From NCBI RefSeq assembly GCF_050920415.1, contig NZ_CP169309.1: a DNA stretch of 64,000 nt. The stretch is one strand, 5' to 3'. Source of the stretch: Escherichia coli. Lineage in GTDB: Bacteria > Pseudomonadota > Gammaproteobacteria > Enterobacterales > Enterobacteriaceae. The position numbers and the translations under genes are program-made. Below the pieces are notes generated by a model that saw nothing but the letters and a program-made list of their open reading frames with translations, ran no database searches and was not told the origin of the DNA. Positions 1 to 64,000 of the stretch are shown here, piece by piece. Position 1 is the first letter of the stretch, and every line of letters starts with the position of its first letter.

Positions 1-22
1 CCCAACCGTAGCGAATACGCAT
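1..22 (-). CDS. lsrD: AI-2 ABC transporter permease LsrD, first 7 codons only (gene continues off the left edge)
   Basis: Reverse complement of 1-22 reads ATG CGT ATT CGC TAC GGT TGG (MRIRYGW). The ATG shares one base with the lsrC stop (TAATG). Position after lsrC fits the lsrACDBFG operon order. Confidence 0.6.
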
Positions 23-1050
23 TACGCGGCCTCCCGTTTTTTACCTGACGAAGCGGGTTTAACGGATGGCGGTGGCATCATAAAGCGGGCATATTTTTGC
101 CGCCGCAGATTACGTTCCAGCGCACAACGCAGGCGTCCATCAAACACCAGCACCGCCAGCAGAACCAGGCCCGCGATAAAATCATTCCACCATGCCGGAA
201 TGCGCAACAGCACCAGTACACTATCGATCTGCGTCAGGAACCATGCGCCGAGTACCGCACCGATGATCGCACCGGAACCGCCGAGCAAACTAATACCGCC
301 CAGCACGCAGGCTGCAATCGCTTTCATCTCCAGCCCGGTACCGGTCTGGTTGGGAATAAAACCGATCTGCGAAGCAAACACAATCCCCGCCAGTGCCGCC
401 ATGCAGCCGTTCAACGAAAATGCCACAATCCTAATGGCTTCCGTACGAACGCCCAGTTGACGAGCGCCCTGCAAATTATCGCCCGTGGCATAAAAACTGC
501 GTCCAAACGCCGTCTTCGCCAGCAGCCAGGCCATAAATGCCACCAGAATTATCGTCAACCAACCAATTGCTGAAACGCCAAACAGCAGCGGGGCGGAGAG
601 TTGTTTCAGTTCGGCGGGTAACCCCTCAATCCATTTACCGCCAGTCCACAGCAACATGATGCCCCTGTACAATCCTAATGTACCGAGCGTGGCAACAATG
701 GCAGGGATCTTTAGCCACGCGACCAGGACACCGTTGAAAAATCCCGCGAGCAAACCAAGCAGTAAAGTCGCGACACAAGCAACAGGTAGTGAATACCCCG
801 CGTTCAGTAACATTCCCAACAGCACTGCGCACATTCCGGTAATCGAACCCACCGAAACATCGATATTGCGCGTGAGCATCACCAGCGTCGCGCCCATTGC
901 CAGCAGGATCAGGATTTGCGCGCTGCTATAAACCATGGTCAGCGTTTGCATACTTAAATACTGGCGGTCGAGAAAACCGGGTAATACAAACAGCAACACC
1001 ACCGCCAGCAGTGCCGTGATTTCACGGTTGTTCTGGATAAACTTCAGCAT
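22..1050 (-). CDS. lsrC: AI-2 ABC transporter permease LsrC
   Basis: 342-aa multi-pass hydrophobic ORF recognised as E. coli LsrC. Its start overlaps the lsrA stop and its stop overlaps the lsrD start. Confidence 0.95.
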
Positions 1051-2579
1051 GATGCCTCCTGACGCTGACTATCGCCGAAGGCAACGCGCATAATGGTCTC
1101 GACATTAATATCGCGTCCGGTCAGTGCAGAGTGGGCAATTTCGCCCTGATGCATCACATATACGCGATCTGCCATCAGTTCGATCTCTTCCAGATCAGAG
1201 GAGATAAGCAGCACAGCCACATTTTGTGCGGCGATGCTGCGCAACAGCTGGTAGATATCATTACGGGCCGAGACATCCACGCCGCGCGTCGGCTCATCGA
1301 CAATCAAAACTTGCGGCGAAGCTTCCAGACATTTGGCAATCAGGATTTTTTGCTGGTTGCCGCCGGATAAGGTCCGCGCAGCTTGTTCCGGTTGGTTAAA
1401 TTTAATATTCAGAGCCCGACGATAACGTTCCAGTGTGGCGTTATCTTTCGCGGTTTTCGCCCAGAATCCACGAATGTTATGAGTAAGGGCGCAGACATTC
1501 CAGGCCAGCGAAGCATCGAGATTCAGTCCGGATGACTGGCGATCTTCCGGCAGATAAACCAGACCGCGCAGTAAACGTTCTCCAGTGGATAATCTATTGA
1601 TCTCTTTACCATTCAGCATAATGCGTCCGCCACGCAAAGTACGCAGACCATAGAGCGTCTCGGCCAGTTCTGTGCGTCCGGCCCCCACCAGCCCAGCCAG
1701 ACCCAGAATTTCTCCGGCATTAAGCGTCAAGCTGACATTCATAAAACCTTCGCCGGTCAGGTTTTCCAGTGTCAGCACCGGCGTTCCGGCGGCATGTTGT
1801 GGGCGGTTGCCAGGTAACTCCAGCCATAATTTTTGGCTGGCAGAGAGCGATTTTTGCCGTAGCGCTGGCGTGATGGCCTGAATAATGTCGTCGGTAGACA
1901 GTTCGCTGGTTTTGCCGCTTAAGGCGATGGTTCCGTCGCGCATCACGCTAATTCGATCGGCAATCTGGCGAATTTCCGGCAGCTTATGCGAGATAAAAAC
2001 AATACCCACGCCAGTAGCAAGCAACTCTTGCAAGCGACTAAACAAACGTTCGGTTTCGGCAGGGGTAAGCGAGGCGGTAGGTTCATCGAGGATCAGAATC
2101 CGCGAGTCGCGCATCAGCCCGCGGAGGATTTCCACCATTTGGCGATCGGCGACATCCAGCGATCCTGCCAGACTATGCAGATCAAACTGGCAGCCCAGCG
2201 CCGCCAGCAAGTTCTTCAGTTTCTGCATGGAGAGCTGTTTTTTTGCCAGCCCAAACAGAATGTTTTCTTTTATCGACAGGCTTGGGAAAAGCAGCGGTTC
2301 CTGGGGAACGAGATAAATACCCAACTGATGAGCATGAACTGGCGTTAATCTGGTGTAGTTGTTGCCCCCAATCTCCAGCGTACCACTATCAGCAGGGGTA
2401 ATACCGGCAATGATCTTCATTAACGTCGACTTACCGGCACCATTGCCGCCAAGCAGGGCGTGGACTTCCCCCTGATGCAACGTAAAATCGATGCCTTTCA
2501 GGACATTAACCCCTGAATACTGTTTATAAACCGAGCGGGCGCAAAGTAGCGGTAACGCGCGGGTATCACTCGTTAGCAT
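1044..2579 (-). CDS. lsrA: AI-2 ABC transporter ATP-binding protein LsrA (duplicated ABC ATPase)
   Basis: The ORF track gives 1044..2666. I place the start at ATG 2579 ([12 protein letters not shown]...), which gives the expected 511 aa. Two Walker A motifs ([18 protein letters not shown]) and two LSGG signature motifs are present. Confidence 0.95.
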
Positions 2580-2744
2580 GTTTCCCCCGTTCAGTTTTGC
2601 AGGTGAGTTTTGAACAAATGTATTTCTGCTTTCAATTTGTTCATAAACCTTAGGTGGACATTGCACATATTTCCGACGAACAGATCACAATTTATGCTAT
2701 TTTGATTTTCATGGTTGCGTTTGTTCATGCTCGTAGAGTCAAAC

Positions 2745-2760
2745 TGTGGTTGCTATCACA
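2745..2760. promoter_or_regulatory. Candidate cAMP-CRP site in the lsrA/lsrR divergent control region
   Basis: TGTGG-TTGCTA-TCACA matches TGTGA-N6-TCACA at 9 of 10 half-site positions. It lies in the 250-bp divergent intergenic region. The lsr operon is known to be CRP dependent. Confidence 0.5.
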
Positions 2761-2828
2761 GATATAAATGCGCAAGAACTGAACAATTGCATTAAAGATT
2801 TAAATATGTTCAAAGTGAAGAATGAATT

Positions 2829-3782
2829 ATGACAATCAACGATTCGGCAATTTCAGAACAGGGAATGTGTGAAGAAGAACAGGTCGCGCGGATCGCGTGG
2901 TTTTACTATCACGACGGGCTGACCCAGAGCGAGATCAGCGAGCGTCTCGGGCTGACTCGCTTGAAAGTGTCGCGATTACTGGAAAAAGGGCATCAGTCCG
3001 GCATTATTCGCGTGCAGATTAATTCTCGCTTTGAAGGCTGTCTGGAATATGAAACTCAATTACGTTGTCAGTTTTCGCTGCAACATGTCCGGGTGATCCC
3101 TGGGCTTGCGGATGCTGATGTCGGCGGGCGACTAGGGATAGGCGCGGCGCATATGTTGATGAGTTTACTTCAACCACAACAGATGCTGGCGATTGGTTTT
3201 GGCGAGGCAACCATGAATACGCTGCAACGCTTAAGTGGTTTTATTTCGTCGCAGCAAATTCGCCTGGTCACGCTCTCCGGTGGCGTCGGTTCTTATATGA
3301 CGGGTATCGGGCAGCTTAATGCGGCGTGCAGTGTGAATATTATTCCGGCTCCGCTGCGGGCATCCTCCGCTGACATTGCCCATACGCTAAAAAATGAAAA
3401 TTGCGTCAAAGATGTTCTGTTAGCCGCACAAGCTGCGGATGTGGCGATTGTCGGCATTGGGGCCGTGAGTCAACAAGACGACGCGACGATCATTCGCTCC
3501 GGTTACATCAGTCAGGGCGAACAGTTAATGATTGGCCGAAAAGGGGCGGTTGGCGACATTTTAGGCTACTTTTTTGATGCAAAAGGTGACGTTGTCACGG
3601 ATATTAAAATACATAACGAACTGATTGGCTTACCTTTAAACGCGCTGAAGACCATTCCCGTCCGGGTTGGCGTGGCAGGGGGAGATAATAAAGCCGAAGC
3701 CATTGCCGCTGCAATTAAAGGCGGCTATATCAACGCACTGGTTACCGATCAGGACACAGCAGCGGCGATTTTACGTAGTTAA
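2829..3782 (+). CDS. lsrR: LsrR, SorC-family repressor of the lsr operon
   Basis: 317-aa ORF recognised as LsrR, with an N-terminal HTH ([21 protein letters not shown]) and a sugar-phosphate binding domain. It is divergent from lsrA. Confidence 0.95.
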
Positions 3783-3860
3783 ATTTGCATGACCTTATTA
3801 CCGGGAATGATGGAGAACGTATAGAGGAACAGACAGAACGCATAAGCCGAGGATAATCTA

Positions 3861-5453
3861 ATGGCTCGACTCTTTACCCCTTCAGAATCAAAGTACTACC
3901 TGATGGCGCTGGATGCAGGCACCGGAAGTATTCGGGCTGTGATATTCGACCTGGAAGGCAATCAAATAGCAGTGGGACAGGCGGAGTGGCGGCATCTGGC
4001 AGTACCGGACGTTCCTGGTTCTATGGAATTTGATCTCAACAAAAACTGGCAACTGGCGTGTGAGTGTATGCGCCAGGCGCTGCACAACGCCGGCATAGCC
4101 CCGGAGTATATCGCTGCCGTTTCGGCATGTTCGATGCGCGAAAGCATTGTTTTATATAACAATGAAGGAACACCGATCTGGGCCTGCGCCAATGTGGATG
4201 CCAGAGCGGCGCGCGAAGTTAGCGAACTTAAAGAACTGCACAACAATACCTTTGAAAACGAAGTTTATCGCGCCACCGGACAAACGCTGGCTTTAAGCGC
4301 TATTCCCAGATTACTTTGGCTGGCGCACCATCGTTCTGATATCTACCGACAGGCGTCGACCATCACCATGATCAGCGACTGGCTGGCCTATATGCTCAGC
4401 GGTGAACTGGCGGTGGATCCCTCTAACGCTGGCACCACGGGACTTCTTGATCTAACCACCCGTGACTGGAAACCTGCATTGCTGGATATGGCCGGACTGC
4501 GGGCCGATATTCTTTCTCCTGTCAAAGAAACCGGCACATTGCTGGGCGTGGTAAGTTCACAAGCGGCGGAACTTTGCGGTCTGAAGGCGGGCACTCCGGT
4601 AGTCGTGGGAGGAGGCGACGTGCAACTTGGTTGCCTGGGGTTAGGCGTTGTCCGTCCGGCACAAACCGCTGTTCTTGGCGGTACATTCTGGCAGCAAGTT
4701 GTAAACTTAGCCGCGCCGGTGACAGACCCAGAAATGAACGTGCGCGTTAATCCTCATGTTATTCCTGGCATGGTACAAGCTGAATCTATAAGCTTTTTTA
4801 CCGGACTCACCATGCGCTGGTTCCGCGATGCTTTCTGTGCCGAAGAAAAACTGATTGCCGAACGTTTAGGCATCGACACCTATACGTTGCTTGAAGAGAT
4901 GGCAAGTCGTGTGCCGCCTGGGTCGTGGGGCGTAATGCCGATATTCTCCGACAGAATGCGCTTTAAAACCTGGTATCACGCTGCGCCTTCCTTTATTAAT
5001 TTGTCTATTGACCCGGATAAATGTAACAAAGCGACATTGTTCCGTGCGCTGGAAGAAAATGCGGCGATTGTATCAGCGTGTAACTTGCAGCAAATCGCTG
5101 ATTTCTCGAATATTCATCCTTCATCGTTAGTCTTTGCAGGCGGAGGTTCAAAAGGGAAATTATGGAGTCAAATTCTCGCTGATGTCTCGGGATTACCCGT
5201 CAATATTCCGGTGGTCAAAGAAGCCACCGCATTAGGATGTGCCATTGCAGCTGGCGTCGGTGCCGGAATTTTTTCATCAATGGCAGAAACCGGAGAACGC
5301 CTGGTTCGCTGGGAACGGACGCACACACCAGACCCGGAAAAGCATGAACTTTATCAGGATTCACGCGATAAGTGGCAGGCAGTTTATCAGGATCAGCTGG
5401 GGCTGGTTGATCATGGACTGACGACGTCGTTATGGAAAGCGCCTGGGTTATAG
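3861..5453 (+). CDS. lsrK: Autoinducer-2 kinase LsrK (FGGY carbohydrate kinase family)
   Basis: 530-aa ORF recognised as LsrK, located downstream of lsrR. Confidence 0.95.
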
Positions 5454-5461
5454 TTTCATTG

Positions 5462-5497
5462 ACAGCCACATCATGATGACTGTGGCTGTTAGTTTTT
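5462..5497 (+). terminator. Rho-independent terminator after lsrK
   Basis: Perfect 9-bp stem acagccaca/tgtggctgt with a 10-nt loop, followed by tagttttt. Confidence 0.7.
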
Positions 5498-5982
5498 GAG
5501 TATTGGTATTCTTATTTCCCTTCTTTAGAGCTGGCTTGTTAAATGCCAGCTTGCAGATTCATCGTTCCATCACCAGTACTATATTCAAGGGAAAATTGCT
5601 ATTTTTCTTAAAGCATTAAGCATAACCCTTATTTTATAGCGAATATTCTTAAAGGCATTAATGGATGAAAAAGTGTTTTAATAAACTTCTGTTTTTAGCA
5701 ATTAGTGCTATTCTTTGTTAAATATGATGATGATAATCTTCTTATTGAAAGAAACAGTTTTCTTATTAAGCAACAATAACTCATGGTTCATTTTTAAATA
5801 AAATAAGAACTATGCAATTTTTAATCTATCGATTCGAAAGTATTAGCAAATTAGCCAAATTGACACCTTCCCACCTCCAACCAACACTCAATACAGACCT
5901 CTGACAACTTAATAAGTTTCATTTTTAACGTCTGATGGCTCATCTCTTTCGTGGCTGTATTGTTTGTATATGGAGCGTTTAT

Positions 5983-8900
5983 ATGAATAGAATCTATCGC
6001 GTGATATGGAATTGCACCCTACAGGTATTTCAGGCCTGCTCGGAATTAACTCGCAGGGTAGGTAAAACATCAACGGTTAATTTGCGTAAATCCTCTGGAT
6101 TGACAACGAAATTCAGTAGATTGACGCTGGGTGTTTTGCTGGCACTAAGCGGTTCAGCGTCTGGTGCGAGTCTGGAAGTTGATAATGGTCAGATTACCAA
6201 TATTAATACTGATGTTGCTTACGATGCCTACCTGGTTGGTTGGTATGGCACTGGAGTGCTTAATATTTTGGCTGGCGGTAATGCCTCCTTAACCACTATT
6301 ACTACCAGCGTCATTGGTGGTAATGAGGACTCAGAGGGCACCGTTAACGTTTTGGGTGGCACCTGGCGATTGTATGATAGCGGAAATAATGCAAGGCCTT
6401 TAAATGTGGGTCAATCCGGAACGGGAACGCTGAATATTAAACAGAAGGGTCACGTTGACGGAGGATATTTAAGGATAGGTTCTTCGACAGGAGGCGTCGG
6501 GACGGTCAATGTTGAAGGAGAGGACTCGGTTCTGACGACCGAATTATTCGAAATAGGGAGTTACGGTACAGGCTCATTAAATATTACGGATAAGGGTTAC
6601 GTCACGAGTTCAATAGTCGCCATTGTAGGATATCAGGCGAACAGTAATGGTAAGCTTGTCGTTGAAAAGGGTGGCGAGTGGCTAATAAAAAATAATGATT
6701 CCTCAATTGAATTTCAAATTGGTAATCAAGGGACGGGCGAAGCAACTATTCGCGATGGGGGGCTAATTACGGCTGAAAATACGATTATCGGTGGCAACCT
6801 CACCGGTATCGGAACCCTGAATGTGCAGGATCAAGACTCTGTCATCACGGTACGCAGACTCTATAATGGATATTTCGGTAATGGCACAGTCAACATTGCC
6901 AATAATGGACTGATTAATAATAAAGAATATTCATTGGTGGGCGTTCAGGACGGGTCCCACGGTGTCGTCAACGTGACCAATAAAGGGCATTGGAATTTCC
7001 TCGGAACGGGCGAAGCTTTCCGCTATATCTATATCGGTGATGCTGGCGACGGTGAACTTAATGTCTCGAGTGAAGGCAAAGTAGATTCGGGAATTATCAC
7101 TGCGGGGATGAAAGAAACAGGCACAGGCAACATTACTGTTAAGGATAAGAACTCCGTTATCACTAATCTCGGAACTAATCTTGGTTATGACGGCCACGGC
7201 GAAATGAATATCAGTAATGAGGGGCTTGTTGTCAGCAACGGAGGAAGCTCACTCGGTTATGGAGAAACCGGCGTCGGGAAGGTTAGCATCACCACGGGGG
7301 GGATGTGGGAGGTCAATAAGAATGTCTATACCACTATTGGTGTTGCGGGCGTCGGAAACCTCAATATCAGCGATGGCGGTAAGTTCGTATCGCAAAATAT
7401 TACTTTTTTGGGCGATAAAGCAAGCGGTATCGGCACACTGAACCTGATGGATGCGACATCATCGTTCGATACTGTAGGTATCAATGTCGGTAATTTTGGT
7501 AGCGGCATCGTAAATGTCAGTAATGGTGCAACCCTTAATTCAACGGGCTATGGATTTATCGGAGGAAATGCCTCCGGTAAGGGGATAGTTAATATTTCAA
7601 CGGATAGTCTCTGGAATTTAAAAACGTCATCTACTAACGCCCAATTGCTACAGGTCGGTGTATTAGGCACGGGTGAACTGAATATTACCACCGGAGGTAT
7701 AGTTAAAGCGCGTGATACACAGATAGCTCTCAATGACAAAAGTAAGGGCGACGTGCGGGTGGATGGGCAGAACTCTCTTCTTGAAACATTCAATATGAAC
7801 GTAGGGACGACTGGCACAGGTACGTTAACCCTGACGAATAACGGCACGCTGAATGTCGAAGGTGGAGAAGTTTACTTAGGTGTTTTTGAGCCTGCTGTAG
7901 GAACGCTAAACATTGGTGCTGCTCATGGTGAGGTGGCGGCAGATGCCGGGTTTATCACCAATGCGACGAAAGTGGAGTTGGGTCTTGGCGAAGGCGTTTT
8001 TGTCTTTAATCATACCAATAACAGTGATGCCGGCTACCAGGTCGATATGCTGATTACGGGTGACGATAAAGACGGAAAAGTGATGCATGATGCAGGCCAT
8101 ACGGTGTTCAATGCAGGGAATACTTATAGCGGTAAAACGCTGGTCAATGACGGCCTCCTGACTATTGCGTCACATACGGCAGATGGGGTAACAGGCATGG
8201 GTTCGAGTGAAGTAACCATTGCAAGCCCCGGTACGCTCGACATTCTCGCATCAACGAACAGCGCAGGAGATTACACGCTGACCAATGCGCTCAAAGGCGA
8301 TGGCTTGATGCAAGTGCAGCTGTCATCCTCCGACAAAATGTTTGGCTTTACCCATGCAACAGGAACTGAATTCGCCGGTGTTGCCCAACTGAAAGACAGT
8401 ACCTTTACACTGGAACGCGACAACACCGCTGCGCTTACTCACGCGATGCTTCAGTCTGACAGTGAAAATACCACATCGGTAAAAGTGGGAGAGCAATCCA
8501 TTGGTGGACTAGCCATGAATGGCGGTACGCTCACTTTCGATACGGATATACCTGCTGCGACGCTTGCGGAGGGATATATCAGCGTCGATACACTGGTTGT
8601 CGGCGCGGGTGACTACACCTGGAAAGGCCGTAACTATCAGGTAAACGGGACGGGCGACGTGCTTATCGACGTGCCTAAACCGTGGAATGATCCCATGGCG
8701 AATAACCCTCTGACTACGCTCAATTTGCTGGAACACGATGATAGCCATGTCGGCGTTCAACTGGTGAAGGCGCAAACGGTTATTGGGTCGGGTGGCTCAT
8801 TAACGTTACGTGATTTACAGGGCGACGAGGTGGAAGCGGACAAAACGTTACACATTGCACAAAACGGAACAGTGGTCGCCGAGGGTGATTATGGATTCCG

Positions 8901-11403
8901 ACTCACGACCGCACCTGGTGATGGTTTGTATGTTAACTATGGGCTGAAAGCGCTGAACATCCATGGTGGGCAAAAGCTGACGTTAGCCGAACATGGCGGA
9001 GCCTATGGCGCAACGGCCGATATGTCGGCAAAAATCGGTGGTGAAGGGGATCTGGCAATCAATACGGTGCGACAGGTTTCGCTTTCCAACGGTCAGAACG
9101 ACTATCAGGGGGCAACCTATGTTCAGATGGGGACATTACGTACCGATGCGGATGGCGCGCTGGGCAATACTCGGGAACTGAACATCAGCAACGCGGCCAT
9201 CGTCGATCTTAATGGATCGGAGCAGACGGTAGAGACATTCACCGGGCTGATGGGTTCGACTATTTTGTTCAAAGAAGGTTCGCTGACGGTGAATAAAGGT
9301 GGGATCAGTCAGGGCGAACTGACAGGTGGCGGAAACCTGAATGTTTCAGGGGGAACACTGGCTATCGAGGGGCTTAATGCACGCTACAATGCGTTAACCA
9401 GCATTAGCCCAAATGCGGAAGTCAGCCTCGACAATACGCAGGGGTTAGGCAGAGGAAATATTGCCAATGACGGTCTGTTAACGCTAAAAAACGTGACCGG
9501 CGAACTGCGCAATAGCATAAGCGGTAAAGGTATCGTGAGCGCAACCGCCAGCACAGACGTAGAGCTGGATGGCGATAATAGCCGCTTTGTGGGGCAATTC
9601 AACATCGATGCAGGCAGCGCGCTCAGCGTCAACGAGCAGAAAAACCTGGGTGATGCTTCCGTTATCAATAATGGCCTGCTCACCATCGCCACTGAGCGTA
9701 GCTGGGCGATGACGCACAGTATCACCGGTAGCGGCGATGTGACAAAACTGGGGACCGGGATCCTGACTCTTAACAACGATTCCGCGGCGTATCAGGGTAC
9801 GACGGATATCGTGGGTGGTGAAATTGCTTTCGGTTCCGACTCTGCCATTAATATGGCAAGTCAGCACATTAATATCCATAACAGCGGTGTGATGTCGGGA
9901 AATGTCACCACTGCAGGTGATGTGAACGTTATGCCTGGGGGGACACTGCGTGTCGCCAAAACCACTATCGGCGGCAATCTGGAGAATGGTGGCACGGTTC
10001 AAATGAATAGCGAAGGGGGGAAACCGGGGAATGTACTGACCGTTAACGGCAACTATACCGGAAACAATGGCCTGATGACGTTCAACGCGACGCTGGGCGG
10101 CGATAATTCACCCACGGATAAAATGAACGTGAAAGGCGATACCCAAGGGAACACTCGCGTTCGGGTTGATAACATTGGCGGCGTCGGTGCACAAACGGTC
10201 AACGGTATTGAACTCATTGAGGTTGGCGGTAATTCTGCAGGTAACTTCGCGCTGACCACCGGAACTGTCGAAGCTGGGGCTTACGTCTACACGCTGGCTA
10301 AAGGGAAGGGGAATGACGCGAAAAACTGGTATCTCACCAGTAAATGGGACGGCGTAACGCCGCCGGATACTCCTGACCCCATTGATAATCCACCTGTTGT
10401 GGATCCGGAAGGCCCATCAGTGGTTCGTCCGGAAGCCGGGAGCTATATCAGCAACATAGCCGCAGCCAATACGCTGTTTAGCCATCGATTACACGATCGC
10501 CTTGGGGAGCCGCAATACACAGAGTCCCTGCGAGTTCAGGATTCGGCAACCAGTATGTGGATGCGACATGTCGGGGGGCATGAACGTTCCAGTGCCGGAG
10601 ACGGTCAGTTAAAAACGCAGGCCAACCGCTATGTATTGCAGTTAGGCGGCGATTTGGCGCAGTGGAGTAGCAACGCGCAGGATCGCTGGCATCTCGGCGT
10701 CATGGCTGGCTATGCCAATCAGCACAGTAATACACAGAGTAACCGTGTGGGTTATAAATCAGATGGGAGCATCAGCGGTTACAGCGCAGGACTGTACGCG
10801 ACCTGGTATCAGAACGCTGCGAATAAGACCGGCGCTTATGTTGACAGCTGGGCGCTGTATAACTGGTTTGATAACAGCGTCAGTTCCGATAACCGTTCTG
10901 CTGACGACTATGATTCTCGCGGTGTGACGGCCTCTGTTGAGGGTGGATATACCTTTGAAGCGGGAACATTTAGCGGCAGCGAAGGGACGCTGAATACCTG
11001 GTACGTCCAGCCACAGGTGCAAATCACCTGGATGGGTGTGAAAGATTCTGACCATACCCGGAAAGACGGAACACGCATTGAAACGGAAGGTGACGGAAAC
11101 GTGCAAACGCGACTTGGGGTGAAAACCTACTTGAACAGTCATCACCAGCGCGACAATGGTAAACAGCGTGAGTTCCAGCCTTACATTGAAGCGAACTGGA
11201 TCAACAACAGCAAAGTCTACGCCGTGAAGATGAATGGTCAAACCGTAAGCCGTGATGGTGCGCGTAATCTCGGTGAAGTACGTACCGGGGTTGAGGCGAA
11301 AGTAAATAACAACCTTAGCCTGTGGGGGAATGTTGGTGTGCAACTAGGTGATAAAGGCTATAGCGATACTCAGGGCATGCTGGGTGTGAAATATAGCTGG
11401 TAA
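5983..11403 (+). CDS. yneO: AIDA-I/Ag43-type autotransporter adhesin, apparently intact
   Basis: A single 1822-codon open frame. I start it at ATG 5983 because MNRIYRVIWNCTLQVFQACSELTRR is the extended signal peptide region typical of autotransporters. The passenger is a long Gly/Asn/Thr-rich beta-helix with repeats of the form G-x-G-x-LNI. A Pro-rich linker (PPDTPDPIDNPPVVDPEGP) precedes a C-terminal beta-barrel ending ...GMLGVKYSW. Confidence 0.85.
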   Translation: MNRIYRVIWNCTLQVFQACSELTRRVGKTSTVNLRKSSGLTTKFSRLTLGVLLALSGSASGASLEVDNGQITNINTDVAYDAYLVGWYGTGVLNILAGGNASLTTITTSVIGGNEDSEGTVNVLGGTWRLYDSGNNARPLNVGQSGTGTLNIKQKGHVDGGYLRIGSSTGGVGTVNVEGEDSVLTTELFEIGSYGTGSLNITDKGYVTSSIVAIVGYQANSNGKLVVEKGGEWLIKNNDSSIEFQIGNQGTGEATIRDGGLITAENTIIGGNLTGIGTLNVQDQDSVITVRRLYNGYFGNGTVNIANNGLINNKEYSLVGVQDGSHGVVNVTNKGHWNFLGTGEAFRYIYIGDAGDGELNVSSEGKVDSGIITAGMKETGTGNITVKDKNSVITNLGTNLGYDGHGEMNISNEGLVVSNGGSSLGYGETGVGKVSITTGGMWEVNKNVYTTIGVAGVGNLNISDGGKFVSQNITFLGDKASGIGTLNLMDATSSFDTVGINVGNFGSGIVNVSNGATLNSTGYGFIGGNASGKGIVNISTDSLWNLKTSSTNAQLLQVGVLGTGELNITTGGIVKARDTQIALNDKSKGDVRVDGQNSLLETFNMNVGTTGTGTLTLTNNGTLNVEGGEVYLGVFEPAVGTLNIGAAHGEVAADAGFITNATKVELGLGEGVFVFNHTNNSDAGYQVDMLITGDDKDGKVMHDAGHTVFNAGNTYSGKTLVNDGLLTIASHTADGVTGMGSSEVTIASPGTLDILASTNSAGDYTLTNALKGDGLMQVQLSSSDKMFGFTHATGTEFAGVAQLKDSTFTLERDNTAALTHAMLQSDSENTTSVKVGEQSIGGLAMNGGTLTFDTDIPAATLAEGYISVDTLVVGAGDYTWKGRNYQVNGTGDVLIDVPKPWNDPMANNPLTTLNLLEHDDSHVGVQLVKAQTVIGSGGSLTLRDLQGDEVEADKTLHIAQNGTVVAEGDYGFRLTTAPGDGLYVNYGLKALNIHGGQKLTLAEHGGAYGATADMSAKIGGEGDLAINTVRQVSLSNGQNDYQGATYVQMGTLRTDADGALGNTRELNISNAAIVDLNGSEQTVETFTGLMGSTILFKEGSLTVNKGGISQGELTGGGNLNVSGGTLAIEGLNARYNALTSISPNAEVSLDNTQGLGRGNIANDGLLTLKNVTGELRNSISGKGIVSATASTDVELDGDNSRFVGQFNIDAGSALSVNEQKNLGDASVINNGLLTIATERSWAMTHSITGSGDVTKLGTGILTLNNDSAAYQGTTDIVGGEIAFGSDSAINMASQHINIHNSGVMSGNVTTAGDVNVMPGGTLRVAKTTIGGNLENGGTVQMNSEGGKPGNVLTVNGNYTGNNGLMTFNATLGGDNSPTDKMNVKGDTQGNTRVRVDNIGGVGAQTVNGIELIEVGGNSAGNFALTTGTVEAGAYVYTLAKGKGNDAKNWYLTSKWDGVTPPDTPDPIDNPPVVDPEGPSVVRPEAGSYISNIAAANTLFSHRLHDRLGEPQYTESLRVQDSATSMWMRHVGGHERSSAGDGQLKTQANRYVLQLGGDLAQWSSNAQDRWHLGVMAGYANQHSNTQSNRVGYKSDGSISGYSAGLYATWYQNAANKTGAYVDSWALYNWFDNSVSSDNRSADDYDSRGVTASVEGGYTFEAGTFSGSEGTLNTWYVQPQVQITWMGVKDSDHTRKDGTRIETEGDGNVQTRLGVKTYLNSHHQRDNGKQREFQPYIEANWINNSKVYAVKMNGQTVSRDGARNLGEVRTGVEAKVNNNLSLWGNVGVQLGDKGYSDTQGMLGVKYSW

Positions 11404-11411
11404 ACCGTATA

Positions 11412-11439
11412 AGCCGCATGTCGAAGATGGCATGCGGCT
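11412..11439 (+). terminator. Hairpin after yneO (probable terminator)
   Basis: 9-bp stem agccgcatg/catgcggct with a 10-nt loop, 9 nt after the stop codon. The U-tract is weak. Confidence 0.5.
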
Positions 11440-11482
11440 GCTTAATATTGCCGACTTCAAACGACTTTTAAATCCTCCTTTT

Positions 11483-11596
11483 TATCCGCGATCGCGGATA
11501 TCACAGTGTTTATCCCGTAGAGCGGATAAGATGTGTTTCCTGATTGACTTTATCCCCACTAAAGGATAAAACTGATAATATCCCCTTGAGCGGATA
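11483..11596. promoter_or_regulatory. hipBA promoter with four HipB operators (TATCC-N8-GGATA)
   Basis: Four exact TATCC-N8-GGATA palindromes at 11483-11500, 11511-11528, 11551-11568 and 11579-11596. This is the established HipB operator architecture. Confidence 0.9.
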
Positions 11597-11617
11597 AATA
11601 TGCTGTGGACGTATGAC

Positions 11618-11884
11618 ATGATGAGCTTTCAGAAGATCTATAGCCCAACGCAATTAGCGAATGCAATGAAACTGGTTCGTCAGCAAAATGGCTGGACGCA
11701 GAGCGAGCTGGCGAAAAAAATCGGTATTAAGCAGGCGACAATTTCCAATTTCGAAAACAATCCTGACAATACCACGCTCACGACATTTTTTAAGATTTTA
11801 CAGTCGCTTGAACTCTCAATGACGCTATGCGACACGAAAAATGCCTCGCCAGAATCAACAGAACAGCAAGATCTGGAGTGGTAA
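11618..11884 (+). CDS. hipB: HipB antitoxin (Xre-type HTH)
   Basis: 88 aa starting MMSFQKIYSPTQLANAMK, recognised as HipB. The stop overlaps the hipA ATG (TAATG). Confidence 0.95.
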   Translation: MMSFQKIYSPTQLANAMKLVRQQNGWTQSELAKKIGIKQATISNFENNPDNTTLTTFFKILQSLELSMTLCDTKNASPESTEQQDLEW

Positions 11885-26913: not shown

Positions 26914-27161
26914 AATCCGCGCACAATTGAAGTCAGAGTCTTATTTTATATATTGAAAAGTATGTTAACTTAAAGACTATGAGAGATGATGCTTAACTTA
27001 TCGCATTTATACTATTCTGTTATTTGACGATAATGAGTTAAAAATAGAATGAGAGTAGCCCCCTACTCTCATATATCCAAATGGCCGATAAGCCCATTAT
27101 ATATACTGCGCATCATCGCTATTACAAATCCTAATAATTCATTTCCACACAGGATAAGCTG

Positions 27162-29441
27162 ATGAAGAAAAAAATTGAATCCTACCAGGGAGCTGCCGGT
27201 GGTTGGGGGGCTGTCAAATCTGTAGCGAATGCAGTCCGTAAGCAGATGGATATACGCCAGGAAGTGATTGCCATGTTTGACATGAATAAGCCAGAAGGCT
27301 TTGACTGTCCAGGATGTGCATGGCCAGATCCTAAGCACAGCGCGTCATTCGACATTTGTGAAAACGGCGCAAAAGCAATCGCCTGGGAAGTCACCGATAA
27401 GCAGGTGAATGCCTCTTTTTTCGCTGAGAATACGGTTCAATCATTACTTACCTGGGGAGATCACGAACTCGAGGCTGCGGGGCGTCTCACTCAACCTTTG
27501 AAATATGATGCCGTCAGCGACTGTTACCAGCCATTAAGCTGGCAACAAGCTTTCGACGAAATTGGCGCACGTCTTCAAAGTTATAGTGATCCAAATCAGG
27601 TTGAATTCTATACTTCGGGCCGCACTTCCAATGAAGCTGCCTTTCTTTATCAGCTTTTTGCCCGTGAATACGGTACCAATAACTTTCCCGACTGCTCAAA
27701 CATGTGCCATGAACCGACCAGCGTAGGTTTGGCAGCGAGTATCGGCGTGGGTAAAGGGACCGTGTTACTGGAAGACTTTGAGAAATGCGATTTAGTAATT
27801 TGCATTGGGCATAACCCTGGTACAAACCACCCTCGCATGCTGACTTCGTTGCGCGCTTTAGTGAAACGGGGAGCGAAAATGATTGCCATCAATCCTCTGC
27901 AGGAGCGTGGCCTGGAGCGATTTACCGCACCACAGAACCCGTTTGAAATGCTGACGAACTCCGAGACTCAATTGGCTAGTGCTTACTATAATGTGCGCAT
28001 TGGTGGCGATATGGCGTTGCTAAAGGGGATGATGCGCCTGTTAATTGAGCGCGATGATGCTGCAAGTGCTGCGGGTCGGCCCTCATTGCTGGATGACGAA
28101 TTCATTCAAACGCATACCGTCGGCTTTGACGAGCTACGCCGTGACGTTCTCAATTCCGAGTGGAAAGATATCGAACGTATTTCTGGACTAAGTCAGACAC
28201 AAATCGCCGAACTTGCTGATGCATATGCCGCTGCCGAACGAACCATTATCTGTTACGGAATGGGGATCACTCAGCACGAACATGGTACCCAGAACGTACA
28301 GCAACTTGTCAATCTGCTGTTGATGAAAGGTAACATTGGCAAGCCTGGTGCGGGTATCTGCCCACTACGTGGTCACTCTAATGTACAGGGCGACCGAACC
28401 GTCGGTATTACCGAGAAACCGTCTGCCGAGTTTCTGGCTCGCCTGGGTGAGCGCTATGGCTTCACCCCACCTCATGCACCTGGACATGCTGCAATCGCCA
28501 GCATGCAAGCAATATGTACGGGGCAAGCTCGAGCATTGATCTGCATGGGGGGCAACTTTGCACTGGCAATGCCAGATCGGGAAGCGAGCGCTGTACCGTT
28601 AACGCAATTAGATCTGGCGGTACACGTTGCCACAAAGCTTAACCGCTCACATCTGCTGACTGCACGGCATAGCTATATTCTGCCGGTTCTGGGACGTAGC
28701 GAGATTGACATGCAAAAAAGCGGTGCGCAGGCGGTAACCGTTGAGGATTCAATGTCAATGATTCATGCCTCGCGTGGCGTGTTAAAACCCGCAGGTGTCA
28801 TGCTGAAATCAGAGTGTGCTGTGGTCGCGGGAATCGCGCAGGCAGCGCTCCCCCAGAGCGTGGTGGCCTGGGAGCATCTGGTGGAAGATTATGATCGCAT
28901 TCGCAATGACATTGAAGCTGTGCTGCCAGAGTTCGCCGACTATAACCAGCGCATCCGCCATCCTGGTGGTTTTCACCTGATAAACGCAGCTGCTGAAAGG
29001 CGCTGGCTGACGTCGTCAGGTAAGGCTAATTTTATTACCAGTAAAGGGTTGTTAGAAGATCCCTCTTCGGCGTTTAACAGTAAGCTGGTCATGGCGACAG
29101 TGCGCAGTCACGATCAGTACAATACGACGATTTATGGTATGGATGACCGCTATCGAGGGGTATTCGGTCAACGAGATGTGGTCTTCATGAGTGCTAAACA
29201 AGCTAAAGTTTGCGGTGTAAAAAACGGCGAAAGAGTTAATCTTATTGCGCTTACGCCAGACGGTAAGCGCAGCTCACGCCGCATGGATAGATTAAAAGTG
29301 GTCATTTACCCTATGGCTGACCGCTCACTGGTGACCTATTTTCCAGAATCGAATCACATGCTAACACTTGATAACCACGATCCATTAAGTGGCATTCCTG
29401 GCTATAAAAGTATTCCGGTTGAATTAGAACCATCAAATTAA
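27162..29441 (+). CDS. ydeP: YdeP, molybdopterin (formate dehydrogenase-like) oxidoreductase involved in acid resistance
   Basis: 759-aa ORF recognised as YdeP. An N-terminal Cys cluster ([21 protein letters not shown]) is present. Confidence 0.95.
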
Positions 29442-29557
29442 TTCGCCTCCTCATTTCTTCTGCTGTCATCCGCACAGCAGAAGAATTCCTCATTGACCAT
29501 TGTCGCGCAATTTACTCACATGTGCTAAATTAAACTGCTCGCTATAAGATATATACC

Positions 29558-29577
29558 TCTGCCTACAGCTGTAAGAA
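29558..29577. promoter_or_regulatory. EvgA box upstream of safA-ydeO
   Basis: TCTGCCTACA-GC-TGTAAGAA. It is embedded in a ~50-nt block similar to the one upstream of ydeP. Confidence 0.6.
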
Positions 29578-29688
29578 ACTCCGCTCAGTACTGAAGCACC
29601 AGTCCTATTTCCTCTTTTTTCCAGCCTGTTATATTAAGCATACTGATTAACGATTTTTAACGTTATCCGCTAAATAAACATATTTGAA

Positions 29689-29886
29689 ATGCATGCGACC
29701 ACAGTGAAAAACAAAATCACGCAAAGAGACAACTATAAAGAAATCATGTCTGTAATTGTGGTTGTCTTATTACTGACACTTACGTTGATAGCCATTTTTT
29801 CGGCAATTGATCAGCTGGGTATTTCAGAAATGGGTCGCATTGCAAGAGATCTTACACATTTCATTATCAATAGTTTGCAAGACTGA
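29689..29886 (+). CDS. safA: SafA, small membrane connector between the EvgS/EvgA and PhoQ/PhoP systems
   Basis: 65 aa, MHATTVKNKITQRDNYKEIMSVIVVVLLLTLTLIAIF..., recognised as SafA (YneN). It has a single TM helix and sits upstream of ydeO. Confidence 0.9.
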   Translation: MHATTVKNKITQRDNYKEIMSVIVVVLLLTLTLIAIFSAIDQLGISEMGRIARDLTHFIINSLQD

Positions 29887-29961
29887 AAATAAACAGCAAA
29901 TTATAAATATGAAATGTTAAAAAAGTATCGATAAAAAACTTTATTGTTTTAAGGAGATAAA

Positions 29962-30723
29962 ATGTCGCTCGTTTGTTCTGTTATATTTATTCATCATGCC
30001 TTCAACGCTAACATTTTAGATAAAGATTACGCCTTCTCTGATGGTGAAATCCTGATGGTAGATAACGCTGTTCGTACGCATTTTGAACCTTATGAGCGGC
30101 ATTTCAAAGAAATTGGATTTAATGAAAACACCATTAAAAAATATCTACAATGCACTAATATTCAGACAGTGACTATGCCTGTTCCTGCGAAGTTTTTACG
30201 TGCTTCAAATGTACCAACTGGATTACTTAATGAAATGATTGCTTATCTCAACTCTGAAGAACGCAATCATCAGAATTTTTCTGAACTTTTGCTTTTTTCT
30301 TGCCTGTCTATTTTTGCTGCATGCAAAGGTTTCATTACATTATTAACTAACGGTGTGCTATCCGTATCAGGGAAAGTGAGAAACATTGTCAATATGAAGC
30401 TGGCACACCCATGGAAACTAAAAGATATTTGTGATTGCCTGTATATTAGTGAAAGCCTGCTGAAGAAAAAACTAAAGCAAGAGCAAACGACATTCTCACA
30501 AATTCTTTTAGATGCCAGAATGCAACACGCAAAAAATTTGATACGCGTAGAAGGTTCAGTCAATAAAATTGCCGAAAAATGTGGTTATGCCAGTACATCT
30601 TATTTTATTTATGCTTTCCGCAAACATTTCGGCAACAGTCCAAAGAGAGTTTCAAAGGAGTACCGTTGTCAAAGGCACACGAATATGAACACGGGCAACA
30701 CGATGAATGCTTTGGCTAATTGA
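29962..30723 (+). CDS. ydeO: YdeO, AraC-family acid-resistance regulator
   Basis: 253 aa recognised as YdeO, with a C-terminal AraC HTH (..KIAEKCGYASTSYFIYAFRKHFGNSP). Confidence 0.95.
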   Translation: MSLVCSVIFIHHAFNANILDKDYAFSDGEILMVDNAVRTHFEPYERHFKEIGFNENTIKKYLQCTNIQTVTMPVPAKFLRASNVPTGLLNEMIAYLNSEERNHQNFSELLLFSCLSIFAACKGFITLLTNGVLSVSGKVRNIVNMKLAHPWKLKDICDCLYISESLLKKKLKQEQTTFSQILLDARMQHAKNLIRVEGSVNKIAEKCGYASTSYFIYAFRKHFGNSPKRVSKEYRCQRHTNMNTGNTMNALAN

Positions 30724-31120
30724 TTATTCGCTCACGAATAGTCAACCACACGCTAAGTAAGAATTAAAGGGGCAGCTATTACCTGCCCCAATGTGTCATT
30801 ACGAATTGTATTTTATGATGAGAATTGGTGATATACATCACATATTTATGCATCTAAATAATCTGTTTCATGTTTATTTATGAACTCAATGCAATGAATT
30901 ACAAAAAAACACATAATATCATTTAATTTCAATCATTTAGATATTTGGCATTGTGAATTTACCTAGCTCAACAGAAAGCAATGTCAACGCGTTATGGACT
31001 ATTATTTCTCTTTTTTTAGCCAAATCTGCTATCTCTTTATGTGACTCACTTCACTTACATCATCTTATTTCTCTTCGTAAAATTACTTTGGAATTAAGTA
31101 CAATAAGAAGAGGAACATTT

Positions 31121-32803
31121 ATGAAGTCTGCATTGAAGAAAAGTGTCGTAAGTACCTCGATATCTTTGATACTGGCATCTGGTATGGCTGCATTTACCGC
31201 TCATGCGGCAGATGATGTAAAGCTGAAAGCAACTAAAACAAACGTTGCTTTCTCAGACTTTACGCCGATTGAATACAGTACTAAAGGAAAGCCAAATATC
31301 ATCGTACTGACCATGGATGATCTGGGTTATGGACAACTTCCTTTTGATAAGGGTTCTTTTGACCCAAAAACAATGGAAAATCGTGAAGTTGTCGATACCT
31401 ACAAAATAGGGATAGATAAAGCTATTGAAGCTGCACAAAAATCAACGCCAACACTCCTTTCGTTAATGGATGAAGGTGTACGTTTTACTAACGGCTATGT
31501 GGCGCACGGGGTTTCCGGTCCCTCCCGCGCCGCAATAATGACCGGTCGAGCGCCCGCTCGTTTTGGTGTGTACTCCAATACTGATGCTCAGGATGGTATT
31601 CCGCTGACAGAAACTTTCTTGCCTGAATTATTCCAGAATCATGGTTATTACACTGCAGCAGTAGGTAAATGGCACTTGTCAAAAATCAGTAATGTGCCAG
31701 TACCAGAAGATAAACAAACGCGTGACTATCATGACAACTTCACCACATTTTCTGCGGAAGAATGGCAACCTCAAAACCGTGGTTTTGATTACTTTATGGG
31801 ATTCCACGCTGCAGGAACGGCATATTACAACTCCCCTTCACTGTTCAAAAACCGTGAACGCGTCCCCGCAAAAGGTTATATCAGCGATCAGTTAACCGAT
31901 GAGGCAATTGGCGTTGTTGATCGTGCTAAAACACTTGACCAGCCTTTTATGCTTTACCTGGCTTATAATGCTCCGCACCTGCCAAACGACAACCCTGCAC
32001 CAGAGCAATATCAGAAGCAATTTAATACCGGTAGCCAAACAGCAGATAACTACTACGCTTCCGTTTATTCTGTTGATCAGGGCGTAAAACGCATTCTTGA
32101 ACAACTAAAGAAAAACGGACAGTATGACAATACAATTATTCTCTTTACCTCTGATAATGGTGCAGTTATCGATGGTCCTCTGCCGCTGAACGGAGCGCAA
32201 AAAGGCTATAAGAGCCAGACTTATCCTGGCGGTACCCATACACCAATGTTTATGTGGTGGAAAGGAAAACTTCCGCCCGGTAATTATGACAAGCTGATTT
32301 CCGCAATGGATTTCTACCCGACAGCTCTTGATGCAGCCGATATCAGCATTCCAAAAGAGCTAAAATTGGATGGTGTTTCATTGCTGCCCTGGTTGCAAGA
32401 TAAGAAACAAGGTGAGCCACATAAAAATCTGACCTGGATAACATCTTATTCTCACTGGTTTGATGAGGAAAATATTCCCTTCTGGGATAATTACCACAAA
32501 TTTGTCCGCCATCAGTCAGACGATTACCCGCATAACCCCAACACCGAAGATTTAAGCCAATTCTCTTATACGGTGAGAAATAACGATTATTCGCTAGTCT
32601 ATACAGTAGAAAACAATCAGTTAGGTCTATACAAACTGACAGATCTACAGCAAAAAGATAACATTGCCGCCGCCAATCCGCAGATCGTTAAAGAGATGCA
32701 AGGTGTGGTAAGAGAGTTTATCGACAACAGCCAGCCACCGCTTAGCGAGGTAAATCAGGCGAAGTTTAACAATATCAAGAAAGCACTAAGCGAAGCGAAA
32801 TAA
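31121..32803 (+). CDS. ydeN: YdeN, putative periplasmic sulfatase
   Basis: The start is placed at ATG 31121 (MKSALKKSVVSTSISLILASGMAAF.. signal peptide), giving 560 aa. The sulfatase active-site region is GVSGPSRAAIMTGR, a Ser-type SxPxR motif. The ORF-track N-terminal extension is rejected. Confidence 0.9.
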   Translation: MKSALKKSVVSTSISLILASGMAAFTAHAADDVKLKATKTNVAFSDFTPIEYSTKGKPNIIVLTMDDLGYGQLPFDKGSFDPKTMENREVVDTYKIGIDKAIEAAQKSTPTLLSLMDEGVRFTNGYVAHGVSGPSRAAIMTGRAPARFGVYSNTDAQDGIPLTETFLPELFQNHGYYTAAVGKWHLSKISNVPVPEDKQTRDYHDNFTTFSAEEWQPQNRGFDYFMGFHAAGTAYYNSPSLFKNRERVPAKGYISDQLTDEAIGVVDRAKTLDQPFMLYLAYNAPHLPNDNPAPEQYQKQFNTGSQTADNYYASVYSVDQGVKRILEQLKKNGQYDNTIILFTSDNGAVIDGPLPLNGAQKGYKSQTYPGGTHTPMFMWWKGKLPPGNYDKLISAMDFYPTALDAADISIPKELKLDGVSLLPWLQDKKQGEPHKNLTWITSYSHWFDEENIPFWDNYHKFVRHQSDDYPHNPNTEDLSQFSYTVRNNDYSLVYTVENNQLGLYKLTDLQQKDNIAAANPQIVKEMQGVVREFIDNSQPPLSEVNQAKFNNIKKALSEAK

Positions 32804-32815
32804 CTAAACCTTCAT

Positions 32816-32841
32816 GCGGCGGATTTTTCCGCCGCCTTATT
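32816..32841 (+). terminator. Hairpin/terminator between ydeN and ydeM
   Basis: 8-bp stem gcggcgga/tccgccgc with a tttt loop, followed by cttatt. Confidence 0.55.
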
Positions 32842-32854
32842 GAGCGAGATAGCG

Positions 32855-34015
32855 ATGCACGTTACAGCCAAGCCCTCCAGTTTTCAATGTAATCTCAAAT
32901 GTGATTACTGTTTTTACCTTGAAAAAGAGTCGCAGTTTACTCATGAAAAATGGATGGATGACAGCACTCTGAAAGAGTTCATCAAACAATATATCGCAGC
33001 GTCTGGCAATCAGGTCTATTTTACCTGGCAAGGCGGTGAACCCACTCTGGCTGGCCTGGATTTTTTCCGTAAAGTTATTCACTATCAACAACGCTATGCA
33101 GGCCAAAAACGTATTTTTAATGCATTACAAACGAATGGCATTTTATTGAATAATGAATGGTGTGCCTTTCTCAAAGAACATGAGTTTCTGGTTGGTATCT
33201 CGATCGATGGACCCCAGGAGTTACATGACCGTTACAGACGCAGTAATTCGGGTAACGGAACTTTTGCAAAAGTGATAGCAGCCATCGAGCGTCTGAAATC
33301 ATATCAAGTAGAGTTTAATACGTTAACCGTCATTAATAACGTTAATGTCCATTACCCTCTTGAGGTTTATCATTTTTTAAAATCTATCGGCAGTAAACAT
33401 ATGCAATTTATCGAATTGCTCGAAACCGGGACGCCGAATATTGATTTCAGTGGTCATAGTGAGAACACATTCCGTATCATTGATTTTTCTGTGCCTCCTA
33501 CGGCTTATGGCAAGTTTATGTCAACCATTTTTATGCAATGGGTTAAAAACGATGTGGGTGAAATTTTCATCCGTCAGTTTGAAAGCTTTGTCAGCCGTTT
33601 TTTGGGGAATGGGCATACCAGTTGTATTTTCCAGGAGTCCTGCAAGGATAATCTGGTTGTTGAAAGTAATGGAGACATTTACGAATGCGACCATTTTGTC
33701 TATCCACAGTACAAAATCGGAAACATTAATAAATCGGAACTCAAAACGATGAACAGTGTACAGCTGACAGCGCAAAAAAAACGGATTTCAGCGAAATGTC
33801 AGCAATGTGTATATAAACCTATCTGCAATGGTGGTTGCCCTAAACATCGTATTACTAAAGTAAACAATGAAACTGTTTCCTATTTTTGCGAAGGTTATAA
33901 AATCCTTTTTTCAACCATGGTGCCTTATATGAACGCCATGGTGGAGTTAGCTAAGAACAGAGTTCCGCTTTACCACATTATGGATGTTGCAAAACAAATG
34001 GAGAATAATAAATAA
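32855..34015 (+). CDS. ydeM: YdeM, radical-SAM anaerobic sulfatase-maturating enzyme homologue
   Basis: The start is at ATG 32855 ([21 protein letters not shown], the CxxxCxxC radical-SAM motif), giving 385 aa. It is adjacent to the sulfatase gene. Confidence 0.9.
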
Positions 34016-34065
34016 CGCACTCTATTAGCTTCAGTCTTAGCCTCCTTCTTATGAACTTAACAAGG

Positions 34066-34096
34066 CACCCGACATAACTTCCTGTCGGGTGTTTCG
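34066..34096 (+). terminator. Rho-independent terminator after ydeM
   Basis: 9-bp stem cacccgaca/tgtcgggtg with an 8-nt loop, followed by tttcg. Confidence 0.6.
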
Positions 34097-34313
34097 TCTT
34101 CATCATCTTCCCGTGCGAAGTAAGAGCTTAAATCCTGGCTTACGAGGTATGCGTCAGGGCATTAGCAATACTCTTGATTATCAATAGCATAACCATAACC
34201 ACTGAAAATGAAATATTTCTTTATATTTCATATTGTTAAATGATACTTAAATAAATTTCATCAGTAAATCATTGCCATAGATAATCATTGAATGGCACAA
34301 TCAATTTTCGCTA

Positions 34314-35999
34314 ATGATAACCATTCCCATTACGTTTTGTATGTTGATAGCAAAGTATCTCTGTCTGCTGAAGCCCTTTTGGCTGCGTAAGAATAATAAA
34401 ACTTCAGTGTTGTTAATCATTATTATCCTCGCCATGATCCTTGGCGTGGTTAAAATTCAGGTCTGGTTAAACGACTGGAACAATGATTTTTTCAATGCGC
34501 TAAGTCAGAAAGAAACCGATAAACTTTGGCAACTTGTTCTGTGGTTCCCTGCCCTGCTGGGGATCTTTGTATTAATATCCGTAAACAAAACATGGCTAAT
34601 TAAACTACTGACTATTCGCTGGCGCGAATGGTTAACAGATTACTACCTTAATCGCTGGTTTGCAGATAAAAACTACTACTTCACGCAGATCTACGGCGAG
34701 CATAAAAATACAGATAACCCTGACCAACGTATCGCTGAAGACATTCTCTTACTGATCAGCAAAACGCTCAGCCTTTCATTTGGCTTCATCCAGTCACTGA
34801 GCATGCTGGTCACCTTCACCGTTATTCTTTGGCAAAGCGCGGGTACGCTCTCATTCACTGTTAGTGGAACAGAATGGAATATCCATGGGTATATGGTCTA
34901 TACCGTCGCGCTTATTGTGATCGGTGGAACATTATTTACCCATAAGGTTGGAAAACGCATTCGACCACTTAATGTGGAAAAGCAACGTAGCGAAGCGACA
35001 TTTCGAACTAATCTTGTGCAGCATAATAAACAAGCGGAACTGATTGCGCTAAGCAATGCTGAATCTCTACAACGGCAGGAGTTGAGCGACAATTTTCATA
35101 TCATTAAAGAGAACTGGCATCGTTTAATGAATCGCCAGCGGTGGCTTGATTACTGGCAGAATATTTATTCGCGCTCGCTTAGCGTTCTTCCCTACTTTCT
35201 GTTATTGCCGCAGTTTATTAGCGGACAGATCAATCTGGGCGGACTGATGAAATCACGCCAGGCATTTATGCTGGTATCGAACAATTTAAGCTGGTTTATT
35301 TATAAATATGATGAACTTGCTGAACTGGCTGCGGTTATCGATCGCTTGTATGAGTTCCATCAACTCACCGAACAGCGCCCTACGAATAAGCCTAAAAATT
35401 GCCAACATGCGGTACAAGTGGCTGACGCGAGTATTCGTACTCCTGATAATAAGATCATATTAGAGAACCTGAACTTTCATGTTTCGCCAGGCAAATGGCT
35501 ATTGCTGAAAGGTTACTCTGGTGCGGGAAAAACCACACTGCTTAAAACATTATCCCACTGCTGGCCGTGGTTTAAAGGTGATATTTCTTCTCCTGCTGAC
35601 AGTTGGTATGTGTCACAAACACCGTTAATCAAAACCGGCTTACTGAAAGAGATTATTTGTAAAGCACTTCCCCTGTCCGTAGACGATAAATCGTTGAGCG
35701 AAGTACTGCATCAGGTTGGTCTGGGGAAATTGGCTGCGCGTATTCATGATCACGATCGCTGGGGAGATATTCTTTCCAGCGGCGAAAAACAACGTATCGC
35801 CCTGGCTCGATTAATTTTACGACGTCCGAAATGGATATTTCTTGACGAAACTACCTCTCATCTTGAGGAACAAGAGGCTATCCGCTTACTGCGTTTAGTG
35901 CGTGAAAAACTACCCTCAAGCGGCGTCATTATGGTCACACATCAACCTGGTGTCTGGAGCCTGGCTGATGATATTTGCGACATTAGCGCGGTTTTATAA
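34314..35999 (+). CDS. yddA: YddA, fused permease/ATPase ABC transporter (SbmA/BacA-like TM domain)
   Basis: 561 aa recognised as YddA. Walker A (GYSGAGKTT), the signature motif (LSSGEKQR) and Walker B (IFLDE) are present. Confidence 0.95.
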   Translation: MITIPITFCMLIAKYLCLLKPFWLRKNNKTSVLLIIIILAMILGVVKIQVWLNDWNNDFFNALSQKETDKLWQLVLWFPALLGIFVLISVNKTWLIKLLTIRWREWLTDYYLNRWFADKNYYFTQIYGEHKNTDNPDQRIAEDILLLISKTLSLSFGFIQSLSMLVTFTVILWQSAGTLSFTVSGTEWNIHGYMVYTVALIVIGGTLFTHKVGKRIRPLNVEKQRSEATFRTNLVQHNKQAELIALSNAESLQRQELSDNFHIIKENWHRLMNRQRWLDYWQNIYSRSLSVLPYFLLLPQFISGQINLGGLMKSRQAFMLVSNNLSWFIYKYDELAELAAVIDRLYEFHQLTEQRPTNKPKNCQHAVQVADASIRTPDNKIILENLNFHVSPGKWLLLKGYSGAGKTTLLKTLSHCWPWFKGDISSPADSWYVSQTPLIKTGLLKEIICKALPLSVDDKSLSEVLHQVGLGKLAARIHDHDRWGDILSSGEKQRIALARLILRRPKWIFLDETTSHLEEQEAIRLLRLVREKLPSSGVIMVTHQPGVWSLADDICDISAVL

Positions 36000-36036
36000 A
36001 AACAATAAAAGCCCTGCTGTACGGAGATAAAAATAA

Positions 36037-38409
36037 ATGAAGCGAGTTCTTATTCCTGGCGTCATTTTATGTGGCGCTGATGTAGCGCAGGCCGTCGATG
36101 ACAAAAATATGTACATGCATGTTTTTGAAGAGATGACGGTCTATGCTCCTGTCCCTGTACCCGTAAACGGCAACACGCATTACACCAGTGAAAGCATCGA
36201 GCGTTTACCGACCGGGAATGGCAATATCAGCGATCTGCTGAGAACCAACCCTGCGGTACGCATGGATTCAACGCAAAGTACCTCATTGAACCAGGGAGAT
36301 ATTCGCCCGGAGAAAATCTCTATTCACGGTGCGTCGCCCTACCAGAATGCCTATTTGATTGACGGTATTAGTGCAACGAATAACCTGAACCCAGCGAATG
36401 AGTCCGATGCCAGTAGTGCAACCAATATTAGCGGGATGTCACAGGGGTATTATCTTGATGTCAGCTTACTGGACAATGTGACGCTTTATGACAGTTTTGT
36501 GCCGGTTGAATTTGGCCGCTTCAATGGCGGGGTAATTGATGCAAAGATCAAACGCTTCAACGCTGATGATAGCAGCGTGAAACTGGGTTATCGCACTACG
36601 CGTTCGGACTGGTTAACATCGCATATCGATGAGAATAACAAGAGCGCATTTAATCAAGGTTCTTCAGGAAGTACTTATTACTCTCCAGATTTTAAAAAGA
36701 ACTTTTATACCTTGTCGTTTAATCAGGAACTCGCTGATAACTTTGGCGTTACCGCCGGTTTATCGCGCCGCCAGTCTGATATCATCCGCGCGGATTATGT
36801 TTCGAATGACGGCATTGTCGCCGGCAGGGCACAGTATAAAAACGTTATCGATACTGCATTGAGCAAATTTACCTGGTTTGCCAGCGACCGCTTTACCCAC
36901 GATTTAACCTTAAAATATACCGGCTCCAGCCGTGATTATAATACCAGCACCTTCCCGGAGTCTGATCGCGAAATGGGTAATAAATCCTATGGTCTGGCAT
37001 GGGATATGGATACCCAGCTCGCATGGGCCAAACTGCGTACCACCGTTGGTTGGGATCATATTAGTGATTATACCCGTCACGATCATGACATCTGGTACAC
37101 CGAACTTTCATGTACATATGGTGATATTTCAGGGCGTTGCACTCGTGGCGGATTAGGACACATTTCCCAGGCTGTAGATAATTACACCTTCAAAACACGC
37201 CTTGACTGGCAAAAATTCGCCGTGGGTAATGTTTCGCATCAACCCTACTTCGGCGCGGAATACATCTATTCCGATGCATGGACTGAACGCCATAACCAGT
37301 CTGAATCCTATGTGATTAATGCTGCCGGAAAGAAAACTAACCATACCATTTACCATAAAGGTAAAGGCAGCCTGGGAATAGACAATTACACGCTGTATAT
37401 GGCGGATCGCATTAACTGGCGTAATGTGTCGTTAATGCCCGGCGTGCGGTATGACTATGATAACTATCTGTCAAACCACAATATCTCCCCGCGCTTTATG
37501 ACGGAATGGGATATTTTTGCTGATCAAACCTCAATGATTACCGCAGGTTATAACCGTTACTATGGCGGGAATATTCTTGATATGGGATTACGTGATATCC
37601 GCAATAGCTGGACGGAATCGGTATCAGGCAATAAAACCCTGACGCGTTATCAGGATTTGAAAACGCCTTATAACGATGAACTGGCAATGGGATTGCAGCA
37701 AAAAATCGGTAAGAACGTTATTGCGCGCGCAAACTATGTTTACCGTGAAGCGCATGATCAAATCAGCAAAAGCAGTCGTACCGACAGCGCGACTAAAACC
37801 ACCATTACTGAATATAACAACGACGGTAAAACCAAAACGCATTCGTTCAACCTCAGTTTTGAACTGGCCGAACCCCTGCATATCAGCCAGGTAGATATTA
37901 ACCCGCAAGTTGTCTTTAGCTATATCAAGAGCAAGGGCAACTTATCGTTGAACAATGGTTATGAGGAGAGCAATACCGGTGATAACCAGGTGGTCTATAA
38001 CGGTAATCTGGTTTCTTACGATAGCGTTCCGGTGGCAGATTTTAATAATCCATTAAAGATCTCCTTAAACATGGATTTCACACATCAACCGAGCGGATTG
38101 GTGTGGGCGAATACGCTGGCCTGGCAAGAAGCGCGTAAAGCTCGCATTATCCTCGGTAAAACGAATGCGCAATACATTAGCGAATATTCAGATTACAAAC
38201 AGTATGTTGATGAAAAACTGGATAGCAGCCTGACCTGGGACACCCGCTTGTCCTGGACGCCACAATTTCTGAAACAACAAAACCTGACGATCAGTGCCGA
38301 TATTCTCAATGTACTGGATAGCAAAACCGCTGTTGATACAACGAATACCGGCGTGGCGACCTACGCCAGTGGCCGTACTTTCTGGCTTGATGTCAGCATG
38401 AAATTTTAA
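36037..38409 (+). CDS. yddB: YddB, TonB-dependent-receptor-like outer-membrane protein
   Basis: 790 aa recognised as YddB, with a plug and barrel organisation and a terminal ...FWLDVSMKF. Confidence 0.95.
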   Translation: MKRVLIPGVILCGADVAQAVDDKNMYMHVFEEMTVYAPVPVPVNGNTHYTSESIERLPTGNGNISDLLRTNPAVRMDSTQSTSLNQGDIRPEKISIHGASPYQNAYLIDGISATNNLNPANESDASSATNISGMSQGYYLDVSLLDNVTLYDSFVPVEFGRFNGGVIDAKIKRFNADDSSVKLGYRTTRSDWLTSHIDENNKSAFNQGSSGSTYYSPDFKKNFYTLSFNQELADNFGVTAGLSRRQSDIIRADYVSNDGIVAGRAQYKNVIDTALSKFTWFASDRFTHDLTLKYTGSSRDYNTSTFPESDREMGNKSYGLAWDMDTQLAWAKLRTTVGWDHISDYTRHDHDIWYTELSCTYGDISGRCTRGGLGHISQAVDNYTFKTRLDWQKFAVGNVSHQPYFGAEYIYSDAWTERHNQSESYVINAAGKKTNHTIYHKGKGSLGIDNYTLYMADRINWRNVSLMPGVRYDYDNYLSNHNISPRFMTEWDIFADQTSMITAGYNRYYGGNILDMGLRDIRNSWTESVSGNKTLTRYQDLKTPYNDELAMGLQQKIGKNVIARANYVYREAHDQISKSSRTDSATKTTITEYNNDGKTKTHSFNLSFELAEPLHISQVDINPQVVFSYIKSKGNLSLNNGYEESNTGDNQVVYNGNLVSYDSVPVADFNNPLKISLNMDFTHQPSGLVWANTLAWQEARKARIILGKTNAQYISEYSDYKQYVDEKLDSSLTWDTRLSWTPQFLKQQNLTISADILNVLDSKTAVDTTNTGVATYASGRTFWLDVSMKF

Positions 38410-38453
38410 TAGTTCGGATTTTACTTAACCGGGTAAATTCGCCCGGTTTTCGC

Positions 38454-41249
38454 ATGGAGATAATTATGAGAAACCTCTGTTTCTTACTGACGTTAGTGGC
38501 AACTCTGTTGCTCCCCGGGCGACTGATTGCCGCCGCCTTACCGCAGGATGAAAAGTTAATTACCGGGCAACTGGACAATGGCTTGCGATACATGATTTAT
38601 CCGCATGCTCAACCAAAGGATCAGGTAAATTTATGGCTGCAAATTCATACCGGTTCATTGCAGGAAGAAGACAATGAGCGCGGTGTGGCTCATTTTGTAG
38701 AACATATGATGTTTAACGGCACAAAAACATGGCCGGGTAATAAAGTCATCGAAACATTTGAGTCAATGGGCCTGCGTTTTGGTCGCGATGTTAATGCCTA
38801 TACCAGCTATGACGAAACGGTGTACCAAGTAAGTTTGCCGACTACGCAGAAACAAAATCTGCAACAAGTGATGGCAATCTTCAGTGAATGGAGTAATGCC
38901 GCAACCTTTGAGAAACTTGAAGTAGACGCTGAACGCGGCGTAATTACTGAGGAATGGCGTGCATATCAGGATGCGAAATGGCGTACATCTCAGGCGCGCC
39001 GCCCTTTTCTTTTGGCAAATACACGTAATTTAGACCGTGAACCTATCGGCCTGATGGATACTGTTGCCACAGTCACACCGGCACAATTGCGCCAGTTTTA
39101 TCAACGCTGGTATCAACCCAATAATATGACCTTTATTGTGGTCGGCGATATCGACAGTAAAGAAGCGCTGGCGCTGATAAAGGATAATTTAAGTAAGCTC
39201 CCGGCTAACAAAGCAGCTGAAAATCGCGTCTGGCCGACAAAAGCCGAAAACCACCTGCGCTTTAATATCATTAATGATAAAGAAAACCGGGTGAACGGCA
39301 TCGCACTCTATTATCGCCTGCCAATGGTGCAAGTGAGCGATGAGCAAAGCTTTATCGAACAAGCTGAATGGAGCATGTTGGTTCAGCTGTTCAATCAACG
39401 TCTGCAGGAACGTATACAGTCGGGCGAGTTGAAGACTATTTCTGGTGGCACTGCGCGCAGCGTTAAAATTGCACCCGATTATCAGTCGCTGTTTTTCCGT
39501 GTAAATGCACGTGACAATAATATGCAGGATGCTGCGAATGCATTAATGGCAGAGTTGGCAACCCTCGATCAACATGGTTTTTCTGCTGAAGAACTCGACG
39601 ATGTTAAAACTACCCGCCTAACCTGGCTGAAAAATGCGGTTGATCAGCAAGCTGAACGCGATTTACGTATGCTGACCAGTCGCCTGGCGTCCAGCTCGTT
39701 AAATAATACGCCGTTCTTGTCGCCGGAAGAGACATACCAACTTTCGAAACGTCTGTGGCCGCAAATTACCGTGCAAAGTCTGGCGGAAAAATGGCAGCAG
39801 CTAAGAAAGAACCAGGACGCATTTTGGGAGCAAATGGTGAATAACGAGGTTGCAGCCAACAAAGCATTATCTCCTGCGGCTATCCTGGCGCTGGAAAAAG
39901 AGTACGCCAACAAAAAGCTGGCAGCTTACATCTTCCCTGGCAGAAATTTATCGTTAACAGTAGACGCTGACCCACAGGCGGAAATTAGCAGTAAAGAAAC
40001 ACTGGCTGAGAATCTGACATCATTAACACTTTCTAATGGTGCCAGGGTTATTCTGGCAAAATCAGCGGGTGAAGAGCAAAAGCTACAAATTATTGCCGTA
40101 TCTAATAAAGGTGATTTAAGTTTCCCTGCGCAGCAAAAATCACTTATCGCGCTGGCAAATAAAGCGGTGAGTGGCAGCGGCGTTGGTGATCTCTCCTCTT
40201 CCAGCCTGAAACGCTGGAGTGCGGAAAACTCGGTAACCATGAGCAGCAAAGTCAGTGGGCTGAATACGTTGCTCTCCGTGAGCGCGCGGGCTAATAATCC
40301 TGAACCTGGTTTCCAGTTGATTAACCAGCGAATCACTCACAGCACGATTAATGACAATATTTGGGCATCGCTACAAAATGCTCAAATTCAGGCGTTGAAA
40401 ACGCTCGACCAGCGTCCAGCAGAGAAATTCGCCCAGCAGATGTATGAGAAGCGCTATGCTGATGACCGTACGAAATTACTGCAAGAAAAACAGATTGCAC
40501 AATTTACTGCCGCAGACGCGCTGGCAGCCGATCGCCAGTTATTTTCATCTCCAGCGGATATCACGTTTGTCGTTGTCGGTAATGTCGCAGAAGACAAACT
40601 TCTGCCGTTAATTACGCGTTACTTAGGATCAATAAAACACTCTGATTCGCCATTAGCCGCAGGTAAACCATTAACTCGCGCGACGGACAACGCATCGGTT
40701 ACAGTAAAAGAACAAAATGAACCTGTGGCACAGGTTTCACAGTGGAATCGTTATGATTCCCGGACACCTGTAAATCTGGAGACGCGTATGGCGCTGGATG
40801 CCTTTAACGTTGCCCTGGCTAAAGATCTGCGCATTAATATTCGTGAACAGGCATCTGGGGCATACAGCGTTTCTTCTCGCCTCTCGGTTGATCCTCAGGC
40901 CAAAGATATCACCCATTTGCTGGCTTTTACTTGTCAACCAGAACGGCATGAAGAACTGTTAGCGTTAGCGAATGAAGTGATGGTTAAGCGTCTGGCTAAA
41001 GGGATCAGAAAGCAAGAACTGAACGAATACCAGCAAAACGTTCAGCGTAGCCTCGATATCCAACAGCGTAGCGTTCAACAATTAGCGAACACCATTGTAA
41101 ATAGTCTTATTCAATATGACGATCCTGCCGCATGGACTGCGCAGGAGCAATTATTGAAACAAATGACGGTAGATAATGTTAACACTACGGTTAAACAATA
41201 TCTTTCTCATCCGGTGAATACCTTTACCGGAGTATTACTACCAAAATAA
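38454..41249 (+). CDS. pqqL: PqqL, periplasmic M16 (pitrilysin-family) zinc protease
   Basis: 931 aa with a signal peptide and the inverted zinc motif HFVEH. Confidence 0.95.
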   Translation: MEIIMRNLCFLLTLVATLLLPGRLIAAALPQDEKLITGQLDNGLRYMIYPHAQPKDQVNLWLQIHTGSLQEEDNERGVAHFVEHMMFNGTKTWPGNKVIETFESMGLRFGRDVNAYTSYDETVYQVSLPTTQKQNLQQVMAIFSEWSNAATFEKLEVDAERGVITEEWRAYQDAKWRTSQARRPFLLANTRNLDREPIGLMDTVATVTPAQLRQFYQRWYQPNNMTFIVVGDIDSKEALALIKDNLSKLPANKAAENRVWPTKAENHLRFNIINDKENRVNGIALYYRLPMVQVSDEQSFIEQAEWSMLVQLFNQRLQERIQSGELKTISGGTARSVKIAPDYQSLFFRVNARDNNMQDAANALMAELATLDQHGFSAEELDDVKTTRLTWLKNAVDQQAERDLRMLTSRLASSSLNNTPFLSPEETYQLSKRLWPQITVQSLAEKWQQLRKNQDAFWEQMVNNEVAANKALSPAAILALEKEYANKKLAAYIFPGRNLSLTVDADPQAEISSKETLAENLTSLTLSNGARVILAKSAGEEQKLQIIAVSNKGDLSFPAQQKSLIALANKAVSGSGVGDLSSSSLKRWSAENSVTMSSKVSGLNTLLSVSARANNPEPGFQLINQRITHSTINDNIWASLQNAQIQALKTLDQRPAEKFAQQMYEKRYADDRTKLLQEKQIAQFTAADALAADRQLFSSPADITFVVVGNVAEDKLLPLITRYLGSIKHSDSPLAAGKPLTRATDNASVTVKEQNEPVAQVSQWNRYDSRTPVNLETRMALDAFNVALAKDLRINIREQASGAYSVSSRLSVDPQAKDITHLLAFTCQPERHEELLALANEVMVKRLAKGIRKQELNEYQQNVQRSLDIQQRSVQQLANTIVNSLIQYDDPAAWTAQEQLLKQMTVDNVNTTVKQYLSHPVNTFTGVLLPK

Positions 41250-41255
41250 TGACGT

Positions 41256-41286
41256 CCCCCGTCAACATATCGTTGGCGGGGGTTTT
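41256..41286 (+). terminator. Rho-independent terminator after pqqL
   Basis: 11-bp stem cccccgtcaac/gttggcggggg with one G-T pair, followed by tttt. Confidence 0.7.
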
Positions 41287-41510
41287 AGCAACAGACGTTA
41301 TTTTATATAATAATTTTATGAATGCGTTCAAAATAACAACCGAGTACTAATAATGATATTTTAAGGGCTAATTTTTATGTGATAATTCACCAGAGTTAGA
41401 AAGCGCGTCAAAATAATGACATACAACACCACACTACAATCCATAACACCCTACGCTATTGTTTTTTAACGTAAATATATTTTTCCCATAATATCTCACG
41501 ATAAATAACA

Positions 41511-41530
41511 TTAGGATTTTGTTATTTAAA
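41511..41530 (+). promoter_or_regulatory. GAD box (GadE binding site) of the gadBC promoter
   Basis: Exact TTAGGATTTTGTTATTTAAA, the 20-bp GAD box as I remember it, about 80 bp upstream of the gadB ATG. Confidence 0.8.
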
Positions 41531-41609
41531 CACAAGACCTTTGCACTTGCTTACTTTATCGATAAATCCTACTTTTTTAATGCGATCCAATCATTTTAAG
41601 GAGTTTAAA

Positions 41610-43010
41610 ATGGATAAGAAGCAAGTAACGGATTTAAGGTCGGAATTACTCGATTCACGTTTTGGCGCTAAGTCTATTTCCACTATTGCAGAATCAAAAC
41701 GATTTCCGCTGCACGAAATGCGCGATGATGTCGCATTCCAGATTATCAATGATGAGTTATATCTTGATGGCAACGCTCGTCAGAATCTGGCAACGTTCTG
41801 CCAGACCTGGGACGACGAAAATGTCCATAAGTTGATGGATTTATCCATTAACAAAAACTGGATCGACAAAGAAGAATATCCGCAATCTGCAGCAATCGAT
41901 CTGCGTTGCGTAAACATGGTTGCCGATCTGTGGCATGCGCCTGCACCGAAAAATGGTCAGGCCGTTGGCACCAACACCATTGGTTCTTCCGAGGCCTGTA
42001 TGCTCGGCGGGATGGCGATGAAATGGCGTTGGCGCAAGCGTATGGAAGCTGCAGGTAAGCCGACTAACAAACCGAACCTGGTGTGCGGTCCGGTACAAAT
42101 CTGCTGGCATAAATTCGCCCGCTACTGGGATGTGGAGTTGCGTGAGATCCCTATGCGCCCCGGTCAGTTGTTTATGGACCCGAAACGCATGATTGAAGCC
42201 TGCGACGAAAACACTATCGGCGTGGTGCCGACTTTCGGCGTGACCTATACCGGTAACTATGAGTTCCCGCAACCGCTGCACGATGCACTGGATAAATTCC
42301 AGGCCGACACCGGTATCGACATCGACATGCACATCGACGCCGCCAGCGGTGGCTTCCTGGCACCGTTCGTCGCCCCGGATATCGTCTGGGACTTCCGCCT
42401 GCCGCGTGTGAAATCGATCAGTGCTTCAGGCCACAAATTCGGTCTGGCTCCGCTGGGCTGCGGCTGGGTTATCTGGCGTGACGAAGAAGCGCTGCCGCAG
42501 GAACTGGTATTCAACGTTGACTACCTCGGTGGTCAGATTGGGACTTTCGCCATCAACTTCTCCCGTCCGGCAGGCCAGGTGATTGCACAATACTATGAGT
42601 TTCTGCGCCTCGGTCGTGAAGGCTATACCAAAGTACAGAACGCCTCCTACCAGGTTGCCGCTTATCTGGCGGATGAAATCGCCAAACTGGGGCCGTATGA
42701 GTTCATCTGTACGGGTCGCCCGGACGAAGGCATCCCGGCGGTTTGCTTCAAACTGAAAGATGGTGAAGATCCGGGATACACCCTGTATGACCTCTCTGAA
42801 CGTCTGCGTCTGCGCGGCTGGCAGGTTCCGGCTTTCACTCTCGGCGGTGAAGCCACTGACATCGTGGTGATGCGCATTATGTGCCGTCGTGGCTTCGAAA
42901 TGGACTTTGCTGAACTGTTGCTGGAAGACTACAAAGCCTCCCTGAAATATCTCAGCGACCACCCGAAACTGCAGGGTATTGCCCAGCAGAACAGCTTTAA
43001 ACACACCTGA
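41610..43010 (+). CDS. gadB: Glutamate decarboxylase beta
   Basis: The start is at ATG 41610 ([23 protein letters not shown]), giving 466 aa. The PLP-lysine region [10 protein letters not shown] is present. It is followed by gadC, which distinguishes it from gadA. Confidence 0.95.
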
Positions 43011-43165
43011 TAACGTTGAACGGTAACGGTGTCCCGAAACGAACCCGTTTCGGGACAATTTCCAAAGTCTGTTCACTGGCATTAGCAACGGAAAATATTG
43101 TTCTGAATACGCTTCAGAACAAAACAGGTGCGGTTCCGACAGGAATACCGTTTTAGGGGGATAAT

Positions 43166-44701
43166 ATGGCTACATCAGTACAGACAGGTAAAGCTAAGCA
43201 GCTCACATTACTCGGATTTTTTGCCATAACGGCATCGATGGTAATGGCTGTTTATGAATACCCTACCTTCGCAACATCGGGCTTTTCATTAGTCTTCTTC
43301 CTGCTTTTAGGCGGGATTTTATGGTTTATTCCCGTGGGGCTTTGTGCTGCGGAAATGGCCACCGTCGACGGCTGGGAAGAAGGTGGTGTCTTCGCCTGGG
43401 TATCAAATACTCTGGGGCCGAGATGGGGGTTTGCAGCGATCTCATTTGGCTATCTGCAAATCGCCATCGGTTTTATTCCAATGCTCTATTTCGTGTTAGG
43501 GGCACTCTCCTACATCCTGAAATGGCCAGCGTTGAATGAAGACCCCATTACCAAAACTATTGCAGCACTCATCATTCTTTGGGCGCTGGCATTAACACAG
43601 TTTGGTGGCACGAAATACACGGCGCGAATTGCTAAAGTTGGCTTCTTCGCCGGTATCCTGTTACCTGCATTTATTTTGATCGCATTAGCAGCTATTTATC
43701 TGCACTCCGGTGCTCCCGTTGCTATCGAAATGGATGCGAAAACCTTCTTCCCTGACTTCTCTAAAGTCGGCACCCTGGTTGTGTTTGTTGCCTTCATTTT
43801 GAGTTATATGGGGGTAGAAGCTTCCGCAACCCACGTCAATGAAATGCGCAATCCCGGTCGCGATTATCCGCTGGCGATGTTACTGCTGATGGTGGCGGCA
43901 ATCTGCTTAAGCTCTGTTGGCGGCTTGTCTATTGCGATGGTTATTCCGGGTAATGAAATCAACCTCTCCGCAGGGGTAATGCAAACCTTTACCGTTCTGA
44001 TGTCACATGTGGCACCGGAAATTGAGTGGACGGTTCGCGTGATCTCCGCACTGCTGTTGCTGGGTGTTCTGGCGGAAATCGCTTCCTGGATTGTTGGCCC
44101 TTCTCGCGGGATGTATGTCACCGCGCAGAAAAACCTGCTGCCAGCGGCGTTCGCTAAAATGAACAAAAATGGCGTACCGGTAACGCTGGTTATTTCGCAG
44201 CTGGTGATTACTACTATCGCGTTGATCATCCTCACCAATACCGGTGGCGGTAACAATATGTCCTTCCTGATTGCCCTGGCGCTGACGGTGGTGATTTATC
44301 TGTGTGCTTATTTCATGCTGTTTATTGGCTACATTGTGTTAGTGCTTAAACATCCTGACTTAAAACGCACATTTAATATCCCTGGTGGTAAAGGGGTGAA
44401 ACTGGTCGTGGCAATTGTCGGTCTGCTGACTTCAATTATGGCGTTTATTGTTTCCTTCCTGCCGCCGGATAATATCCAGGGGGACTCTACCGATATGTAT
44501 GTCGAATTACTGGTCGTTAGTTTCCTGGTGGTACTTGCCCTGCCCTTCATTCTCTATGCTGTTCATGATCGTAAAGGCAAAGCGAATACCGGCGTATCTC
44601 TGGAACCAATCAACAGCCAGAACGCTCCGAAAGGTCACTTCTTCCTGCACCCGCGTGCACGTTCACCACACTATATTGTGATGAATGACAAGAAACACTA
44701 A
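43166..44701 (+). CDS. gadC: Glutamate:GABA antiporter
   Basis: 511-aa, 12-TM APC-family ORF recognised as GadC. Confidence 0.95.
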
Positions 44702-44726
44702 CCATGTCTGAATGGTTATAAGACAA

Positions 44727-44755
44727 GGGAGCGATAATTCATCGCTCCCTTTTTC
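44727..44755 (+). terminator. Rho-independent terminator after gadC
   Basis: 9-bp stem gggagcgat/atcgctccc with an aattc loop, followed by tttttc. Confidence 0.8.
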
Positions 44756-44831
44756 GTGCTCGCTGTCGTATTGACTTAACCGGGATAAGTACGAGAATGA
44801 GCGCACATCTGTTTACCGGAAACCAGCATAT

Positions 44832-46151
44832 ATGGATATCTGCTCCCGAAACGAGAAATTAGCGATTAGAAGACCAGCGGTACTGGTTGCACTGGCACTT
44901 TTACTGTGTAGTTGCAAAAGCACGCCCCCAGAGTCAATGGTGACACCACCAACAGGTTCGAAGCCACCAGCTACGACGCAACAATCGTCACAACCGATGC
45001 GTGGCATCTGGCTGGCCACAGTGTCTCGCCTCGACTGGCCACCGGTTTCCTCGGTTAACATTAGTAACCCCACCAGCCGTGCACGTGTACAACAACAGGC
45101 GATGATCGACAAACTGGATCATCTGCAACGTCTCGGTATAAACACGGTCTTTTTCCAGGTCAAGCCGGACGGTACCGCACTATGGCCATCGAAAATTTTG
45201 CCGTGGTCCGATCTTATGACCGGTAAGATTGGCGAAAACCCGGGTTACGATCCGTTGCAATTTATGCTCGACGAAGCCCACAAGCGTGGGATGAAAGTAC
45301 ACGCCTGGTTTAACCCTTACCGCGTATCGGTTAATACAAAGCCTGGTACTATCAGGGAACTGAATAGCACCCTGTCTCAACAACCGGCCAGCGTCTATGT
45401 GCAACACCGCGACTGGATTAGAACGTCGGGTGATCGGTTTGTCCTCGACCCAGGCATCCCTGAGGTTCAGGACTGGATCACATCAATAGTCGCGGAAGTG
45501 GTTTCCCGCTATCCGGTAGATGGCGTGCAGTTTGACGACTATTTTTATACTGAGTCACCAGCTTCACGGCTAAATGATAACGAAACGTACCGCAAATACG
45601 GAGGCGCATTTGCGTCAAAAGCAGACTGGCGGCGCAACAATACTCAGCAGTTAATTGCGAAGGTATCGCACACCATTAAAAGCATTAAGCCGGAAGTCGA
45701 ATTTGGCGTTAGCCCGGCAGGCGTGTGGCGTAACCGATCACACGATCCGCTCGGTTCCGATACCCGAGGCGCGGCAGCCTATGACGAATCCTATGCTGAC
45801 ACCCGTCGATGGGTGGAACAAGGATTGCTGGATTACATTGCTCCCCAAATTTACTGGCCGTTCTCACGGAGTGCCGCACGTTATGACGTTTTGGCAAAAT
45901 GGTGGGCGGATGTCGTTAAACCGACCAGGACCCGCCTGTATATCGGTATCGCCTTCTATAAAGTGGGTGAACCTTCAAAGATAGAACCAGACTGGATGAT
46001 TAACGGTGGCGTACCGGAACTGAAAAAGCAGCTCGATCTTAACGATGCTGTACCAGAAATCAGCGGCACAATCTTGTTCCGTGAGGACTATCTGAACAAA
46101 CCTCAGACTCAACAAGCGGTCAGCTATTTGCAAAGTCGTTGGGGCAGTTAA
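44832..46151 (+). CDS. yddW: YddW (DigH), lipoprotein glycosyl hydrolase-like protein
   Basis: 439 aa recognised as YddW, with a lipobox-like LLLCSC near the N-terminus. Confidence 0.9.
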   Translation: MDICSRNEKLAIRRPAVLVALALLLCSCKSTPPESMVTPPTGSKPPATTQQSSQPMRGIWLATVSRLDWPPVSSVNISNPTSRARVQQQAMIDKLDHLQRLGINTVFFQVKPDGTALWPSKILPWSDLMTGKIGENPGYDPLQFMLDEAHKRGMKVHAWFNPYRVSVNTKPGTIRELNSTLSQQPASVYVQHRDWIRTSGDRFVLDPGIPEVQDWITSIVAEVVSRYPVDGVQFDDYFYTESPASRLNDNETYRKYGGAFASKADWRRNNTQQLIAKVSHTIKSIKPEVEFGVSPAGVWRNRSHDPLGSDTRGAAAYDESYADTRRWVEQGLLDYIAPQIYWPFSRSAARYDVLAKWWADVVKPTRTRLYIGIAFYKVGEPSKIEPDWMINGGVPELKKQLDLNDAVPEISGTILFREDYLNKPQTQQAVSYLQSRWGS

Positions 46152-46511
46152 ACTTGTAACATGGCCGGTGCTTTACCCACCGGCTTGCTACCCTCTTGAA
46201 ATATCCCACTAGTAATCATGCTTACTTAAGTCAAATTAACCACACAATTAAACACACTTAGTTAAATAGCCATAAATCCCCTAATAAAAATGTATGAACA
46301 TGAAAAAACATACGATATTGGCTGTCACCGAAAAATAATTACGATGGGCTATACTCTTCTGAAGAACAGTAGCGTAGATTGAAACTGTCCTAAGTCGCTT
46401 ATTTGTTTTCAGTATATCTTCATATTTCAGGAGAATATGGTGCAGTTAGTCGATCCCGCACGTTTCGTTTTTGATTCCGTCTGCTTTCCCAGCCTTATAA
46501 GGGTGTGAATT

Positions 46512-47915
46512 ATGGAGATGTATTTTAAAAGAATGAAAGATGAGTGGACCGGACTTGTCGAACAGGCAGATCCGCTCATTCGTGCCAAAGCCGCGGAAAT
46601 TGCCGTTGCGCATGCCCATTACCTGAGCATTGAGTTTTATCGGATTGTCCGTATTGACCCGCATGCCGAAGAATTCTTGAGTAATGAACAAGTTGAGCGG
46701 CAGCTGAAAAGTGCGATGGAACGCTGGATTATTAATGTGCTTTCTGCCCAGGTTGACGATGTTGAAAGGCTAATACAAATCCAGCATACCGTCGCAGAAG
46801 TGCATGCCCGCATCGGCATTCCAGTAGAAATTGTCGAGATGGGGTTTCGGGTGCTGAAAAAAATCCTCTATCCGGTGATTTTCTCTTCGGATTATTCTGC
46901 CGCAGAAAAACTTCAGGTCTACCATTTCTCGATTAACAGTATTGATATCGCGATGGAAGTCATGACCCGCGCGTTTACCTTTAGTGACAGTAGTGCCTCA
47001 AAAGAAGATGAAAACTATCGTATCTTCTCGTTACTGGAAAACGCCGAAGAAGAAAAAGAACGCCAAATAGCCTCAATCCTTTCATGGGAAATTGACATTA
47101 TCTATAAAGTTCTGCTGGATTCTGATTTAGGCAGTAGTTTGCCTTTAAGCCAGGCTGATTTTGGCCTGTGGTTTAACCATAAAGGTCGACATTATTTTAG
47201 CGGCATTGCCGAAGTGGGTCATATCTCCCGCCTGATTCAGGATTTCGACGGTATTTTTAATCAAACCATGCGTAATGCAAAAAATTTGAGCAACAAAACT
47301 CTGCGGGTGAGATTTTTATTACAGATAAGAAATACCGTATCGCAAATTATTACCTTGCTGCGTGAATTATTTGAAGAAGTATCTCGCCACGAAGTGGGTA
47401 TGGATGTACTGACAAAATTACTTAACCGCCGCTTCCTGCCGACCATCTTTAAACGCGAAATTGCCCATGCCAACCGGACCGGAACCCCCCTGTCAGTGCT
47501 GATTATTGACGTTGATAAATTCAAAGAGATCAACGATACGTGGGGCCATAACACCGGTGATGAAATTTTGCGTAAAGTTTCTCAGGCCTTTTACGACAAC
47601 GTCCGCAGTAGTGATTATGTTTTTCGTTACGGGGGAGATGAATTTATCATTGTCCTGACTGAAGCTTCTGAAAACGAAACGTTACGTACTGCAGAACGTA
47701 TTCGCAGTCGGGTGGAGAAAACCAAACTGAAAGCCGCAAACGGCGAAGATATTGCCCTCTCACTTTCCATCGGTGCCGCCATGTTTAATGGTCATCCTGA
47801 CTATGAGCGCCTCATTCAAATAGCCGATGAAGCTCTGTATACGCCAAAAGACGAGGTAGAAACCGTGTTGAACTCTGGAAAGCCAGTCTTTAGATGCGCC
47901 AGGATGCAGAGGTAA
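46512..47915 (+). CDS. dosC: DosC (YddV), globin-coupled diguanylate cyclase with a frameshifted extreme C-terminus
   Basis: 467-codon frame recognised as DosC, with the GGDEF motif (RYGGDEF). After ...IADEALY the frame reads TPKDEVETVLNSGKPVFRCARMQR*. The +2 frame carries the conserved AKRRGRNRVELWKASL*. Confidence 0.9.
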   Translation: MEMYFKRMKDEWTGLVEQADPLIRAKAAEIAVAHAHYLSIEFYRIVRIDPHAEEFLSNEQVERQLKSAMERWIINVLSAQVDDVERLIQIQHTVAEVHARIGIPVEIVEMGFRVLKKILYPVIFSSDYSAAEKLQVYHFSINSIDIAMEVMTRAFTFSDSSASKEDENYRIFSLLENAEEEKERQIASILSWEIDIIYKVLLDSDLGSSLPLSQADFGLWFNHKGRHYFSGIAEVGHISRLIQDFDGIFNQTMRNAKNLSNKTLRVRFLLQIRNTVSQIITLLRELFEEVSRHEVGMDVLTKLLNRRFLPTIFKREIAHANRTGTPLSVLIIDVDKFKEINDTWGHNTGDEILRKVSQAFYDNVRSSDYVFRYGGDEFIIVLTEASENETLRTAERIRSRVEKTKLKAANGEDIALSLSIGAAMFNGHPDYERLIQIADEALYTPKDEVETVLNSGKPVFRCARMQR

Positions 47916-47917
47916 TC

Positions 47918-50317
47918 ATGAAGCTAACCGATGCGGATAATGCCGCCGATGGCATTTTTTTCCCCGCCCTTGAGCAAAATATGATGGGCGCGGTGTTAAT
48001 TAACGAAAATGATGAAGTGATGTTTTTCAACCCCGCCGCAGAGAAACTCTGGGGGTACAAACGCGAAGAAGTCATTGGCAAAAACATTGATATGCTGATT
48101 CCGCGAGATTTGCGTCCCGCGCATCCTGAATACATCCGTCACAACCGTGAAGGCGGTAAAGCGCGCGTCGAGGGGATGAGTCGGGAGCTGCAGCTGGAGA
48201 AAAAAGACGGCAGTAAAATCTGGACCCGTTTTGCGCTATCGAAAGTGAGCGCCGAGGGTAAAATTTATTACCTGGCGCTGGTACGGGATGCCAGCGTAGA
48301 AATGGCGCAAAAAGAACAGACCCGACAATTGATTATTGCTGTTGACCATCTCGACCGACCGGTGATTGTCCTCGATCCGGAACGCCATATTGTGCAGTGC
48401 AATCGCGCATTTACCGAAATGTTTGGTTACTGCATTAGCGAAGCCAGCGGTATGCAGCCCGATACACTCCTGAACATTCCAGAATTCCCTGCTGATAACC
48501 GCATTCGTTTACAACAGTTGCTATGGAAAACCGCCCGCGATCAGGACGAATTTCTGCTGTTGACGCGCACCGGTGAAAAAATCTGGATTAAAGCCTCTAT
48601 CAGCCCGGTCTATGATGTGCTCGCGCATCTGCAGAACCTGGTAATGACTTTCTCGGATATCACCGAAGAACGGCAAATCCGCCAGCTTGAAGGCAATATT
48701 CTCGCCGCCATGTGCAGCAGCCCGCCATTTCATGAAATGGGGGAAATCATTTGTCGTAACATCGAATCTGTTCTCAACGAATCGCATGTTTCGCTGTTCG
48801 CGCTGCGCAACGGGATGCCGATACACTGGGCGTCATCTTCGCACGGTACAGAAGTTCAAAATGCGCAAAGCTGGTCAGCGACCATTCGTCAGCGTGACGG
48901 CGCACCGGCGGGGATCCTGCAAATTAAAACCTCGTCAGGAGCAGAAACCAGCGCCTTTATCGAACGCGTGGCAGATATCAGCCAGCATATGGCCGCGCTG
49001 GCGCTGGAACAGGAAAAAAGCCGTCAGCATATTGAACAACTCATCCAATTTGATCCGATGACCGGTCTGCCAAATCGCAATAACCTGCACAATTACCTCG
49101 ATGACCTGGTCGACAAAGCCGTCTCTCCGGTGGTCTATCTCATCGGTGTTGACCATATTCAGGATGTGATTGATAGCCTTGGCTATGCGTGGGCCGATCA
49201 GGCATTGCTGGAAGTGGTCAATCGCTTTCGTGAAAAACTCAAACCGGATCAGTATCTCTGTCGTATCGAAGGTACGCAGTTTGTCCTCGTGAGCCTGGAA
49301 AACGACGTCAGCAACATTACCCAAATCGCCGATGAGCTACGGAATGTGGTCAGCAAGCCGATAATGATTGACGATAAACCATTCCCGCTCACCTTGAGCA
49401 TTGGCATCAGCTACGACGTGGGTAAAAACCGCGATTACCTGCTCTCCACTGCCCATAACGCGATGGATTATATTCGCAAGAATGGCGGTAACGGCTGGCA
49501 GTTCTTCAGCCCGGTGATGAACGAAATGGTGAAAGAACGATTGATATTAGGCGCAGCGCTGAAAGATGCGATTAGCAATAACCAACTGAAACTGGTTTAC
49601 CAACCGCAAATCTTCGCAGAAACGGGTGAACTGTATGGTATCGAAGCCCTTGCTCGCTGGCACGATCCTCTGCATGGTCATGTGCCCCCTTCACGGTTTA
49701 TTCCTCTCGCAGAAGAGATTGGCGAAATCGAAAATATTGGGCGCTGGGTCATCGCGGAAGCTTGCCGTCAGTTAGCAGAATGGCGTAGCCAGAATATTCA
49801 TATTCCAGCGTTATCCGTTAACTTGTCTGCGCTGCACTTCCGCAGTAATCAGCTTCCTAATCAGGTGTCTGATGCAATGCAAGTCTGGGGCATTGACGGC
49901 CACCAGCTAACGGTGGAAATCACCGAAAGCATGATGATGGAACACGATACCGAAATTTTTAAGCGCATCCAGATCCTGCGCGATATGGGCGTGGGTTTAT
50001 CGGTAGATGATTTTGGTACGGGTTTTTCCGGGTTATCCCGCTTAGTCAGTCTTCCGGTAACGGAAATCAAAATTGACAAAAGTTTTGTTGATCGTTGTCT
50101 GACTGAAAAACGCATCCTTGCCTTACTTGAAGCTATTACCAGCATTGGGCAAAGCCTCAATTTAACCGTCGTAGCGGAAGGCGTCGAAACCAAAGAGCAA
50201 TTTGAGATGCTACGCAAGATTCACTGTCGCGTTATTCAGGGATATTTCTTTTCCCGCCCCCTGCCCGCCGAAGAAATTCCAGGCTGGATGAGTAGCGTGT
50301 TACCGCAGAAAATCTGA
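47918..50317 (+). CDS. dosP: DosP (YddU), haem-PAS regulated c-di-GMP phosphodiesterase
   Basis: The start is at ATG 47918 (MKLTDADNAADGIFFPALEQNMMGAVLIN), giving 799 aa. Domain order is PAS-PAS-GGDEF-EAL, with the EAL motif (YGIEALARW). Confidence 0.95.
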   Translation: MKLTDADNAADGIFFPALEQNMMGAVLINENDEVMFFNPAAEKLWGYKREEVIGKNIDMLIPRDLRPAHPEYIRHNREGGKARVEGMSRELQLEKKDGSKIWTRFALSKVSAEGKIYYLALVRDASVEMAQKEQTRQLIIAVDHLDRPVIVLDPERHIVQCNRAFTEMFGYCISEASGMQPDTLLNIPEFPADNRIRLQQLLWKTARDQDEFLLLTRTGEKIWIKASISPVYDVLAHLQNLVMTFSDITEERQIRQLEGNILAAMCSSPPFHEMGEIICRNIESVLNESHVSLFALRNGMPIHWASSSHGTEVQNAQSWSATIRQRDGAPAGILQIKTSSGAETSAFIERVADISQHMAALALEQEKSRQHIEQLIQFDPMTGLPNRNNLHNYLDDLVDKAVSPVVYLIGVDHIQDVIDSLGYAWADQALLEVVNRFREKLKPDQYLCRIEGTQFVLVSLENDVSNITQIADELRNVVSKPIMIDDKPFPLTLSIGISYDVGKNRDYLLSTAHNAMDYIRKNGGNGWQFFSPVMNEMVKERLILGAALKDAISNNQLKLVYQPQIFAETGELYGIEALARWHDPLHGHVPPSRFIPLAEEIGEIENIGRWVIAEACRQLAEWRSQNIHIPALSVNLSALHFRSNQLPNQVSDAMQVWGIDGHQLTVEITESMMMEHDTEIFKRIQILRDMGVGLSVDDFGTGFSGLSRLVSLPVTEIKIDKSFVDRCLTEKRILALLEAITSIGQSLNLTVVAEGVETKEQFEMLRKIHCRVIQGYFFSRPLPAEEIPGWMSSVLPQKI

Positions 50318-50574
50318 CAAATCCCTCTCGCCCGCACTCGCGGGTTTTCATTTAACGTGACACTGTCACTTAAATACTGTGATTTCAGCTACGATTCCGG
50401 GAGATTCCTTCCTTAACTTCCCCTCTTGCACCAAAACTGCACTACGCTGCACAAATGTTGATCAAAAGTTAAAAAATATAACTTTAAGCCAGCATTCTGG
50501 CGCTTATCCCGGCATGGCATGAGATCTGCATAAGCGGAAAGCGCAGCAATTTTTGTCTTATACAGGAACCGTTT

Positions 50575-51156
50575 ATGTCGGATACCACCGAACTGGTTGA
50601 TTTAGCCGTGATCTTCCCTGATCTGGAGATCGAATTGAAATACGCCTGCGCTGATAACATCACAGGTAAAGCTATTTATCAGCAAGCGCGTTGTCTGTTA
50701 CACAAGGATGCGATTACCGCGCTGGCGAAAAGTATCAGTATCGCCCAGCTGTCAGGCTTACAACTGGTGATTTACGATGCGTATCGCCCACAACAAGCAC
50801 AGGCGATGTTGTGGCAAACCTGCCCAGACCCGCAATATGTCGTTGATGTGGCGGTCGGTTCTAATCACAGCCGTGGCACCGCGATCGACCTGACGCTTCG
50901 TGATGAGCACGGGAACATCCTCGATATGGGCGCAGAGTTCGATGAAATGCACGAACGTTCCCATGCTTACCATCCTTCCGTCCCGCCCGCTGCTCAGCGC
51001 AATCGCCTGTTGCTGAATGCGATTATGACTGGCGGTGGCTTTGTCGGTATCCCGAGCGAATGGTGGCACTTCGAATTACCCCAGGCAGCGAGTTACCCGC
51101 TACTCGCTGATCAATTCACCTGTTTTATATCCCCTGGCACACAGCACGCCAGTTAA
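50575..51156 (+). CDS. ddpX: D-alanyl-D-alanine dipeptidase (VanX homologue)
   Basis: 193 aa recognised as DdpX, with SNHSRGTAIDLT and EWWHF motifs. Confidence 0.95.
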   Translation: MSDTTELVDLAVIFPDLEIELKYACADNITGKAIYQQARCLLHKDAITALAKSISIAQLSGLQLVIYDAYRPQQAQAMLWQTCPDPQYVVDVAVGSNHSRGTAIDLTLRDEHGNILDMGAEFDEMHERSHAYHPSVPPAAQRNRLLLNAIMTGGGFVGIPSEWWHFELPQAASYPLLADQFTCFISPGTQHAS

Positions 51157-51169
51157 TCAGGAAACTGTT

Positions 51170-52720
51170 ATGAAGAGATCGATTTCGTTTCGTCCTACAT
51201 TGCTCGCGATCGTCCTTGCCACAACAATGCCGGTTGCGCACGCCGCCCTACCGAAAGATATGCTGGTGATCGGTAAAGCTGCCGACCCACAAACCCTCGA
51301 CCCGGCGGTAACAATTGATAATAACGACTGGACAGTGACCTACCCGTCTTATCAGCGACTGGTTCAGTACAAAACGGACGGTGATAAAGGCTCAACAGAC
51401 GTTGAAGGCGATCTGGCGAGTAGCTGGAAAGCGTCTGACGATCAAAAAGAGTGGACGTTCACCCTGAAGGACAATGCTAAATTTGCCGATGGCACACCCG
51501 TCACTGCCGAAGCAGTAAAACTCTCTTTTGAGCGGTTACTAAAAATCGGTCAGGGGCCAGCAGAAGCATTTCCCAAAGATTTAAAGATTGATGCTCCCGA
51601 CGAACATACGGTGAGGTTTACCCTTAGCCAGCCATTCGCACCGTTCCTCTACACGCTGGCGAATGACGGTGCATCCATTATCAATCCGGCGGTCTTAAAA
51701 GAACATGCGGCCGATGATGCCCGTGGTTTCCTCGCGCAAAATACCGCTGGCTCCGGACCGTTTATGCTGAAAAGCTGGCAAAAAGGTCAGCAATTAGTTC
51801 TGGTGCCAAATCCGCATTACCCCGGCAATAAACCGAACTTCAAACGGGTATCGGTAAAAATTATCGGTGAAAGTGCCTCCCGTCGCCTGCAGCTCTCCCG
51901 TGGCGACATTGACATTGCCGATGCGCTGCCGGTGGATCAACTCAACGCCCTGAAGCAGGAAAACAAAGTCAACGTGGCAGAGTATCCGTCACTGCGCGTC
52001 ACCTATCTGTATCTCAATAACAGCAAAGCGCCACTTAATCAGGCGGATCTGCGTCGGGCCATTTCCTGGTCTACCGATTATCAGGGTATGGTTAACGGCA
52101 TTCTGAGTGGTAACGGAAAACAAATGCGCGGCCCGATTCCGGAAGGCATGTGGGGATACGATGCGACGGCAATGCAATACAACCATGACGAAACGAAAGC
52201 CAAAGCCGAATGGGATAAAGTGACGAGCAAACCCACCAGCCTGACGTTTCTCTACTCCGATAACGACCCGAACTGGGAACCTATTGCTCTGGCAACACAA
52301 TCCAGCCTCAACAAGCTGGGCATCAATGTGAAGCTGGAAAAGCTGGCGAACGCCACCATGCGCGACAGAGTGGGTAAAGGTGATTACGACATCGCGATTG
52401 GCAACTGGAGTCCGGATTTTGCCGACCCGTATATGTTTATGAATTACTGGTTTGAGTCAGACAAAAAAGGTCTGCCGGGTAACCGCTCGTTCTATGAAAA
52501 CAGTGAGGTCGATAAGCTACTGCGCAATGCGCTAGCGACCACCGACCAGACGCAGCGTACCCGGGACTACCAGCAGGCACAGAAAATCGTCATTGATGAC
52601 GCTGCTTATGTGTATCTGTTCCAGAAAAACTACCAACTGGCGATGAACAAAGAGGTGAAAGGCTTTGTGTTCAATCCCATGCTGGAACAGGTCTTCAATA
52701 TCAATACCATGAGTAAATAA
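51170..52720 (+). CDS. ddpA: D-Ala-D-Ala dipeptide ABC transporter periplasmic binding protein
   Basis: The start is at ATG 51170 (MKRSISFRPTLLAIVLATTMPVAHA signal peptide), giving 516 aa. Confidence 0.95.
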   Translation: MKRSISFRPTLLAIVLATTMPVAHAALPKDMLVIGKAADPQTLDPAVTIDNNDWTVTYPSYQRLVQYKTDGDKGSTDVEGDLASSWKASDDQKEWTFTLKDNAKFADGTPVTAEAVKLSFERLLKIGQGPAEAFPKDLKIDAPDEHTVRFTLSQPFAPFLYTLANDGASIINPAVLKEHAADDARGFLAQNTAGSGPFMLKSWQKGQQLVLVPNPHYPGNKPNFKRVSVKIIGESASRRLQLSRGDIDIADALPVDQLNALKQENKVNVAEYPSLRVTYLYLNNSKAPLNQADLRRAISWSTDYQGMVNGILSGNGKQMRGPIPEGMWGYDATAMQYNHDETKAKAEWDKVTSKPTSLTFLYSDNDPNWEPIALATQSSLNKLGINVKLEKLANATMRDRVGKGDYDIAIGNWSPDFADPYMFMNYWFESDKKGLPGNRSFYENSEVDKLLRNALATTDQTQRTRDYQQAQKIVIDDAAYVYLFQKNYQLAMNKEVKGFVFNPMLEQVFNINTMSK

Positions 52721-52721
52721 C

Positions 52722-53744
52722 GTGACCTTCTGGAGTATTTTACGCCAACGCTGCTGGGGGCTGGTGCTCGTGGTGGCGGGCGTCTGCGTGATTACGTTTA
52801 TTATCTCGCACCTGATCCCCGGCGACCCGGCGCGGTTACTGGCGGGTGACCGCGCCAGCGATGCTATCGTGGATAATATTCGCCAGCAACTGGGACTGGA
52901 CCAGCCACTGTACGTACAGTTTTACCGCTACGTCAGCGACCTGTTTCAGGGTGACCTGGGAACATCCATTCGTACCGGGCGTCCGGTGCTGGAAGAGTTG
53001 CGCATATTTTTCCCGGCGACGCTGGAACTGGCATTTTGCGCCCTGCTGCTGGCACTCCTGGTTGGTATCCCGCTGGGCATACTCTCTGCAGTCTGGCGAA
53101 ATCGCTGGCTGGATCATCTGGTGCGAATAATGGCCATTACCGGAATCTCCACGCCTGCGTTCTGGCTTGGGCTGGGCGTCATTGTGCTGTTTTATGGTCA
53201 TCTGCAAATTCTTCCCGGCGGCGGAAGGCTTGATGACTGGCTGGATCCACCAACGCACGTTACCGGCTTTTATCTGCTCGATGCGCTGCTTGAAGGCAAC
53301 GGTGAAGTCTTCTTCAATGCGCTACAACATCTCATCTTACCGGCATTAACGCTGGCGTTCGTTCACCTGGGGATTGTCGCTCGCCAGATCCGCTCAGCTA
53401 TGCTGGAACAATTGAGTGAAGACTACATTCGTACCGCCCGGGCCAGCGGCTTGCCCGGCTGGTATATCGTTTTATGTTATGCGCTACCCAATGCGTTGAT
53501 CCCCTCAATTACCGTATTGGGGCTGGCGCTGGGCGATTTGTTGTATGGCGCAGTGCTCACCGAAACCGTTTTTGCCTGGCCCGGAATGGGTGCATGGGTA
53601 GTAACATCAATACAGGCGCTCGACTTCCCGGCAGTGATGGGCTTTGCCGTCGTGGTTTCATTTGCTTATGTGCTGGTCAACCTGGTGGTGGATTTGCTCT
53701 ATTTGTGGATTGATCCGCGTATCGGACGTGGAGGTGATGAATGA
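52722..53744 (+). CDS. ddpB: Dipeptide ABC transporter permease
   Basis: 340 aa with a GTG start 1 nt after the ddpA stop. It is a DppB-like permease. Confidence 0.9.
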   Translation: MTFWSILRQRCWGLVLVVAGVCVITFIISHLIPGDPARLLAGDRASDAIVDNIRQQLGLDQPLYVQFYRYVSDLFQGDLGTSIRTGRPVLEELRIFFPATLELAFCALLLALLVGIPLGILSAVWRNRWLDHLVRIMAITGISTPAFWLGLGVIVLFYGHLQILPGGGRLDDWLDPPTHVTGFYLLDALLEGNGEVFFNALQHLILPALTLAFVHLGIVARQIRSAMLEQLSEDYIRTARASGLPGWYIVLCYALPNALIPSITVLGLALGDLLYGAVLTETVFAWPGMGAWVVTSIQALDFPAVMGFAVVVSFAYVLVNLVVDLLYLWIDPRIGRGGDE

Positions 53745-54637
53745 TGCTAAGCGAGGAAACGTCCGTCGTACGCCCACCAAAACAAACGCGATTTAACGGT
53801 GCAAAACTGGTATGGATGCTGAAAGGCAGTCCGCTCACCGTGACCGGCGCAGTCATCATTGTATTAATGCTACTGATGATGATTTTTTCACCGTGGCTGG
53901 CGACGCATGATCCCAACGCCATTGATTTAACTGCCCGCCTTTTGCCGCCTTCTGCGGCGCACTGGTTTGGCACCGATGAAGTGGGACGCGATCTGTTTAG
54001 CCGCGTACTGGTCGGCAGTCAGCAATCAATTCTCGCCGGATTAGTGGTGGTCGCCATTGCGGGTATGATGGGTTCGCTACTCGGGTGTCTATCCGGTGTG
54101 CTTGGCGGACGCGCAGACGCGATCATCATGCGCATCATGGACATTATGCTGTCGATTCCTTCGCTGGTGCTGACAATGGCGCTGGCTGCCGCACTTGGAC
54201 CGAGCTTGTTTAACGCCATGCTGGCGATTGCTATCGTGCGAATCCCGTTTTATGTGCGCCTGGCGCGGGGGCAAACATTAGTTGTCCGCCAGTACACTTT
54301 CGTTCAGGCGGCGAAAACCTTTGGTGCGTCACGCTGGCATCTGATCAACTGGCATATTTTACGTAACTCCCTGCCGCCGCTGATTGTGCAGGCATCGCTG
54401 GATATTGGTAGCGCGATTTTAATGGCCGCCACGTTGGGATTTATTGGCCTGGGTGCTCAACAACCGAGTGCTGAATGGGGGGCGATGGTGGCGAATGGTC
54501 GCAACTATGTGCTCGATCAATGGTGGTATTGCGCATTTCCGGGGGCAGCGATTTTGCTTACCGCCGTCGGGTTCAATCTCTTTGGTGATGGTATTCGCGA
54601 TCTGCTTGACCCGAAAGCAGGAGGAAAGCAGTCATGA
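53741..54637 (+). CDS. ddpC: Dipeptide ABC transporter permease
   Basis: 298 aa with a 4-nt ATGA overlap with ddpB. It is a DppC-like permease. Confidence 0.9.
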   Translation: MMLSEETSVVRPPKQTRFNGAKLVWMLKGSPLTVTGAVIIVLMLLMMIFSPWLATHDPNAIDLTARLLPPSAAHWFGTDEVGRDLFSRVLVGSQQSILAGLVVVAIAGMMGSLLGCLSGVLGGRADAIIMRIMDIMLSIPSLVLTMALAAALGPSLFNAMLAIAIVRIPFYVRLARGQTLVVRQYTFVQAAKTFGASRWHLINWHILRNSLPPLIVQASLDIGSAILMAATLGFIGLGAQQPSAEWGAMVANGRNYVLDQWWYCAFPGAAILLTAVGFNLFGDGIRDLLDPKAGGKQS

Positions 54638-55620
54638 CCCAACCCGTTCTGGACATTCAACAGCTGCATTTGAGTTTCTCCGGTTTTAACGGCGACGTTC
54701 ACGCGCTCAACAATGTGTCATTGAAAATCAACCGCGGTGAAATTGTCGGTCTGGTGGGAGAATCCGGCTCGGGTAAATCAGTCACTGCAATGTTGATTAT
54801 GCGTCTGTTACCGACGGGCAGTTATTGCGTACATCGGGGACATATTTCACTGCTGGGAGAAGATGCTCTTAACGCTCGGGAAAAACAGCTTCGTCAGTGG
54901 CGCGGAGCACGAGTGGCGATGATCTTTCAGGAACCGATGACCGCCCTAAATCCGACACGTCGAATAGGTCTTCAGATGATGGACGTGATCCGCCATCATC
55001 AACTAATAAGTCGTCGGGAAGCCAGAGCTAAAGCGATTGCCCTGCTGGAAGAGATGCAAATCCCGGATGCCGTGGAAGTTATGTCGCGCTATCCGTTTGA
55101 GCTTTCAGGTGGTATGCGCCAGCGGGTAATGATTGCGCTGGCATTCTCCTGCGAGCCGCAATTGATTATTGCCGACGAACCGACTACGGCGCTGGACGTC
55201 ACGGTACAGTTGCAGGTACTGCGTCTGCTTAAACATAAAGCCCGCGCCAGTGGAACTGCGGTACTGTTCATCAGCCATGATATGGCCGTGGTGTCGCAAC
55301 TGTGCGATAGCGTTTACGTGATGTATGCCGGAAGCATGATCGAGAGCGGCATGACGGCAGACGTTATCCATCATCCCCGGCATCCGTATACCATTGGTTT
55401 GCTGCAATGCGCACCGGAACATGGAATACCACGCCAGCCATTACCCGCCATTCCAGGGACGGTACCAAACCTCACCCATTTGCCTGACGGCTGCGCTTTT
55501 CGCGATCGTTGCTATGCGGCAGGTACACAGTGTGAAAACGTCCCGGCGCTGACAGCGTGTGGTGACAACAACCACCGCTGCGCCTGTTGGTATCCTCAGC
55601 AGGAGGTCATTAGTGTCTGA
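54634..55620 (+). CDS. ddpD: Dipeptide ABC transporter ATP-binding protein
   Basis: 328 aa with Walker A GESGSGKS, LSGGMRQR and a C-terminal oligopeptide-type extension. It overlaps ddpC by 4 nt. Confidence 0.95.
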   Translation: MTQPVLDIQQLHLSFSGFNGDVHALNNVSLKINRGEIVGLVGESGSGKSVTAMLIMRLLPTGSYCVHRGHISLLGEDALNAREKQLRQWRGARVAMIFQEPMTALNPTRRIGLQMMDVIRHHQLISRREARAKAIALLEEMQIPDAVEVMSRYPFELSGGMRQRVMIALAFSCEPQLIIADEPTTALDVTVQLQVLRLLKHKARASGTAVLFISHDMAVVSQLCDSVYVMYAGSMIESGMTADVIHHPRHPYTIGLLQCAPEHGIPRQPLPAIPGTVPNLTHLPDGCAFRDRCYAAGTQCENVPALTACGDNNHRCACWYPQQEVISV

Positions 55621-56539
55621 CACGTTATTAACGTTACGCGACGTCCATATCAATTTCCCGGCCCGAAAAAACTGGCTTGGTAAAACTACGGAACATGTTC
55701 ATGCCATCAATGGTATTGATTTACAGATCCGTCGTGGTGAAACCTTAGGGATCGTCGGTGAGTCAGGCTGCGGCAAAAGCACCCTCGCACAGCTTTTAAT
55801 GGGTATGCTGCAACCGAGCCACGGGCAGTACATCCGTTCAGGATCACAACGCATTATGCAGATGGTGTTTCAGGACCCGCTCTCTTCGCTTAATCCGCGC
55901 TTACCGGTGTGGCGCATCATCACGGAACCGCTCTGGATTGCTAAGCGTAGTAGTGAACAACAGCGGCGAGCGTTGGCAGAGGAGCTGGCTGTGCAGGTGG
56001 GTATTCGTCCGGAGTATCTCGACCGCTTGCCTCATGCGTTCTCAGGCGGGCAGCGGCAACGTATCGCCATTGCCAGAGCACTCTCTTCGCAGCCTGACGT
56101 GATTGTGCTTGATGAGCCCACCTCGGCGCTGGATATCTCCGTCCAGGCGCAGATCCTCAATTTACTGGTAACGCTACAGGAAAATCGCGAGCTGACTTAT
56201 GTGCTGATTTCACACAATGTCTCGGTGATTCGTCATATGAGCGATCGGGTAGCGGTGATGTATCTCGGGCAGATTGTAGAACTGGGCGACGCGCAGCAGG
56301 TGCTCTCTACTCCGGCACATCCATACACCCGATTATTGCTGGATTCCCTGCCCGCCATTGATAAACCGCTGGAGGAAGAATGGGCATTGCGTAAAACGGA
56401 ACTACCAGGAAACCGCACGTTGCCACAAGGCTGTTTTTTCCGTGAACGTTGCCCTCTGGCAACCCACGGATGTGAAGTCCGGCAATCATTAACAATAAGG
56501 GAGGACGGACGTGAGATCCGGTGCTGTCGGGCGCTGTAG
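55613..56539 (+). CDS. ddpF: Dipeptide ABC transporter ATP-binding protein
   Basis: GTG start at 55613 (VSDTLLTLRDVHINF), giving 308 aa. Walker A GESGCGKST is present. It overlaps the ddpD stop. The ORF-track N-terminal extension is rejected. Confidence 0.9.
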   Translation: MSDTLLTLRDVHINFPARKNWLGKTTEHVHAINGIDLQIRRGETLGIVGESGCGKSTLAQLLMGMLQPSHGQYIRSGSQRIMQMVFQDPLSSLNPRLPVWRIITEPLWIAKRSSEQQRRALAEELAVQVGIRPEYLDRLPHAFSGGQRQRIAIARALSSQPDVIVLDEPTSALDISVQAQILNLLVTLQENRELTYVLISHNVSVIRHMSDRVAVMYLGQIVELGDAQQVLSTPAHPYTRLLLDSLPAIDKPLEEEWALRKTELPGNRTLPQGCFFRERCPLATHGCEVRQSLTIREDGREIRCCRAL

Positions 56540-56594
56540 AGACGCTAACAACGCATCAGGCAATCACGCGCCTGACGCGTCATCCGGCAACGCT

Positions 56595-57026
56595 TTACGA
56601 TTTCAACTGGTAATCCAGCGTAATTTCCGCTTTCAGTACCTGAGAAACCGGGCATCCTGCTTTTGCTTTCTGGATAATGCCGTCAAAGGTAGAGGCATCA
56701 ATACCCGGCACGGCAACTTCGCTCTTCAGGGCGATTTTAGTAATCGCAAACCCGGCATCCACTTTATCCAGCGACACATCGGCGGTGGTATCAATCGATG
56801 TTGGCGTGAATCCCGCTTCCCCCAGCATTAATGAAAGCGCCATTGAGAAACATGCTGCATGCGCCGCGCCAATCAGTTCTTCAGGGTTAGTTCCTTTTTC
56901 GCCTTCAAAACGCGTATTAAATCCATACGGCTGTTGGTTCAGCACGCCGCTCTCGGTGGATACGGTTCCCTTCCCGCGTTTGATATCGCCTTCCCAGTGT
57001 GCCTGACCTTTCTTATGGATTGTCAT
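56595..57026 (-). CDS. osmC: OsmC, osmotically inducible peroxiredoxin
   Basis: 143 aa, MTIHKKGQAHWEGDIKRGKGTVST..., recognised as OsmC. Confidence 0.95.
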   Translation of the reverse strand: MTIHKKGQAHWEGDIKRGKGTVSTESGVLNQQPYGFNTRFEGEKGTNPEELIGAAHAACFSMALSLMLGEAGFTPTSIDTTADVSLDKVDAGFAITKIALKSEVAVPGIDASTFDGIIQKAKAGCPVSQVLKAEITLDYQLKS

Positions 57027-57369
57027 TGTTGCTCTCCTGTGGGCTTAAAAAGGAAATTATAGACTACGTGAGAAACAGCATGAGGATAAGCGGGATATTC
57101 CGAATAGAATCCGGCGAAAATATTATCTATGTACTTAAATAAAATTCCCACAATAGATAACCGGGAATATATAACTCAAGAGATATTGCATCAATATCAA
57201 TCAACTCACACCAATAATATTCCCATTAATATCATGGAGTTAAAATATAAAATTCATCAACCAGGACTAATCTTAACAACGAAGCGGCAAATATTTGCCA
57301 TGCTGAATGTGCTTTATAAATCTGCGATCCGTAGCAGACACCATAAATACACAGACACGGAGAATCACT

Positions 57370-57585
57370 ATGTTTACTTATTATCAGGCAGAAAATTCAA
57401 CAGCAGAACCCGCTCTGGTTAATGCCATTGAGCAAGGCCTTCGGGCAGAGCACGGTGTTGTCACTGAAGATGACATTCTCATGGAGCTGACCAAATGGGT
57501 GGAAGCTTCTGATAACGACATCCTCAGTGATATCTACCAGCAAACGATCAATTATGTGGTCAGTGGCCAGCACCCTACGCTTTAA
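57370..57585 (+). CDS. bdm: Bdm, biofilm-dependent modulation protein
   Basis: 71 aa, MFTYYQAENSTAEPALVNAIEQGLRAEHGVV..., recognised as Bdm. It is divergent from osmC. Confidence 0.9.
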   Translation: MFTYYQAENSTAEPALVNAIEQGLRAEHGVVTEDDILMELTKWVEASDNDILSDIYQQTINYVVSGQHPTL

Positions 57586-57686
57586 GGTGCTATGCTTGAT
57601 CGGCAACCTAATTTAGGGGTTTAGCACGTGTTTCTTCGCTACGGCGATGTTGTCCTTAAAACTAGCAACAGGATTGAGGAGTTAAA

Positions 57687-57824
57687 ATGAAATCGAACCG
57701 TCAGGCACGTCATATTCTTGGACTGGACCATAAAATTTCTAACCAGCGCAAAATAGTTACCGAAGGTGATAAATCCAGCGTGGTAAATAACCCAACCGGC
57801 AGAAAACGTCCCGCTGAAAAGTAA
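57687..57824 (+). CDS. sra: Sra (RpsV), stationary-phase ribosome-associated protein
   Basis: 45 aa, [45 protein letters not shown], with a GAGGAG RBS upstream. It is below the ORF-track size cutoff and was translated manually. Confidence 0.9.
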
Positions 57825-57980
57825 TCTTTAACAATCAGTCCTCAATGACGATTAAACACCATTGCCTGCGCAATGGTGTTTTTGTTTTTAACTGCTTTAT
57901 ACTTGGAGCCGATGCCCTGGCGGTAAAGCAAAGACGATAAAAGCACCCCAGGGATGGATATTCAAAAAAGAGTGAGTGAC

Positions 57981-64000: not shown

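Follow-up and report, generated by a model that had tools for sequence, protein, structure and literature searches.

A private one-base deletion frameshifts the end of the DosC GGDEF domain in one Escherichia coli assembly

Introduction

The dosC gene encodes the well-known oxygen-sensing cyclase of Escherichia coli. Its K-12 product (DgcO/YddV; PDB 4zve, 4zvf, 4zvg, 4zvh) is a globin-coupled diguanylate cyclase with a three-domain architecture, and DosC and DosP form a push-pull pair encoded in a single operon (PMC11543664). In E. coli and Shigella, dosC/dgcO and other cyclase genes have been naturally inactivated by deletions, frameshifts and nonsense mutations; dgcO of S. flexneri (S1870) is truncated by a fixed deletion and has lost its entire GGDEF domain (PMC11327459). 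Another known case concerns a C-terminal Lys/Arg pair of GGDEF domains. PleD K442 and R446 contact the GTP phosphates (PMC7288161; PMC3509222), their DgcR counterparts, K289 and R293, bind the gamma-phosphate (PMC8041772), and the absence of PleD K442/R446 equivalents from Myxococcus xanthus SgmT has been read as a mark of catalytic inactivity (PMC3509222).

Here we describe dosC in a window of 64 kb of E. coli DNA, by which we mean the whole stretch that was analysed. The gene shares its locus, its dosP partner and its three-domain architecture with K-12, and the operon is an ordinary dosC-dosP operon, but DosC has an out-of-frame tail of 24 residues in place of residues 444-460, with loss of R450 and of the terminal beta-strand. 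Whereas the S. flexneri gene has lost a whole domain, the window gene lacks a single base, is private to one assembly and differs only in the last 17 wild-type residues. Like SgmT, the window protein is without the Arg of the Lys/Arg pair; SgmT, however, is an evolved c-di-GMP receptor with a degenerate A-site, while window DosC keeps its A-site, its I-site and the Lys and has lost the Arg through an accident of frame.

Results

Codon 444 of an otherwise ordinary dosC lacks one T

Pfam places Protoglobin (PF11563), DosC_2nd (PF21118) and GGDEF (PF00990) on the window protein in this order, all above their cut-offs. This three-domain order, the position directly upstream of dosP and a gene order identical to that of an annotated relative identify it as a DosC-type cyclase. 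The nearest relative, E. coli MFDS1022581 (NZ_CP169399.1), encodes an intact DosC of 460 aa whose GGDEF domain (297-460) is identical to K-12 4zve, and the window protein agrees with it through residue 443. Alignment of both genomes revealed that one T is absent from the window at 47841/47842, which turns TATATC into TATAC; the junction reads CTGTATATCGCC in NZ_CP169399.1 and CTGTATA-CGCC in the window. This base is the sole difference between the two dosC genes. It falls in codon 444 (wild-type ATC), where the reading frame shifts. The coordinates of the locus are collected in Table 1.

Table 1. Features of the dosC-dosP locus, in window coordinates.
Feature	Position	Strand	Basis or remark
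dosC (dgcO/yddV), frameshifted ORF, 467 codons + stop	46512..47915	+	residues 1-443 as in the intact DosC (460 aa) of the nearest relative
Deletion junction, one T of codon 444 missing	47841..47842	+	alignment; junction 40-mer absent from the 28 Gb of E. coli genomes searched
New tail of 24 codons, TPKDEVETVLNSGKPVFRCARMQR, + TAA (47913-47915)	47841..47915	+	ORF translation, protein alignment
Out-of-frame remnant of the wild-type C-terminus, AKRRGRNRVELWKASL, + TAG; bears the K446 and R450 codons	47843..47893	+	
Old 24-nt dosC-dosP spacer, now within translated frameshifted dosC	47894..47917	+	
ATG, historical start of an 807-aa DosP	47894	+	inside old spacer
dosP Shine-Dalgarno GAGG	47909-47912	+	inside old spacer
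dosP (pdeO), 799 codons + stop, intact	47918..50317	+	exact protein common in E. coli

The window ORF (46512..47915) ends in IADEALYTPKDEVETVLNSGKPVFRCARMQR and the stop codon at 47913-47915, as the earlier note had read it. Translation of the frame that begins at 47843 likewise bore out that AKRRGRNRVELWKASL is encoded there up to a stop at 47891-47893, and this peptide is the C-terminus of K-12 DosC in PDB 4zve. Because every nucleotide of the remnant matches the wild-type tail, the likeness is not due to chance. The earlier proposal of a T missing relative to TAT ATC GCC thereby holds against the near-identical genome, and also against thousands of others. Adding the one T back yields a 460-aa protein that is found on 148 contigs.

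The deletion has no counterpart in the collections searched

A 40-mer spanning the junction matched none of 5,426 complete E. coli genomes (28 Gb), of which 4,756 contained the wild-type 41-mer. Shorter patterns of the deletion junction gave no match in a metagenome and a species-representative collection, in which the wild-type pattern matched 52 and 3 times, respectively. With a 70-mer across the site, every record was 95-99% identical, and the best matches listed span 71 nt. The 467-aa product was absent from a collection of 15 billion proteins (Logan). The comparison with dosC alleles of related strains that had been suggested earlier returned neither the deletion nor the alternative tail, in orthologues or in any other sequence searched. 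The tail is therefore neither a natural alternative C-terminus nor a programmed feature; a full slippery heptamer and significant RNA structure are missing as well. On our favoured reading the lesion is a pseudogene-type accident, neither conserved nor regulated, and the locus represents no new GGDEF C-terminal variant, recoding site or operon arrangement.

We also considered whether the gene might be leaky, since a -1 slip on CCA AAA G (47844-47850), 3 nt past the deletion, would restore the frame. Judging from the sequence, tRNA-Lys could re-pair in the -1 frame owing to the A before and the G after AAA; the codons after the slip would read RRGRNRVELWKASL up to the stop, and the protein made would differ from wild-type DosC only by I444T and A445P. 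However, the full X XXY YYZ heptamer is absent and the P-site CCA is unable to re-pair, folding of the junction RNA yielded no stimulatory structure, and the site is not conserved for recoding because every other genome has the gene in frame. Any slippage would be expected to have very low efficiency, and we regard a gene rescued by it as extremely improbable.

The frameshift removes the C-terminal arginine and leaves the GGDEF A-site in place

As a consequence of the shift, the 17 C-terminal residues IAKRRGRNRVELWKASL of the nearest relative are exchanged for 24 unrelated ones. Everything upstream (residues 1-443) is kept, which comprises the globin sensor, the middle domain and most of the GGDEF domain. 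The residues corresponding by alignment offsets to D327, K332, N335, D344 and E370 of PleD, on which we based the assessment of A-site, metal and base binding, are wild type in the window (D333, K338, N341, D350 and the GGDEF A-site at 374-378), and the RSSD I-site, also upstream of the shift, is intact.

The differences are confined to the very end of the domain. A445 and R447 through L460, including G-R-N, are lost, and RRGRN at 447-451 becomes DEVET. By alignment offsets, PleD K442/R446 correspond to DosC K446/R450. K446 is retained by coincidence (TPK in the window, IAK in wild type), while R450 is a Glu, so that only one half of the pair that binds the beta- and gamma-phosphates of GTP is present. 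In addition, the neighbours G449 and N451 are gone, the basic patch R447/R448 is turned into D and E, the A445P exchange places a proline in the last helical turn, and the terminal beta-strand is missing. The Pfam GGDEF match scores 163.7 bits, down from 173.1, and stops at profile position 157 of 161. AlphaFold2, run on the mutant GGDEF domain as a single sequence, returned a pLDDT of 47.8, a value too low to bear on how the new tail folds.

These results refine two earlier statements. The motif A-x-x-A-L-Y-x-A-K-x-x-G-R-N had been described as missing from the annotated frame; this is true for A445 and G-R-N, whereas ADEALY, which lies upstream of the shift, and K446 are still there. The claim that the last helix of the cyclase is replaced went too far, as only its final turn and the terminal strand change. 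Our comparison suggests that the frameshifted DosC, if the deletion is real, is probably catalytically crippled; this assessment draws on the roles of the residues in other cyclases, and the retained K446 counts against it. We found no K446 or R450 mutants of DosC in PMC5549716.

The new stop codon is predicted to have little effect on dosP

The frameshift brings the dosC stop closer to the dosP ATG, leaving 2 nt instead of 24 nt between the two (TAA at 47913-47915, ATG at 47918-47920), in agreement with the earlier note, and the new TAA follows the dosP Shine-Dalgarno sequence and precedes the ATG. This is a geometry typical of coupled genes. Given that DosC and DosP are a push-pull pair in one operon (PMC11543664), a selected variant could be envisaged in which the new C-terminus and the relocated stop adaptively rewire DosC output and tighten coupling. 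Measured re-initiation is, however, roughly constant at stop-start distances of 0-25 nt (PMC4538824). Since the wild-type and the mutant distance both lie in this range, translation of dosP is predicted to change little. Folding of the RNA from 47860 to 47960 revealed no notable structure (z = -0.32), which leaves no structure to unfold and no structure-based argument for coupling, and a promoter and terminator scan of dosCP gave nothing relevant to the lesion. The altered dosC-dosP coupling that had been suggested earlier is thus unsupported by both the re-initiation data and the unstructured junction. No second occurrence was detected in any collection searched, hence nothing points to selection or spread, and we consider such an adaptive variant very unlikely.

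Real mutation or assembly error

The earlier note had left open whether the deletion is a sequencing error or a real mutation, and the evidence still stands there. We give roughly even chances to a real, very recent, private deletion in the sequenced clone, that is, a pseudogene-type loss in an ordinary dosCP operon, and see an assembly error, at somewhat below even chances, as a serious contender.

If the change were an artefact, the T would be present in the organism and would have been lost in base-calling, consensus polishing, assembly or data handling, and dosC would encode the normal 460-aa protein. Singleton alleles are enriched for consensus errors, and the usual residual errors of long-read assemblies are single-base deletions. 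An artefact would be consistent with the absence of the deletion from the 5,426 complete E. coli genomes and from every further collection searched, with the wild-type dosC of the nearest relative, and with the perfectly kept wild-type frame downstream. Moreover, the 24 contigs read that carry an identical DosP allele collapsed to one place, and the one shown neighbours a 460-aa DosC. The two sister assemblies also differ at a high ratio of indels to SNPs (3:5 in 64 kb), a ratio suggesting that at least one of the two contains some consensus error. ERR10854063, from an isolate of the same sub-lineage, is in Logan, from which the 467-aa product is absent; look-ups with DosP and PqqL led only to contigs other than those of this isolate. 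Judged indirectly by the absence of the product, the nearest sampled relative is probably without the deletion.

Against an artefact, the independent short-read assembly of ERR10854063 agrees with the window at every position over 7.1 kb, including at a lineage SNP and in a polymorphic A6 run, so that it confirms both other window-specific states checked. No second private indel occurs across the 64 kb. The context TATATC contains no homopolymer, and neither GATC nor CCWGG occurs within 20 nt of 47841/47842. An error at a homopolymer or methylation motif was therefore ruled out as the specific cause.

Elsewhere in the window, ydeO is intact, and its copy in the sister assembly is frameshifted at a homopolymer; the odd homopolymer length belongs to that assembly and not to the window. 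Taken together, the agreement with ERR10854063, the intact ydeO and a site that is neither homopolymer nor Dam/Dcm motif support a real change over a noisy assembly. We found no secondary decay downstream of the deletion, which fits a very recent event and an artefact alike.

A stop-loss of dosC was seen in one relative. Together with the S. flexneri dgcO truncation, it indicates that dosC can be lost or altered in nature.

Discussion

For a real private deletion in codon 444, we propose that the exchange of the last 17 residues for 24 others would compromise binding of the GTP triphosphate and probably also the stability of the domain. The product may be catalytically dead, or else a strongly hypomorphic cyclase, and could still dimerise and bind partners. 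With dosP intact and its translation predicted to change little from the re-initiation data, the net output of DosC and DosP would shift toward c-di-GMP degradation.

More speculatively, the deletion might be both real and selected in this food-chain clone, where a dead DosC scaffold together with active DosP would lock the rheostat to c-di-GMP degradation and alter the output of PGA, curli and colanic acid, with -1 slippage at CCA AAA G perhaps supplying a trace of near-wild-type enzyme. We regard this scenario as improbable.

The finding has little significance beyond this one strain. If the missing base is an artefact, it amounts to one annotation error and a false pseudogene. If the deletion is real, the isolate would be a natural dosC hypomorph or null, which could be compared with its wild-type sister for biofilm formation, swarming and PGA.

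A one-base deletion shifts the frame of dosC

The region is the dosC-dosP operon of E. coli, in which dosC (dgcO/yddV) encodes a globin-coupled diguanylate cyclase. An earlier note, made from the sequence alone, had proposed that loss of one T at 47841/47842 frameshifts the C-terminus of the DosC GGDEF domain and brings its stop next to the dosP ATG. This interpretation was essentially right, and rechecking of the ORF, the second frame, the stops and the dosP start returned the same coordinates throughout. The nearest match of the window is the nearly identical E. coli MFDS1022581 (NZ_CP169399.1; animal-source food, Korea), and alignment to this genome places the missing T, in codon 444, between 47841 and 47842 (reference CTGTATATCGCC, window CTGTATA-CGCC). 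The reference dosC is intact (460 aa, WP_000426275.1), with dosP 24 nt further on, and the two DosC proteins are the same through residue 443. The C-terminus read in the neighbouring frame, AKRRGRNRVELWKASL, is exactly that of crystallised K-12 DosC (PDB 4zve).

Features of the dosC-dosP junction (window positions)
Feature	Position	Remarks
Frameshifted dosC ORF	46512..47915	467 aa, C-terminal end ...IADEALYTPKDEVETVLNSGKPVFRCARMQR*
Neighbouring frame	from 47843	reads AKRRGRNRVELWKASL*, TAG at 47891-47893
Relocated dosC stop TAA	47913-47915	
dosP Shine-Dalgarno GAGG	47909-47912	
dosP ATG	47918	

The frameshift replaces the end of the GGDEF domain

The locus is the known DosC/DgcO-DosP/PdeO pair (PMC11543664), and the window DosC has the architecture expected of it. 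Upstream of codon 444 the globin sensor, the middle domain, the A-site (G374-F378) and the RSSD I-site (365-368) are unchanged. The equivalents of PleD D327, K332, N335, D344 and E370 (DosC D333, K338, N341, D350 and D376; numbering from alignment offsets, which fit the residue numbers given for DosC in PMC5549716) likewise precede the shift. Downstream, 24 unrelated residues take the place of the 17 wild-type ones, IAKRRGRNRVELWKASL, and the terminal strand of the GGDEF domain is replaced. The end motif A-L-Y-x-A-K-x-x-G-R-N/x-R, which several unrelated cyclases of solved structure also show at this point of the alignment, is partly lost from the dosC frame: A445 becomes Pro, R447/R448 Asp/Glu, G449 Val, R450 Glu and N451 Thr; K446, however, is kept by coincidence (TPK vs IAK).

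PleD holds the phosphates of GTP with K442 and R446 (PMC7288161; PMC3509222), the corresponding DgcR residues, K289 and R293, contact the gamma-phosphate (PMC8041772), and absence of this C-terminal Lys/Arg pair has been used to call GGDEF domains inactive (PMC3509222). The pair corresponds to DosC K446 and R450, and the window DosC differs from an active GGDEF cyclase in one defining feature, the C-terminal Arg. Pfam still recognises the GGDEF domain, with a score reduced from 173.1 to 163.7 bits and a match ending at profile position 157/161. A single-sequence AlphaFold model of the mutant domain was of too low confidence to be informative (pLDDT 47.8), and PMC5549716 was found to report no DosC mutants at K446 or R450. 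From the roles of the matching residues in other cyclases, we infer that the frameshifted protein would have lost all or most of its cyclase activity and might be unstable.

dosP is left intact

The dosP coding sequence is undamaged, and proteins identical to this DosP are common. The distance from dosC stop to dosP start (start - stop - 3) falls from 24 nt in the wild type to 2 nt in the mutant. Altered dosC-dosP translational coupling, as suggested earlier, is possible, but a large change is not expected, because ribosome re-initiation has been measured as about constant for 0 to 25 nt (PMC4538824) and the RNA at the junction showed no significant structure (folding z = -0.32). Some 20 nt into dosP, at 47939-47962, there is a hairpin resembling a terminator, AATGCCGCCGATGGCATT, with a run of T after it; having only three G-C pairs, it may be due to chance.

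A different junction change is present in GCA_039787015.1 (contig ABSKRV010000002.1), a close relative with identical PqqL. At its locus L064, positions 19427-19429, the dosC stop is lost (TAG to AAG) directly 5' of the historical in-frame DosP start (ATG CGC CAG...), so that the reading runs on ...WKASLKMRQDAEVIMKLTDADN; a single DosC-DosP fusion ORF is predicted, and the record calls no separate dosC protein. The 90%-identity cluster containing the window's DosP (20,917 members) mixes 460-aa DosC with 799-aa DosP, and fused ORFs such as this stop-loss allele may bridge the two.

The allele is private to this assembly

Among complete E. coli genomes, 5,314 matched a 70-nt query spanning the site, all of them at less than 99%; the best matches listed cover 71 nt, that is, they have one gap relative to the window. 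A 40-mer centred on the junction, which seeds only on genomes with the deletion, found no match in 28 Gb of complete E. coli genomes even at E ≤ 10, while the wild-type 41-mer used as control matched 4,756 genomes. Metagenome and species-representative collections held no exact match to the deletion pattern, against 52 and three, respectively, to the wild-type pattern. The 467-aa product was missing from ~15 billion proteins and 153 billion gene positions, and the repaired 460-aa DosC was on 148 contigs. For the identical DosP allele, 24 contigs were read, collapsed into one place, and the contig shown has the 460-aa DosC upstream. Since junction, pattern and product searches found no second instance, the frameshift allele is private to this assembly, and the new tail is not one common to many orthologues.

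The disruption occurs in none of the other sequences searched, which excludes a programmed or conserved frameshift. Ribosomes slipping by -1 on CCA AAA G (47844-47850) would return to the wild-type frame and make a DosC altered only by I444T and A445P; this has a low probability, the site having neither a full slippery heptamer nor a stimulator or conservation.

Real mutation or lost base

Over ~63.4 kb, what separates the window from MFDS1022581 is a single copy of IS2, five SNPs and three one-base indels, the dosC T among them. The 1.33-kb IS2 is inserted in MFDS1022581 at window 14728-14733. Two reciprocal SNPs (16451, G/A; 16460, A/G) sit in a 9-nt tandem repeat (CTTGCTGGT / CTTACTGGT) of a minus-strand ORF (15044-16651) and look like repeat-unit shuffling or assembly ambiguity; the exact 535-aa hypothetical protein of this ORF is not in the 15-billion-protein collection. 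At intergenic position 20064, an A6 or A7 run varies among close relatives.

We give about even odds to the deletion being a real mutation. Its TATATC context is not homopolymeric and contains no Dam/Dcm site, which also speaks against the somewhat less probable alternative that the T was lost in sequencing or assembly. ERR10854063, an independent short-read Logan assembly of the window's sub-lineage, matches the window at every position over 7,123 bp (100% identity) and reproduces exactly the A at 19286 and the A6 at 20064. In addition, ydeO (29962-30723) is intact in the window, with an A5 run at 30571-30575 and a 253-aa YdeO; the sister assembly has A4, with a frameshift annotated in the gene, and so carries a private homopolymer indel of its own. 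The agreement with ERR10854063 and the intact ydeO imply that the window was cleanly assembled, the missing dosC base being its sole private indel in 64 kb. There are also documented cases of dosC being lost or altered in nature: S. flexneri dgcO is truncated by a deletion (PMC11327459), and GCA_039787015.1 has the stop-loss described above. In favour of a lost base, the allele is a singleton whose product has no record even for the sub-lineage represented in Logan, the indel:SNP ratio between the sister assemblies is high (3:5), and no decay is seen in the downstream wild-type frame. More exotic readings share the little probability left by these two.

The dosC change is most fittingly classed as a frameshift lesion in a known gene rather than a new GGDEF family variant; biologically it is ordinary, a private pseudogene-type change or an assembly error in the well-studied dosC.
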